NCBI GenBank assembly: GCA_963745035.1
Contig: CAVUVW010000019.1
Span: 160,001-224,000 of the forward strand
DNA: 64,000 bases
Reading direction: 5' to 3'
From: an uncultured delta proteobacterium
Lineage (GTDB): Bacteria > Desulfobacterota > Binatia > UBA9968
Shown here piece by piece: positions 1 through 64,000 of this stretch. Numbering within the stretch: position 1 is the stretch's first letter; each line of letters starts with the position of its first letter. The notes under the pieces were generated by a model, which worked only from the letters and a program-made list of their open reading frames with translations, was not told where the DNA came from and did not search any database. Position numbers and translations under genes: made by a program.

Positions 1-446
1 TGCGCGTGCTCGTGCCAGCAGCCCTGCGGCGTAAGAATTAAGTCACCGTCCTCCATGACCATCTTCTGTCCATCGACGTTGGTGTAGGCGCCGTGCCCCT
101 GAAGTATGAAGCGAAACGCGGCCATGGTGTGGCGATGCGCGGGCGCGACCTCGCCCGGTTGGATCAATTGAAAGGACAGCAGGATCGTGTGGCTCGTCAT
201 CTCGCTTTCGGCCATGCCGGGATTCACTAGACGAATGACGCGCCGCTCGACGCTGCCGCTGGCGACGGAAATTTTTTCTTTGGCCTGAACCAGGCTGTCG
301 TAGATGTCGTGCCACTTCCAGAGATGCGGCTTGACCTTCGTCTTGGGATCGGAGGGCCGCTCGGCGTGATCCACGTTCCACAAGCCGGAAACCCAACGCG
401 GGCGGAGCAGATTGTTCAGCTCTTGGATCTCTTTGGAAAGTTCCAT
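1..446 (-). CDS. Cupin, gentisate 1,2-dioxygenase family (3' end runs off window)
   Basis: Manual translation from ATG at 446 (GGAGG RBS at 451-455): MELSKEIQ...PHLWKW...VERRVIRLVNPG...QLIQPGEVAPAHRHTMAAFRFILQGHGAYTNVDG...GDLILTPQGCWHEH. Not in the ORF track. Confidence 0.85.
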   Translation of the reverse strand, partial: MELSKEIQELNNLLRPRWVSGLWNVDHAERPSDPKTKVKPHLWKWHDIYDSLVQAKEKISVASGSVERRVIRLVNPGMAESEMTSHTILLSFQLIQPGEVAPAHRHTMAAFRFILQGHGAYTNVDGQKMVMEDGDLILTPQGCWHEHA

Positions 447-468
447 CAAACCTCCGAAGTATCTAAAA

Positions 469-570
469 ACGTTCAAACCGTTCAACCGCTTCGCTCCGTT
501 CAAGCCGTTCAAAACGTCCGAACCGAGCTGATCCGAGCGTTCTCAGATGGCTTGAACGATTTGAACGCGT
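469..570. repeat. Intergenic GTTCAA/TTGAAC tandem-inverted repeat element
   Basis: Several CGTTCAAnn units followed by inverted TTGAACG units. Confidence 0.75.
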
Positions 571-1315
571 TCAATCCGCCGGATAGCGGCGATAGACTCC
601 ATCGTAAAAATTGCCGATCATCTGTACGGCGATCTTACCGCAGTATTCGAGCGGCCAGCCGGCGCGTTCGTTGCCGTATCCTTCCTGCAGGGCGACTTCC
701 AGAATCGCTTGATTCGTGCCGCCGTGTTCTTCGTCGAGGTCGGCTTCCTCGTGAATGCGAAAGTACTTCATATCTTCCTTTTTGACGCCGTACTTCGGGA
801 GGCTCTGCTGGAAGTCGCGCGAGATGAAGCCGAAAATCTCTTCCTCCATGTGCACGGCGAAACATTCGGCGAGCGGAATATCGATCCAGGAGCGTACAAA
901 AAAATCGACGAGTCCGCGGGCTTCGGGAATCAGCTCGCACTCGATCATTTCTTCAGCCGATACTCCCAAGGGCTTGCCCAAGATGGGCAGCATGCGCGCA
1001 TGGCCGCCGATTGCCGGGCGTGGTGAATTCTTCGCCGATTTTTTGCGCGATGCGATTTTCCAATTCAGGATGTCTTTTGAAGAAACCTACGAATTGATGA
1101 TAGGCGGTCGCCATGCCGGTGTTGACCTCGAGGGCGAACGAGTACCAGTTTTTGATCCAACCCTGAAGGCGTGGGCGTGACAGCGTTCCAGCCCGAAGGT
1201 CGGTGAAGAAAGGCGAGGGTTGAACTTCGCGATGATAAGTATCGAGGATGACTTTTCGAATCGCTTCAGCCTTTTGCTTTGCTTCCTGCGCTGTCATTTT
1301 GATATGTTCGGCCAC
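571..1315 (-). CDS. Heme-oxygenase-like diiron protein (TenA/PqqC/CADD), frameshift near 1010
   Basis: ORFs 953..1315 and 571..993 join; motifs EEFTTPG..GHARM, HMEEE, FRIHEEADLDEEHG. Confidence 0.8.
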
Positions 1316-1489
1316 AGAAAATTCCTTTCTAACGATGCTTGGGTTCCTACGATTTGTAGCCGAAGGCTTCGCGCAATGTCAATGCGCGTCTTCGTGAGTA
1401 ATTGCGTGACCGCGATGACTCTATCCGCGTCCAGTCAGGCAAGCGCCCGGATTCCAGCGTAAATCAGGCGAGAACAAGGTTCTGTGTTC

Positions 1490-3781
1490 ATGGCATCAAA
1501 AATCGAAAATCCAAAATCTAGAATCCTGCCGGTTCCACGCATCGATTTGCGTGACAAAGTTACCGGCCAGGCGCAGTACGTCGAAGACTTGCCCGACCTG
1601 CCGAATACCGCCTACGGCGCGCCTATTCTGAGCCCGTACTCGCATGCACGAATTGTGCGAATCGATTCGACCGAAGCGTTGAAACTTCCCGGGGTGCTGG
1701 GGATCGTCGATCGTGACCACCTCGATGGCGTCAATCCCAGGCTGAAGCTTGCGCCGCACGAGCATCTTAGGATCGTCGACGATCAGGATGTCGTTGCCAT
1801 CGACAAGGTCCGGTTCGACGGCGATCTTGTCGCCTTGATCGTCGCCGACGATTTACGCACTGCCGAGCGGGCGCGAGAGAAAGTTAGAGTCGAGTACGAG
1901 CCGCTTCCATCGATCTTCGATGCGGTCGAAGCGCTCGCGCCTGGCGCGCCGATCCTGCACGAAGAACGCGGCAGCAATCTATTACTGGAAGACAGCCTGG
2001 TGTGGGGAGATATCGACGAAGGCTTTCGCCAGGCGGAGCGCGTTTTTGAAGAAACCTACTCTTCGCCGTCGATGTTTCATCACCCTATGGAACCGATCGG
2101 CGGCTGCCTGGTGCATTACACCAACGGCGAAGTGAATGTTTGGCTCCCAACCAGCTCGCCCATGCGCGACGCAGCCGAGTTCGCGCACTTTCTCGGTATC
2201 GAGATGGACAAGGTTCGCCTCCGCGTCCCCTACGTCGGCGGCGGTTTCGGCTCGAAGATCCCCACGACAGCGCACTTTGCCGCGCTCGTAGCATCACGAA
2301 GAACGGGGCGGCCGGTCCGAATAATCCCTTCGGCCGATTACAGCTTCCGGCAGAACTCGCGCCACGCGGAGGTTTTCAAAGCCAAAGTCGGCGTCAAAGG
2401 CGATGGAACGATCACCGCTCTGGACGTCGATCTCATCGTCGATACCGGGGCCTACACCACCGGCGGCGCTACTGCTGCGCACAATTCGGTTATTTCCGCG
2501 TGGGGCTGTTATCGCATTCCTCACCTGCGCATCAAGGGCCGCTGCGTTTACACCAACAAAGTTCCCGCCGGTCACACCCGCGCAACCGGCAAGATACAAA
2601 CGACCTGGGGCATCGAGTGCACGATGGATAGCGTCGCGCGCCAGATGGGTATCGATCCGTACGAGTTTCGCAAGAAGAATGCGCTTATGCGCGGCGATTT
2701 CGTCTGCAAAGGCACGCCGCGAATGGATACGGACTATCTCGATCTCATGACGGAAGCGATCGCGGGAATCGGTTGGGACGGCAAATCGAATTTGACGCCG
2801 GCTCGTGAGAGCGGCGACTCACCTTGGGCGCGCGGCCGCGGTATGGCGCTGAGTTTGCGGCACGGATCCCAGGGCGGCGGGCGGGCGTACGCGCTTGTGA
2901 CCATGGATGCGCGCGGCGTCCTGACGGTTCAGCACAACGCGCCGGAGATCGGCCAGGGCACGCACAATCTGTTCAGTGTGGTCGCGGCGCAGACCTTGGG
3001 CATCTCACAGGAACAGATTCGCGTACGCACCCCGGACACGGCGGTGAGCTTACCATTTGCCGGCGTCAGTGCGCAGCGAACCACCATGCAGATGGGCAAC
3101 GCGGTGCACAACGCCTGCAACAAGCTCAAGCAAGAGCTTTTTTCTTTGGCCGCTCAGGCCAAGGGCGGCAAGCCTGAAGAGTGGCAAATGATCGAGGGGC
3201 GGCTTTGCTGGGGCGAGGCGAGCTTTCCGATCAGCGAAATTATTCGCCTGGCGGGTGGTGGGGTGGTCTTGAAAGCGGTGGGGTATCACAGCGTGCCACC
3301 GATGGTAAAGGATTCGGCGTTTGCCGGCATGGATCACTGGGCACCGAGCGGGGCCGCCATCGATCTCGAAGTGAATCGCGATACCGGCGAGCTGCGCATT
3401 CTTGGCTACGCGGTCATCGCGGATGCCGGGAAAGCGATCCACTATCCTTCGGCGAAATCACAGGTGGAAGGCGGCGCTGTGATGGGCTTCGGCCATGCGC
3501 TGTTCGAGGAGACGGTTTACCAAGATGGGCAATTTCAGAACGGCGACCCGTTTCAATACCGCCTGCCGATCATGAAGGACATCCCTGCGGATTTTTACTC
3601 TTCGATGCTCGAGAAGGGTGATGGACCGGGACCTTTCGGATCGAAGGGTATGGCGCAAACTTCTATCGTCACCGTGGCGCCGGCCATCGGCAACGCCGTC
3701 TACGATGCGCTCGGCGTGCGGGTCAGGTCCCTGCCGATCACGCCGGAAAAAATTCTCCGGGCGATGGGAAGAATAGTCTAG
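1490..3781 (+). CDS. Xanthine dehydrogenase family molybdopterin-binding large subunit
   Basis: KVTGQAQYVED, VGGGFGSK, QVEGGAVMGFGHAL, GPFGSKGMAQ, LPITPEKIL. Confidence 0.93.
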   Translation: MASKIENPKSRILPVPRIDLRDKVTGQAQYVEDLPDLPNTAYGAPILSPYSHARIVRIDSTEALKLPGVLGIVDRDHLDGVNPRLKLAPHEHLRIVDDQDVVAIDKVRFDGDLVALIVADDLRTAERAREKVRVEYEPLPSIFDAVEALAPGAPILHEERGSNLLLEDSLVWGDIDEGFRQAERVFEETYSSPSMFHHPMEPIGGCLVHYTNGEVNVWLPTSSPMRDAAEFAHFLGIEMDKVRLRVPYVGGGFGSKIPTTAHFAALVASRRTGRPVRIIPSADYSFRQNSRHAEVFKAKVGVKGDGTITALDVDLIVDTGAYTTGGATAAHNSVISAWGCYRIPHLRIKGRCVYTNKVPAGHTRATGKIQTTWGIECTMDSVARQMGIDPYEFRKKNALMRGDFVCKGTPRMDTDYLDLMTEAIAGIGWDGKSNLTPARESGDSPWARGRGMALSLRHGSQGGGRAYALVTMDARGVLTVQHNAPEIGQGTHNLFSVVAAQTLGISQEQIRVRTPDTAVSLPFAGVSAQRTTMQMGNAVHNACNKLKQELFSLAAQAKGGKPEEWQMIEGRLCWGEASFPISEIIRLAGGGVVLKAVGYHSVPPMVKDSAFAGMDHWAPSGAAIDLEVNRDTGELRILGYAVIADAGKAIHYPSAKSQVEGGAVMGFGHALFEETVYQDGQFQNGDPFQYRLPIMKDIPADFYSSMLEKGDGPGPFGSKGMAQTSIVTVAPAIGNAVYDALGVRVRSLPITPEKILRAMGRIV

Positions 3782-3828
3782 AGTTTCGCATCTCGGGTCT
3801 CGAGTTTCCGACCAAGATCACCCTGCGC

Positions 3829-4699
3829 ATGCTAAGCAAACTAAAACTTGTTCAGCCGACCACGGTTGCGGAAGCTTCCGGCGCTCTTGAGGATTACGGT
3901 GATAAGGCGAAGCTCTACGCCGGTGGCGCGGAGTTGTTGCTGCTTCTGCGCAATGGCTTGTTGGAGACGGAGCTCCTGGTCGACGTAAAGAAGATCGAGC
4001 GGCTGCATCGCATTTCGTTAGATGACAGCGTGCTCCGAATCGGCGCCTGCGTTACCCATCGCGCCCTGGAAAACAACGCCCTCGCGCGAGAGCACGCCCC
4101 GGCCTTTGCGTATGCCGAATCGCAGGTCGCGAACATCCGCGTGCGTAATCAAGGCACGCTTGGCGGCAATCTGGCTTTCAACGATCCGCATTCCGATCCA
4201 GGCACCGCTCTGCTAATTCACGATGCCGCAGTAATCATCGGAAACAGAGCGGGCGAGCGGCGCGTCGGCGCTCGATAAATTTTTTGTGGATATGTACGCG
4301 ACGGTTCTTGAACCCAGTGAGTTATTGCTGGAAGTGGAGGTGCCGGCGCTGCCGGAAGGAATGCGGAGCGCTTATCTACGTCTCCACCGCTATCAGCGTC
4401 CCACGCTCGGCGTTGCCGTTGCCATGCGTATGACCGCTGAGACGATCGAGGACGTCCGCTTGGCGGTAGGGTGTGTGGGACCGAAAGCCGAACGTTTGAG
4501 CGAACTGGAGTCAAAAATCAGGGGAACAGAGCTAAACGAAGCGAAGCGAATGCTGACCGATGGGAAGAAGTATTTACGCGGGTTGCTCCGACCGGTGGAC
4601 GACCTACTCGGAAGCGCGGATTATAAACTGTACATGACCGGTGTCATGCTGAGCGACGCTTTGGAGCAAGCGGTTCGAAGCAACGGTGCAGCGCGGTAA
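3829..4699 (+). CDS. Xanthine dehydrogenase family FAD-binding subunit, frameshift near 4275
   Basis: YAGGAEL, IRVRNQGTLGGNL, DPHSDP; C-terminal half in ORF 4286..4699 (GSADYK). Confidence 0.88.
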
Positions 4700-4816
4700 G
4701 CAGTTTTTACGATCATTTACGGAGGACTCCGTAGTCTTATCCGTTCCTTCAACCTTCCCCCTTGACGGGGAAGGAAAAGTAAAAGCGGCTGAACTTGAAT
4801 CGAGAGAAGCTGCAGT

Positions 4817-5299
4817 ATGGAAGCGCAAAGCAAATTCAATCTAGCTCTAACGATCAACGGCAACTCCTGGTCGGGTGAGGTGCCCATCGAGGAGACGCTG
4901 CTCGAATTACTGCGCAACCGTTTGCGGCTCACCGGGACGAAGCGCTCCTGTGAGTCCGAAGTTTGCGGCGCCTGCACGGTGTTGGTCGAAGGCCGTCCGG
5001 TAAGTGCCTGCAGCTATCTAGCTTTCGAGGCGCATGAAAAATCGGTTCTTACGATTGAAGGCGTCGCGCAAAATGATCGATTGGATCCCCTACAAGAAGC
5101 TTTCATCCGCAATATCGGCGCGCAGTGCGGTTACTGCACGCCGGGGCAAATCATGGCGGCCAAGGCGCTGTTGATTGAAAACCCTCATCCCACCCGCGAA
5201 CAGATTGCCGAATGGCTCAGCGGCAATATTTGCCGCTGCGGCGCCTACGGTGCCATCGCGCAATCCATTCTCGAAGCCGCTGAAGAATATCAAAAGTGA
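4817..5299 (+). CDS. Xanthine dehydrogenase family [2Fe-2S] subunit
   Basis: GTKRSCESEVCGACTV, QCGYCTPG, GNICRCGAY. Confidence 0.95.
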   Translation: MEAQSKFNLALTINGNSWSGEVPIEETLLELLRNRLRLTGTKRSCESEVCGACTVLVEGRPVSACSYLAFEAHEKSVLTIEGVAQNDRLDPLQEAFIRNIGAQCGYCTPGQIMAAKALLIENPHPTREQIAEWLSGNICRCGAYGAIAQSILEAAEEYQK

Positions 5300-5315
5300 A
5301 AGGTTCCGCTCCTCG

Positions 5316-6289
5316 ATGAAACAACTAATTTCTGCATTCTCTCCTTGCTGATCGGCTTGCTCGCCGTCGCGCCCGGAATCCTCGCCTGCCGCCGATAAGA
5401 TCCGCATTTCGGTCACTAACTTCAACATGAGCTTCCTGCCATCGGGATTGGCGGTCAAGCGAGGATTCTTCAGGGACGAAGGCATCGAGGCGGAAATCAT
5501 CCGGATGAACGCCAACGTCGCGATCAACGCGTTGGCGAGCGGCGACACCGGACTACACGATGATCTTCGGCTCGGTGGTGCGCGCGGCGATTCGCGGTTT
5601 GCCCATGAAGGTTGTCGCGAGCTTGATCGATGGGTCGACCCACGCGCTGATCACCCGGCCGGAGTTCAAAACGGCCAAGGATTTAAAAGGCAAGACCCTG
5701 GGCATTCAAGCGTACGGTGCCACGGACCAAGTCGCGGCGATCATGATGCTCAAGCATCTCGGCGTCGACGCCGAGAAGGAAATCAAGTTTGTCGCATTGG
5801 GACCGGCTGCGGGCCGTCTGGCTGCTCTCAAGGAAGGTGTGGTGGAAGTCGCGGTGATCTCGCCGCCGGGGGATGAGGAAGGGCGTAAGATGGGCTTCAA
5901 CATATTGGCGCGAGCCTACGAGCTGTTCAGCTTTCCATTCGTGGGACTGGGTACGAGCACGCGTAAAATCAAAGAACGCCCCGACGAGGTTAAACGGACC
6001 ATCAAGGCGTTGATCAAGGCGAATCGGTTCATCCGTCAGAACCGCGAAGGCACGATCCAAACCCTGGCTGAGTGGGGACGGACAACGCCGGCGCTGGCCG
6101 CGGCGGCATACGATTCGGCATTCAAGGTTTACAATCTCGATGGCAGCATTCCCGATGAAGGTCTGCTCGCAGTCATCGAACAGGCGGTCAAGGAATCCAA
6201 GCCGACGCGACCAATCGGACCAAGCGACGTCGCGGATATCGACGGCGCTCCGAGAGGCGCAGAGGGAACTAGGGATCAAAGGGAGATGA
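5316..6289 (+). CDS. ABC substrate-binding protein (SsuA/THI5/NMT1-like), several frameshifts
   Basis: KRGFFRDEGIEAEII (ORF 5427) joins ORF 5560 (DLKGKTLG); true end LREAQRELGIKGR*; close paralog of 12550..13506. Confidence 0.8.
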
Positions 6290-6364
6290 TGAGCTCGGAT
6301 GCATATTTTCATGGGACTGCGGGGATTGCCACCGTCGAAATGATGAAAGACATCAAGCAGCATT

Positions 6365-6451
6365 CGTCACGCCGGCGCACGCCGGCGTCCAGACACCCAA
6401 CGCAAGGACAAAATCACAGCAAACTGGATTCCGGCGTCCGCCGGAATGACG
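6365..6451. repeat. REP-like GTCAY...TCCA / TGGATTCC...ATGAC palindromic element
   Basis: CGTCACGCCGGCGCACGCCGGCGTCCAG...CTGGATTCCGGCGTCCGCCGGAATGACG. Confidence 0.75.
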
Positions 6452-6509
6452 CGCGGAGGAATTCGGCTTCGGTGCTTATCCTAATCGTCGTATTTTCGGT
6501 GACGCTCTC

Positions 6510-7430
6510 ATGGCGCGAACTTCGCTCACGCCCAGGTCGTTGGAAAAAGTCCGGATTGGCATGCCGAGCCTTTCGCTCAGCTTCGTCGCGCCCCAGGTCG
6601 CTTACGCCCGCGGGTTCTTTCGCGAGGAAGGAATCGATGCGGAGATCATTCGCATCGCAACCAACATCGGCATCGTTGCGGTTACCACAAAGGAGATCGG
6701 CTACACGACTGCCGTCGGCGCCGGGCTGCGCAGCGCCGTCAGGGGGCTGCCGCTGAAAGTCGTCACGTACTTCAACGGTCGGCCGCTGCATGTGTTAGTG
6801 GCCAAGCCGGAGCTGAAAGCATTGCCTGATCTCCGGCGCAAAGTGATCGGTTTTGCCGGCTATGGCGATTCGACCGAGTTCATGCTGCGCGCCATCCTGC
6901 GGCAAGGCAACATGGATCTGGAAAAAGACGTACAGGCTTTCCAGGTTTCGGGGAGCGGCCAGCGGCTGCAGGCACTGCTCAGCGGGAAGTTGGACGCCGC
7001 GATTGTCCCGCCGCCGTTCAATTTCGAAGCGGAAAGCAAGGGCTTTGTGCGGCTGATGGCGGCGGCCGACGTTTTCGAAACCAGCGTTTCGGGTTTGGCT
7101 CTGCACAACGACACGCTCAAAGAAAAGCCGGCGCAGGTCAAACGAATGCTGCGCGCGCTCTTGAAAGCCCAGAACTTCATCAGAAGCAACAAAGCGGAAA
7201 GCGTGCGAGTGATCGCGGACTGGCTCAAGCTCGATCCCGGCATCGCTCAAGCGTCCTACGACATTTACGTCAAAGGCATGAGCCAGAACGGCATGGTGCC
7301 GGAACGAGTGCTGGAAACCGACATCGAGCGCGCGCGTAAGGAACAGAACGTCAAAGAAGCCATGCCGGTGAACAGAATCGTCGATTTCACGATGCTCAAA
7401 GAAGCGTTGAACGAATTGGGGATGAAGTAG
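6510..7430 (+). CDS. ABC substrate-binding protein (SsuA/THI5-like); true start probably slightly upstream
   Basis: RGFFREEGIDAEII, RLQALLSGKLDAAIVPPPF, VDFTMLKEA. Confidence 0.88.
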   Translation: MARTSLTPRSLEKVRIGMPSLSLSFVAPQVAYARGFFREEGIDAEIIRIATNIGIVAVTTKEIGYTTAVGAGLRSAVRGLPLKVVTYFNGRPLHVLVAKPELKALPDLRRKVIGFAGYGDSTEFMLRAILRQGNMDLEKDVQAFQVSGSGQRLQALLSGKLDAAIVPPPFNFEAESKGFVRLMAAADVFETSVSGLALHNDTLKEKPAQVKRMLRALLKAQNFIRSNKAESVRVIADWLKLDPGIAQASYDIYVKGMSQNGMVPERVLETDIERARKEQNVKEAMPVNRIVDFTMLKEALNELGMK

Positions 7431-7473
7431 GTTTCGAAGTTAGTATCGTAGGAAGATACACGGTCACAAGACT

Positions 7474-7560
7474 TCCCCCTTTGAAAAAGGGGGATCGAGG
7501 GGGATTTATTCTACCGCAGCGGCTGAAAATCTCCCCTTGCCCCTCTTTTTCAAAGAGGGG
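7474..7560. repeat. CCCCCTTTGAAAAAGGGGG-type paired palindromic element
   Basis: CCCCCTTTGAAAAAGGGGGATCGAGGGGGATT ... AATCTCCCCTTGCCCCTCTTTTTCAAAGAGGGG. Confidence 0.75.
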
Positions 7561-7583
7561 TCTGAGATGAGAGGAACGGAACT

Positions 7584-8540
7584 GTGGTAAAGGCAAGAGC
7601 ATTCGTCGGCATTCTTCTACTCATCATCGGTTTTTGGAGTTCTCGGGAAGCCTTCGCCGCTGACCGTGTGCGATTCGCTTATCCGGCGAAGAGCTTGAAT
7701 TATCTGCCCATCACGATGGGACGCGACAAAGGTATCTTCCAGGCCGAGGGCATCGATCTGCAGATGGTTCTCGTCGCTTCGACGATCCAAGTTGCAGCGC
7801 TCACCACTGGCGACATCGATTTTTCCGGCGCCCAGTCCCAGGTGATGGCCGGAGCGGCGCGCGGCTTGCCGGTCAAGGTCGTCGGCTTTCTCACGATCAA
7901 GCCGTCCTTTTGGTTGATGTCGAAGCCCGAGATCAAGACGATGGCCGATCTCAAAGGTAAAATCGTCGGCATCACCGCGATCGGTTCGTCTACGGATACG
8001 CTTGCGCGATTTCTCGTGAGCAAAAACGGTCTGACGCCGGACCGCGAGGTCGCGTTCATCGGCACGGGCACGACTTCCAATATTCTCACTGCGATGAAAG
8101 CCGGAACGGTGGATGCCGGAGTGTTGTCGCCGCCGTTCAACGCCATGGCCACGCAAATGGGCTACCGCACCTTGGCTTATTTCGGAGATTACGTCGAGCA
8201 GTCACTCTCGGGGGTCGGCACTTCCGATCGAATGATCCGGGAACGGCCCGAGCTTGTGCGACGCATGCTGATCGCGACGATCAAGAGCCTGCGCTTCATC
8301 CAGCAGCGGCCGGCCGACTCGATTCAGTTTATCAGCAAAGAGTGGAGCGTGGACTCCTCCGCGGCCACCGAGCTTTACAAGTCGATGCTGCCGGCTTTTT
8401 CCAAGGACGGCGGCATGAATGAGAAAGGCATTCGCGACGCGCTGAAGCGGGAGACCGAGCGCATGGCGCTCAAAGAAGAGACGCCGCTCTCGAAAGTGAT
8501 GGATCTGCGGCTGCTGAGGGAAGTGCAACAGATTAGATAA
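7584..8540 (+). CDS. ABC substrate-binding protein (SsuA/THI5-like)
   Basis: Signal peptide, KGIFQAEGIDL, DLKGKIVGI, LSPPF. Confidence 0.9.
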   Translation: MVKARAFVGILLLIIGFWSSREAFAADRVRFAYPAKSLNYLPITMGRDKGIFQAEGIDLQMVLVASTIQVAALTTGDIDFSGAQSQVMAGAARGLPVKVVGFLTIKPSFWLMSKPEIKTMADLKGKIVGITAIGSSTDTLARFLVSKNGLTPDREVAFIGTGTTSNILTAMKAGTVDAGVLSPPFNAMATQMGYRTLAYFGDYVEQSLSGVGTSDRMIRERPELVRRMLIATIKSLRFIQQRPADSIQFISKEWSVDSSAATELYKSMLPAFSKDGGMNEKGIRDALKRETERMALKEETPLSKVMDLRLLREVQQIR

Positions 8541-8680
8541 CGTTCAAGCGGTTCAAGTCGTTCAAAACGTTCAATCCGTTTCGGAGGTTCGGACTTTGTG
8601 ATTTGTGCATAGAATCCGAAGACGGTTTGAACGGCTTGAACGGACCCCGGACTCGATCCGGGGATTGAACGATTTGAACG
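8541..8680. repeat. GTTCAA/TTGAAC tandem-inverted repeat element
   Basis: Four GTTCAA units at 9-bp spacing, then four TTGAAC units. Confidence 0.8.
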
Positions 8681-8698
8681 TGTTCAGAGGTTAGATCG

Positions 8699-10104
8699 AT
8701 GAAACAACCAGACGGAATGCGAAGTTGGCTCGAAGCAAGCCGATGCCCTGGGCGAGATCCGAACAATTGAAGGAGCGGATTGGGATCTCGAGATCGGCGG
8801 GGTGGCCGACATCGTCAACGAGCGCGGCAGCTCGCCGGCGGTGCTGTTCGATTCCGTAAAAGGCTATCCGAAGGGTTATCGGGTACTCGTCAACTCGCTC
8901 GGCTCGACCAAGCGGCTGGGATTGAGCCTCGGAATGCCGCAGAACTTGAACGCCATGGAATTCGTTTCCGAGTGGCGCCGAAGGTCGAAGGATCTGAAGC
9001 ATATTCCGCCGCGCGTGGTGACCGATGGGCCGGTGCTGGAGAATATTCAGCGCGGCAAGGATGTCAATATTCTCTCTTTCCCGACGCCGCGCTGGTTCGA
9101 ATTGGACGGCGGCCGATATATCGGTACCGGCAGCGTCAATATCACCCACGATCCGGAGGAAGGCTGGACCAATCTGGGCACGGCGCGGGTGATGATTCAC
9201 GACGAAAATACCGTGGGTTTTTATATCGCGCCGGGGCGCCATGGGCGCATCCACCGCGACAAGGCCTTCGCGCGCGGCGAGCCGTTCAAGGTGGCGATCT
9301 CGGTCGGGACATGATCCGTTGATATTTCTCGCCGGCGCTCTCGAAGTGCCTTACGGCGTTTGCGAGTACGACTTCATCGGCGGGATTCAGGGCGAACCGG
9401 TCGATGTGATTCGCGGCGAGTTCACCGGCTTGCCGATTCCAGCGACGGCGGAAATTGTCCTGGAAGGCGAGTGCGTGCCCGGACCGGAGAAGATCGAAGG
9501 GCCTTTCGGCGAGTGGACCGGATATTACGGTAGCTCGTCGCGGCCCGAGCCCATCGTGAAAATTAAAAACGTCATGCACCGTAACGATCCCATCCTGCTC
9601 GGCTACACGCGCAAGTGGCGCGCGCCGCTCAAGGCGGCGCTGGTGTGGGACGATCTGGAAGGCGCCGGCGTGCCGGACGTGCGCGGCGTGTGGTACCACG
9701 AGGCCGCCGGAGCGGCGTATCTGTTCCTGGTCGTCTCCATCAAGCAGCGTTATCCCGGCCATGCGCGGCAGGCGGGATTGATTGCGACGGAATGCCACGC
9801 CGCGGCGTACTTGGGTCGTTATACGATAGTGGTCGATGATGACATCGACCCCACTAATTTGAACGAAGTCTTGTGGGCGGTGTGCACCCGCTCCGATCCG
9901 TCGGTGGATATCGAAATCTTGCGCCGCTGCTGGAGCGGTCCGCTCGATCCGATCATTCACAAGGACAAGAAGGGCTTCAACTCCCGCGCGATCATCGATG
10001 CGACCCGGCCTTACGAGTGGAAGGACACCTTTCCGCAGGTGTCGCGCTCGAGCAAACAGCTGCGGGAGCAGATTCTGTCGAAGTGGGCGGACAAATTGTC
10101 GTAA
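8699..10104 (+). CDS. UbiD family prFMN-dependent decarboxylase, frameshifts near 8735 and 9310
   Basis: GADWDLEIGG, DGGRYIGTG, EIVLEG, EGPFGEWTGYY, VVDDDIDP, IIDATRP. Confidence 0.9.
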
Positions 10105-10142
10105 TTCAGCTCAGATCGTTACGACGTTACCTCACGCGAGGT

Positions 10143-10210
10143 CGTCACTCCCGCGAATTTAGGGAGTCCAGGTTCACAAGCACTGGATTCCCGTTTCCAC
10201 GGGAATGACG
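10143..10210. repeat. REP-like GTCAYTCCC palindromic element
   Basis: CGTCACTCCCGCG...GGGAGTCCAG...CTGGATTCCCGTTTCCACGGGAATGACG. Confidence 0.75.
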
Positions 10211-10258
10211 GATTAAGCCGGAGAGTCGCGTCAAAAAGGAAACACAACAGGAGCAAAC

Positions 10259-11222
10259 ATGGCACTGCAACTGACCATCGCCTGCGGCGATTATGACCGG
10301 ACCCATCCGCTGATCGACGGCTCGGTCAAGCCGGAGGGGATCGAGCTCAACTGGCTCGTGCTGCCGCATCTCGAGATCTGGACGCGCATGCTGAATTATT
10401 ACGACTTCGATGCTTCGGAGATTTCGTTGTCGTCCTACATCACGTCCAAGATGCATGGGGAAGCCGCTCACCGCTATACCGGTGTTCCCGGCCCGCGCCT
10501 TTCGCCATTCCTATATTTTCATCAACACCAAGAGCGGTATCCGCGAGCCGAAGGACTTGACGGGCAAGCGGGTCGGTCTCGGCGAGTTTCAGCAAACCGC
10601 GACGGTGTGGATGCGCGGGATGCTGCAACATGAGTACGGAGTCAATCTGGATGAGATCGAGTGGCACCTGTGGACGCCGCACGCCCGCATGGAGATGGAG
10701 TTGCCCAAGCGCTACAAGGTCAAGCGGATCCCGCCGGACCGGAAACCAGATCAGATGTTTTTCGACGGCGAGCTGGATGCGATCATGGTGCCCAGTTTGT
10801 TCCCATCGTTGTTCAGTCCGCCGCCGCATATCCGGCGATTGTTCGAGGACTCTCCTAAGGTCGAAGCGGAATACTTCAAGAACACCGGCATCTTTCCGAT
10901 CATGCACTCAGTCGCGCTGCGCCAGGACGTATGGGACGAGCATCCTTGGATTGCGCGCAGCCTGTTCAAGGCCTTTCAGCGCGCGAAGGAGGACGCTTAC
11001 GCAAGGCTCAAGGACTTGTCGCCGTACAAAATCAGTCTGGCGTGGTTTCGCGGCCCGGTGGAGGAGCAGGAACGCATACTTGGCGCCGATCCGTGGCCTT
11101 ATGGACTCGAAAAGAATCGCCACGTGATCGAAACGCTTGCCACCTATCTGTACGAGCAAGGGCTGGCGGATCGGAAGATGCCGCTGGAGGAACTGTTCGC
11201 GCCGAATACGCTTGATCTATGA
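10259..11222 (+). CDS. 4,5-dihydroxyphthalate decarboxylase-like protein, frameshift near 10455
   Basis: LTIACGDYDRT, FDASEISLSSY, PVFPARAFRHS, TATVWMRG, TGIFPIMH, DPWPYG. Confidence 0.85.
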
Positions 11223-11232
11223 TCGGTCGAAG

Positions 11233-11383
11233 GGTTCAAGCCGTTCAAAACGTTCAAGCAGTTCAAACCGTCAGATCGGAAGCTTGCCAAATTGTTCATG
11301 CCCCAGATGTTGTCATTTCGAACGAATGTGAGAAATCCTTCCGCAAGAGCTAGGAAGGATTTCTCCCTGCGGTCGAAATGACA
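11233..11383. repeat. GTTCAA repeats followed by a TGTCATTTCGA...TCGAAATGACA palindromic element
   Basis: Four GTTCAA units at 11233-11270; inverted ends at 11311-11383. Confidence 0.75.
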
Positions 11384-11555
11384 GGGGTGAGGCATAGGCG
11401 GCATCAAAATTACTAAAGCGTTAACGTGATCGATCGGGGGACTTCTCCGCGACGCCCACTACCGGTCAACCGTCGATTCCTTGCCGACCTACCGATCTGT
11501 CTGCTAATTCTGGCTCGACACAAATCTTGTTATTCAAAGGAGCGATTCTTCTTAC

Positions 11556-12518
11556 GTGAAACAGCGTTGGTTTGTCACCGCTATATTATTTGCCTGGTGT
11601 CTGTCTGAATGTTTTTCGGTTCAAGCTCAGGAAAAACTCGTTATCACTCACTCGAGCGAAAGCATCAGCATCACTCCGCTGATTTACGGCATCGAAAGAG
11701 GCTTTTACCGCAAAGAAGGGATTGATTTGCAATTCCGCGTGCTGCGCGGCGAGCTCGCCGTAAGCTCGATCGTCAGCGGGAAAGACGTCGATTACATGTA
11801 CGGCGCGGGCACGGCCTTTTTTGCGGCGGTGCGCGGCTTGCCGATGAAGGTTCTCTCACATGACTTCAAGAGTGTGTTTTTCTATCTGATGGGGAGCCCG
11901 CGGGTCCAGTCGGGCCAAGATCTGAGAGGCAAGAGAGTTGCGGTCGCATCGCTCGGTGGGACAGGAGCAGCGGCGACGAGGGCGTCCCTCAAGGCTATCG
12001 GGTTGGATTCCGAGAAAGACGTGACTTTGATCGTGATCGGCTCGGCGTCAGTGCGCATGGCAGCCATGGAGACGGGCTCGGTGGAGGCCGCCATCATGCC
12101 GGTTCCTTGGAACTTCCGCATGAAGCAAAAGGGCTTCAAGGAACTGATCTATGCCGGCAAAGTAATGTCGCAACCGTTGACCGGGCTCGCGACTTCCAAG
12201 GATAAAATGGAAAGACAGGCGGATCAGGCGCGGAGAATGCTGCGCGCCTTTCTTCGCTCGATGAAGGCGATGAAGGACGACCGGAGGGAAGTCACGGATT
12301 TCATCGCCAAAAAATTCAGCCTGGACGGGCCGACTGCCGAGGAGACGTATAAGATCATGATCCAGACCCTGACCGAGGACGGCACGATCAACGAGAACGA
12401 CTTGAACAGTCTTCTCGAGGAAACCAAGCAGGAGGCCGGCGTCAAAAGGGCGATCGCCGTAAAGGACATCGTGGACTACTCGCTGCTCCGCCGCGCGGCG
12501 AAAGAAATCGGCGGATGA
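11556..12518 (+). CDS. ABC substrate-binding protein (SsuA/THI5-like)
   Basis: RGFYRKEGIDL, DLRGKRVAV, VDYSLLRRA. Confidence 0.9.
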   Translation: MKQRWFVTAILFAWCLSECFSVQAQEKLVITHSSESISITPLIYGIERGFYRKEGIDLQFRVLRGELAVSSIVSGKDVDYMYGAGTAFFAAVRGLPMKVLSHDFKSVFFYLMGSPRVQSGQDLRGKRVAVASLGGTGAAATRASLKAIGLDSEKDVTLIVIGSASVRMAAMETGSVEAAIMPVPWNFRMKQKGFKELIYAGKVMSQPLTGLATSKDKMERQADQARRMLRAFLRSMKAMKDDRREVTDFIAKKFSLDGPTAEETYKIMIQTLTEDGTINENDLNSLLEETKQEAGVKRAIAVKDIVDYSLLRRAAKEIGG

Positions 12519-12549
12519 AATACCTCACGAGCAAAAGGAACAACACGCA

Positions 12550-13506
12550 ATGATCAAGCAGCTGATATTTTTCATCATTGCTCTTCTCGCCGCTGCTGTG
12601 CCGCTCGACGCCGCGGATAAAGTGCGGATGTCGATATCGTCCATCGATGTCTCCTTTCTCACCGCGGGCGTCGGCCAGAAGCGCGGTTTTTTTCGCGACG
12701 AAGGAATTGACATCGAGCTGATCCGTATGAACGCGAATATTTCCGTGACCGCTCTTAGCACGGGGGATGTCGACTATACGATGATCTTCGGTTCTGTAGT
12801 GCGCGGCGCGATGCGCGGCATGCCGATGAGAGTGCTGGCATGCTTCATGGACAGCTCCACGCACACCTTGATTGCCCGGCCCGAATACAAGTCGATTCGC
12901 GAGTTGAAGGGCAAAACCCTGGCCGTCAGCACCTACGGCAGCACATCGGATGTTGCGGCGAGAATGATGATGAAGCACGGGGGCGTCGATCCGGAGCGGG
13001 AGCTGAAGGTTATTCCGTTGGGCGCAGAGCGGGCGCGATTCGGCGCTTTGCGCGAGGGCATCGTGGACGTCGCTGTGTTGTCTCCGCCGGCGGACTCAGA
13101 AGCCGGCAAGTATGGGCTCAACGTGTTGTCCCGCTTCTACGAAATCTACAAGATGCCATTCACGGGCCTGGGCACCCATCACAAGAAGCTCAAGGAAAGA
13201 CCGGATGAGGTCAAGCGCATGCTCAAAGCGATGATCCGCACCAACCGCTTCATTCGGCAGAATCGCGAAGGCACGATCCAGACGATGGTCGAATGGATGA
13301 AAATCGACCGCGATGCGGCGGCGGCGACCTACGATTCGACCGCGCGCGTGTTCAGCGACGACGGCACGATCCCAGAAGCGGGGCTCAAGCTCGTGATCGA
13401 TCAGGGCAGAGAGGGGATGAAGATCGAGCGGCCCGTGGGGATTGCCGATGTCGCTGATGTCGCTTTGCTGCGCGAAGTCCAAAAAGAGCTGGCTACAAAG
13501 AAGTAA
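12550..13506 (+). CDS. ABC substrate-binding protein (SsuA/THI5-like)
   Basis: KRGFFRDEGIDIELI, ELKGKTLAV. Confidence 0.9.
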   Translation: MIKQLIFFIIALLAAAVPLDAADKVRMSISSIDVSFLTAGVGQKRGFFRDEGIDIELIRMNANISVTALSTGDVDYTMIFGSVVRGAMRGMPMRVLACFMDSSTHTLIARPEYKSIRELKGKTLAVSTYGSTSDVAARMMMKHGGVDPERELKVIPLGAERARFGALREGIVDVAVLSPPADSEAGKYGLNVLSRFYEIYKMPFTGLGTHHKKLKERPDEVKRMLKAMIRTNRFIRQNREGTIQTMVEWMKIDRDAAAATYDSTARVFSDDGTIPEAGLKLVIDQGREGMKIERPVGIADVADVALLREVQKELATKK

Positions 13507-13564
13507 TATTCCAGCGACCGGAACTGGTTTGGCGCTTGTAATGATCTCCAACAAGAGGACCTTC

Positions 13565-14592
13565 ATGGGAAGAATCAGATGGTGTTTGCTCATCGCCTCG
13601 ATATCTATCTCTCTCTGTACGTCCCTGTGGGCGCAGGACTCCTCTATAAGGGCAAGACGGTTACCTTTCTCGTCGGCGCGCCGCCGGGGGGCGGTTTCGA
13701 TACGATGACGCGCATCGTCGCGCGCCATATGGGACGCCATCTGCCCGGCAACCCGATCGTCGTCGTTCAGAACATGACCGGCGCCGGAACTTTGATCGCG
13801 GCAAATCATCTCTACAATCGCAGCAAACCGGACGGGCTGACCATCGGCGTGTGGGTCGGCAGCCTGACCTTGCAGAAATTCCTGGGCGGTACAGGCATGG
13901 ACTTCGATCCATTGCGCTTCGAATGGATCGGCGTGCCGGTACAGCAAACTTTTCTCTGCGCCTTCACCAAGGCAAGCGGCATCACGAGCATGGAAAGATG
14001 GTACGGCGCGAAGACGCCCGTCAAAATGGGCGGGCAGGTGCCGGGTACCCGGCCGGACGATATCTCATCCATTCTAAAATCGGCTTTAGGCCTTCCCATC
14101 CAGTTGGTACAGGGCTACAAGGGTACAGCGGAAATCACCATGGCGGCAGAAGCCGGAGAGTTGGCCGGCCAGTGCACGAGCTGGCAGGGTTTGAAAAGCA
14201 GCTGGCGCAGGCAATATGAAGCCGGCGATGTGGCTATTGTCGTGCAGACCAACCGAAAATCCATTCCCGAGCTTACCCACGTGCCGCTCGCGATCAACTA
14301 TGCCAAAAGCGAAGAAGCGAAGCGCCTGATCGATGTCGGCATCCATGATTTGAACGCGATCACCTTGGCGTATTCCGCGCCTCCGGGCACGCCGAAAGAT
14401 AAGGTGCAGATCTTGCGCAGAGCTTTGCAAGCGACCTTGCGCGACGGCGCTTTCTTGGCGGATGCCAAAGCCGCCCAGCAGGAAGTCGATCCGATGACCG
14501 GCGAGGATTTGGCGGCGACGGTTGCCGGTTTCAAGAACATTCCGGCGCCAGTCATGGCAAAGTTGGCGGAACTTCTGCTGCCGAAGAAGTGA
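13565..14592 (+). CDS. Bug/TctC tripartite tricarboxylate transporter substrate-binding protein, N-terminal frameshift
   Basis: VGAPPGGGFDTMTR, HLPGNP, NMTGAG, KPDGLTI, GYKGTAE, PPGTP. Confidence 0.88.
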
Positions 14593-14616
14593 CCGGCGCC
14601 ACAAGGAGAAACGAAC

Positions 14617-15734
14617 GTGAAGAACGGACTAAAGGCTTTCGACAGCGACATGCACGTCTACGATCCGGCATTTCTCTACGAAAAATACATGAATCCGAAG
14701 TGGGGCGATCGGATTCCGCGGGGGCAGCGAAACGGCAAGCACGGCCGGGTCGAATTCAAGCTTGGCGGCGGCAAGGAAACACTGCGTGCGATCACCGACG
14801 TTATCGATCACGGCCAGAAGCAGGTGGCCGATCGGTACGATTTCGCCGTAGCGCGGGATTATGACGCGGTCTCGCAGATCGAGGCGATGGACCGCGAAGG
14901 AGTTGATATGGCAGTGCTGTTTCGCACTTCGCCGCTGCACTGTGATGAAACGCTGGAAGCGGAATATGCCAACGATCTTTGCAAGGCTTGGAACGATTGG
15001 ATCACCGATTTTTGTCGGGAGAATCCACGGCGCCTGACGCGCTTCCGCGCTGATTACGTTACACGACGTCGATTTGGCCGTCGAGGAAGTGCGGCGCGCG
15101 GTGACAGAATTAAAAGTAACCGGCCTGTCGCTCTGCCCCGAGCCGATCAACGGCAAGCGTATTCATGACCGCTGTTTCGATCCGCTCTGGGCGGAGATCG
15201 AAAAGCTCGGCGTGGCGCTGTGCTTTCATCCGCCGGCGCGGCCCAAGCAGGATCAGGTCGCGAACAAATTTTTCGGCCATCCCAACGCCAACATCGTGGC
15301 GATGGCATTGCGCAACCCGGTGGAATTGATTCAAGCCGTGTCGAGCTTCTGCGCAGGCGGCGTGCTCGAGAAATTTCCCAAGTTGCGGGTCGCCTTCCTG
15401 GAAGGCAACTGCGCCTGGCTGCCTTGGCTGCTTTATCGGCTCGACGAGCGCGCCAAGCTCCACGGCCCGCTCGCCGATGTGCCGCTTTCGCGTCAACCGA
15501 GCGAATATTTTCTCCAGCAGTGCTTTCATTTCGCTCGACCCGGACGAATACCTGGTGACGGATGTCGTGAAGCGGCTGGGCGATGACAACCTGGTGGTGT
15601 CGACCGATTATCCTCATATCGACGCGCATTTTCCGCACGCGGTGGATGAATTCTTCGAGATCGACGGTCTGAGCGACGCGACCCGGAGAAAGATTCTATG
15701 GGACAACTGCGCGCGGCTGTATAACGTCAATTAG
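14617..15734 (+). CDS. Amidohydrolase 2 family protein, frameshifts near 15040 and 15525
   Basis: FDSDMHV, AMDREGVD, FHP, FPKLRVAFLEG, STDYPHID, ILWDNCARLY. Confidence 0.88.
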
Positions 15735-15738
15735 ATTT

Positions 15739-15810
15739 GTTCAAAAGTTCAACCGTTCAAGGTTCAACGTTCGGCTTCGATCCTTGACCTTGAACTTGGA
15801 ACCTTGAACG
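15739..15810. repeat. GTTCAA/TTGAAC tandem-inverted repeat element
   Basis: GTTCAA x4 then CTTGAC/CTTGAAC units. Confidence 0.7.
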
Positions 15811-15823
15811 AAAGGAATAACCA

Positions 15824-16816
15824 ATGGCACGGAAAGTAGTCTGCATCGTCGTTATGCTGATGGTCTTTGCATGGGGAGCAAGATTGGTTTGCGCCGCGGA
15901 GCCGATGTCCAAGGCTTTGTTTGCTTACGGCGCGATTAACGCCTACATGACGTCAACATGGATCGCCAAGGAGCAGGGTTTTTTCCGCAAGCATAACGTC
16001 GAGGTGCAGCCGGTTTTCATAATCGCCACACAGGCAGCGCAGGCGATGCTCGCCGGAGAAGTGCAGGTTGGGCTGATCGGTCCAACCCACATCGTGAACG
16101 CGGTGGCGGCAGGCGGCGACATGGTGATGATCATGGGGAACCAAAACAAGGTGCGATATCAGCTCGTCGCCCACCCAAGCATCAAGCGGGCGGAGGACTT
16201 GAAGGGTAAGAAGGTCGGCATCGGCGCCAGCATGGCGGGACTGGCGACTTTGGCGGCGATCATGTCGTTGGAGCATCTGGGTCTCAATTCGCGGCGGGAT
16301 AATATCACGCTATTGCCAACCGGTCCGGAGCCGGCGCGCTTGGCAGCGGTAAAAGCCGGCACTACCCAGGCTACGGTGATTGCTCCGGAAATATCCCACG
16401 CCGCGATCGCGGAAGGATTTCCGGTGCTGGTGGACATGGCAAAACTCAACATTCCCTTTCAGGCGAGCGGCTTGGCGGTGTTGCGCAAGACATTACGCAG
16501 CGAGCAGGTCATGCTCGACCGGATTGGCCGGGCCACCGTCGATGCGATCCGTTTTATCGCCGCGCCTTCCAACAAGAACGTCGTCGTGCAATCGGTTATG
16601 AAGAATCTCAAGATCTCTGACCAGGGAAAGGCTGAAACCGTTTACGCCGATCTGGTGGAAGACCTGCCGCGCAGCATTTGCCCCACCGTGCCGGGCGTGC
16701 GCTCGATCATGAAGCTGATGACCGAATTCAACATCAACCCCAAGGCTTCACAGGTCAAAGTCGAAGACGTCGTTGATCTGACGCTCTGCAAGCGTTGGGG
16801 CGGCGAAGCGAGTTAA
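15824..16816 (+). CDS. ABC substrate-binding protein (SsuA/THI5-like)
   Basis: WIAKEQGFFRKHNVEV, DLKGKKVGI. Confidence 0.9.
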   Translation: MARKVVCIVVMLMVFAWGARLVCAAEPMSKALFAYGAINAYMTSTWIAKEQGFFRKHNVEVQPVFIIATQAAQAMLAGEVQVGLIGPTHIVNAVAAGGDMVMIMGNQNKVRYQLVAHPSIKRAEDLKGKKVGIGASMAGLATLAAIMSLEHLGLNSRRDNITLLPTGPEPARLAAVKAGTTQATVIAPEISHAAIAEGFPVLVDMAKLNIPFQASGLAVLRKTLRSEQVMLDRIGRATVDAIRFIAAPSNKNVVVQSVMKNLKISDQGKAETVYADLVEDLPRSICPTVPGVRSIMKLMTEFNINPKASQVKVEDVVDLTLCKRWGGEAS

Positions 16817-16823
16817 TCTCAGC

Positions 16824-16938
16824 AAATTCGAAGCACGAAATCCGAATCTCGAAACAATACCAGAACAACGAAAAACAAGTCGACAAGCTATTGAACTGAG
16901 GATTTGTTTCGGATTTCGCGATTCGAATTTCGGATTTT
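16824..16938. repeat. Heptameric CGAAATC/GATTTCG inverted repeat element
   Basis: AAATTCGAAGCACGAAATCCGAATCTCGAAACAA ... TTTGTTTCGGATTTCGCGATTCGAATTTCGGATTTT. Confidence 0.7.
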
Positions 16939-16956
16939 TATTATACGAGAAAGTCC

Positions 16957-18208
16957 ATGCTCATATCCGAAGAAGATCTCAAGCAGATGCATGCGCGTTT
17001 TCCGTACCCGCGGTTTTCCCAAGCCGAGTACGAGCGGCGCTACAATAACATCCACAAGATGATGCGCGAGTCTGAATCTCGACTGCCTGCTGATTATCGG
17101 CGGATCGGCGGCGTACGGGCGACTATGGTTCAATTTTCGCTATGTGACTAACATGATGGGCAAGGCGGAGATGGCGAACTACTGTTTTTTTCCGAAGGAG
17201 GGAGATCCGGCAGTGGTCACGCGGCCGGGTCACTCACTTGCAGGCGCGATGTTGGCACGCACGGCCGTGCGCAACGTGATCGTCGGCAAGCCGAGCGTGA
17301 TCGGCGCCATCGTCAACGAAATCAAAGAACGTGGTTATGAGAAGGGGCGGGTCGGTATCGTGGAGTACGATCCTTACACCTCCATCCCGAAGAATCATTG
17401 GGATTTCTTCACGACCAATTTGCCGCAGGCGGAGTTCATCTTCGTGACGAAGGAATTCATCGCCATGCGTCTTTTGAAGAGCGCCGAGGAGATTCAAGCG
17501 CTCGAGCGCTCCGCCGAGTTGGGCGACGTCGGCCTGCGCAGTATGCAGGATCGGGTAAAGCCCGGCATGACCGAAGGCGAGGTTTTCGGCATCGTCCATG
17601 AAGCGGTCTTAAAAGCGGGCGGCGAGATGGGCATGATCCAGATCGGCTCCTGCTCGATGCTCGATCCCGATATCAACGACCAGCGGCCCCGGCCGGTGGA
17701 ACGAGTGATCGGCGAGCGCGATATCATCAACAACGAGCTGGGAATTTTTTACAACGGCTACGAAGCGCAGTGCGGCCGGCCGGTCGTCACCGGCGAGCCG
17801 ACACCGGAATACGAAAAGATGTTCGAAATCGCGCAAGAAGGTTACGAGCGGCTGGTGCCGACTCTGTATGCCGGCAAAAGCAGCGAGAATTCCATCGCCG
17901 CAATGGAGTTCATCCGCGGCACCGATTATGAATTCTACGGTGGCTTTCTGCAGGGCATGCTCGGCGCCAACCCACGCCACGAGCCGCAGATCGGCTTCGA
18001 CCGCGTGCAGAGCGCGGAAGACCGTTATTTGTTCGGCGCCGACGGTAGGCTGGTTTACGAAGTCGGGCATGTGTTCGCTCTACAGATGCATATTGTGGAC
18101 AAATCTCACACCCGCGGCCTTTTTCTCGCCGATTTCTTCGCCATCGAAGAGAACGGCCCGCGCTGTCTCAATAAGTTTCCTTGCGAGATGATCCGAACGC
18201 GAAACTGA
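16957..18208 (+). CDS. M24 (Xaa-Pro peptidase/creatinase fold) protein, frameshift near 17072, non-canonical metal site
   Basis: PRFSQAEYERR, RLLKSAEEI, VKPGMTEGE, YNGYEAQCGRP. Confidence 0.8.
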
Positions 18209-18260
18209 GACCGTGCCGCTGTCAGTCCTGCACCCTCTTGTCGAAAGCGCGACCCGTATC

Positions 18261-18385
18261 CGTCATTCCGGCGGAAGCCGGAATCCAGGCCGTTTTAGAG
18301 TGCGATCTGCATGCAGCCGTGATGCGCATCCGGGTTGAAGCAAGAATCACGGATGGATTCCCGCTAAAAACATGCGGGGATGACG
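18261..18385. repeat. REP-like GTCATTCC palindromic element
   Basis: CGTCATTCCGGCGGAAGCCGGAATCCAG ... TGGATTCCCGC...GCGGGGATGACG. Confidence 0.78.
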
Positions 18386-18492
18386 GAGGAGGAGCCAAAA
18401 TTGAGTTTTGCGGCTCGTATCTGAGAACGTTAATTGACTGAACTCTGATCGCGTGATACGCGAATTACCCGGATCATCGGAGGCTCCAATAC

Positions 18493-19464
18493 ATGCGCGT
18501 TATGCTTGTTCGCATTCTCGTCATCGTCGCGATTGTTTGTTCCGTAATCATTAGTAAACCAGGCAATCTAGCCGCCCAGCAGATCAAATTCGTCCTGCCC
18601 GGCAATTCCATGGGCTACTTGCCGCTGTTTGTCGCGGTGCATCGGGGATTTTTCAAAGACGAAGGGCTCGATATCGAGCTGCCGCGGTTATCGCCATCGA
18701 TCGCGCATAACGCGCTGTTGGCGGGCGAGGCTCATTATCATGGTTTGGCAGATTCAGGCTTGCGGCTGGCCGCGCGCGGACTTCCGCTGAAGGCGATTTT
18801 CTACGGCGCCGACAAGCCGATGTATTATTTGGTCGCGCAGAAAGAGATACGCTCGGTCGGCGAGCTGCGCGGCAAGCGCATCGGCGTCAGCCAATTCGGC
18901 GGCACGTCCGATCTTTCGGCCCGGTTGGCGCTCCGGCACTACGGTATCGAGCCCGAGAAGGACGCGATACTCATTCAAATCGGCGCCGAGGGTGTGCGCA
19001 TGGCGGCGCTTCGCGCGGGATCGGTGAGCGCGATCATCGTGCCGGTGCCCGCCGTGGCCGTGCTCAAGCGCGACGGTTTCAACGAAGTGTCTTTTGTCGG
19101 CGACGTCGTCGAGTTTGCAAGCAACGGCTACACGACGACCGAGCAGCGCATCAAGGACAATCCGCAGGAAGTGAAAAAAGTCGTACGCTCCCTTTATCGC
19201 GGCCTGCGCTACGCCAAGGAAAATTCCGAAGGTACAATCTCTGTCATCCAGCGCGAGTGGAAGGTCGATCCGGAAATCGCCAAGGAATCCTACCGCGCTA
19301 TCGTCAAAGCGCTCAACGAAGACGGCATCATAGGCGAGAAACAGCTGAAGATTCACTTCGATCTGATCCGCAAGGTTGAGAAGAACCTCGGGGAAATTCC
19401 CATCGACAAGGTTGTCGATTTCCGTCTGCTCAGGGAGGTGCGCAAGGAAAGCGCAGGTAAATAA
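18493..19464 (+). CDS. ABC substrate-binding protein (SsuA/THI5-like)
   Basis: HRGFFKDEGLDIE, ELRGKRIGVSQFGG, VDFRLLREV. Confidence 0.9.
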   Translation: MRVMLVRILVIVAIVCSVIISKPGNLAAQQIKFVLPGNSMGYLPLFVAVHRGFFKDEGLDIELPRLSPSIAHNALLAGEAHYHGLADSGLRLAARGLPLKAIFYGADKPMYYLVAQKEIRSVGELRGKRIGVSQFGGTSDLSARLALRHYGIEPEKDAILIQIGAEGVRMAALRAGSVSAIIVPVPAVAVLKRDGFNEVSFVGDVVEFASNGYTTTEQRIKDNPQEVKKVVRSLYRGLRYAKENSEGTISVIQREWKVDPEIAKESYRAIVKALNEDGIIGEKQLKIHFDLIRKVEKNLGEIPIDKVVDFRLLREVRKESAGK

Positions 19465-19494
19465 CCCACACGGGAAATCGTTTCCGGAGTTTCG

Positions 19495-19581
19495 GAAACG
19501 TTTTGAACGGAGGCGTCCGCGCCGGTTGAACGGAGCGATGCCTGAGCGCAGCGAAGGAAAGCGGTTGAACGTTTTGAACGG
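19495..19581. repeat. TTGAACGG repeat element
   Basis: Four TTGAAC units; the segment TTGAACGGAGGC..GTCCGC..GCCGGTTGAACGG recurs at about 33874-33906. Confidence 0.7.
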
Positions 19582-19620
19582 ATGTTTAATAAAGACCGTA
19601 TCCAGGACGGAGGGCACGCC

Positions 19621-21538
19621 ATGAACGATACCTATGACGCCGTCTATGCGCGCTGGCTGAATAATCCGCAAAATTTTTGGGCCGAGGCCGCTGAAGCGGT
19701 ACATTGGGAAAAAAAATGGGACAGGGTCCTCGACGACTCGCGGCCGCCGTTCTATCGCTGGTTCCCTGGCGGTTTGGTCAATACTTGCTACAACGCCCTC
19801 GATCGCCACGTCGAAAGCGGCCGGGCCGAATCAGCCGGCGCTCATTTACGATAGCCCCGTGACTGGAATCGTCGAGACGTTCACCTATCGCGAGTTGCTC
19901 GATCGAGTGGCGCGATTTGCCGGGGTGCTCGCCGGACAAGGAGTTCAGAAAGGCGATCGGATCATCATTTACATGCCGATGGTGCCGGAGACGGTCATTG
20001 CGATGCTGGCCTGTGCTCGCGTCGGCGCGATTCACTCGGTGGTCTTCGGCGGCTTTGCCGCCCATGAGCTCGCCAACCGCATCAGTGATGCCCAACCGAA
20101 GGTAATCGTTTCGGCTTCCTGCGGCATCGAATTCGGCCGCGTCATTCCCTACAAGCCTCTGCTCGACAAAGCGATCGAGCTCGCTTCGGTGAAGCCCGAA
20201 CGGTGCATTATCGTCCAGCGCCCGCAGGAAAAAGCGTCCATGATCGCCGGACGCGATCTCGATTGGTCCGAGAAGATGGCGGTTGCGAAGCCAATCGACT
20301 GTGTTCCCGTGGCGGCAACGGATCCCCTCTACATTCTCTACACCTCGGGCACCACCGGCATGCCGAAAGGGATCGTGCGCGACAATGGCGGACATCTGGT
20401 GGCGCTCAAATGGAGCATGGAACATATCTATGGAATGGCGCCGGGTGAAGTCTATTGGACAGCGTCGGACGTGGGATGGGTGGTCGGCCACTCTTACATA
20501 GTTTATGCGCCTCTGTTCAACGGCAATACCACCGTGCTTTATGAGGGCAAACCGGTTGGCACTCCCGACGCGGGCGCGTTCTGGCGCGTCGTCTCGCAAC
20601 ACGGAGTGAAGGTCTTATTTACTGCGCCGACGGCATTTCGCGCGATCAAGCGCGAAGACCCGAACGGCGAATTTATGCGCAAATACAATCTGAGCGGCTT
20701 CCGTACGCTCTTTCTCGCCGGCGAGCGCTGCGATCCGGCCACGCTCTTGTGGGCCGAAAAGCAGCTCGGTGTGCCGGTCATCGATCACTGGTGGCAGACC
20801 GAAACGGGCTGGCCGATCGGCGCCAATTGCGTCGGGTTGGGAATGCTTCCGGTTAAACCGGGTTCGTGCACAAAGTCGGTGCCGGGTTACGACGTCCGCG
20901 TGCTCGGAGATGATGGCAAAGAACTACCATCCGGTCAGATCGGCAATATTGTAATCCAGCTTCCACTGCCGCCCGGTTGTCTGCCGACGCTCTGGAACAA
21001 CGATGAAGGCTACCGGAAGTCGTATCTCGCCGGCTTTTCCGGCTACTACCTCACCGCCGATGCTGGTTACAAGGACGAAGATGGATACCTTTGGGTAATG
21101 ACGCGCACGGACGACATCATCAACGTTGCCGGGCATCGCCTGTCTACGGGAGCGCTGGAAGAGGTGCTGGCTGCTCATCCCGACGTGGCCGAATGCGCGG
21201 TGTTGGGAGTCGCAGACGAGATCAAGGGAGAAATTCCGTTGGGCCTGGTCGTCCTCAAGGCCGGTGTTAGGCGTTCCTCTGGCGAGATCGTCACCGAGTT
21301 GGTTCACATGGTGCGCGAAAGGATCGGTCCGGTGGCTTCTTTTAGGGTCGCGACCGTCGTCAAACGGCTGCCCAAGACGCGCTCGGGCAAGATCCTGCGC
21401 GGCACCGTCAAGAAGATTGCAGACGGTGTCGAATACCAAGTCCCGCCGACCATCGACGATCCGGTAATCCTCGACGAAATCACCGCGGATTTGGCCGAGT
21501 TGGGTTATCCGGCACGTTCGGCAAACAGCTCGGCCTGA
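19621..21538 (+). CDS. prpE: Propionyl-CoA synthetase, frameshift near 19830
   Basis: NTCYNALDRHV, HSVVFGGFA, YILYTSGTTGMPKGIVRDNGGH, DHWWQTETG, LPKTRSGKILR. Confidence 0.88.
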
Positions 21539-21648
21539 CGGCTTCGCCCGCTTGAAGATGTGGCAAACGTGGTGCGTCGCGTGGACCAAGCCAGGCACTG
21601 GTCCGCGGGCGAGCGCAAAGCATTCCGGGGTTGATTGCACGGTGCTCG

Positions 21649-22521
21649 ATGATCGACGCTAAGATGATGCTCAATGACGACCGAGGAATTCCGCGGCTTG
21701 GCCTGGGGGTCTGGCAGATTCCGAATGGCCGGAAATGCGAAGCGGCGGTGCGGGCGGCTCTGGAGACAGGTTATCGGCATATTGATACCGCCTCGTTGTA
21801 CGGCAACGAGGAAAGCGTGGGAGCCGCGATCAGGGCGAGCGGTATTCCGCGCAAAGATATTTTTGTAACCACCAAGTTGTGGAATAGCGAGCATGCCAAC
21901 CCCGAGCGCGCGCTTGCAGAGAGCTTGCGCAGGCTCAAATTTGACTATGTCGATCTTTATTTGATCCATTATCCGGTGCGGGAACGACGGCAGAGCTGGC
22001 GCGTTCTCGAAAAATTGCAACAGCAAGGCAAGACGCTCTCCATCGGGGTCAGCAACTTCACCGTACGGCATTTGACAGAGCTGCTTGCCGGAACGCAGAT
22101 CGTGCCCGCGGTCAATCAAGTCGAGTTTCATCCCTACTTGTATCAGCGGGAGCTGTTGGATTTCTGCGCCGCGCGCCGAATCGCCGTCGAGGCGTATTGC
22201 CCGCTGACGCAAGGACGGCGCCTGAAAGATCCGAAGCTCACCGCCGTGGCCGCCAAATATCCGACCGCTTCCGCCGGCTCGTCGAAGCTGCCGTTGATTT
22301 CGCGCATTGCCGGCCAACAGGCAACGAAGTCGGCGGCCCAAATTTTAATCCGTTGGGCGCTCCAGCATGATCTGGTCGTGATTCCCAAATCTGCCAACCC
22401 TTCCCGTATCCGCGAAAACGCCGACGTGTTCGACTTTGAAATCACCGATGAGGACATGCGAACACTGGACGGCTTCCACGAAAGTCTGCGCACCAGTTGG
22501 GATCCGACGAACGCGCCGTAA
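21649..22521 (+). CDS. Aldo/keto reductase
   Basis: GYRHIDTASLYGNE, FVTTKLWN, DLYLIHYP, IGVSNF, VIPKS. Confidence 0.93.
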   Translation: MIDAKMMLNDDRGIPRLGLGVWQIPNGRKCEAAVRAALETGYRHIDTASLYGNEESVGAAIRASGIPRKDIFVTTKLWNSEHANPERALAESLRRLKFDYVDLYLIHYPVRERRQSWRVLEKLQQQGKTLSIGVSNFTVRHLTELLAGTQIVPAVNQVEFHPYLYQRELLDFCAARRIAVEAYCPLTQGRRLKDPKLTAVAAKYPTASAGSSKLPLISRIAGQQATKSAAQILIRWALQHDLVVIPKSANPSRIRENADVFDFEITDEDMRTLDGFHESLRTSWDPTNAP

Positions 22522-22660
22522 ACCCGCGAATTGTTCCGGGCCAACTTCTTTGAAGGTATCAGCATGGTGGGCGCCGGACCGCCTGAGAAAGCGCGTTCGC
22601 GCGCATTTCGAAACCAAAGCCGCTATACTCGCAGCCAATCCGTCAGATCTCTCCAACCTC

Positions 22661-23623
22661 ATGTCGAAAATTTTTATCAGTTACCGCAGGGATGATAGCG
22701 CGGCGCACGCCGGGCGGTTGTACGACCGGCTTTCCGCTCATTTCGGCGCCGATCAGGTCTTCATGGATACGGATGATATTCCGCCGGGCGCCGATTTCGC
22801 AGCGCACATCGAGGCTCGCGTCGGTTCATGCGACGCAATGATTGTTGTCATCGGGAAAGAATGGCTGACGGCGCGCAATGCCGCCGGGCAGCGGCGCTTG
22901 AGCGATCCCAACGACTTTGTGGCGTTGGAAGTGTCCTCGATTCTAAAGCGTAAAGCGCTCGTTATTCCCGTTCTGGTCGGCGGCGCACAGATGCCGAGGG
23001 CCGACGAACTGCCCAGCAATCTAAAAGGACTGGCCAGACGCAATGCCTTGACCATCAGCGATCAGGAATTTACACGAGCCGCTGACGACCTAATCGCGGC
23101 GCTCGAGAAGTCAACGAAGCTCGGAAATTCGACAACGAAGCTTGCCAGCGAAACTGCCAGAGCCGAGCTGCGCCAGAAGCTTCTACGCCGGATGATTTGG
23201 AAGGTGCCGATCATATTGCTGCTGGTCTCCTTTGCCGTCTGGTGGGAATGGCGCAAGCAGCCGGCGAACGACAGCAGTTTTCAAGCATCCTCCGCCGCAT
23301 TCGCCGGCTCCTGGACGGGCGAGGTGACGTACAGCTGGAGCGCAAAATACAACGAAACGTTTTTTTTCCAACCCGAAGGCGGCAAGCTCTTCGGCACCGT
23401 CAGTTTTCTCGGAGGGAAGCGTGGCATCGAGGAAGGCAAGATCGCAGGAGAGATCATTTCGTTCTACGTGGGTTACGAAGAAGTGTCCGGTGGCGAGAGC
23501 CGGCAACGCAAGAACTACTATTGGGGAAAATTGAACGGCGATGAGATCAGCATGCGCATGCAGGACGATCGTGGCAGTCCGGCGGTGGAGTGGGTTCTGA
23601 AGAAGGATAATTCGCCCAGGTAA
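22661..23623 (+). CDS. TIR-domain protein with transmembrane helix and C-terminal beta-rich domain
   Basis: KIFISYRRDDS, VFMD, VVIGKEWL, DFVALEV, VIPVLVGGA; TM segment VPIILLLVSFAVWW. Confidence 0.88.
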   Translation: MSKIFISYRRDDSAAHAGRLYDRLSAHFGADQVFMDTDDIPPGADFAAHIEARVGSCDAMIVVIGKEWLTARNAAGQRRLSDPNDFVALEVSSILKRKALVIPVLVGGAQMPRADELPSNLKGLARRNALTISDQEFTRAADDLIAALEKSTKLGNSTTKLASETARAELRQKLLRRMIWKVPIILLLVSFAVWWEWRKQPANDSSFQASSAAFAGSWTGEVTYSWSAKYNETFFFQPEGGKLFGTVSFLGGKRGIEEGKIAGEIISFYVGYEEVSGGESRQRKNYYWGKLNGDEISMRMQDDRGSPAVEWVLKKDNSPR

Positions 23624-23752
23624 TCCAACCTCTTGAGCGTGGATAAATTCGGACTCACCATGAAACGAATTCCCGATTAGCTCCGGCAACGGCGGCTCGG
23701 ACTCAGAATGTATCCCGCAAAGGCGCAAAGTCGCCAAGCGACACGGCCGGCG

Positions 23753-23813
23753 TGTCGTGCCGAACGGGATGTGAGGGATCTAAGAAAGATTTCTCTCTTC
23801 GTTCGAAATGACA
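23753..23813. repeat. TGTC...CGAAATGACA palindromic element
   Basis: Same family as 11311..11383. Confidence 0.7.
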
Positions 23814-23907
23814 ATCGTGGGTTCCTTTGCCGGCCCTTCGCCCGCGCCGGGCGCTGGTGCTTCGCTTGACGGTTTTCCGACCAACCGTTATCCTCGCAAG
23901 CAACCTC

Positions 23908-25020
23908 ATGGATCAAGAAATTATTTCACGACTCAAAAAGCGCATCGGCGGCGCCGGGCTCGATGCAATTATCGCCGTCTCGCCGGAAAATGTCAGCTAT
24001 GTCTCGGGCTTTGTCGTGCCGTCGCAGTCGCTCATGCGCTGGCGCCATGCGGCGGTCATCGTTACCGTCGATGGACGGGTGGCGATGGTCGCTATCGACA
24101 TGGAAGCGACCACGGTCAGGGCGCACGCGGGCATCGACGATCTGAGGATTTATCGCGAGTTTAGCGACGACCCGATGGAAAAGCTGGCCGAGTCGCTGCG
24201 GGACTTGAAGCTCGATCGCGGCAAGGTGGGCATCGAAATGGAGTTTTTGCCGGCGAAGGATTTTGCCGCGTTGCAAAAGCACGCGCCGGCGATTCAGTGG
24301 GTCGGCGCCGACGCGATTTTCAACAAGGCGCGGCAGATCAAAACGCCGAACGAATTGGCGCTGCTGCGCTCGCTGAGCAAGCTTACCGACAAGGCGCTGG
24401 GAGACGCTCTCAGGTCGGCAAGAGTGGGTGTGAGCGAGATGGAGCTTGCCGGAACGTTGCTGACCTCGCTGTTCGGCGGCGGCGCCGAGAGCTACAAGCT
24501 CATGATCATCGCCACGGGAGAGCGCAGCCAGTTTCCCAATGTCGGTCCGACGGAGCGCAAGCTCAAACACGGCGACATCATGCGGATGGAGATTTTCGGT
24601 CAGAAGAGCGGCTATCTCACCGGGGTGTGCCGCACGGCGGTGGTCGGCGACGCGACGCCGGAGCAGTACAAGATCTGGTCCAATCTGATCGAGTGCAAAT
24701 ATCTGGTCATGGACCTGATCAAGCCCGGCGCGAGCTGTCCGGAGATCTACCGAAGATTCCTGGCGAAATTCAGCGCGCTCGGCTTCGAGCCGATCAGCTT
24801 CGTCGCCCACGGCATCGGACTTCATCTGCACGAAGAGCCGTACATGGGCCGCTACGGCAACGAGATCGTCGAAGCGGGCATGGTCGGCGCCTTCGAGCCG
24901 CTGGTCTACATTCCTGGGCGGTTCGGCATGCAGAACAAGGACATGTTCTGCGTGACCGAAAAGGGCTGCGAGCTGCTTTCCGACGTCACGCCGACGGACA
25001 CGCTTTTGCGAGTAGGTTGA
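23908..25020 (+). CDS. M24 Xaa-Pro peptidase family protein
   Basis: SPENVSYVSGF, RQIKTPNE, AHGIGLHLHEEP, FEP. Confidence 0.88.
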   Translation: MDQEIISRLKKRIGGAGLDAIIAVSPENVSYVSGFVVPSQSLMRWRHAAVIVTVDGRVAMVAIDMEATTVRAHAGIDDLRIYREFSDDPMEKLAESLRDLKLDRGKVGIEMEFLPAKDFAALQKHAPAIQWVGADAIFNKARQIKTPNELALLRSLSKLTDKALGDALRSARVGVSEMELAGTLLTSLFGGGAESYKLMIIATGERSQFPNVGPTERKLKHGDIMRMEIFGQKSGYLTGVCRTAVVGDATPEQYKIWSNLIECKYLVMDLIKPGASCPEIYRRFLAKFSALGFEPISFVAHGIGLHLHEEPYMGRYGNEIVEAGMVGAFEPLVYIPGRFGMQNKDMFCVTEKGCELLSDVTPTDTLLRVG

Positions 25021-25025
25021 GCTCG

Positions 25026-26180
25026 ATGAAAATCACCAGGATCGAAACCATTCCGATTCGCCTGCCGACGCGGCGGCTGCACCAGTGGGCGAGCCTGACC
25101 ACACCGATCGGCGTTTACGTCATTATCAAGCTTCACACCGACGAAGGCTTGATCGGTCTCGGCGAAGCGCCGGTGTTGAAAGATTGGGGCGGCGACCACG
25201 GCAAATATTTCGGCGAAACGCCGCAGACGACGATGCACGTCATCAACGACATTCTCGCGCCGGCGTTGTCCGGCCAGGAGCCGGGCCGCTTCGAGTCGCT
25301 TCACGCGCTCATGGACAGGGCCGTGAAAGGCTACCCGTATTGCAAAGCGGCGATCGACGCGGCGCTTTACGACGTCGTCGGCAAAGCACTGAAGATTCCG
25401 GCCTACCAACTGCTCGGCGGTTTGTTCCGCGACCGTGTGCCGATCGCTCATAGCTTGGGTCTCATGGAAATCGACAAGGCGGTCGAGGAGGCGGCGCAGG
25501 CGAAGGCCGAGGGCGTGAAGACGATCAAGCTCAAGTGCGGCGTCGATCCCAAGCGCGACGTCGAGTTGGTGAAGCAGATCCGCAAAGCGATCGGGCCGGA
25601 TCTGAATATCTGCACGGACGCCAACCAGGGTTATCCAACGGCCAAGGCCGCGGTGAAAATCACCAAGGCGATGGAAGAGTACAATCTGCTCTACATGGAG
25701 CAACCGGTGGAAGGGCTCGATGCGATGGCCGAAGTGGCGCGGCGCGTCGATACGCCGATCATGGCCGACGAGAGCGCCTGGACGCCCCAGGACGTGATCG
25801 AGATCGCGCAGAAGAAAGCCGCCGACATGATTTCCATCTATACGACTAAGCCCGGCGGCATGTTCAAAGCGAAAAAAGTCGCTGCGGTGGCCGAGGCTGC
25901 CGGGCTGCGGTGCAACGTCAACGGCTCGGTGGAGACGGGCGTGGGCAACGCCGCCAACGTGCATCTGGCCGCATGCACCGGCGTTGTGACGTACGGCTGC
26001 GTCGTGCCGGTCTCGACGCCGAAAGGAAAAGGCAAGGGCGGCATCGCCGGCGTTTATTACCAGGATGACATCATCCGGGAGCCATTCGAATACTCCGACG
26101 GCGACGTGATCGTTTCTGCCAAACCGGGCCTCGGTATCGAGCTCGACGAGGAGAAGCTGAAGCAGTATCGAATCGGCTAG
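25026..26180 (+). CDS. Enolase superfamily, muconate cycloisomerase subgroup
   Basis: TDEGLIGLGE, AAIDAALYD, KLK, DANQG, EQP, MADES, KPGLGIE. Confidence 0.9.
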   Translation: MKITRIETIPIRLPTRRLHQWASLTTPIGVYVIIKLHTDEGLIGLGEAPVLKDWGGDHGKYFGETPQTTMHVINDILAPALSGQEPGRFESLHALMDRAVKGYPYCKAAIDAALYDVVGKALKIPAYQLLGGLFRDRVPIAHSLGLMEIDKAVEEAAQAKAEGVKTIKLKCGVDPKRDVELVKQIRKAIGPDLNICTDANQGYPTAKAAVKITKAMEEYNLLYMEQPVEGLDAMAEVARRVDTPIMADESAWTPQDVIEIAQKKAADMISIYTTKPGGMFKAKKVAAVAEAAGLRCNVNGSVETGVGNAANVHLAACTGVVTYGCVVPVSTPKGKGKGGIAGVYYQDDIIREPFEYSDGDVIVSAKPGLGIELDEEKLKQYRIG

Positions 26181-26279
26181 CAACCACAAAAGCTGCGTCC
26201 TACACCTTCATCATCCCTCGCGACAGCGGGAGAAAAAAGAGGAGGGAGAAATTCAGCCGCAAAGAGCGCGTTCAGTTCA

Positions 26280-27407
26280 ATGTCAATAAAAAAAATCGCA
26301 ATTTTGGGCGCCGGCAACGGCGGATGCGCCGCCGCCGCCGATCTGACCTTGCGCGGCTTTCAAGCGCGCTTGTTCTCGCGCTCGGAGAGCACCATCGCCG
26401 CTCTCGCCAAGCGCGGCGAGATCGAGCTGATCGAGAACGGCGAGCAGAAATTTGCCGCGCCGTTTTTCATGAGCCCGCACCTGCCACCGGTGGTGCAGGG
26501 CGTCGATCTGATCGTGATCGCGACGCCGGCGGTGGGCCACGAGTATCTCGCGGAAAATCTGGCAAAACATCTCATCGACGGGCAGCGAATCCTTCTCAAC
26601 CCGGGCCACACCGGCGGCTCGCTTCATTTTGCCCATCTCTTGCGCGCACTGGGCTGCAAGGCGGAGTTGCAGCTCTGCGAGACGGTCACCCTCACCTACA
26701 TTTGCCGGATGCCGGAGCCGGGAAAAGTGGAAATATACCGGCGCACGACCAATCTTCGCTGCGCCGCATTTCCGGGGAAGCACACTTCCAAGCTCGTCGA
26801 GGAGATTCAGCAGGTTTTTCCCAATGTGGTAGCGGCGGCCAACGTTCTCGAAACTGGGTTTTCGAACATCAACGCGATCATGCATCCCGCCGGCATGCTC
26901 GGCAATGCCGGATGGATCGAGAAAAGTGGCGGCGATTTCCTCTGGTACACCGAAGGCGTGACGCCCGCGATCGGCCGATGGATCGATCAAGTAGATGAAG
27001 AGCGTTTGGCGATCGTCCGATCGCTCGGGCTGGAGCCGCTGCCCTTCGTCAATATTTTTCACCGGGCCGGGCTCACCTCCGACGCCGGGCGCGACAGCGG
27101 GTCGGCGTATCGCGCGATCCAGGAAAGCGCGGCTAATAGCACGATCAAGTCGCCGCCGTCGCTCGATCATCGTTACATCCGCGAGGACATCGGCTACGGC
27201 TTGGTGCCGATGGCGGAGATCGGCAGATTGGCCGGCGTCAAGACTCCGATGATGGATGCGCTGATTACTTTGGCGTCTGTGGCGCTGGGGATAGATTTTC
27301 GCGCCGAAGGGTTGACCCTGGAGAAGATGGGACTGGCGGGGACAACGCGAGAACAGACACTAAGGATTCTGGAAAACGGATTCGATGCTTCGACAGGCTC
27401 AGCATGA
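26280..27407 (+). CDS. NAD/NADP octopine/nopaline (opine) dehydrogenase family
   Basis: ILGAGNGG, NPGHTGG, NINAIMHP, HRYIREDIGYGLVP, KTPMMDALI. Confidence 0.9.
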   Translation: MSIKKIAILGAGNGGCAAAADLTLRGFQARLFSRSESTIAALAKRGEIELIENGEQKFAAPFFMSPHLPPVVQGVDLIVIATPAVGHEYLAENLAKHLIDGQRILLNPGHTGGSLHFAHLLRALGCKAELQLCETVTLTYICRMPEPGKVEIYRRTTNLRCAAFPGKHTSKLVEEIQQVFPNVVAAANVLETGFSNINAIMHPAGMLGNAGWIEKSGGDFLWYTEGVTPAIGRWIDQVDEERLAIVRSLGLEPLPFVNIFHRAGLTSDAGRDSGSAYRAIQESAANSTIKSPPSLDHRYIREDIGYGLVPMAEIGRLAGVKTPMMDALITLASVALGIDFRAEGLTLEKMGLAGTTREQTLRILENGFDASTGSA

Positions 27408-27467
27408 GCGGATTCGATAACAATTCTGCATTGTGACTTCCGTGCACCCTGAGCGCGTCGAAGGGTG
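27388..27467. repeat. CTTCGACAGGCTCAG-type palindromic element overlapping the opine dehydrogenase stop
   Basis: CTTCGACAGGCTCAGCATGAGCGG ... CACCCTGAGCGCGTCGAAGGGTG. Confidence 0.65.
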
Positions 27468-27500
27468 ATCCGAAAATTGCTTCGGTAGAGAGGGTAACCC

Positions 27501-28484
27501 ATGCGCGTTGGATTATGTTTCGACGGTTTTTATTCGATCCAGGAGATGATCGAGCTGGCCCAACTCGCCGACGAAGTCGGCATGCACTCGGTGTGGATGT
27601 CGGATCATCTTTGTTTTCGGGATTCGTTGACGACGGCGATGGCGCTTCTGGCGTCGACCAGGAGGATCAACATTGCGGCGGCGCCGATGAGCCCTTACTC
27701 GCGCAATCCGATCATCACCGCCATGTCGATTGCGACCATGGATGAGTTCGCTCCGGGGCGGGTGATCGCGAGCCCGGGAACGGGCAACGCCGCGGCGTTA
27801 AAGGAAGCCGGCATGGAATCGCCGCACCCGCTCCAAACCATGCGCGAATACGTCGATATACTGCGCCGTTATCTAAACGGTGAGGCGGTGAAATTTCAGG
27901 GTAAGATGTTTCAAATCAACGGTGCCAAGATGGGCTTTGCGCCGTCGAAGCCGATCCCCATGTACATCACTGCGGTGCGGCCGCTAATGCTGCGCCTCGG
28001 CGGGGAAATCGGCGACGGCGTGCTGCTCTCGGGCGGCTGCTCGCCTGGCTACATCGCGCGCTGCGTGGGCGAGATCCAAGCGGGCGCCGAAAAGGCGGGC
28101 AAAAATCTCGAGCAATGCGACGTGGCGGGGTTCGTTACCGCCACCGTTTCGCAAAGCGCGAAAGAAGCCGTCGAAGCGAACAAACTATTTCTCGCCTACA
28201 TTTTTCGCAATGTGCATCACGCCGAAAATATCCGGCTGGGCGGCGGCGCGGTGGACCAGGAAGGGCTTGCCGCCGCGGTGGCGAAGCGCGATTGGGACGC
28301 GGCCAAGAAATTCATCAGCGACGAGGTAGTGCACGCCCACTCCATCGCCGGCACGCCGGCGGATTGCCGAAAACAGCTCGATGCCTTCGTCCGCGCCGGC
28401 CTCAATCTGCCCATCCTCCTGCCGACGGGCACGCAGGAAGCCCGAAAGGGAGTCGTCGCAATGGCGCGCGGCTTGGTAAGTTGA
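27501..28484 (+). CDS. LLM class flavin-dependent oxidoreductase
   Basis: SVWMSDH, PYSRNP, ATMDEFAPGR, GEIGDGVLL, IAGTP. Confidence 0.9.
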   Translation: MRVGLCFDGFYSIQEMIELAQLADEVGMHSVWMSDHLCFRDSLTTAMALLASTRRINIAAAPMSPYSRNPIITAMSIATMDEFAPGRVIASPGTGNAAALKEAGMESPHPLQTMREYVDILRRYLNGEAVKFQGKMFQINGAKMGFAPSKPIPMYITAVRPLMLRLGGEIGDGVLLSGGCSPGYIARCVGEIQAGAEKAGKNLEQCDVAGFVTATVSQSAKEAVEANKLFLAYIFRNVHHAENIRLGGGAVDQEGLAAAVAKRDWDAAKKFISDEVVHAHSIAGTPADCRKQLDAFVRAGLNLPILLPTGTQEARKGVVAMARGLVS

Positions 28485-28561
28485 TTCAACGCGCCTTTTT
28501 GATACTTATATCGCGCTTTGCTGGATGTTTGTGCTTTTCGTCGTCTAAGACGTGAGGAGGT

Positions 28562-29584
28562 GTGTGTATGGTTCTCAATAGCTTCTGCTCCTATTTGCGC
28601 CAGACGATTTTTTTCGCCATCGTGTGCACGGCTCTTCCGGCATCGGCGCAGCAAGTCAGCGTCGAGGCGGCGAAGAAAGAGGGGAAGGTCGTCGTTTACG
28701 GCACGATCATTCCGCAGGTGATGAAGCTGATCGAGGCGGGTTTCGAGACCCAGTACGGCGTCAACATCGAATACTGGCGCGGCGACGCGACCAAAGTCGT
28801 CGATCGGGTGCTGACCGAATGGCGCGCCGGGAAACCCGGCTTCGACGTGGTCATCGGCGCGCGCGGGCCGCTCGCATTGGCGAAAGCCGATGGCGTGTAC
28901 GCCAAGTTTGCGCCGCCGAGCGCGGCAAACTTTCCCGCGAAGTTCAAAGACAAGGACGGGCAGCTCACGGCTTGGCGCATCACGCCGGTGGGCATTCTCC
29001 TCAACACCGAGCAGGTGAAAGCGAACGACGCGCCGAAGAGCTGGGATGACCTTTTACATCCCAAATGGCACGGCAAAATCAGCATGCCCGATCCTTCCCG
29101 GCACGCGAGCACGGCGGCCTTCTTGTCCAATATCCAGCAAATCAAGGGCGACAAATGGATGGACTTCGTGCGCGCCTTGGCGAAGCAGAAGCCGTTGCTG
29201 GTCGAATCGTATTCTTCGGTGCCCAACGCCATCGTCCGCGGTGAAGCGGCTTTGGGAATCAGCTACGTTCAATATGCCGGGCAAACCAAAGGGCCCATCG
29301 GCTTCGCGCCGGCGGTGCAATCGTTCGCCGACCCGAGCGACGCGGCCTTGAGCGCCAAGGCGGCCAACCCCAACGCCGCCAAATTTCTGATCGATTATCT
29401 CTGTTCGCCCGAGGGACAAAAGAAAGTCGCCGAGATCAACGAGTTCGTGGTCTCTCCGGGGATTTATCCGCCGATCAACGGCGCCGACCGGATTCTCGCC
29501 AATTTGCTCCTGCTCGAAGATCCGAGCGCGGAGCAACTGCAAAAGCTTCAGGCCGAGTTTCGCCAGCTGTTTCTCGTCCGATAG
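28562..29584 (+). CDS. Extracellular solute-binding protein (FbpA/AfuA-like)
   Basis: AAKKEGKVVVY, PKSWDDLLHPKWHGKI, LCSPEGQK. Confidence 0.88.
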   Translation: MCMVLNSFCSYLRQTIFFAIVCTALPASAQQVSVEAAKKEGKVVVYGTIIPQVMKLIEAGFETQYGVNIEYWRGDATKVVDRVLTEWRAGKPGFDVVIGARGPLALAKADGVYAKFAPPSAANFPAKFKDKDGQLTAWRITPVGILLNTEQVKANDAPKSWDDLLHPKWHGKISMPDPSRHASTAAFLSNIQQIKGDKWMDFVRALAKQKPLLVESYSSVPNAIVRGEAALGISYVQYAGQTKGPIGFAPAVQSFADPSDAALSAKAANPNAAKFLIDYLCSPEGQKKVAEINEFVVSPGIYPPINGADRILANLLLLEDPSAEQLQKLQAEFRQLFLVR

Positions 29585-29655
29585 AAGCGCCGCGCGGTTG
29601 CTTGACTTGAAGCGCTCGGATGGTACTTTCGACCTGTCTTTTCAAGGAGGGTGAG

Positions 29656-30672
29656 GTGAAACAAAAACTCCGGATGTTGCTTCCTGTTCTAAGCTTGAGT
29701 TTTGCCCTGAGCGCGCCGGGCGCGGTCGTGGCCCAGTCGGTCAATGTGGATGCCGCGAAGAAAGAGGGCAAGGTCATCGTGTACGGCTCGGTGGTGCCCC
29801 AGGCGATGGAAGATTTTCATAGAGGCTTCGAGTCGAAATACGGCATCAAGGTGGAGTACTGGCGCGGCGATTCGACGAAGGTTTCCGAGCGCGCGCTCAC
29901 GGAGTGGCGCGCCGGCAAGCCGGGCTTCGACGTGGTCGAGGGCAACCGCGGCGTGCAGTTGATCATGAAGCAGGAGGGCTTGTTCACCAAGTTCGTGCCG
30001 CCCGCTTCGGAAAAATTCCCGGCGCAGGTGAAAGAAAAGGACGGCCTGATCACGCCGTGGCGCGTGCTGCCGATCAGCATTCTTTACAACACCGACATGG
30101 TCAAGCCGGCCGAGCTGCCGAAGACGTTCGATGATCTGCTGCAGCCCAAATGGACGGGCAAAATCTCCATGCCCGACCCGACGCGGCACACGACCACGGC
30201 GCAGTTCCTGTGGAACCTCCAGAAGTTCAAAAAAGACAACTGGCTCGATCTAGTGCGCGGTTTGGCGAAGCAGAAGCCGGTGCTGGTGGATTCCTTGGCG
30301 CCGGTCACCACTTCGGTCATCAAGGGGGAGGCGCCCCTCGGCATCACCTACGTCAAGTACGTGAAGCAGTACAAAGGCCCGGTGCATTACGTGCTGATGG
30401 ATCAGTATCTGGCCGATCCAAACTACATGTCCGTCGGCGTCAAGGCGCCTAACGCCAACGCGGCCAAGCTCTACGTCGACTACGCCTGTTCGCCGGAAGG
30501 CCAGAAGCACATCGCCGAGGACGGCGAGTTCGTCTTCGCGCCGGGCGTGCTGCCGCCGATCAAGGACGCGGAAAAAGTCCAGCCTAATATCGTGTTGATG
30601 GACAATCCATCGCGCGAGGAATTCAAGAAGCTCATGTCCGGCACGTTTCGCGAGATCTTTTATGCCAAGTAG
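29656..30672 (+). CDS. Extracellular solute-binding protein (FbpA/AfuA-like), tandem paralog
   Basis: AAKKEGKVIVY, YWRGDSTKV, PKTFDDLLQPKW, CSPEGQK. Confidence 0.88.
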   Translation: MKQKLRMLLPVLSLSFALSAPGAVVAQSVNVDAAKKEGKVIVYGSVVPQAMEDFHRGFESKYGIKVEYWRGDSTKVSERALTEWRAGKPGFDVVEGNRGVQLIMKQEGLFTKFVPPASEKFPAQVKEKDGLITPWRVLPISILYNTDMVKPAELPKTFDDLLQPKWTGKISMPDPTRHTTTAQFLWNLQKFKKDNWLDLVRGLAKQKPVLVDSLAPVTTSVIKGEAPLGITYVKYVKQYKGPVHYVLMDQYLADPNYMSVGVKAPNANAAKLYVDYACSPEGQKHIAEDGEFVFAPGVLPPIKDAEKVQPNIVLMDNPSREEFKKLMSGTFREIFYAK

Positions 30673-30779
30673 ATTCGCCCGAAGGTAGCTCGTCGCGACG
30701 ATCCGAGGGCCGGCCTTTGCGCCGGCCTTCTTCGTTCTATCCTGAAAAGCATGTTGAGTGAGATAAACACGAGGGCCAG

Positions 30780-32498
30780 ATGATCGAGCGCGCACTGGCC
30801 ATGTTCCGCCGCGACCCGCAGCTCTCCGTGGTGCTGTTCGTCGGCGTCGTGATCGCCTTTCTCAGTCTTTCGCCGACCTTGATGCTCTTCTACGGAAGCT
30901 TCCGTGAGAAACCGCTCGGCGTGGCCAGCGATTTCTCCCTGGCGCACTACATCCACGCCTACACCGATCCGCTGACCTACGAGCTGCTGCTCAATTCGTT
31001 TTTGTTCGCCGCGGGCTCCTCGCTGCTGGCGACCTTTCTGGCGGCGACCCTGGCGTGGATCTCCATTCGCACCAACGCGCCCTTTCGCCGGCTTTTCGAG
31101 CTCACCGCCATCGTGCCGAATATTTTTCCGCCGGTCATGCTGGCGGTTTCGTGGACGGTGTTGCTGAGCCCGCGCACGGGATTGATCAACCGCGCGCTCA
31201 TGGAGATCTTCGGCTTCGCCGAGGCGCCTTTCAATATTTACTCCATCCCCGGCATGGTGTTCGTCGAGGCGTTGATCACCGCGCCGCTGGCGTTCTTGCT
31301 GATTTCCGCGGCGCTCTACTCCATGGACCCTGCGCTCGAAGAGTCGGCGCGGGTCGCCGGCTCGTCGAATCTGCAGATCGCCCGGCGCATCACGTTTCCG
31401 ATCGTCCGGCCGGCACTGCTCGCGTCGATCATGCTGAATTTCGTGCGCGCCATCGAGAGCTTCGACACGCCGGCGATCATCGCGCTGCCGGCGCGCATCG
31501 AGGTGTTCACGACCAAAATTTATCGCGAAGCGATCGGCGCGTTTCCGCCCAATCAGAATCTCGCCGCCGCCTACGCCGTCTCGCTGCTCGCGATCACCAT
31601 GATCTTCGTCTACTTTTATCGTCGCCTGACGGCGCGCTCCGAGCGCTACGTCACGGTCACGGGGCGGGGCTACCGGCCGATGATCATCGATCTGGGCCGA
31701 TGGCGCTACGCCGCCTCGGCGCTGGCCGGCTCGATGCTGGTGCTCATCGTCGTGCTGCCGTTCCTGGTGGTCATCTACGTTTCCTTTGTCACTTACGTGC
31801 ACGTGCCGGGAGCCAAGACCTGGGAGCTTCTCACCCTGGACAACTACCGCGCCAACTTCGGCGACGAGCGAACGTTTCGCGCGCTGAAAAACAGCCTGCT
31901 GCTCGGCGTCGGCGGCGCGACATTGTGCATGCTGATCGCGGCGCTGACGGCGTGGGTGACAACCAAAACCAAGGTGGCGGGGCGCGGCGTGATCGAAGCG
32001 CTGACCTTCATTCCCTGGGCATTTCCCGGCACGGCGCTGGCCATCGGCCTGCTCTGGACCTATGTCTACATGCCGCTGCCGATCTACGGCACGCTCTGGA
32101 TTTTGCTGATCGGCTACATCACGCGCTTTTTGCCGTACGGCTTGCGCACGATGACCAGCACCATCGTCCAGCTCCACGACGACCTGCAGCAGGCATCGAT
32201 GGTTTGCGGCGCGAGCTTCCTGGCGACGTTCCGGCGCATCTTGCTGCCGCTCTTGCGGCCTGGGTTCATCGCCGGCTGGATCATCCTCGCGACGATCTAT
32301 CTGCGCGAATTCAGCATGTCGGTGTTTCTCTATTCGCCCGGCTCCGAGCCGCTGGGACCGCTGCTCTATCATTTTTACGTCGACGGCAATCTCGGGCCGA
32401 TGTGCTCGCTGGCGCTGATCGTGAGCGTGGTGTGCATCGCGCTCATCATCGCGGCCCGGCGCATCGGCAAGGCCGGCGGAGCGATCGAGGGACATTGA
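30780..32498 (+). CDS. ABC transporter permease (FbpB-type, double transmembrane domain)
   Basis: Hydrophobic; MDPALEESARVAG and LQQASMVCGAS EAA-like loops. Confidence 0.92.
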   Translation: MIERALAMFRRDPQLSVVLFVGVVIAFLSLSPTLMLFYGSFREKPLGVASDFSLAHYIHAYTDPLTYELLLNSFLFAAGSSLLATFLAATLAWISIRTNAPFRRLFELTAIVPNIFPPVMLAVSWTVLLSPRTGLINRALMEIFGFAEAPFNIYSIPGMVFVEALITAPLAFLLISAALYSMDPALEESARVAGSSNLQIARRITFPIVRPALLASIMLNFVRAIESFDTPAIIALPARIEVFTTKIYREAIGAFPPNQNLAAAYAVSLLAITMIFVYFYRRLTARSERYVTVTGRGYRPMIIDLGRWRYAASALAGSMLVLIVVLPFLVVIYVSFVTYVHVPGAKTWELLTLDNYRANFGDERTFRALKNSLLLGVGGATLCMLIAALTAWVTTKTKVAGRGVIEALTFIPWAFPGTALAIGLLWTYVYMPLPIYGTLWILLIGYITRFLPYGLRTMTSTIVQLHDDLQQASMVCGASFLATFRRILLPLLRPGFIAGWIILATIYLREFSMSVFLYSPGSEPLGPLLYHFYVDGNLGPMCSLALIVSVVCIALIIAARRIGKAGGAIEGH

Positions 32499-32503
32499 GA
32501 AGA

Positions 32504-32606
32504 AGGCAATAGGCATTAGGCAACAGGCAACAGTGGCTTAGAAATAGGAGGGGAGCCGTCGATTCCCAGACCAGTACTCCATTACTCCAACACTCCAATA
32601 CTCCAA
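32504..32606. repeat. AGGCAAY heptamer run plus TACTCCA octamer run
   Basis: AGGCAATAGGCATTAGGCAACAGGCAACAG; TACTCCATTACTCCAACACTCCAATACTCCAA. Confidence 0.7.
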
Positions 32607-32614
32607 GGATTTCC

Positions 32615-33803
32615 ATGGATGCAGGCACCGCAAAAAAATTGATCGAGAAAAATCTCTCCTACGACGAGGTGAAGCGGCTGACGGTCAAGCTCGTGCAGCA
32701 TGCGAGCCCGCAGACCGAGCTGCTCGAAGCGGAGCCGCAGGTGCTTGGCGCTGATCCGCGACGTGATCAAGCCGGAGCTGGAGCAGTCGGGGCTCAAGCC
32801 GTTCGTCGACAAGATGGGAAATCTGGTCTTGCATCTCAAGGGCCGGACGCGCAGCGACCGGCTGATCCTCGTCGGCTATGCCATGTGCGCGGCGCCGAGC
32901 ACGATGAAAAATCCCTATTCCGGCGAGATCGTCGACGGCGCGCCGTACAAGCTCGCCGGCGAGTGCGTCTGGGGCCGCGGCGCCTGCGAGCAGAAGGGCA
33001 GCCTGGCGGCGATGATGGCGGCGGTCAAATTCATCGGCGCGGCCAAGGTGGAATTGCCGAGCGATCTATATTTCGTCGTGAGCACCGCCGGCGAGACCGG
33101 CAAGCACGATTCGCTCGTCTACGTTTTGGATCAAGACAAGGTCGAGGCGGACTGGTGCATCATCGACGGCCCGCCGGAAATTCAGCTTGGCAACAAGGGC
33201 CGGGTGGATGTGCGTGTCATCGTGCGCGGCAAGCAGTCGCACAGCAGCCGGCCGTGGGAAGGAATCGACGCCATCGCCGGGGCGATGAAAGTTCTGGAGA
33301 AGTTAAAGCCGCTGATGCCGTATCCGGAGACAAAAGCTCACCCGGAGCTCGGCAAAGTGAGCTTGACGCCGAACGCCATCGAGAGCTTCCCGAAGGCCAC
33401 CCACACGATCCAGAGCGAGTGCCGCATCATGTTCGACCGCCGTTTGCTGCCGGGAGACGATCCGAACAAGGCGATCCAGCAAATGAAAGATGCCATCGGC
33501 AAGATCGAACCGTACGAGATCGAGGTGCAGCCGCGCGACTTCATGTATCCGAGCGAGGTAGGGAAAGACGCCGAAGTCGTCGGCGCGCTCGAAAACGGCA
33601 TACGCGCCATGCTCGGCTACGAGCCCAAGTTTTCGTTCTCGACAGCGGCCAACGACACCGGGTTATTCAACTTCCGCGAGATTCAGGCGGTCAACTACGG
33701 CGCGCGGCATATCCAATTCCAGCACACCGATCACGATCTGGTGCCGCTGGACAACGTATTCAATGCGGCCAAGGTTTTCGCGTTTCTCGCTATTCACCGA
33801 TAA
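32615..33803 (+). CDS. M20/M25/M40 family metallohydrolase, frameshift near 32745
   Basis: VDKMGNL, WGRGACEQKG, GNKGR, GKQSHSSRPWEG, FDRRLLPG. Confidence 0.83.
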
Positions 33804-33814
33804 ACGCGGCGTGA

Positions 33815-33906
33815 CGTTCAAGAGTTCAAGGTTCAAAACGTTCCGAAAGACGATTTGAACTTGTTTGAACGGCTTGAACGGAGGCTGTCCGCAGCCGGTT
33901 GAACGG
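33815..33906. repeat. GTTCAA/TTGAAC tandem-inverted repeat between convergent genes
   Basis: GTTCAA x3, TTGAAC x4. Confidence 0.75.
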
Positions 33907-34599
33907 CTACCCTTCTTCGTGCTTTTTCAGCATCCTGACGTAGTATTCCCATAAATTGATCATCGCATCCGGGCGGTAAATCCGCTTGCGCTTGAGCAGC
34001 GCGTCCGCGTCGGTGGCCCAGGAAAACGCGCCCATGGATGCGGCCGTAACTTGCGTCTTAGCGCTGTGCTCGAGCAGCACGCCGCGAATGCAGGCTTCCT
34101 CGATGGAGGGGCCGGCGACGACGATGCCGTGGTTGCGCAGCAGCACGATCTGATGCACGCCGAGCAGCTTTGCCACGCTCACGCCTTGCTCCGCCGTGAC
34201 GATCAGGTCGGAGGACTCCTCGAACTTGTTGATCGCGGGCGGGTAGAAGGCGCAGCTCAAGTTGGTGATCGGCAGCAGCCGATGCTCGGACGATGCGATG
34301 ATCGTCGAGTACGTCGGGTGGGTGTGAATCACGCAGCGGATGTCCGGATTGGTCCGATAAACTTCGCTGTGAATCGGGAACTCGTTGTGGCGCTTGCGCT
34401 TGCCGGCCAAGGTGTTGCCTTCGAAATCGATCAGCACCATATCGTCTGCGGTCGCTTCTTCGAGACCGATGCCCGAGCCTTTGATCCAGTATTGACCCGG
34501 CGTGTCGGTGAGCGCGGAGACGTGGCCATAGATCATGTCGTTGTGGCCTTGCATGGCCAAAACCCGGCACGCAGTCGCAAGCTTCTCTTGTAAAGTCAT
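33907..34599 (-). CDS. Class II aldolase/adducin family protein
   Basis: GHVSA, EFPIHSEVY, VIHTHP, LLRNHG. Confidence 0.9.
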   Translation of the reverse strand: MTLQEKLATACRVLAMQGHNDMIYGHVSALTDTPGQYWIKGSGIGLEEATADDMVLIDFEGNTLAGKRKRHNEFPIHSEVYRTNPDIRCVIHTHPTYSTIIASSEHRLLPITNLSCAFYPPAINKFEESSDLIVTAEQGVSVAKLLGVHQIVLLRNHGIVVAGPSIEEACIRGVLLEHSAKTQVTAASMGAFSWATDADALLKRKRIYRPDAMINLWEYYVRMLKKHEEG

Positions 34600-34629
34600 G
34601 GAGCTTCCTCCGGATGAAAGACGGCGAAT

Positions 34630-35397
34630 TTAACCGAGCAGTAGATTGGCGCCATGGGTGAGGCGCAGGTCGAAGGGTTTTGCGTGCGCCCCACCGCGCA
34701 GCACGGCGGAGTAGGGAGACGGGCCGAAGCGGCGCAGCCAGTCGACCAGCGGGCTTGCCGCGTCGCGCGGCGCGAGGAAATCCAACATATGAGGTCCGGC
34801 GTTGAAGCGCAGCCCTTCCGCGCCGAGCTCTGGCGCGGCGACCGTTTCGCCTGTTGCGCCGAGCAGCGCGCCGTACCAACTTTCGACGTGCGCCAACTCG
34901 CCGACGGCGACGGTGACCTTGGCGATGCCGTTAACGCCATTGGCGTGCTCGAACTCCTGCGGAACCCGCTCCGTTCGCGGCGTCACGTCTTCGATCAAAA
35001 ACGGCGCAACGCCGCGATGGCTTCCGGTTGCTAGCGACAGCAGCCATTTGAGCTCGTAGCCGTCCGGCCGCTTGCGCGACCAGGGCACCGGCTCATTGAT
35101 CGCAACCCCGGCATCTTTGAGCCTTCTCATGTCGCCGCGCAGGTCGTCGGTTTGAAAACAAAAATCGACCAACCGCTCGCCCTTGCTCAGCGGCTCCCAC
35201 CAGCGATGGTCGACAGCCTCGCGGTAAAAAGCGATGAGCTCCAGATAGGAGCCGTCGGAAAACGAGATGAGAACGTTGTGGCTGCCGACGGGATGTTGTC
35301 CGCCGGAAACGACGGTAAAGCCGAGTTGCTCGTAGTCTTTGGCGGCCTGATCGAGCTCGTTGACCACGATAACCAGGTGATCGATACCTTGAATCAT
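34630..35397 (-). CDS. VOC/glyoxalase-like family protein
   Basis: IDHLVIVV, GGQHPVGSHN, YLELI, RKRPDG..LKW, PFLIED, HANG. Confidence 0.88.
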   Translation of the reverse strand: MIQGIDHLVIVVNELDQAAKDYEQLGFTVVSGGQHPVGSHNVLISFSDGSYLELIAFYREAVDHRWWEPLSKGERLVDFCFQTDDLRGDMRRLKDAGVAINEPVPWSRKRPDGYELKWLLSLATGSHRGVAPFLIEDVTPRTERVPQEFEHANGVNGIAKVTVAVGELAHVESWYGALLGATGETVAAPELGAEGLRFNAGPHMLDFLAPRDAASPLVDWLRRFGPSPYSAVLRGGAHAKPFDLRLTHGANLLLG

Positions 35398-35416
35398 AAA
35401 GGATACAGCTCTGAAT

Positions 35417-36427
35417 TTATTCGATATTTACTCGAATCGCCGGAACCACTTCTTCAAGGAATCGTTTAAGATGCTTGTGCTGGTCCCAGGAGGTCATGCG
35501 CAGGGTGATATGCTCGATGCCTGCGGCAAAGTAGGCCTTCAGCTCGTCGACGCACTGCTTTGGGCTGCCGGCGGTGGTGAATCCTTCGACGAATTTCATG
35601 CTGAAGTTCGACGTGTAGTATTTGTCCAGAAAAGCTTTGCTCTCGTCCAGAGCGGCCTGGCGGTTCTCGTTGATGTTGATGTTGTGGTAGAGCGAGCTGC
35701 CGATCTTCGACGGATCGCGGCCTTCTTCTTTCGCCATCGTCTGAATGCGCGTCCATTGCGATTTGAATTCCTCCGGCGTGACTTTGTTGGTCATCCAGCC
35801 GTCGGCGTGCTTGGCGACGCGGCGTAGTCCTTTTTCAACCGCCGGGGATGGCGCGCTGGCGCCGTCCTTCCAAGTGAGGCCGGTGGGGTTGCTGGCGATC
35901 CAGATCGGTAACGGATTTTGCACCGGGCGTGGTTGGATGGTCACGCCTTCGAATTGATAATATTTTCCCTGATGCGACGCTTTTTCTTCGTGAAAAAGTT
36001 TTTTGAGAATGACGATGCCTTCTTCGAGACGGCTGACTCTTTCAGTGTCTTTGATGCCCATGACTTTGTGCTCGAGCGCTTGAGCCGGACTCTGCTCGTT
36101 GGGTCCGCCCAGACAAACCGCCAGCCAGGATCGGCCGCCGGAAATCACGTCAAGGCTCGCCCATTGCTGCGCGAGGAGCGCGGGATGGCGCTGGGGAAAC
36201 GTCGCCATGCAGCCGACGGCAAGCTTGACCTTCTTCGTGATCGCCGCCAGCGCCGAGAGGAGCGCGATGGATTCCAGACGCGGCTTGGCGAGCAGGCTGT
36301 CGCCGACCCATACGGCGCTGAAGGCGCCGGAGTCCTCGCCGCGCTTGGCCATATCGAAAAGTTCCGGAACCGTGACCGCGCCGATGATCACGCCGCGGTT
36401 TGCCAGTGTCAGTCCAAATGACGCCAT
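35417..36427 (-). CDS. LLM class flavin-dependent oxidoreductase
   Basis: VWVGDSLLAKPRLE, ASLDVISGGR, PRPVQ, HADGW. Confidence 0.9.
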   Translation of the reverse strand: MASFGLTLANRGVIIGAVTVPELFDMAKRGEDSGAFSAVWVGDSLLAKPRLESIALLSALAAITKKVKLAVGCMATFPQRHPALLAQQWASLDVISGGRSWLAVCLGGPNEQSPAQALEHKVMGIKDTERVSRLEEGIVILKKLFHEEKASHQGKYYQFEGVTIQPRPVQNPLPIWIASNPTGLTWKDGASAPSPAVEKGLRRVAKHADGWMTNKVTPEEFKSQWTRIQTMAKEEGRDPSKIGSSLYHNININENRQAALDESKAFLDKYYTSNFSMKFVEGFTTAGSPKQCVDELKAYFAAGIEHITLRMTSWDQHKHLKRFLEEVVPAIRVNIE

Positions 36428-36507
36428 AGATCGCCTTTCGCAAAGTCGAAGTTGACTGGGCGGTATATAACACAGCGAACCGCGCAATGCGAAAAGTGCC
36501 GACCGTT

Positions 36508-36592
36508 TCACCGCAGAGGCGCGAAGTTCGCAGAGTCGGAGGTTTCTTTCGAGGGATTTTACACTCTGCGTTCTCTGCGCCTCCGCGGTGAA
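36508..36592. repeat. CACCGCAGAGGCGC-type palindromic element
   Basis: TTCACCGCAGAGGCGCG ... CTCTGCGTTCTCTGCGCCTCCGCGGTGAA. Confidence 0.72.
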
Positions 36593-36686
36593 ATCCTTGC
36601 GCTGCCTGCGGCACAATAGTTGGACTTAACCATAGGCGCGTGTTAGTCCTCGACGAAAATCAATCTGCTTGTGACGGAGAAAGAAA

Positions 36687-38265
36687 ATGAAGGCGAGCTT
36701 TCGCGATTACATCCATACTCTACGAAAGAACGGGGAGCTGCTCGAGATCGAAAAACCGGTCGATTTGCGCAACGTCGCCGCTTTGGTGGCGCAATCCGAC
36801 AAGGCGCTGCTGTTCAAGAACGTGACCGGGATATTCGATGCCGGTAGTGTCCGGCTTGCTCCAGTCGCGCAATCGCATCGCCCTCGGCATGGGCGTCGCT
36901 TACGAAAACATCGCCGAGAAACTCGCGAGCGCGATGGACAAGCCGATAAAACCGAAGCGGATCGCCAATGCGCCGGTAAAAGAAGTCATTCGGACCGGGA
37001 AGAAAGTGGATCTGTACGATTTGCCTGTGCCGGTATTTTCCGTCATGGACGGCGGGCCGATGATCACGGGCGCAGTCGTGATCGCCGAAGACCCCGAGTT
37101 CGGTATGAACGCCGGCATGTACCGGCTGATGCTCAAGGAAAGAAACATCACCGGCATCGATATCGTTACGCCCAACAATATGCGCCGCTTCGCCGAGCGC
37201 GCGCTGGCGAAAAAAAAGCCGCTGCCGATCTCGATCTCCATCGGCACTCATCCGTACGAGCTGGTATCGTCTACATTTAAAGCCAATCTCGGCGTGAATG
37301 AGCTCACCTTCTCCGGCGGACTGCGCAATGAACCGCTGCGGTTGGCGGACGGAGAGACCGTCCCCGTGCCGTGCATCGCCGATGCCGAGATAGTCTTGGA
37401 AGGGGAGATCCTGCCGGAGGGCTGGGTGCATCCCGAAGGGCCGTTTTGCGAGTTCAATCGGCTGATGGGCGGGCTGCACATGAACCCGCGCGTGCGCATC
37501 AAGTCGATCATGCACCGCAAGGATGCGATGTACTATGCGCTGCAGATGCCTTGGGAGAATATCTGGATGAGCGCGCCGATCTACGAAGCGGCGGCGCGGC
37601 GCGTGCTGTTCGAAGCGGGCGTCCAGACTAAAGCGATCAACGTCACTCCCGGCGGCTGCTGCCACTGGCACATCGTCGCGTCGATCAAGAAGGCGCCCGG
37701 CGACGGCAAGAACGCGATCATGGCGCTGCTTTCGATCGCCGATATCAAGCACGTGACGATCGTCGATGACGACATCGACGTGTTCGATCCCGTCGACGTC
37801 GAATGGGCGGTGGCGACGCGCGTACAGGCCGATCGCGACGTGCTCATCGTGCCCAACGCGCGGGCAAAGCCGCTCGACCCATCGTTGCCCCTGCCGATTC
37901 ACGGCAAAGTGCCGACGACGGCAAAGATGGGAATCGACGCCACGATTCCGGAAAATATTCCGGCGGACCGCTACAAGCGCATCGTTTACTTTAATGAAGG
38001 AAAAGTGGATCTGAAAAATTATGTCGGGCATGCCGAGAACGGCAAGAAGCCTGCTGCCGCGAGAACTGCCGAAACCGTCGAAGAGCTCATTGAGAAAATT
38101 GCCTCAACTCTCGAGAAGTCGCATTACTTCTTCGCCGATCTTCTCGATAAATTCCCGAAGGCGGAGTACAAGACCGTCGCGAGCGCCGTCGCGCGGTTGT
38201 ATGAAGAGGGAAGAATCGTGCAGGATAAAGATGGGAAGTTTGAATTGCGAAGCCAAGTAAACTAG
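36687..38265 (+). CDS. UbiD family decarboxylase with C-terminal extension, frameshift near 36830
   Basis: FRDYI...GELLEI, DGGPMIT, NAGMYR, EIVLEG, EGPFCEF, VDDDIDVFD, KMGIDAT. Confidence 0.9.
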
Positions 38266-38266
38266 C

Positions 38267-38962
38267 TCAGAACGTCCTCTCACGCTCCCGGCGCACGATC
38301 GTCAATCCGATCAGCCGAGAGACCACCACGGCGATATAAGCGACGCCGGCGAACTGTTCGAACATCACCAGAACCCGGGCCGCCGAGGTGATCGGCAGGA
38401 TATCGCCGACACCGACGGCCGAAAGATTGGTGAAGCTCAGAAACAAAAGCTCGAGGAAGGTCCGCGCCTGTCCGGAGTTGGTTCCGCCGATGAAGCTCCC
38501 CGGGTACCAAGTCTGGCAGACCAGGTACAGGTAGGCGAAGCCCCACGCGATCAGCGTGAAGGTAGCGCCCGCGGCGAACAACTCGTCGGGGGTCACCCGG
38601 TGATCGCCCATCATGTAGGCAATCAGGCTGCCGGCGGCATAGAAATACAGTGCCGCCTCCAGCAGCGATGACCACGCCAACAAAGCGGGATCGACAATCA
38701 GCGCGGACAGCAGCGACAACACGAACGCCGGGATTGCGATGACCCATGCGATCCAGTCGATCGCCGGGGTGCGGTTGACGACCCAGACCGCCAACAAGAG
38801 GACCAATACGCTGAAAGCTCCGAGCAATGCCCGGCCGCTGTGAGCGCCGTCGAACGCGGCATACAGCGGCAGGCTCAACAATTGCGCGGCAAGCAAGAAT
38901 GCGGATGGGTGATGGCTCGCAAGGGCACGCCGGAGCGAAAACGAAAGGTTCTGGTCATTCAT
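38267..38962 (-). CDS. Ion channel (two-TM potassium channel family) membrane protein
   Basis: Several TM segments; pore-like LSFTNLSAVGVGDILP. Confidence 0.8.
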   Translation of the reverse strand: MNDQNLSFSLRRALASHHPSAFLLAAQLLSLPLYAAFDGAHSGRALLGAFSVLVLLLAVWVVNRTPAIDWIAWVIAIPAFVLSLLSALIVDPALLAWSSLLEAALYFYAAGSLIAYMMGDHRVTPDELFAAGATFTLIAWGFAYLYLVCQTWYPGSFIGGTNSGQARTFLELLFLSFTNLSAVGVGDILPITSAARVLVMFEQFAGVAYIAVVVSRLIGLTIVRRERERTF

Positions 38963-39033
38963 TGCCGCGGGAGCGCAACAAATCGCATGCCGCATTCGGC
39001 ATTTGAACTTTTGAATCCCTGGAGCAGCCTGAT

Positions 39034-39444
39034 TCAGAACATGCTGGGTTGAAGGAGAATGTCGCCGCTCTGGCCGCTGGCGACTCTCAGAATCCGCTGA
39101 CGCTCCGGCATAACAACCACCGCCGTCTCGGATGTGCCGCCGCCGCAAATGCCGTTGGATGTGACGACGACGCTGTGCTCTCCGACGGCTACGAATACTT
39201 CGACCTTTTCCGAGGGCGCCAGGTCGGCGACGGGCACGGCATCGACAAAGACGCGGATCGTGCACGCCGATCCCATGAAGCCGCTGTCGCGCTTTACGAT
39301 CAGGCTCCCCGTATTCGACGCCTGAGCTAACAACTGCGGCGCCAAGATCCGGGAGGCGGGCACCGCCGCCGCTTGGTTGATCGTGACCGGCGTTGTCGCG
39401 CATGCCGTGAATGGAAAAAGCAGAAGTATCGTTAAGTAGCGCAT
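39034..39444 (-). CDS. Hypothetical lipoprotein
   Basis: MRYLTILLLFPFTAC lipobox; VKRDSGFMGSAC; GGAGG-like RBS. Confidence 0.75.
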   Translation of the reverse strand: MRYLTILLLFPFTACATTPVTINQAAAVPASRILAPQLLAQASNTGSLIVKRDSGFMGSACTIRVFVDAVPVADLAPSEKVEVFVAVGEHSVVVTSNGICGGGTSETAVVVMPERQRILRVASGQSGDILLQPSMF

Positions 39445-39562
39445 AGGCCCTCCCGACAAGGTAGGGACATTCATCTCAAAGAAATGATAACGACGCAATC
39501 TACGATGATCGGTCGCCAGCCACGCTTCTTCAGCAAATGCTACACGGTCGCCGGCGCGCCGG

Positions 39563-40363
39563 CTAAACTGTGATTATCTTCGCCTGCTTCTCGATCAGCG
39601 TCCAACCGATTTCTCCCGCAGGTTTGAAATCGCTGATCACCGATTCGTAGATTGTTCGCAAATGGCGCCACGGATTTTCGTCGCGGTAGAAGCGGTGGAG
39701 AAAGAGCATGTCGGTCAACAGGCTGAGCATCCAATTGACGTCCGTCGTGTAGCCGATGACGGCGCGGCAACCGGAGGCCTCGAGAAATGTCTTGGCGAAG
39801 CGCTGGCCGTTACGGCCCTTGAGCACGCTGCATGCCGCGAAGTAGACGAGATTGTTTCTGACGCCGAAGCCTTTGAAGGCGTCGCAGAGCGGCTGCTCGC
39901 CGATCGATTCGAGCACCGATTTTACTGCGCGGGGCGCGCCGTGAAAGGCGAGGTAAAAGATCGGCGCGTCAACGGCGCCCGGATCGCGCCAGAGCAGGCC
40001 TTCGGGTGATGCCGTGTAGTGCGCGAGGCCCCGCTGGGATTCGACGAAGCGATGGGCGAGCTGCAGCGGTGGGTCGTGGAGCGGTCCCATAGACTCGAAG
40101 AAGCCTTTCACGGACATCGTCTGAAAAAGGCGATTGTCCCAGTACGATTCCAGAACGACGAGCTTCGCGGGCACGCGCCGGCCGCGATCGACGCTCGGCC
40201 AAGTCGGATGTCCCGCGCGGGCGCAGGCAGCGAACCATTGCGGCGATTCCTTCGGGCAAGTTTCGACGCAGCAATGGCTGCACACGGTGCTCTTGCCGTC
40301 GTAGCAGGGGAACGATTCCTCAGGTTTGATATCGTGCTTCCAGTAACAGAGGTCGGTGGGCAT
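39563..40363 (-). CDS. Caspase/CHAT-like fold protein (DUF6642-like) with Cys-rich N-terminus
   Basis: FYLAFHG, VYFAACS, AVIGYTTDVNW; N-terminal CYWKH...C...CSHCC...C. Confidence 0.65.
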   Translation of the reverse strand: MPTDLCYWKHDIKPEESFPCYDGKSTVCSHCCVETCPKESPQWFAACARAGHPTWPSVDRGRRVPAKLVVLESYWDNRLFQTMSVKGFFESMGPLHDPPLQLAHRFVESQRGLAHYTASPEGLLWRDPGAVDAPIFYLAFHGAPRAVKSVLESIGEQPLCDAFKGFGVRNNLVYFAACSVLKGRNGQRFAKTFLEASGCRAVIGYTTDVNWMLSLLTDMLFLHRFYRDENPWRHLRTIYESVISDFKPAGEIGWTLIEKQAKIITV

Positions 40364-40378
40364 GGGAGGGTTTAAGAG

Positions 40379-40412
40379 TTGGAGTGATGGAGTATTGGAG
40401 TTGTGGAGTAAT
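40379..40412. repeat. TGGAGT octamer run
   Basis: TTGGAGTGATGGAGTATTGGAGTTGTGGAGTAATG. Confidence 0.7.
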
Positions 40413-40437
40413 GTAAGCGGCAGTGAACTGCGTTCCA

Positions 40438-41291
40438 TCAATACAGCACCGAAGGCAGATAGGCGCCCGCCGGTTCGTTGTAAAGACCGATCGTCATCAG
40501 GGTCAGGACCTGTGACGACGCGCAGGCGTTGGCTCAGGCACCACTGGAATAGCGCGGCATTCCGGAGCGGCACGAGAATACCCGGGCCGGCGAAAGCTGG
40601 CGCGGCGCCGATCAGCGCCATGAGGTCCCGATTGGTCTCGCCGACGGCGTGAGCAAGAAAACCCAGATCGGTCGCGTAGCCGGTCACACGGTCATTGTGT
40701 TCCACGACCGTCGCCGTGCCCAGCTTGATCGCGTCGAGGGTCTCTCCCGCGCGGTCGTGACCGTGGACGGACATGCAGACGCGATTGCACGCTTCAAGAT
40801 CTGACTCGACGGCCCGCCGCACGTGATAGCCGGCGGGCACGTTCCCGATCGCAGATCCTTGCATGCAGGCGATAGACTCGCGAGGGAGAAAACCGAGGCT
40901 TGCATAGAGCGCGAGGGAGCGGCTGTGATAGGCGGACTGTAGCAGCCGCACCCCGGCAAATTTCCGCTCGTCGGCTCGGTCGAGAACGGCCTGCATGAGG
41001 CGGCGACCCGTACCCCGATTCTGAATCTTTGGATCCACTGTAATGGGACCGACACCGGCGATCGGCGAGCGCTCGTCGAGAAAATTGCTGCCGACGACTT
41101 CTCCCCCCGCTTCGGCGACGACGCTGAAGAAGCCCGGATGTGACAGCAGCATCGTGATCAGATCCGTTGCGACTTCCACCGAAGGAAAGTCGGGCGGAAA
41201 GTTATGCTGCCGCGCGATTGCTTCAAACGCCTCATAACAGATTCTGCCGCACGCGCTGCTATCCGTTGGTCTGCCGGGTCGCAAACGTCAT
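40438..41291 (-). CDS. GNAT family N-acetyltransferase, frameshifts near 41285 and 40515
   Basis: VGPITVDPKIQNRGTGRRLM, LYASLGF; true C-terminus LMTIGLYNEPAGAYLPSVLY* in the shifted frame. Confidence 0.85.
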
Positions 41292-41329
41292 AGGGATCTG
41301 AGGATCTTGGGAATTTGCCATCGTTACCA

Positions 41330-41622
41330 TCCTGTTCCAAAATAGACAGTGCTTTGGTAAGTCGAAAAACGGCTTGCCGATAGGCTCCGTTTTCAGCAGT
41401 AAGACTATTGTAACGATTACGTAAATCAAGGAAGGGACCGAGATAATCCGCTTATCTCATGAGTGCAGATGAGTTTTAAAACTGAAACAATCTTCATCTT
41501 GGGTAATATGAGTTCAAGGAGTTTTCGGATCAGTGACCTATCTCGGATGAAAGATTCCGTTGTCAAGGCCGGTAAAAGAAGAATTCGTCTCGCGTATCGA
41601 AATTCAATAGAATATCGCCCAT
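41330..41622 (-). pseudogene. Decayed or truncated third cassette gene
   Basis: GGAGG plus ATG at 41622 just after the attC R' site; fragmented frames (MGDILLNFDTRDEFFFY; ADYLGPFLDLRNRYNSLTAENGAYRQAVFRL). Confidence 0.45.
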
Positions 41623-41647
41623 AAATCCTCCGGTGAGCGATCGTGGA

Positions 41648-41706
41648 GCCTAACGCTTGGGTGAGAAACGCGGTCCACCGCGTCCTTCTCAACCCAATAG
41701 TTAGAC
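41648..41706 (-). mobile_element. attC: Integron attC site (59-bp element)
   Basis: Minus strand: GTCTAAC-TATTG-GGTTGAGA-AGGACGCGGTGGACCGCGTT-TCTCACC-CAAGC-GTTAGGC; R'', 5-nt spacer, L'' with extra base, L', R'; upstream gene stop TAA lies inside R''. Confidence 0.92.
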
Positions 41707-42481
41707 CCCACACTGCTCAATCTGCCCATCAATACATAGGAATCCGGAGTGTCGAAAGTACAGAAGTTCATAATTCGAGGAGAATTCGTAAATCACACCG
41801 ACGAATCGAATCCCAAACCTCGCTGAATAAAAGCCGGACCGCCACTAAGACCACCAAGATCCGCGAGGTGATCTGTCCCTCTATTATCAAGCACTTGAAC
41901 CCAGTACTCACGGCCAAGTGTTTTTCAGATCGGGAATTGCCGGCTTAACCCGCTGTCACAGCTTATTTCGGAAGACAAAAATCTAGATCTGGCCGTTATT
42001 GGGCTTCGAGACGATCAAGCCAAAGAGATTACGGAAGATGGCGAGATTGGATCGTCGTTTTTCCGTCCGATTCTTGGCCCCCAAAGCCAGTGGCGAAGGG
42101 TGACTTCATCGCGTTTGGGGGTTTTCCCGGCCAATGGCGTTCACAGTTGCATTCTGATGCGCTGGAGTTTGGAACGTACGGGATCGGCGCTTCTGGCGTC
42201 ACCACGGTAAGCGACGCTTATTTCGTATCGCAGTTCGAGCGTCCCTGTCGCAGTCGTTCTCTGAAAGAAGTAATCACGTGCGAACACGTGATCGCGAGGG
42301 GCCCATTTCCAAAATCTATAAGGGAGGCCGTACCGTTGTTGATTCTTGCAGGCGCATGCGGCGACGGGAGATCGCCAAAGAGGATTGCCTTTGCAAAGCG
42401 CAATGGAAACTTGGACATCTCTCGGCCCAGAGGACCTGCGGCCAACTTCTTTGCTTCCTCAGGGGAAATAGTTGATGACAT
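41701..42481 (-). pseudogene. Trypsin-like serine protease cassette gene disrupted by an internal inversion (41913..42239)
   Basis: ITCSHV (His) on minus strand 42242-42481; DLAVI (Asp) on PLUS strand 41911-42241; GGLSGGP (Ser) on minus strand 41701-41910; both junctions in frame after re-inversion. Confidence 0.85.
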
Positions 42482-42493
42482 TCTTATTACAAG

Positions 42494-42575
42494 GTCTAAC
42501 TGGTCTAACTATTGAGTGAGCTGCCGTAGGCGACGACAAAGGCTGGTCGGCCCGATCTCCAGCGGTGGCTCCGAC
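42494..42575 (-). mobile_element. attC: Degenerate attC site with duplicated R' core
   Basis: Minus: GTCGGAGC CACCG CTGGAG...GCAGCTCACT CAATA GTTAGAC CA GTTAGAC, then ATG 12 nt later; R'' is decayed. Confidence 0.65.
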
Positions 42576-42634
42576 AGTATTGTGTCCCCGGGATTCTGCC
42601 CCAGCGCCGGAATTGCCTGCAAAAACCGCTCAGG

Positions 42635-43075
42635 CTAGTCTTTGCCCCAACCGCTGACGACCTCGGGCCGCACCCGGAACTGCACCCGTCGCTCTCCTGG
42701 GGCGCGATACGGGTATGCTTCCACTCCGAGATACTTCTTGGCGAGGCGGTTGATCCCCGCGCCGGCGCCCTGCTCTTCACTAATGACCTGGACCACGCGG
42801 CCACGCAGGCCGAGGTTGCGGTAGGGGTTTTCAGGATCAAGGACACTGAGCGCGACGGGGCTCCCGAGGCGAAGGGCGTTGGCCTTGGTCCGTCCCTCCG
42901 CTGTGTTGAGAAGGATATCCTCACCGTCCAGATCCACCCACATCGCCGATACGTGAGGTGTCCCGTCTGGCAAAACGACGCCAACGTGAACGAGCACCGG
43001 CTTCTCGATCAACTGGCGCTCCTTCGCGGTCAACTGCCGATGCGCCACCGTCATGTTTGGATGCTGCAGAGCCAT
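42635..43075 (-). CDS. PPOX class (probably F420-dependent) oxidoreductase, cassette-borne
   Basis: PDGTPHVSAMWVD, NTAEGRTKANAL, LDPENPYR, INRLAKKYLG..YP; starts 17 nt after GTTAGAC. Confidence 0.88.
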   Translation of the reverse strand: MALQHPNMTVAHRQLTAKERQLIEKPVLVHVGVVLPDGTPHVSAMWVDLDGEDILLNTAEGRTKANALRLGSPVALSVLDPENPYRNLGLRGRVVQVISEEQGAGAGINRLAKKYLGVEAYPYRAPGERRVQFRVRPEVVSGWGKD

Positions 43076-43092
43076 CTCTCTCCTCCTGTCCT

Positions 43093-43239
43093 GTCTAACT
43101 ATTGAATATACAGACCCGTATATCTCGATGCCTGTTAACCTTCAAATAGTATGAGTTTTGCTATGAATTTAAGCAGCTGACAGTGATTTCTAAAGTAAAA
43201 CGAAGAAGTAATATACGGATCTGTATATTTCCGTTATAC
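43093..43239 (-). mobile_element. attC: Long attC-like site (147 bp)
   Basis: Ends GTATAAC/GTTAGAC (minus); 19-bp inverted arms AATATACAGACCCGTATAT / ATATACGGATCTGTATATT with one mismatch; AT-rich centre; spacer lengths non-canonical. Confidence 0.65.
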
Positions 43240-43269
43240 CCGCCGGGATCGCCGTTACCGGCGTAGTCT

Positions 43270-43734
43270 TTAAGAACCCTTTGCCAATTCCGCGACCACC
43301 GCGAGAACCTCCTTGTACGTGCCGCAGCGGCAAAGGTTTCCGGATAGATAATCCCGCGCCTGCTCTTCTGTGGGATGCGGGTGGGCGTTGAGCAGGCCTT
43401 TCACCGCCATGATCATGCCGGTGGTGCAGAAGCCGCACTGGAAGGCTTGGTGTTTGAGAAACGCTTGCTGCACCGGGTCGAGCTCACCGTTTTGTGCTAG
43501 GCCCTCGATGGTCGTGACTTGTTTGTCTTCGATATTGCTTGCGAGGGTGAGGCAGGAGCTGACGGGTTTGCCGTCGATGAGCACCGTGCAGGAGCCGCAG
43601 ACGCCGACGCTGCAGCCTTCGACCGCGCCTTTGAGTTTCAAATCCTCGCGCAGGAATTCCAAAAGGGTTTGATGGGCGTTTACCTGAACGTCCTGCCGCT
43701 GGCCGTTGATCGTGGTTGAAAGTGAGATCTTCAT
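43270..43734 (-). CDS. Xanthine dehydrogenase family [2Fe-2S] subunit
   Basis: GCSVGVCGSCTV, QCGFCTTG, GNLCRCGTY. Confidence 0.93.
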   Translation of the reverse strand: MKISLSTTINGQRQDVQVNAHQTLLEFLREDLKLKGAVEGCSVGVCGSCTVLIDGKPVSSCLTLASNIEDKQVTTIEGLAQNGELDPVQQAFLKHQAFQCGFCTTGMIMAVKGLLNAHPHPTEEQARDYLSGNLCRCGTYKEVLAVVAELAKGS

Positions 43735-46022
43735 CAGCGATCTTCTTTCGCCGCCTGGATAGCCGCAACGATTTTGTCCGGCTTGATCGGCAGATCTCAT
43801 CACGCGCGACGCCGTTGAGTGCGTTGGCGACGGCGTTGCCGATCGCCGCCGCCATCGGCGGTAGTGCGGCTTCGCCCATGCCTTTGGCTCCGAACGGACC
43901 GTCGGGATGCGGGGTTTCGACGAGCACGGATTCGAATGTCGACCGGATGATCCTGCATGGACGGCAGCAGGTAGTCGAGAAACGTGCCGTTGATCGGCTG
44001 GCCGTTGTCGAAGCGCATTTCTTCGAAAAGCGCGGAACCCAGGCCGGCGAGCGCCGAACCTTCATTCTGGAGATCGCATTGCTTCGGATGAATGCCTTTG
44101 CCGACGTCCACGGCGGTGGCGACTTTCAGCACACGGACCTTGCCGGTTTCAGTATCGACTTCAACTTCGGCTCCGGCGGCGGAGTAGAACCAGAACGATG
44201 AACCTTTGCCCTGGCCGGTCTTGGCGTCGACGCCGCCCTCGGTGCGCAACGTGTGATTGCCGAACAAGCTGCCGTTCGGCTCGCCGAAGATCGCGCGAAA
44301 GAGCTGCGGGAAAGTGAGGCTCTTTTCAGGCACGCCTTTGACCTGCAAGCGCAGGTCGCGCAATTCCAAATCTTCGATTCGTGCTTCCAGCGCTTTGGCG
44401 CCGGCTTGCAGCAATTGATCGCGTATCTGGCCAGCCGCGATCTGCGCGGCGCGGCCCATATGGAATGTCGTGCGGCTGGAGCTGGTCGATTTGTCGTAGG
44501 GCGTTACGTCGGTATCAGGGAACGTCACGGTCACTCGCTCGAAGGGCAGGCCGAGCACGTCTCCGACGATCTGAGCGAGAGAAGTATGCGCGCCCTGGCC
44601 GATCTCGGCGCTGCTCGTCAACAAGATCGCCGAGCCGTCCGCATTCAGGCGGACGCTGGCTGCAGATGTGCTGGGAGTCGATGTACTCTTGATAGCGACG
44701 GCGACGCCTCTGCCGCGCACGAACGGTCGAGCTGTTCGTGGCGTTTGCTCTTGGTGCGTCGGTCCAGCCAATCGGCCTGCGCGGCTTGGCGCAGGCATTC
44801 GGACACGCCGACCGAAATCATCGGTTCGCCGGTGATGAAGCGATCGCCCTCTTTGATCAAATTTTTCAGTCGAAGCTCGACCGGATCGACACTCAAGCGT
44901 CGCGCGATCTCGTCCATCTCGGACTCGTAGGCCCAGCACACGTGCGACGCGCCGACACCGCGATAGGGGCCGGCCGGCGGCAGGTTCGTGTAAACGGCGC
45001 AGGTCGTGTAATCACGGTGCGGAATATTGTACGGGCCGCCCGCGATGATGCAGGCGTTCTTCGTGTTCGCCGGACCAGAGAGCGCGTAGGCGCCCATGTC
45101 ATAGTGGGCTTCGACTTTGCGCGCCCACAGCCGGCCGTCGCGCTTGAAGCCGGTCTTGATCTTAATCACCGCGCCGAAGCGACGGCCCGTAAGAAAGACT
45201 TCTTCTCGCGTGAGAATCCATTGCACCGGCCGTCGCGCTTTGCGCGCGAGCAACGCGACGACGGGCTCGATGCGCGCGTGGTTCTTGCCGCCGTAGCCCC
45301 CGCCGACCGGCGGCACGATGACGCGCACGCGATTGAGCGGCAGCTTGAATACTTTCGCGAGCTGCTCTTGCAACGGCGATGGCGTCTGGCAAGGAGAGTG
45401 GACCACGAGCTTGCCGCCACCCTCCCAATAGGCCGTGACGGCGTGCGGTTCGATATGACCGTGCTGCACCGGCGGCAAACTATAAGTGTTTTCAATAACT
45501 TCATCGGACTCTTTGAAGCCTTGCTCTATGTCGCCGCTTGCCGCGCGATAGACGCCATGAATGTTTCCACCGGCTGGCTTTGTCGACATGCTCTTCATGG
45601 ATGATCGGCGCGCCGGACTTTGCCGCTTCGAGAATATCCGTGACCGCGGGCAATTCTTCGTACTCTACATCGATCAAGGCAATCGCTTCCTCGGCGATCT
45701 CGCGGCTATCGGCCGCGACGGCCGCAACGATGTCGCCTACGTAGCGGACCTTGTCGATGGCGACGACCGGCTGGTCTTCCACGCCGGTGCCAAAATAGGG
45801 ATTGATGCCGGTCAAATCATCCCGTGTGACGATCGCGCGAACACCTGGCAGCGCGGCGGCTTTGCGCGCATCGATTCGAAGGAGCTTGGCGTGCGGGTAG
45901 GGGCTGCGCAGGGCCTTGGCGAAAAGCTGGCCCGGAAATTCCAAGTTCGCGATGTAACTCACCGCGCCGGTGACTTTAGCGAGCGCTCCGGTCATCGGAA
46001 CATTGGTGCCGACGAGCGTCAT
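43734..46022 (-). CDS. Xanthine dehydrogenase family molybdopterin-binding subunit, at least four frameshifts
   Basis: KVTGAVSY, VGGGYGGK, AGPYRGVG, EIGQG, EVDTETG, GPFGAKGMGE across consecutive ORFs. Confidence 0.88.
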
Positions 46023-46886
46023 CAGGTTCGCTCCCTCGTCTCGGTCACGGTGGTAAGGGCTCGGCGCACCAAGACACCAACGAGATGGCGCTTGTATTCA
46101 GCCGGCCCGCGCACGTCTTCAATGGGATCGACGGCACGCGCCGCTTCCGCCGCTATACGTCCAATCAATTCTGCATCAAGGCTTTGGCCTCGAGCGAGTT
46201 CTTCGCCGGCAGTGATGCGTACCGGCCGCGCCGATACGGCGCCGACAGCCAAACGAAGGTCGCGACAGATTCCATCTTCCAGTCGCGCGAGCGCTGCGAC
46301 GCCCGCGCAGGGGCGCTCTTCCGAGGAACCGGTGGTGAATTTGATGTAGGTTCCCCTAAATTCTTTCGGAAGCGGTGGAATAGAAATCGCGGTGATCAGT
46401 TCGCCCGCGCTCGAGTGCGGTCTCGTAGCTACCGCGTTGAAAGTCGCTCAATGGCATCTCCCGGGCGCCGCGCCCGCTCGTTATCTCGACCGTGGCGTCC
46501 AGTGCCACGAGTACGGTTGGTGGATCGGATTGATAGTCGCCGTGAGCCAGGTTGCCTCCGATGGTTGCCATGTTTCGTATTCGAATATTGGCGACGAGGT
46601 GGCAGGCTTCGGCGAGGATAGGGTAGTGCTGCTGAACCAACGGCGAAGTTTCGATCTCGTTGATCGTCGCCAGCGCACCGATGCGCAGACCGCGCTGTGG
46701 GTCAAATCTGATTTCTGCGCCGTCGCGGATCTTTTTGAGATTGACCAGCGTCTTGGGGGCTAGCAGGCCTTGTTTGATGATCGTCAGGAGCGCCGTGCCG
46801 CCCGCAATGGGTTTGGCTTCCGCATCCGCGAGAGCGGAGCAAGCCTCGGCAAGAGATTTCGGTTCGCGTAGTTCAAAGCTTCTCAT
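46022..46886 (-). CDS. Xanthine dehydrogenase family FAD-binding subunit, frameshifted
   Basis: IAGGTAL, IRIRNMATIGGNLAHGD, DVRGPAEYKRHL. Confidence 0.87.
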
Positions 46887-46918
46887 CGGGAACTTCGCCA
46901 TTCGCAGCTCATGCAACT

Positions 46919-47626
46919 CTAGCTCGCCGGCGGCCGCGGATAAGTTTTCGTGCTGTGGGTCAAGCCCATGCGCACCAGCATTTCTGCCGTTTGAATGCTG
47001 GTCTTCAGCGCGTCCATTACCGGGACGCCGAGTTCCTTTTCAAATTCGTGCGGTGAATACTGCACCGGCACCATGGTCACGCCCATCGGCACGATGATCT
47101 CCGCGTCGTGGTTGTCGATCAAGTCGCGGCCGACTTGGATAAATCGTTCGCGCATGGCGTTACGGTTCTTGGTGCTTTCGGGCAGCGGGATCTGAACGCT
47201 GCGCATTCCCACGACTGAGTCGGCGACTCTCCAGGCATGCATCTGCTTGCGCATGAACGCAATGCTCTTTTCTTCGTAGGCAATGACACCTAGGCGATTG
47301 CTGAGCTGCACTCCAAGATGCATGACCGATTGGCCGGCGCCGACCACGGGAATTCGCACGAGATTGCGCGCGAGCTCGACTCCTGCATCGAGAGTGCCGA
47401 ACGGCACCACGGCGTCGTAGCCGTCGGCTTCGGCTTTGACGGCAACCTCTGCGACCAGCGGTCCCGCGGAAAGGGAATTTACCTGAGAGTTGGAGCGGCG
47501 AAAGAAGGTCGCCTTGATGACGGCGAAACCGATCTCTGTGCCCGGCGACGCGCACTTCAAAACGGCTTGACGGCGCCGTTCGCCTTCCTCGGGCGGGTAT
47601 TCGCCCATGACCATCATAATTTTCAT
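46919..47626 (-). CDS. Asp/Glu/hydantoin racemase family protein
   Basis: AEADGYDAVV, DAGVELAR..VRIPVVGAG, LGVPVMD; catalytic Cys pair not evident (FGT, MGVT). Confidence 0.78.
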   Translation of the reverse strand: MKIMMVMGEYPPEEGERRRQAVLKCASPGTEIGFAVIKATFFRRSNSQVNSLSAGPLVAEVAVKAEADGYDAVVPFGTLDAGVELARNLVRIPVVGAGQSVMHLGVQLSNRLGVIAYEEKSIAFMRKQMHAWRVADSVVGMRSVQIPLPESTKNRNAMRERFIQVGRDLIDNHDAEIIVPMGVTMVPVQYSPHEFEKELGVPVMDALKTSIQTAEMLVRMGLTHSTKTYPRPPAS

Positions 47627-47759
47627 TCGTCGCTCCTCACTGGAAGATGCTTCAGCGGGAACTATCTCGTATTCGCAAAACTATTGTCAACTTCGATGGA
47701 GAGACTCATTCCTTCGTCCTTGACACAAACCGGCCGCCCGTTATTTAGTAAGGCCGCCT

Positions 47760-48200
47760 ATGAAAATTCAGAACGGCGCGCTCGGACACATCGTTCTCAA
47801 TGTCGCGGACCTTAAAAAGTCGGAAGATTTTTATCGCTCGATTCTCGGTCTGAAAGTCTCCGCGCGAAACCTGGATACCAGGATGACTTTCTTGAGCTAC
47901 GGCAAGGAGCATCACGACATCGCTCTCCAGGCTTTGCCCAAAGGCTCGAAGCATGTGAGCGGCAAAGGGATGCCCAAGCTGCACCATTTCTGTGTTTACG
48001 TCGATTCGAACGACATCATCGACAAGATCCATCCGATCTTGAAAACGCGAAAGATTCCGATCGTCAGCGGCCCGGAGACGCTTGTCGTGGCCGGCAACCG
48101 CTCGATCAGTTTTCTCGATCCGGACGGCAACCGCGTCGAGATCGCCTGCAACGCGAATAAGTTTCAGTTCGACAATCGGCGAGCGCAAAGAGATCGTCAA
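47760..48200 (+). CDS. VOC family protein; 3' end uncertain
   Basis: LGHIVLNV, FYRSILGL, HHDIAL, LHHFC, FLDPDGNRVEI; ORF tail reads through an intergenic repeat. Confidence 0.8.
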
Positions 48201-48348
48201 AACTCGCCGCAGCATGCGATAGTTCGATGCACCGCCTATCCTAACCTTCCCCCGTCGAGGGGGAAGGGATCGGATTTGTGGCATTCTGACCGGGAAGCGA
48301 AGAAGTGGTTTTTATCGAGGCGTGTGACAAATTATCACGAGGTAACCA

Positions 48349-49125
48349 ATGTCAGCTGAAGCTGTGCTGAGCGGCGAGACACTGCCAGTGAAGGAATTCT
48401 GCGATGTGCTGGTGAACGAGGTGAAAAACAAGCACGCGCGCTTGTACCATCCGTTCTATCTCGATTTGTACGAAGGCAAGCTGCCGTTGGACGCCGTCAG
48501 GATTTGGGCGAAGGAGGCGTGGGGCATTTTCGCTTACAACGTCGCGATCAACACGGCAAAGCTGGTGCGCTGCCAGTTGTCGGGCATCCACGATCCCGAG
48601 ATTCACAAGAAGTTCGTCGACATCATTCACTCCGAGGTCGGCTACACCTATTTCGAAGGATCGCCGCGCCCAGTTCTGGGACACCGCGCGTTGTTTCTGC
48701 GCTTCGGCGAAAGCATCGGCATACCCGGCAAGGAGCTGGAGCGCTGCGAAGTGGAGGAAGACTTTTTGCCGACAACGGTGTTGGCGCGGGTCGGCTGGCT
48801 CGACATCGCCCTCAGAAGCAATCACATCCTCGAGCAAGTGGCATCGACCAATTGCTGCAATGAGTTTTCGAACCAACTGACCGGAGGTAAATTTTTCAGA
48901 GCATTCAGGGATCATTACGGCCTCAAGCCGCACGATATCGAATTTTTCGCCGAGCACGGCGAAGCGGACACGGAGCACAGCAACATCGGCTACGAACTGG
49001 TGGAACAATTCGCCACGACCAACGACTTGCAGGTTCGCGTCCTGAAAGCGCTGCGCAAGGGGCTTGCGATCTGGTGGGCGTTGACCGACGGCGTCGCGCG
49101 AGAGTGCGCGAAATTGAAAAAATAA
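48349..49125 (+). CDS. Heme-oxygenase-like diiron protein (TenA/PqqC/CADD)
   Basis: HPFY, HSE...GHRALFLRFGESIG, NE, FFAEHGEADTEHS. Confidence 0.85.
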   Translation: MSAEAVLSGETLPVKEFCDVLVNEVKNKHARLYHPFYLDLYEGKLPLDAVRIWAKEAWGIFAYNVAINTAKLVRCQLSGIHDPEIHKKFVDIIHSEVGYTYFEGSPRPVLGHRALFLRFGESIGIPGKELERCEVEEDFLPTTVLARVGWLDIALRSNHILEQVASTNCCNEFSNQLTGGKFFRAFRDHYGLKPHDIEFFAEHGEADTEHSNIGYELVEQFATTNDLQVRVLKALRKGLAIWWALTDGVARECAKLKK

Positions 49126-49180
49126 CGGATCCACCATCAAGCAAGTCATGACCTTATGAAAATCGACCGATTTCCTTCGT

Positions 49181-49259
49181 CGTCATTCCCGCGCACGCGG
49201 GAATCCAGGTTTGTTTTCCGCCTCAATTAGCCTGGATACCCGCTTTCGCGGGTATGACG
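49181..49259. repeat. REP-like GTCATTCCC palindromic element
   Basis: CGTCATTCCCGCGCACGCGGGAATCCAG ... CTGGATACCCGCTTTCGCGGGTATGACG. Confidence 0.8.
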
Positions 49260-49388
49260 GAACGCAACGGTTGCGTAGCGTATTCCGCTTTCTCATTACA
49301 CGGATCCGCCACGCGCGCGTACTTGCGGAGGAGCATGCGATGAGTTCGAAGGATACGATTATTCTTTCGGATCCAATCGGAGGATGTC

Positions 49389-49946
49389 ATGGAACTCCTG
49401 TCAACCTATCATCTGAAGAAATGGGCTGAGGCAAACAAGGACTTTTTCAAACCGCCGTTTCGCACCAATAAGCTGCTCGTTCATCACAAGGATTTTCTCG
49501 TCATGATGCTGCGCGGGCCGAATACGCGGCTGGATTTTCATATCGAGCCGGGGGACGAATTCTTCTATCAAGTGGAAGGCGAGATGGAGCTTCATCTCAA
49601 ACCCGAAGGCGAGCGGCGCGAGGTGGTGAAAGTCAAGGAAGGCGAAATCTTCGTCGTTCCGGGCGGCTTGCCGCATTCGCCGCGGCGCTTCGAGAACACC
49701 TGGGGACTCGTGATCGAGCGCAAGCGGCGCGATGAAGAGAAAGAGGAGTTCGCCTGGTTTTGCGAAAAATGCGACGAGCTGGTGCTGTCGCGCATCGTCA
49801 ATCAGGGCAACATCCCGTCTCAAGTGTCGGCGGTGTACGGCGAATTCAACGCCGACCCCAAGCTGCGCACCTGCCGCGCCTGCGGCTACGTCTTTCCCGA
49901 GACCCCGATGGCAGAGCGGTTGAGCTTTCTGGAGCCGAAAAAATAG
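49389..49946 (+). CDS. nbaC: 3-hydroxyanthranilate 3,4-dioxygenase family
   Basis: GPNTRLDFHIEPGDEFFYQ, PHSPRR, GLVIERKR, CEKC and CRAC. Confidence 0.85.
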   Translation: MELLSTYHLKKWAEANKDFFKPPFRTNKLLVHHKDFLVMMLRGPNTRLDFHIEPGDEFFYQVEGEMELHLKPEGERREVVKVKEGEIFVVPGGLPHSPRRFENTWGLVIERKRRDEEKEEFAWFCEKCDELVLSRIVNQGNIPSQVSAVYGEFNADPKLRTCRACGYVFPETPMAERLSFLEPKK

Positions 49947-50021
49947 TTTTCAGCCAGGGACCTCTCCATCCTCACCACAGCCGAAGGTCGACCACCGTCG
50001 CCTCTAAGTTACAAGTCAGCC

Positions 50022-51443
50022 ATGAACGCGGACCACGAAATATGCTTCATGAGCGCGCGCTCTCTTGCAGAGTCATTGCGCCGTCGCGATCTTTCTGCCC
50101 GCGAAGTCATGGAGGCGTTCCTGGCGCAGATCGAGCGATTGAATCCGAAAATCAACGCCATCGTAGCCAAATTGGATGATGAAAAATGTCTGAGTCTCGC
50201 GGACGAGGCTGATCGGCGATCGGGTCGGGGCGAAGGCGTGGGGCCGCTGCACGGGCTGCCATTCGCTTTCAAGGATCTCGACCCGGCGATCGGGTTTCCA
50301 ATGACGCGCGGCTCGCCGATCTTCCGGAACTTTATGCCGGCGGAAGACTCGGTTCTCGTCGGACGGCTCAAGCGCGCCGGGGTGATTCCCATCGGCAAGA
50401 CCAACGTGTCCGAGTTCGGCATGGGCTCGCACACCTACAACGAAGTGTACGGCACGACGCTCAATCCCTACGACCTCACGAAGACCGCGGGCGGCTCGAG
50501 CGGCGGCGCCGGCGCCGCGCTTGCCGCCGGGCTATTGCCGCTGGCGAGCGGCAGCGATCTTGGCGGCTCGCTGAGAAATCCGGCCAATTTCAACAACATT
50601 GTCGCTCTGCGCCCGACCGTCGGACTTGTGCCCGGCGCGCCGGTCGCCCTGCCGTTTCTGGGATTCACCGTAAAGGGGCCGATGGCGCGGTCGGTCGCCG
50701 ACGCGGCTTTTCTGCTGAGCGCCATGGCGGGAGCCGACCCGCGCGACCCTCTCAGTTATCCCTGCGATCCCTCGGTGTTCGCGAAGCCGCTGGAGCGGAG
50801 CTTCAAGAGCGCGCGCATCGCCTGGTGTCTCGACCTCGGTGGATTGCCGATGGACCGCCGGGTTCGCGACGTGTTGGAAGCACAGCGCAAAACTTTCATC
50901 GACCTCGGGTGTGCGGTCGAAGAGGCTTGTCCTGATCTCAGCGGCGCCGATGAAATGTTTCTCACTCTCCGCGCCTGGAACTACTGGCACACCCTCGGTC
51001 CATTGCTGGAAACACATCGCGACGAAATGAAAGACGAGGCGGTTTGGCAAATCGAAGCGGGCAGAGAGCTGAGCGGAAGCGACGTCGCCGAAGCGATGGC
51101 ACGGCACGGCGAACTGATGGAGCACTTCCGCCGTTTTCTGGAGCAATACGAATTTCTCATTTGCGCGGTGAATCAGGTGCCGCCCTTCGATGCCACGATA
51201 CACTGGCCCAAGGAAATCGAAGGGGTCACGATGGAGCATTACATCGCGTGGATGAAGACCGCATATTGGATCACGCCGACCTTTTGTCCGGCGATCTCAG
51301 TTCCGGCGGGATTCACGAGCGACGGCCTTCCCGTCGGGATTCAGATCGTCGGCAGGTATCGCGCGGATTTCAGCGTGCTGCAAATTGCTCACGCCTTCGA
51401 GCAAGCAACAGGTTTCGGCGAGATCAGGCCGGCAATCGCATGA
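50022..51443 (+). CDS. Amidase (amidase signature family)
   Basis: GPLHGLPFAFKD, GGSSGG, GSDLGGSLRNPA, GLPVGIQIVG. Confidence 0.93.
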   Translation: MNADHEICFMSARSLAESLRRRDLSAREVMEAFLAQIERLNPKINAIVAKLDDEKCLSLADEADRRSGRGEGVGPLHGLPFAFKDLDPAIGFPMTRGSPIFRNFMPAEDSVLVGRLKRAGVIPIGKTNVSEFGMGSHTYNEVYGTTLNPYDLTKTAGGSSGGAGAALAAGLLPLASGSDLGGSLRNPANFNNIVALRPTVGLVPGAPVALPFLGFTVKGPMARSVADAAFLLSAMAGADPRDPLSYPCDPSVFAKPLERSFKSARIAWCLDLGGLPMDRRVRDVLEAQRKTFIDLGCAVEEACPDLSGADEMFLTLRAWNYWHTLGPLLETHRDEMKDEAVWQIEAGRELSGSDVAEAMARHGELMEHFRRFLEQYEFLICAVNQVPPFDATIHWPKEIEGVTMEHYIAWMKTAYWITPTFCPAISVPAGFTSDGLPVGIQIVGRYRADFSVLQIAHAFEQATGFGEIRPAIA

Positions 51444-51497
51444 TGCTCGGAACCCTTGGCTTCGAGGTGAGGATTGTTGATATCATCTCCGGCAAGA

Positions 51498-52509
51498 TCA
51501 TCTCTGATAGAGCTTGGCGACGAAGCCGCTCTTCTCGATTTCCTTCAAAATCGTGCCGTCGAAAAACTGCTCGGGTTTGGCCGCTTTCGCGCGCGGGTCT
51601 TTTTCCGCCATCCAGGTAAGCTGGGTTTGGATTGCCGCCGGCGGAGGGATGGGGAATCTGCGGGTAGATATCGCGATAGAGGCGGTAGACTTCCTCCAGC
51701 GTTTCGCGGTCATCGATGCGCAGGTATTTGCTCATCGCGCGAATGCTCGGCTCGGGGTTGTTCTTGACCATGTGGATGCCTTCGATGATCGCGCGCATGT
51801 ATCGGGTTGCCACATCCGGCTGGGCCTTGAGGAAGGCGCGGGTGGTGATCACTTCGAGCTGCGGAAACGGAATGTCGTATTGAGTCGGATCGACGAGAAT
51901 GCTGAAGCCCGCCTTCTTGCCGAGATTGAAAAACTCCGGCGTGAGAACCGTGGTGTCGACGCTGCGTTTGCTCAGCGCTGAAAGACGCGTGCTCGTGCCG
52001 CCGGTCTGAAGAATCGTGACGTCTTTATCCGGCACCAGGCCGTAGCGCTGCAGGATCAGGCGCGCCGCCAGATCCGAAGCACTGCCGAAGCGGGATATCG
52101 CGAGCTTCTTTCCCTTCAATTGATCCAGTGACTTGATTTCCTTTTGCGCAAGCAGCGCGTACGGCAAGCGCGGCTCGATGCTGGCGATGGAAACCACGTC
52201 GCTGCCGGCGAGATTGCTGCTCACTGCCACCGTCCCGCCGCCCATGGCGATCTGGGTCTCGCCGGCGGTCAGCGCCTGCACCGTGGTGACGCCGCTTTCG
52301 ATCAGCACAACGTCGACGCTCAGACCGTGCTTCTCGAAAATTCTTGCGTCTTTCGCCAGCCAATAGGCCGCCATGTTGGCGGTCAGGGCGCTGTACGAAG
52401 TCTTCAATCGAGTGTGTTGGGCGGTGGCGGTGCCGGCAACGACATGGCTCATCAGCAAAGTCACAATCAGACCAATCGTTCCGATATGTCGGGTCGGTTT
52501 TATCTGCAT
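51498..52509 (-). CDS. ABC substrate-binding protein (SsuA/THI5-like), frameshift near 51625
   Basis: IFEKHGLSV, QLKGKKLAISRFGSASD; C-terminus in ORF 51498..51713. Confidence 0.87.
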
Positions 52510-52518
52510 AGCGCCTCT

Positions 52519-53341
52519 CTAACTCAGCAGAAAATCGGTCAACACCCGATTGAACTCTTCGGTCTCTTCGATCTGCGGCTCGTGGGCGGAGTGCATGAAG
52601 CGATGCACTTTCGAGCCGGGAACAATTTTCTGAAAGTTCACGTCCCAGTCCGGCTGATTGAGCGGGTCGTGCTCGCAGGACATGATGAGCAGCGGAATGG
52701 CCAGCCGCGAAAGCTGCTTGACGAATTCGTCGGTCGTCGATCGAACCTGGTGCGCGGGGCTGCGCAGGCGCGCCGCCGAGAGCGTCTCCCAGGCGCCGGG
52801 GATGATCGAGCACTCGTAGCGCTCGCGGATATTGTCTTCCGTTTGCCACTTGGCATCGTGGTAGAGCAGCGCGACGATTTTTTTCATGTTTTCCAGCGAT
52901 GGCGTGTAGTTTTCCAGATCGGCCTGCGAGGTCGTCTTGAACACGCTGGCGTTGCCGCAGATGGTTACCATCTTTTGAATCTGTAGACGGCGCGGGATTG
53001 CGCACCGCGGCGCGCAGGATCAGACCGCCGCCGGCGGAATTGCCGACGAAGAAAGCACTGCCGATGCCGAGAGTTTCGAGAAATCGTTGCAGGTGCTTGA
53101 TGCGCAGGCCCGCCGGATCGGAGAAACTGTAAACCTTGTCGGTTTCGCCCCAGCCGAGAATATCCGGCGCGACGACATGAAATTGTTCCGCGAGCGCGGC
53201 GATATTGGCGCGCCAGGTGATTTCGGCCGAAGCGCCGTACTCGCCGCCGTGGAGCAGGACCAGATCCGGTCCGCTGCCGGCTTCGAGAAAGTGGGTCTTG
53301 ATATCGCCGGCGACGATCGTGCGATGTTGGTACGATGTCAT
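52519..53341 (-). CDS. Alpha/beta hydrolase, frameshift near 52980
   Basis: LLHGG, APDILGWG, GNSAGG nucleophile elbow, AHEPQIE. Confidence 0.88.
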
Positions 53342-53358
53342 GGAACAACCGTCCTCGA

Positions 53359-54129
53359 TTATAAAAAAGCGACACCGCCGTCGACCGCAACGGTCTGCCC
53401 GGTCATGAAGTCGCTCAGAGGCGAGGCGAGAAATAGCATTGTGCCGACCAAATCCTTGGGCAACTGCACGCGCTTCAAACAGCGATCGCCTACCCGCGCG
53501 CCGCGCATCTTGAGCACTTCCTCGGACGGGTTGTCTTCGGAGAGAGTCGACCCGGGCGCAATCGCGTTGACGTTGATGTTGTCGTCGCCGACTTCGCGCG
53601 CGAGCGTCCGGGTGAAGCCAATGACTCCCGCCTTCGACGTGACGTAATGAATCCGTCCGGCGCTGCCGTTGAGCGCTGTGCCGGATGAGATGTTGATGAT
53701 CTTGCCGGATTTCTGCCGGCGCATCGCCGGCAAGACCGCACGGCAGCAGAAGAACAAACCTTTCAGATTGACCGCCATCATGCGGTCCCACTCGGCCGGG
53801 TCGATGGTGTCGATGCCGCCCCGGTTCATCGGAATGGTCGCGAAAATCGCCGCGTTATTGATCAAGATATCGATGCGACTGAATTTATCGAGGGCGAGCT
53901 TGGCCATGTCCTTGGTCGACGCTTCGTTGGCGACATCAACCTTGGCGGCGAAGGCCTTGCCATCGAACTGCTGCACGATTTCGCCGGCGACTTTCTCCGC
54001 TGCCGGCGCATCGATATCGGCGACCACAACTTTGGCGCCGGCTTCGCCGAAGCCGTGGCAGTAGGCCCGCCCTATGCCATGGCCGCCGCCGGTGACTATG
54101 ACAACTTTATCTTTCAATCCTTCGATCAT
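53359..54129 (-). CDS. Short-chain dehydrogenase/reductase
   Basis: TGGGHGIG, NNAA, YVTSK, TGQTVAVDGG. Confidence 0.93.
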   Translation of the reverse strand: MIEGLKDKVVIVTGGGHGIGRAYCHGFGEAGAKVVVADIDAPAAEKVAGEIVQQFDGKAFAAKVDVANEASTKDMAKLALDKFSRIDILINNAAIFATIPMNRGGIDTIDPAEWDRMMAVNLKGLFFCCRAVLPAMRRQKSGKIINISSGTALNGSAGRIHYVTSKAGVIGFTRTLAREVGDDNINVNAIAPGSTLSEDNPSEEVLKMRGARVGDRCLKRVQLPKDLVGTMLFLASPLSDFMTGQTVAVDGGVAFL

Positions 54130-54246
54130 GATCGCTCCTTCGTTTGATTTGCGGTCAAAATAGCCCTAGAAGTTTTAGGGTGTCAAGGTAAGCGCGCGAG
54201 TCAGGTGGTGAACCCATGTTCACTTGCGCTCAAGGCGGAATCTTTG

Positions 54247-54996
54247 ATGAGAGTAGGATCTCGTTTGCCGATCAATTTCTCCAAGCTCCGGCCGGTCGTA
54301 GCGGTGCTGTTGTGTTGGCTGGCCTGTCTAGCCGGTGGGCCACAACCGGCCCACGCGCAGAGCGAAGAGCCGGACAAATTGCCCATGTTCGGCCAGCCGA
54401 AGATACCGCGACCAGATAATCTCAAGAAGGCCGACGAAGAATTTATTCGCGACAGCACGCTGCGCTTCGGAAACAGGGCGGCGGGCAGCAATGCGCTGGC
54501 GACCCAGGGGTGGACCGCGATCCGCGCCAAGCAGCCCGACGTGGCGATGCAGCGCTTCAATCATGCGTGGTTACTGAACCCAAAAAATTTTCGCGTTTTT
54601 TGGGGCTTCGGCGCGCTTCTGAGCGAGCGCGGAAGATTGAAAGAGGCCTTGGAACACCTGGAGACGGCGCGCGAGTTGGTCGATGATCCGGCGCAGCGCG
54701 TCGCGCTGTTGTGCGATCTCGGCACCGTGCACTCCGAATATGCCGTGCGCCTGCCGGCCGATCGCCAGTTGGAGCGCGCGCAGCATTTTGTTCTGGCCAA
54801 TAGCCGTTTCACCGAAAGCCTGGAGAACGATCCCAAGTATGCGATGAGCTGGCGCGAGTGGGCGATGTCGTTGTATGACCAGGAGCGCTATGGCGAGGCC
54901 TGGGTCAAAGTGAAGCAGGCACGGGAAAGCAATGCCGAGCCGTTTCCTTCGGAATTTCTCAAAAAGCTCTCGGCCAAGATGCCGGAGCCAAAATGA
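54247..54996 (+). CDS. Secreted tetratricopeptide repeat protein
   Basis: Signal peptide; LPMFG, AMQRFNHAWLLNP, TPR-like helices. Confidence 0.78.
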   Translation: MRVGSRLPINFSKLRPVVAVLLCWLACLAGGPQPAHAQSEEPDKLPMFGQPKIPRPDNLKKADEEFIRDSTLRFGNRAAGSNALATQGWTAIRAKQPDVAMQRFNHAWLLNPKNFRVFWGFGALLSERGRLKEALEHLETARELVDDPAQRVALLCDLGTVHSEYAVRLPADRQLERAQHFVLANSRFTESLENDPKYAMSWREWAMSLYDQERYGEAWVKVKQARESNAEPFPSEFLKKLSAKMPEPK

Positions 54997-55159
54997 GCGT
55001 TCTATTTTTCTTGCCGATTCATGACGGCGCAGCTTGAAACCGGATCACTCCCTGTTGAGAATGCGGACTCTCAAGACCGTCAGATTATTTGGCTCGGTCC
55101 AGATCCAGTTGGAGGCCGTGACGCATAACGCTTGCGCCGTCCGACGATAACTCTTCGAG

Positions 55160-55981
55160 TTGATTCTCTTGACTGTCGCGACGCTACGCCAAAATTCCAT
55201 CGAGCCGGACGAAAGACAATCGCCCGATGAGTGGCTCACGGTCTGGGCGGGCATGTTGCCGATTATCCTTTCGGCGCCGCATGGCGGGCGTGACACGATT
55301 CCCGGAGTGGCGGAGCGCCGCGGCATCGGCGTGGCGCAGTTCACCGTCGAGCGTGACAGCAATACCGCTGAGCTGGCGGAAAGTCTGGCCGCCCGGATCG
55401 CCGAGCGCCTGGGCGCCAAGCCGTTTCTCGTCGTCGCTCGCTTCGAACGAAAATACGCGGATGCCAATCGCGCCGAAGGCGCCGCCTTCGAATCCGCGGA
55501 GGCGAAATCTTATTACGATGCCTATCATCGGGCGATGGCTGGCGCGGTTGCGAAGGTTCGGCAAACCTGGAGCGGCGGTTTGCTGCTCGATATTCACGGA
55601 CAGCGAGCGGAAGCCGGTACGATTTTCCGCGGCACTGACAACCGCAAAAGCGTTGCCGCGCTCGAGCGACGATTCGGCACGGAAGCGCTCATCGGAACAA
55701 AGAGTATCTTGGGACAGATGGCGCTGAAAGGCTACAGAGTCGAGCCCGGCGCCGACCATTCGGAACGGCGCTACACCGGTGGCTACACGACGAGGATGTA
55801 TGGCAGCCACCGCGACGACGGCGTCGATGCGATCCAGCTCGAATTCGGCGCCGGCTTGCGCGCAAGGAGAAATATCGAACGCACGGCCGGAGATCTCGCG
55901 CATGGCATCGAGATTTTTTCCCGGAATTATCTGCCGCTCGCCAAAGGTTTCACCAGCGAAACGGCGGCCATGCAGCCTTGA
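55160..55981 (+). CDS. N-formylglutamate amidohydrolase-like protein; start uncertain
   Basis: ILSAPHGG, RKYADANR, LLDIHG, YTGGYT, AIQLE. Confidence 0.8.
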   Translation: MILLTVATLRQNSIEPDERQSPDEWLTVWAGMLPIILSAPHGGRDTIPGVAERRGIGVAQFTVERDSNTAELAESLAARIAERLGAKPFLVVARFERKYADANRAEGAAFESAEAKSYYDAYHRAMAGAVAKVRQTWSGGLLLDIHGQRAEAGTIFRGTDNRKSVAALERRFGTEALIGTKSILGQMALKGYRVEPGADHSERRYTGGYTTRMYGSHRDDGVDAIQLEFGAGLRARRNIERTAGDLAHGIEIFSRNYLPLAKGFTSETAAMQP

Positions 55982-56133
55982 CACCGAGGCGGCAAACCTC
56001 GCATTGATATTTTCGCTTACGTCGATGCTCGCGGCGCGGCTCAGGCCGGCTTGTCAGCAGGGCTGGTCTGGAATTACCGCGCGATCCCAGCCAGAATAGC
56101 TGCTCCAGTATTCGGTCGTTTGAGGTGGAAGCC

Positions 56134-57218
56134 ATGTCTGAAAACTCAGTATTCGACTCGGCCAAAGCCAACGCCTTTGCCGAGCGCTTGTTGGGCACGC
56201 TCAACCACGGCGCGCTTTGCTTGATGATCTCGGTCGGCCATCGCACCGGTTTGTTCGATGCGATGCGGCAGATGGCGCCGGCGACGTCGGCGGAGATCGC
56301 CGCGAAAGCAGCGCTCAACGAGCGCTACGTGCGCGAGTGGCTGGGCGCGATGGTTACCGGCCGGGTGATCGATGTCGATTCGGCTACCGGACGATTTGCC
56401 TTGCCGAAGGAGCACGCGGCGTTTCTTTCCCGGCCCGCGGGCGCGGATAATCTAGCCGTGTTCGCCCAGTACATTCCGCTTCTCGGAAGCGTCGAAGACG
56501 AGATCGTGGAGTGTTTCAAAAAAGGCGGCGGCGTTCCTTATGCGAAGTTTCCACGCTTCCACGACGTCATGGCGGAGGACAGCGGCCAATCGGTGTTGTC
56601 GTCGTTGGAAACGCACATCATCCCTTTGGTGCCGGGTTTGGCCGAACGTTTCGACGTCGGGATCCAGATGCTCGACGTCGGCTGCGGCCGCGGGCGGATT
56701 ATCAACCGGCTGGCCGAGCTTTATCCGAAGAGCCGTTTCACCGGCATCGACCTATCGAGCGAAGCGATTCTTTCGGCGTGGGAAGAAGCTGCAGAAAAGA
56801 AATTGCGCAACGTTGAATTTATCGTCGTCCGACTTGAGCCGTTTCGACGAGAACGCGGAATTCGAGGCCTTCGATTTCGTCACTACCTTTGACGCCGTTC
56901 ATGACCAGGCCAAACCCCTCAACGTGCTACGCGGGATTCACCGCACGCTCCGGCCCACCGGCGTTTATCTGATGCAGGACATCAAAGGGTCAAGTCATGT
57001 TCACAAAAACCTGGATCATCCGCTCGGTCCATTTCTGTATACGGTTTCGTGCATGCATTGTATGACGGTGTCGCTGGCGCAGAACGGAGAAGGGCTGGGG
57101 GCGATGTGGGGCGAGGAAAAAACGCGGGAGTATCTCGAGAAAGCGGGTTTCCGATCAGTGGAAAAAAATGAGCTGGCTCACGATATTCAAAACAACTGGT
57201 ACGTCGTTACGAAAATAG
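56134..57218 (+). CDS. Class I SAM-dependent methyltransferase with N-terminal winged helix, frameshift near 56830
   Basis: [45 protein letters not shown]. Confidence 0.88.
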
Positions 57219-57230
57219 GTAGGTTGAAGA

Positions 57231-57302
57231 ATTGGAGTGTTGGAGTAATGGAGTATTGGGTTAACGTCCATCACTCCATACTCCAGTACTCCATCACTCC
57301 AG
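57231..57302. repeat. TGGAGT/ACTCCA octamer inverted repeat element
   Basis: TGGAGT x3 then ACTCCA x4. Confidence 0.78.
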
Positions 57303-57308
57303 TCTGTT

Positions 57309-58141
57309 CTACGCGTCGATGGTTTGCCCGCCGTCGACCACCAGCGCGTGGCCGGTGACGAACGAAGCTTCCTCGGAAACTAAAAACAAAACGCCATAAG
57401 CGATCTCTTCCGGACGTCCCATGCGCAGCAGCGCTTTGTTGCTGCGCGCCCATGGTTTTTCTCTGTTCCTCGGTCATGCCTTCGCCGAGCGTCGGTCTGG
57501 GCGGGAAGCCGCGGAAGCGCGGCGTCTCGATGGCGCCGGGGCAGACGCAGTTGATTCGGATTCCCAGCGGGCCGTAGTCGAGCGCCATCTCGCGCGTCAG
57601 ATTGATGATCGCCGCCTTGGTGGCGCAGTAGCCCGGATACTCCGGGCGACGCCAGCAAGCCGAAGGTCGACGCGGTCGTCACCACGTTACCGCTCTTCTG
57701 CTTGATGAAGTGCGGCATCACCGCGCGCGCGCCGCGAAACATCGCGTTCAAATTGGTATTCAAGACAAAGTTCCATTCCTCGTCGGTGTGTTCGTGGATT
57801 TTTTTCCGAATACCGGCGCCGGCGTTGTTGTAAAGAATATCGACGCGACCGAACTGATCGACCGCGCTCTTCACCGCATTGTCCAGGTCTTCCTGCTTTG
57901 TGACGTCGCACTGAAGGAACAGCGCTTCGCCGCCTTCCTTGTCCTTGATCAGTTGGTCGATGCGCGGCGAGATGGTTTCCTGAATGTCGCAGCAGACGAC
58001 CTTCGCGCCTTCACGCCCGAACAATCGCGCCGTCGCGCGGCCGATGCCGCTGTTCGCTCCGGTGATGATCGCCACTTTGCCTTTGAGTCTTCCCAGTCCA
58101 GGCCGCAGTAGAGCGTGTTCGTCTGTCAGAATTTCAGCCAT
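57309..58141 (-). CDS. Short-chain dehydrogenase/reductase, two frameshifts
   Basis: [36 protein letters not shown]. Confidence 0.87.
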
Positions 58142-58224
58142 GAATTTGCCTCCTGGCACTTGCGTGTGAAGTTCTACGTTTCCTTAGCGCAGCCAGGCGA
58201 GGAATTTCAACTGGCGCGGCAAGA

Positions 58225-58306
58225 TTGGAGTATTGGAGTAGTGGAGTGCTGGAGTGATGGGTTTTCGGAAGCCCAAAACTCCAGGACTCCATACTCCAAC
58301 ACTCCA
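58225..58306. repeat. TGGAGT/ACTCCA octamer inverted repeat element
   Basis: TGGAGT x4 then ACTCCA x4. Confidence 0.78.
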
Positions 58307-58312
58307 GGATGG

Positions 58313-59299
58313 TTACTTCTTGTACAGCTGCTTGATCAATCCCGAGGCTTCGATCTCCTTGACCAGGCTCAAATCCACAAACGTTTTCGGGTCGGCGCTT
58401 GCGGCTTTGGGGTTTTTCGCCAGGTCATCGAGCATGGTCTTCACGCCGTCCGCCGTCGGATAGGGTACTTCGGGGAAGACGTTGGAATAGTCTTTGTACG
58501 CGCGTTCCAGTCCTTCGGGATCGGACACGCCCAGGTTTTTCTTGAATAGCCCTTTGGCGTATTCCTTTTCGGTTTTGATGATATGAATGGCCTGGACCAT
58601 CGCGCGGGTGAGTTTTAGCATTAGCGGTCTTTTGGCTTTGATGATCGCTTCGCGGCTCAGGATGCCGTTCCACCAAAAAGGAATTTTCAGATCGGTGATG
58701 TTGTAAAGATTGCGGAAGCCGAGTTTTTCCGCCTGAGTCAAGAAGGGCTCCGGAATGATCGTGAACTGCGTTATGCCTTTTGACAGCGCCGCGAATCTTT
58801 CCGCGGTGCCGCCGGTGGGGATGATTTTTACGTCCTTGTCCGGGTCAACGCCAAGTTTTCTCAGTGCCAACCGGAGCCCTAGATCAGATGTGCTGCCCAG
58901 ACGATTGACTCCGGCGGTTTTGCCTTTGAGTTGCTCGACCGCGGTGATGTTGGACAATGACACAATATGATCGACGAAAGTCGGCACGACGCCGACGATC
59001 ATCACGGTGTCCGCGCCCTGCAGGCGCGAGCTGGTGAGCGTCGTCACCGAGATGCTCGCGGCGTCGATTTCGTTGGCTAAAAGCGCCTGCAGAACCGTTG
59101 GGCTCGCGCTGATGGCGATGATCTCCGGCTCGACGCCCTGTTTCTGCAGAAGCTTTCGATCTTCCATCACCCAGATCGGGCTGTTGGTCGGGCTGAAGCC
59201 GGCCCAGGCAAGCCTGAGTCTTTCCTGTGCGATTGCCGGCGAGCTCGCGATCGCCATGACAACGAGCGCGAGGAATGAAAAGGTCCATCGCTTCCGCAT
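58313..59299 (-). CDS. ABC substrate-binding protein (SsuA/THI5-like)
   Basis: Signal peptide, QLKGKTAGVNRLGSTSD, PYPT. Confidence 0.9.
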   Translation of the reverse strand: MRKRWTFSFLALVVMAIASSPAIAQERLRLAWAGFSPTNSPIWVMEDRKLLQKQGVEPEIIAISASPTVLQALLANEIDAASISVTTLTSSRLQGADTVMIVGVVPTFVDHIVSLSNITAVEQLKGKTAGVNRLGSTSDLGLRLALRKLGVDPDKDVKIIPTGGTAERFAALSKGITQFTIIPEPFLTQAEKLGFRNLYNITDLKIPFWWNGILSREAIIKAKRPLMLKLTRAMVQAIHIIKTEKEYAKGLFKKNLGVSDPEGLERAYKDYSNVFPEVPYPTADGVKTMLDDLAKNPKAASADPKTFVDLSLVKEIEASGLIKQLYKK

Positions 59300-59568
59300 G
59301 ATCTCTTACCTCCAAGCCACGATCTATTGCGCGCAGGGTGACATATTGCTCCAAAAAAGAGTTGGGTCAAGACACCGGCTAGATAAGGCCGCAGTAAACA
59401 TTCAATCGCTGTCGCTGGTCTTTCGTTGCTTGGTTCGTCACTGTTGCAGGCAAGCACCGGGATTCCCGGCGAATCGCCGTTACCTTGCTGATGAATTTCG
59501 CTGTCGCTACGTTGACTCAATGTACCATTTGGTATACTAGAGGCACGTCTCAAAGGACGGACTTCATC

Positions 59569-60540
59569 ATGGCTAAGAAGGGGATACTCGTCACCGGCGG
59601 CACCGGACTGGTGGGCGCTTACGCGGTGGGTATGCTGCTCGATCGCGGCGAGCGGCCTGTGGTTTTCGACGTGGCGCTCAACGAGCGGCTGTTAAGCGCC
59701 GTCGGCGTCGATCCCGCCAAGGTCACCCTGATTCGCGGCGATATGATGGATTTACCGGCGCTCATCTCAGCCATTCGCGACAACGACTGTGATCGCATCA
59801 TTCACTTGGCGGCTTTTCTGGGCGAAGAAGTCCAGCGCCGGCCGTACAGCGGCGTGCGCTTGAATTTCATGGGCACGATCAACGTCTTCGAGGCCGCCAG
59901 ATTAGAAAAAATCGCGCGGGTGATTTTCCCCAGCTCCGGAACCGTGTATCTAGGCTCGCTCGGCGAAGGACTTGGCAAGATCGACGAGTCCATTCCGATG
60001 AATCCGCCGTCGGTTTACGCCGCCACCAAGGCGAGCTGCGAGTTCATGGGCCGCGCCTACGCCAAGCGATACGGCTTTGAATTTATTTGTCTGCGCTACA
60101 CCGGCGGTCTCTACGGGCCTTCGCCGGCGGCGCTCAAGGCCACGCGCGAGATCGCCATCCAGCAAATGATCCGCGCAGCCGTAAAAGGCGAATCGGCAAA
60201 AATCGGTTGGCCCTACGGACCGGCAGAGATTCTCTACGGCAAAGACGCGGCCAAGGGGACGGTCTTGGCCGTGTTGAAAGACAAGTTCAAAGACAGCCTC
60301 TTTCACATCGGCAACGGCAATACCCTGAGCGGCGATGATATCGTCGCCGCGGTGCGAAAAGTGTTCCCAGGATCGAATATCGAGCTGATCAAGGGAAACA
60401 ACCCGATGCCGTACCCCGAATCCCGCCTGGCCAGCGATTTCTCCCGGGCCAAAGACCAGCTCGATTATGAGCCTGAATATACCATCGAAAAAGCGGTCGC
60501 GGACTACGGCGCGACGTTAAAAAGGCTCGAGAATATTTGA
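59569..60540 (+). CDS. NAD-dependent epimerase/dehydratase (extended SDR)
   Basis: VTGGTGLVG, IIHLAA, YAATK. Confidence 0.9.
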   Translation: MAKKGILVTGGTGLVGAYAVGMLLDRGERPVVFDVALNERLLSAVGVDPAKVTLIRGDMMDLPALISAIRDNDCDRIIHLAAFLGEEVQRRPYSGVRLNFMGTINVFEAARLEKIARVIFPSSGTVYLGSLGEGLGKIDESIPMNPPSVYAATKASCEFMGRAYAKRYGFEFICLRYTGGLYGPSPAALKATREIAIQQMIRAAVKGESAKIGWPYGPAEILYGKDAAKGTVLAVLKDKFKDSLFHIGNGNTLSGDDIVAAVRKVFPGSNIELIKGNNPMPYPESRLASDFSRAKDQLDYEPEYTIEKAVADYGATLKRLENI

Positions 60541-60658
60541 AGCTCGGCAAATTGAGCGCTGAAGTTTCCATCCATGCGATTCGTCTAATGAATGGCGTGG
60601 CCGGTCCACGACGCCGGCGAAGACTCCAGGCGGTAGAAAAGGGGGCTGCAAGCTCGTT

Positions 60659-61736
60659 ATGAGACTCAAATCACTCTTTGTTGCCGGCTTCTTTGCCCTG
60701 TGGGTTCTGCCCGGCGCTGCATTCGCCGCTCAAGCGACCAAACCGGCATTCGACGAGAAGGCGGTTGCCACTTTCTATCAGGGCAAGACCGTGCGCATCG
60801 TCGTCGGCTTCTCGGCCGGCGGCGGCTACGATCAGTACTCCCGCATGATCGCGCGCCATCTCTCCAAATACATTCCCGGCAATCCGTCGGTGATCGTCGA
60901 CAACATGCCCGGGGTCGGCAGCATCATCGCGGCGAACCATGTGTTCAACGCCGCGCCGAAGGACGGCACCATCGTCGGCAATATTTCCGGACCCATCGTA
61001 CTCGAGCAACTGTTCGGCGCGCCGTCGGTGCAGTTCGACATGACGAAGTTTCGTTATCTGGCAGTGCCGGTCAGTGAAAGTTATATGATGATCGTCCACA
61101 AGCGGACCGGCGTCACCAAGTTAGATGATCTGCGCGGTGAAAAAGCCAAACAAGTGAGCATGGGCGCGATTCCGGGTTCGACGGTAGAACACGCGCCGAT
61201 CCTGGTTAAGGAAGCCCTTAATCTGAATCTCAAGGTCGTTTCCGGCTACAAAGGCACGGCGGATGTCAGGCTCGCTCTCGATAGCGGCGAGGTCGATGGT
61301 TTCTTCAACACTTGGGTATCATCGAAAATAACGTCTTACGACAAGATCAAAAGCGGTGAATGGGTTTTGCTGGCGCAGATGACCGAGAAGCCGATGAAGG
61401 ATCTCATCATACCCAACGTGCCGACGATTCAGATGATCGCTCGCTCTGAAGAGCAGCGCCTATTGCTGAAGCATGGCACCAGCACTCCGAATGATTTCGG
61501 CAAAGTTTATGTGTTGCCGCCGGGCTGTTCCTGCTGATCGCAGCCAGGCTCTGGAAACCGCGTTTGCCCGTGTCTTCAACGATAAAGAGCTGCGCGCCGA
61601 CGCGGAGAAGGGGAAGTTGGAAATCGATCCGCTGATCGGCAATTCCATACAGAAACTGGTGGTCGAGTTCTTAGGCATGCCGGTAGACTTGAAAAACAAG
61701 CTCCAGACGGTGCTCAAGCCGCCGGCAAAGAAATAG
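60659..61736 (+). CDS. Bug/TctC substrate-binding protein, frameshift near 61530
   Basis: VGFSAGGGYDQYSR, IPGNP, NMPG, GYKGTAD; tail in ORF 61473..61736. Confidence 0.88.
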
Positions 61737-61776
61737 CCCGGTATGCGATGTACGCTTACTTAATAAGGAGGATTTT

Positions 61777-62793
61777 ATGCAGAAAACGGTAATGGGACTG
61801 CTCGCCGGCATCGGCGCGCTGCTTTTGCAGCTCGCAGCGTCGCCGGTTTTGGCTCAGACCGAAAGCATCGAAGAGCTCTATAAAAAGGCGCTCAAAGAGT
61901 CGGGCGTACTGAACTGCTACTGCTCGCTTGCTCAGATCAATGCGGAGAAGATCTATCCGGTGTTCGAAAAGCGTTTCCCGGGCATTAAGATCAATCACGT
62001 CGATGCCACTTCTGACAAGTTATCCGCCCGTGCTATCACGGAAGCCCGCGGTGGCAAAACACTCGCCGACGTTGTCGAGTTCGGCCTGGAAGACATCAAC
62101 AAGATTCACGAGCAGGGGCTGATCCTCGACAAGGCGCCGCCGGAAGCCGCCGCTTACCCGGCGAATTTAAAAGGTTCGTATTGGACGGCAAACAATCTGA
62201 TCTTCTTCGTCGGCGCTTGGAATACCGACAAGGTCAAGAAAGAGGAGGAGCCGAAGTTTCTCGACGATTTCGGCGACCCGCGCTGGAAGGGGCGCCTGAT
62301 TGCCGAACCGAGGGATTACGAGATCCTGGTTGCGCTCACCCATAAGCACAAGAGCCTGGAGAAAGCGCGGGCGGTGCTTGCCCGGATCGCGGCGAACAAC
62401 GTCGAATTCCACAAAGGCCATTCGCAGCTCGCCGAGCTTTTGGTCGCTGGGCAGGCGGCAGCCTGCTTCACCTGTTACTCGCACCATTACCCCTCGCGCA
62501 AGCGCAAAGGCGCACCCGTGGACTACATGTTGAGCGAAGGCGCCGCGGGAATCATCGCGGTGGCCGTCATGAAAAATGCCCCCAATCCGAATACTGCCTG
62601 GCTCTTTAACCGCTGGGCGGCTTCGGAGGAAGGGCAGGCGGTCTATTCCAAAGGCGGCAGAACACCGGCCCATCCAAAGGTGGAGCTGACCGAGAAGATT
62701 CGGCCTGCGGTCATTTATCCCGTCGGTGTGGAAGACCTGAAGCAGTACACCAAATACGAAAAAGCCTGGAAAGAAGTATTCAAGCTCAGATAG
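61777..62793 (+). CDS. Extracellular solute-binding protein (FbpA/AfuA-like)
   Basis: EELYKKALKE, FEKRFPGIK, DPRWKG, ASEEGQ. Confidence 0.88.
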   Translation: MQKTVMGLLAGIGALLLQLAASPVLAQTESIEELYKKALKESGVLNCYCSLAQINAEKIYPVFEKRFPGIKINHVDATSDKLSARAITEARGGKTLADVVEFGLEDINKIHEQGLILDKAPPEAAAYPANLKGSYWTANNLIFFVGAWNTDKVKKEEEPKFLDDFGDPRWKGRLIAEPRDYEILVALTHKHKSLEKARAVLARIAANNVEFHKGHSQLAELLVAGQAAACFTCYSHHYPSRKRKGAPVDYMLSEGAAGIIAVAVMKNAPNPNTAWLFNRWAASEEGQAVYSKGGRTPAHPKVELTEKIRPAVIYPVGVEDLKQYTKYEKAWKEVFKLR

Positions 62794-62839
62794 ACGGAGT
62801 AACCCGACAACATCAAAGAAAGTTATATTGGGAGGCCTT

Positions 62840-63856
62840 ATGTTTGGCATATCCTCATTTACGATCGGAAGTTTCGTGTCGGGCGTCTTGCTTCTTGCGG
62901 CGGTTTCGACGGCAGGCGCTCAGAGCTTGGAGGAACTGCACAAAGCGGCGATCAAAGAAGGCGGGACAGTCAATTTCTACGGCACTCTGGCGCAAATCAA
63001 CGCGGAAAGAATTCTTCCCGTATTTGAGAAACGCTTTCCCGGCATGAAAGTCAATCACGTCGATGCCACCGCCGACAAGCTCGCCGCCAGAGCGATCACC
63101 GAAGCGCGCGGTGGCCGAGTGTTGGCCGACGTTTTTCAGATGGCGCTTGAAAACGTCTTGCAGGTGATCGATCAGAAGCTGACTGTCGACTGGCTTCCGT
63201 CTGAGGCGGCTGCCTATCCAGCGAATTTTAAAGGGCCAAATTGGCTGGCTGCTGACATGGTGATCATCACCGCGGCGTGGAATACCAGCCAAGTGAAGAA
63301 GGAAGATGAGCCTAAGCAGTTCGATGACTTCGCCGATCCCAAGTGGAAAGGGAAAATGATCGCGGAGGGCAGGGACGTTGAATTGTTGATCGGCCTGGCT
63401 CGCCACAAATACAAGAACGACGAAAAGGCATTTGACTTTATACGCAAGCTCGCGGCGAATAACGTCGAATTCCATAAGGGCCATTCCGAGCTCGCGGAAT
63501 TTCTGGTCGCGGGCCAGGCGGCCGCATGCATAACCTGTTATGCGCATCACTATCCGCCGCGGATCAAAAAGGGTGCTCCGCTTGGATACATGCTCAGCGA
63601 AGGTATTGCGACGATCACGGCGAACGCTCTGGCCAAAGACGCTCCGCATCCCAACGCGGCGCGGCTGTTTTATCGCTGGTCCGCCAGTGAGGAAGGCCAA
63701 AAAGCTTATGCAGAGGGAGGCCGCTTGCCGCCGCATCCAAAGGTCGAGCCCAGGGAGAAAATCCGCCCGGCGGTGCTCTATCCAATCGGTACGGAAGAGA
63801 TTAAGGAATGGAAAAAGTACGAAAAGATCTGGAAGGAGATTTTTAAACTGCGTTAG
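62840..63856 (+). CDS. Extracellular solute-binding protein, tandem paralog
   Basis: EELHKAAIKEGG, FEKRFPGMK, NNVEFHKGHS shared with the previous gene. Confidence 0.88.
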   Translation: MFGISSFTIGSFVSGVLLLAAVSTAGAQSLEELHKAAIKEGGTVNFYGTLAQINAERILPVFEKRFPGMKVNHVDATADKLAARAITEARGGRVLADVFQMALENVLQVIDQKLTVDWLPSEAAAYPANFKGPNWLAADMVIITAAWNTSQVKKEDEPKQFDDFADPKWKGKMIAEGRDVELLIGLARHKYKNDEKAFDFIRKLAANNVEFHKGHSELAEFLVAGQAAACITCYAHHYPPRIKKGAPLGYMLSEGIATITANALAKDAPHPNAARLFYRWSASEEGQKAYAEGGRLPPHPKVEPREKIRPAVLYPIGTEEIKEWKKYEKIWKEIFKLR

Positions 63857-63885
63857 CGGATATTCGGTTTAAGTACGGAGTTCCT

Positions 63886-64000
63886 ATGCGACGAACTTTG
63901 CTATGCTTTGGTTGCGTCTTGCTCATTCTGTTTTCGAGCACCGGGAGTCCATGGACAAACGCTGGAGGAGCTTCACAAGCTCGCGTTGAAGGAAGGCGGC
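63886..64000 (+). CDS. Third tandem solute-binding paralog (5' fragment)
   Basis: Signal-like start, then GQTLEELHKLALKEGG at the window edge. Confidence 0.7.
   Translation, partial: MRRTLLCFGCVLLILFSSTGSPWTNAGGASQARVEGRR

Follow-up and report, generated by a model that had tools for sequence, protein, structure and literature searches.

Features of the locus

The window, the 64,000-nt stretch of DNA analysed here, contains a protease gene at 41701..42481 whose middle (41913-42239) is flipped in place and which, compared with intact relatives, has lost one nucleotide at each of two positions (Table 1). Six-frame reading resolves the gene into an N-terminal part on the minus strand (42481-42242), a middle on the plus strand in two frames (41911-42242) and a C-terminal part on the minus strand, again in two frames (41912-41701). 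Tblastn with the intact relative P0001 agrees with this layout, first described in the original prediction: residues 1-81 lie on the minus strand, 81-134 and 135-191 on the plus strand, and 191-226 and 227-260 on the minus strand. The inversion, 327 bp in size, sets the catalytic His, Asp and Ser on three separate pieces, and the 5' part runs into seven unrelated residues and then a stop, giving an 87-aa open reading frame (ORF) at 42481-42218.

Table 1. Coordinates of the broken protease gene, its joints and the flanking cassette features.
Feature	Position	Strand	Description and evidence
attC site of the protease cassette, 59 nt, GTCTAAC ... GTTAGGC	41648..41706	-	hairpin scan, -18.3 kcal/mol
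3' part of protease gene	41701..41912	-	residues 191-260, G-L-S213-G-G-P; tblastn
1-nt deletion (frameshift), T run in 3' part	41803..41808	-	alignment to L017 and L019; 0 gaps in X3 record 12, X5 record 17 and X6 record 26
Left joint, ACG	41910..41912		sequence; bridged by X3 contig (record 12, 41707-42047, 0 differences); X5 and X6 contigs stop 28-29 nt beyond
Inverted segment	41913..42239	+	residues 82-190, catalytic Asp106; 96% identical to L017 1057-1389, strand opposite to both flanks
1-nt deletion (frameshift), T run in inverted segment	42068..42073	+	alignment to L017; 0 gaps in X3 record 13 and X5 record 18
5' part of protease gene	42240..42481	-	residues 1-81, catalytic His68; tblastn, 80/81 identical to P0001
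Right joint, CGT	42240..42242		sequence; bridged with 0 differences by X3 record 13, X5 record 18 and X6 record 28
Upstream attC-family site, degenerate, giving the cassette's 5' core site	42503..42579	-	78-85% matches on C6, C11, C13 and C17
Upstream intact gene, F420-dependent PPOX-class oxidoreductase	42635..43075	-	TIGR03618 over cut-off; core site at 43093-43099

Piecewise alignment to an un-inverted gene from a metagenome locus (L017) bore out the prediction that the joins are in frame, with no base gained or lost: the pieces overlap at ACG (41910-12) and CG(T) (42240-42) only. The gene spans 781 nt in the window versus 783 nt in L017, where it forms one 260-aa frame, the length foreseen for the repaired gene, and one T is missing relative to L017 at each of the two expected places, near 42070 and 41805. 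The leader before the start codon is also altered, by one substitution and a 1-nt loss compared with both L017 and L019.

In a repeat scan of the window, in-register inverted repeats at the joints did not exceed 3 nt, in keeping with the predicted absence of long inverted repeats. The further claim that the joints share only ACG/CGT is true of the window itself but not of the three nearest DNA alleles (L017, L019 and L025), whose second site is CGC, leaving just CG in common. Of random position pairs in the protease gene, 1.7% show a 3-nt inverted match, and for this reason the microhomology was probably used, although the nearest alleles share CG only. A 7-nt direct repeat at 42228-42254 straddles the right joint symmetrically (5 nt, CGT, 5 nt); before the flip it would have been an offset inverted repeat (null about 0.03), out of register for priming a switch. 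A Pfam search with the five separate gene pieces gave no meaningful match, Rfam gave no match in the window, and a promoter scan returned nothing above shuffled sequences.

Intact relatives are colinear, and none of 31 loci is flipped

A search with the 5' piece recovered 18 clusters of intact, colinear proteins of 252-268 aa. The nearest, P0001 (260 aa), is 97% identical; the rebuilt 260-aa protein does have colinear homologues. An un-inverted cassette was found in the metagenome locus L017: its DNA is 93.5, 96.1 and 92.5% identical over the three parts, and the intact gene is followed by nearly the same attC site. A change of strand within the gene occurs in none of 31 homologous loci. Among relatives the codon of residue 81 varies freely, which leaves the joint trimer without conservation.

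The cassette did not turn up in 30 other genomes of the genus or, at the DNA level, in 40 relatives, both being incomplete samples. Viral contigs held no relative and plasmids held one, at 43% identity. No empty-site comparison was obtained, the two flanks falling on different contigs of relatives among the matches listed.

The gene probably lies in an integrase-less cassette cluster

The attC site, complete with core and inverse core, comes after a single gene here, and the same site stands behind the gene in L017; what adjoins the core site differs from genome to genome. Junctions with other sequences lie at 41706 (X5, X6), at 42506 (X1, X5, X6) and at 43099-43103, as cassette shuffling gives. 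A near-identical attC lies in the genome's integron array on contig C6, beside an intact integron integrase, IntI, which was found on C6 only, away from the protease cassette. Judged by these features, the protease gene is a cassette, probably in a small integrase-less cluster. The arrangement recalls the CALIN and SALIN cassettes and the attG insertions treated in the accessible part of 10.1101/2022.09.11.507474, in having an attC cassette far from the integrase gene (here on another contig). It differs from attG insertion, as far as that text describes it, in that the joints of the inversion are without a GWT core; the integrase would therefore explain the presence of the cassette and not its flip. 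Seven of the genome's own tyrosine and serine recombinases, used as queries, had no match on contig C19, the one that holds the window; the original prediction likewise saw no invertase in the window.

The scan for attC hairpins was crude, using no covariance model, and one site only passed it; the 42503..42579 site failed. Applied to homologous loci, the scan found a site after 3 of 28, versus 1 of 28 control stretches, so that for the majority of the distant relatives a cassette nature is not demonstrated.

Several minor features surround the cassette. Its 5' core site is duplicated in tandem, with a unit of 9 nt (42494-42511). An attC-like element at 43093-43239 has 19-nt inverted arms that are 95% matched (43105-43123 and 43211-43229), core-like ends and no gene inside, and did not pass the attC scan. 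After the attC of the protease cassette, about 250 nt of low GC content (41400-41647) hold no clear gene and are possibly a decayed cassette; no longer homologue was found for 41429-41650. The PPOX-class gene occurs twice in this genome, with a second copy at 76725-77218 of C12 (98%), and twice also in genome G014 (including C15), where a 98% copy was found as well; the copies are 93-98% identical, stand in different contexts, and the protein cluster has 425 members.

Inversion and frameshifts recur in contigs of other sequencing runs

Words of the stretch are contained in 20 public sequencing runs, six of which hold half or more of them. Contigs of four runs from two studies (X1, X3, X5 and X6) were compared with the window; among the other 16 runs, 14 have shares of 0.35 or less. 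The study behind X3 is possibly the one that yielded the window; X5 and X6 were produced in a different study and a different year. Records of 151 nt at depth 2 suggest that X1 and X3 are short-read runs. About half of X1 was read and its contigs leave the protease gene uncovered.

Over the gene, the contigs of X3 cover 41707-42047 and 42019-42540, those of X5 41604-41941 and 41977-42309, and those of X6 41613-41940 and 42072-42329, in every case with no other letter and no gap. The right joint is bridged without a difference in three of the four runs. The left joint is bridged in one of four under a strict 31-letter rule, X5 and X6 reaching 28-29 letters beyond it. The 41805 deletion is present in three of the four runs and the 42070 deletion in two. 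No un-inverted or alternative joint was seen in the contigs of the four runs, one of these being X1. Two Logan contigs, possibly from the same runs, carry a 141-aa ORF whose existence depends on the inverted right joint. The inversion and both frameshifts are real, since the same joints and deletions stand in contigs of other runs. A back-flipped form may be present as a rare variant, of the kind that contigs drop.

In X5 as in X6, the contig breaks off some 30 nt beyond the left joint (41940-41941). At 41127-41435 the contigs of X3, X5 and X6 share differences from the window (16 letters and two gaps in X3 record 8), while the cassette is identical; these differences may reflect a strain mosaic or an assembly patch. 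Between 30000 and 55000 of the window, apparent frameshifts interrupt many ordinary genes, much as would be seen in a long-read assembly with imperfect polishing.

The break is probably young

Compared with L017, the window has 22 silent versus 11 replacement differences (codon 191 counted twice), and it carries 3 private residues versus 0-6 in the six nearest intact proteins. As the point changes give no sign of long decay, the break is probably young. Relaxed selection was considered as a reading of the point changes and set aside for want of an excess, a lack that also tells against the pseudogene reading given below.

Each deletion takes one T out of a copy of the same 7-mer, which occurs just twice in the intact gene. 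Such a shared context, noticed after the fact, is found in 6 of 946 pairs of nucleotide runs (chance about 0.006). Across the genome this 7-mer shows no depletion (observed/expected 1.06), on which ground a restriction site was rejected as the cause of the repeated context.

Two short proteins bear on the order of events. P0026 (64 aa) equals the last 64 residues encoded in the window, including the private Leu249, yet is in frame through 41805; its start, at residue 197, uses the earliest start codon beyond the stop made by the inversion. P0025 (also 64 aa and starting at residue 197) belongs to a different allele, with Ile249, Ser248 and Gly256, and likewise reads through the 41805 place. 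In un-inverted alleles, in-frame starts are available earlier, at 141 and 160, so both proteins fit inverted sister alleles without the 41805 deletion. This is a hint, and contig edges or other breaks could produce such proteins too. Searching for truncated products that carry the inversion-made tail yielded two matches among three candidates; both lack the tail, and the protein collection searched does not contain the exact 87-aa product.

Origin of the inversion

With a probability of about 0.9, we consider the gene a fixed pseudogene. Among the readings offered by the original prediction, a one-off inactivating rearrangement is the one that the data favour: the joints and both deletions stand in the contigs, and none of the 31 loci is flipped. 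We infer that the inversion arose once and that no working protease is made from the broken gene.

The route that we favour, at close to an even chance overall, is a single template switch and return at ACG/CGT, which takes up about half of the probability given to a fixed pseudogene. The nascent strand would jump to the other template at the 3-nt match, copy the 327-nt segment backwards, and then jump back at the same match. The inversion would have preceded at least the 41805 deletion, an order that fits P0026, which is in frame through that place and starts after the inversion-made stop. Inversions by template switching, with 3-30 bp of microhomology at the junctions, are described for Escherichia coli in the part of PMC3161906 available, and a switch-and-return (four-point) model in the corresponding part of PMC5453318. 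The present case resembles the starvation-associated events of the former and the model of the latter in its lack of long repeats, its microhomology of a few bases and a length within one fork. It departs from them in the exactness of its joints, whereas two secondary E. coli inversions, almost reciprocal, are reported in the same text of PMC3161906 with small indels at both ends, and in having no hairpin that links the breakpoints. Juxtaposition of the breakpoints by a hairpin was rejected, as folding of the intact L017 strand does not predict it (summed pair probabilities of 0.0016 and 0.0001).

Against a template switch also speaks the presence of Ku in the genome, with matches over the Pfam cut-off on C20, C21 and C14, which makes end-joining available. 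Two double-strand breaks about 330 bp apart, with the piece re-ligated backwards by Ku/LigD on CG (or ACG/CGT) ends, would give joints that are exactly reciprocal and centred on the self-complementary CG, as observed. Repair of this kind could also have left the 1-nt deletions as scars, their shared 7-mer context being what a sequence-directed cut might give. However, two precise, loss-free joints are unusual for end-joining, the undepleted 7-mer gives no indication of a restriction site, and P0026 hints that deletion and inversion differ in time, which would weaken the case for a single burst of repair. We regard end-joining as less probable than the template switch, but, with Ku encoded in the genome, as its close rival.

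Serine recombinases cross over at a 2-nt core, and exact reciprocal joints on a symmetric core of that size fit their chemistry. A one-off, off-target event by a site-specific recombinase from elsewhere in the genome, either a serine recombinase at the two CG or IntI at pseudo-sites, is thus conceivable: the genome has four Resolvase-domain matches besides the intact IntI on C6, and the gene is a cassette already moved by IntI. We consider such an event doubtful, given that the two sites share no arms, that no recombinase query matched contig C19, and that neither joint has the GWT core given for non-canonical IntI sites in the accessible text of 10.1101/2022.09.11.507474.

Recurrent inversion fares worse still. 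It is very improbable that the two CG-centred sites form a recurrent crossover pair, used by an unrecognised recombination that needs no inverted repeats and, by flipping the segment in several cassette lineages, switches off a standalone defence protease that is costly to its host; under such a reading, the window would be a frozen OFF state and the two 64-aa products would be further OFF states. Recurrent flipping, if true, would point to a repeat-free inversion mechanism.

The ON/OFF switch of the original prediction, that is, a reversible or recurrent inversion by an unrecognised mechanism with the window as an OFF state later frameshifted, is a shade less probable again. In its favour, the joints restore the frame exactly, P0025 starts, in a different allele, where an inverted allele would, and the contigs of X5 and X6 end 30-31 nt away from the beginning of the left joint, close to the point at which a second form, if present, would make the assembly graph branch. 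Other observations speak against a switch. P0025 could alternatively be a contig-edge or frameshift product; X5 and X6 cross the right joint unbroken, and none of the four runs offers an un-inverted joint. As far as the contigs show, only the inverted allele exists, with both indels real, and flipping it back leaves both frameshifts, so that neither orientation encodes an intact protein. The leader before the start codon is altered as well. A switch is unlikely, since the repeat is of 3 nt and not conserved (2 nt in relatives), the seven recombinase queries found no match on the contig, 0 of 31 loci are flipped, and the frameshifts survive a back-flip.

Comparison with the intragenic invertons of Chanin et al. 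(preprint, PMC10028968) leads the same way. As in the cases described in the available portion of that preprint, the flip lies wholly inside the gene, makes a premature stop and splits the frame. The invertons described there were found by their inverted repeats, 11 nt in thiC, whereas the present gene has repeats of 3 nt at most, a single orientation in the contigs compared, no match to the recombinase queries on its contig, and two added frameshifts through which the flip becomes irreversible in effect.

An assembly or amplification chimera, the third of the original readings, has a negligible chance: the broken frames in ordinary genes of the window's assembly and the differences at 41127-41435 might suggest it, but X3 repeats both joints and both deletions letter for letter, X5 and X6 repeat the right joint, and the two Logan contigs (possibly from the same runs) carry the ORF across it.

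As a fixed pseudogene, the locus is a modest result: it documents a natural, exact, in-place intragenic inversion with 2-3 bases of microhomology. Such inversions form a class outside what repeat-based inverton finders look for, and a clean, frame-restoring inversion need not mean a switch.

The intact protease family

The more useful by-product is the family of intact relatives. Residues His68, Asp106 and Ser213 are invariant in all 23 aligned proteins, and of the 128 representatives (among 150 listed) whose sequences span both outer columns, 124 have the triad. The predicted structure (pLDDT 78.3) has trypsin-fold proteases as its top Foldseek matches (E about 1e-6, TM about 0.45-0.5). Pfam Trypsin_2 is at cut-off in one of five proteins and below it in four, and NCBIfam has no name for the family. 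Together with the attC site, triad conservation and the structural matches support the identification of the gene as a cassette-borne, trypsin-fold serine protease with a split triad. By its sequences, the family is a large, unnamed, standalone trypsin-like group, with 876 clusters at E 1e-10 or better and a median length of about 255 aa (150 representatives).

The notion of a toxic or defensive protease was part of the original prediction. It finds only indirect hints, in a weak PADLOC match to the protease part of the LmuA model (E 1e-8 for P0001) and in the neighbours at three loci. The neighbourhood sample comprised 94 ORFs flanking an intact relative in 27 loci, taken as raw counts. A strong defence match adjoins the protease in three loci, namely a type ISP/IIG restriction enzyme (L028), Drt2 (L045) and UzuA (L049); toxin-antitoxin, integrase or transposase genes are neighbours at several others. 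A defence role is thus a lead only. Within that limit, the 876 clusters, the missing NCBIfam name, the conserved triad, carriage on a cassette and some neighbours of restriction, DRT2 or Uzume type make the family a testable candidate for a one-gene anti-phage protease.

With the protease effectors of Lamassu, AVAST and Hachiman, as presented in the accessible part of PMC12799240, and with Pfam Trypsin_2, the family shares the trypsin fold, the His-Asp-Ser order and the weak LmuA match. It differs from the nuclease-protease pairs described there in being standalone, with no sensor fusion and no MBL neighbour. Identity with such a defence pair was rejected on its standalone length and on the absence of any MBL-family match among the 94 neighbouring ORFs at E 1e-6. 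In the literature covered, to which most subscription journals and supplementary files do not belong, we found no description of this protease family or of such cassette inversions.

At three loci (L032, L033 and L034), an intact relative has an antitoxin-like gene of the HTH_37 type on one side and, on the other, overlaps a downstream gene, which in L033 and L034 encodes 330 aa with weak PD-T7-1/PD-T7-5 matches. By its gene order, this arrangement is a candidate small defence operon.
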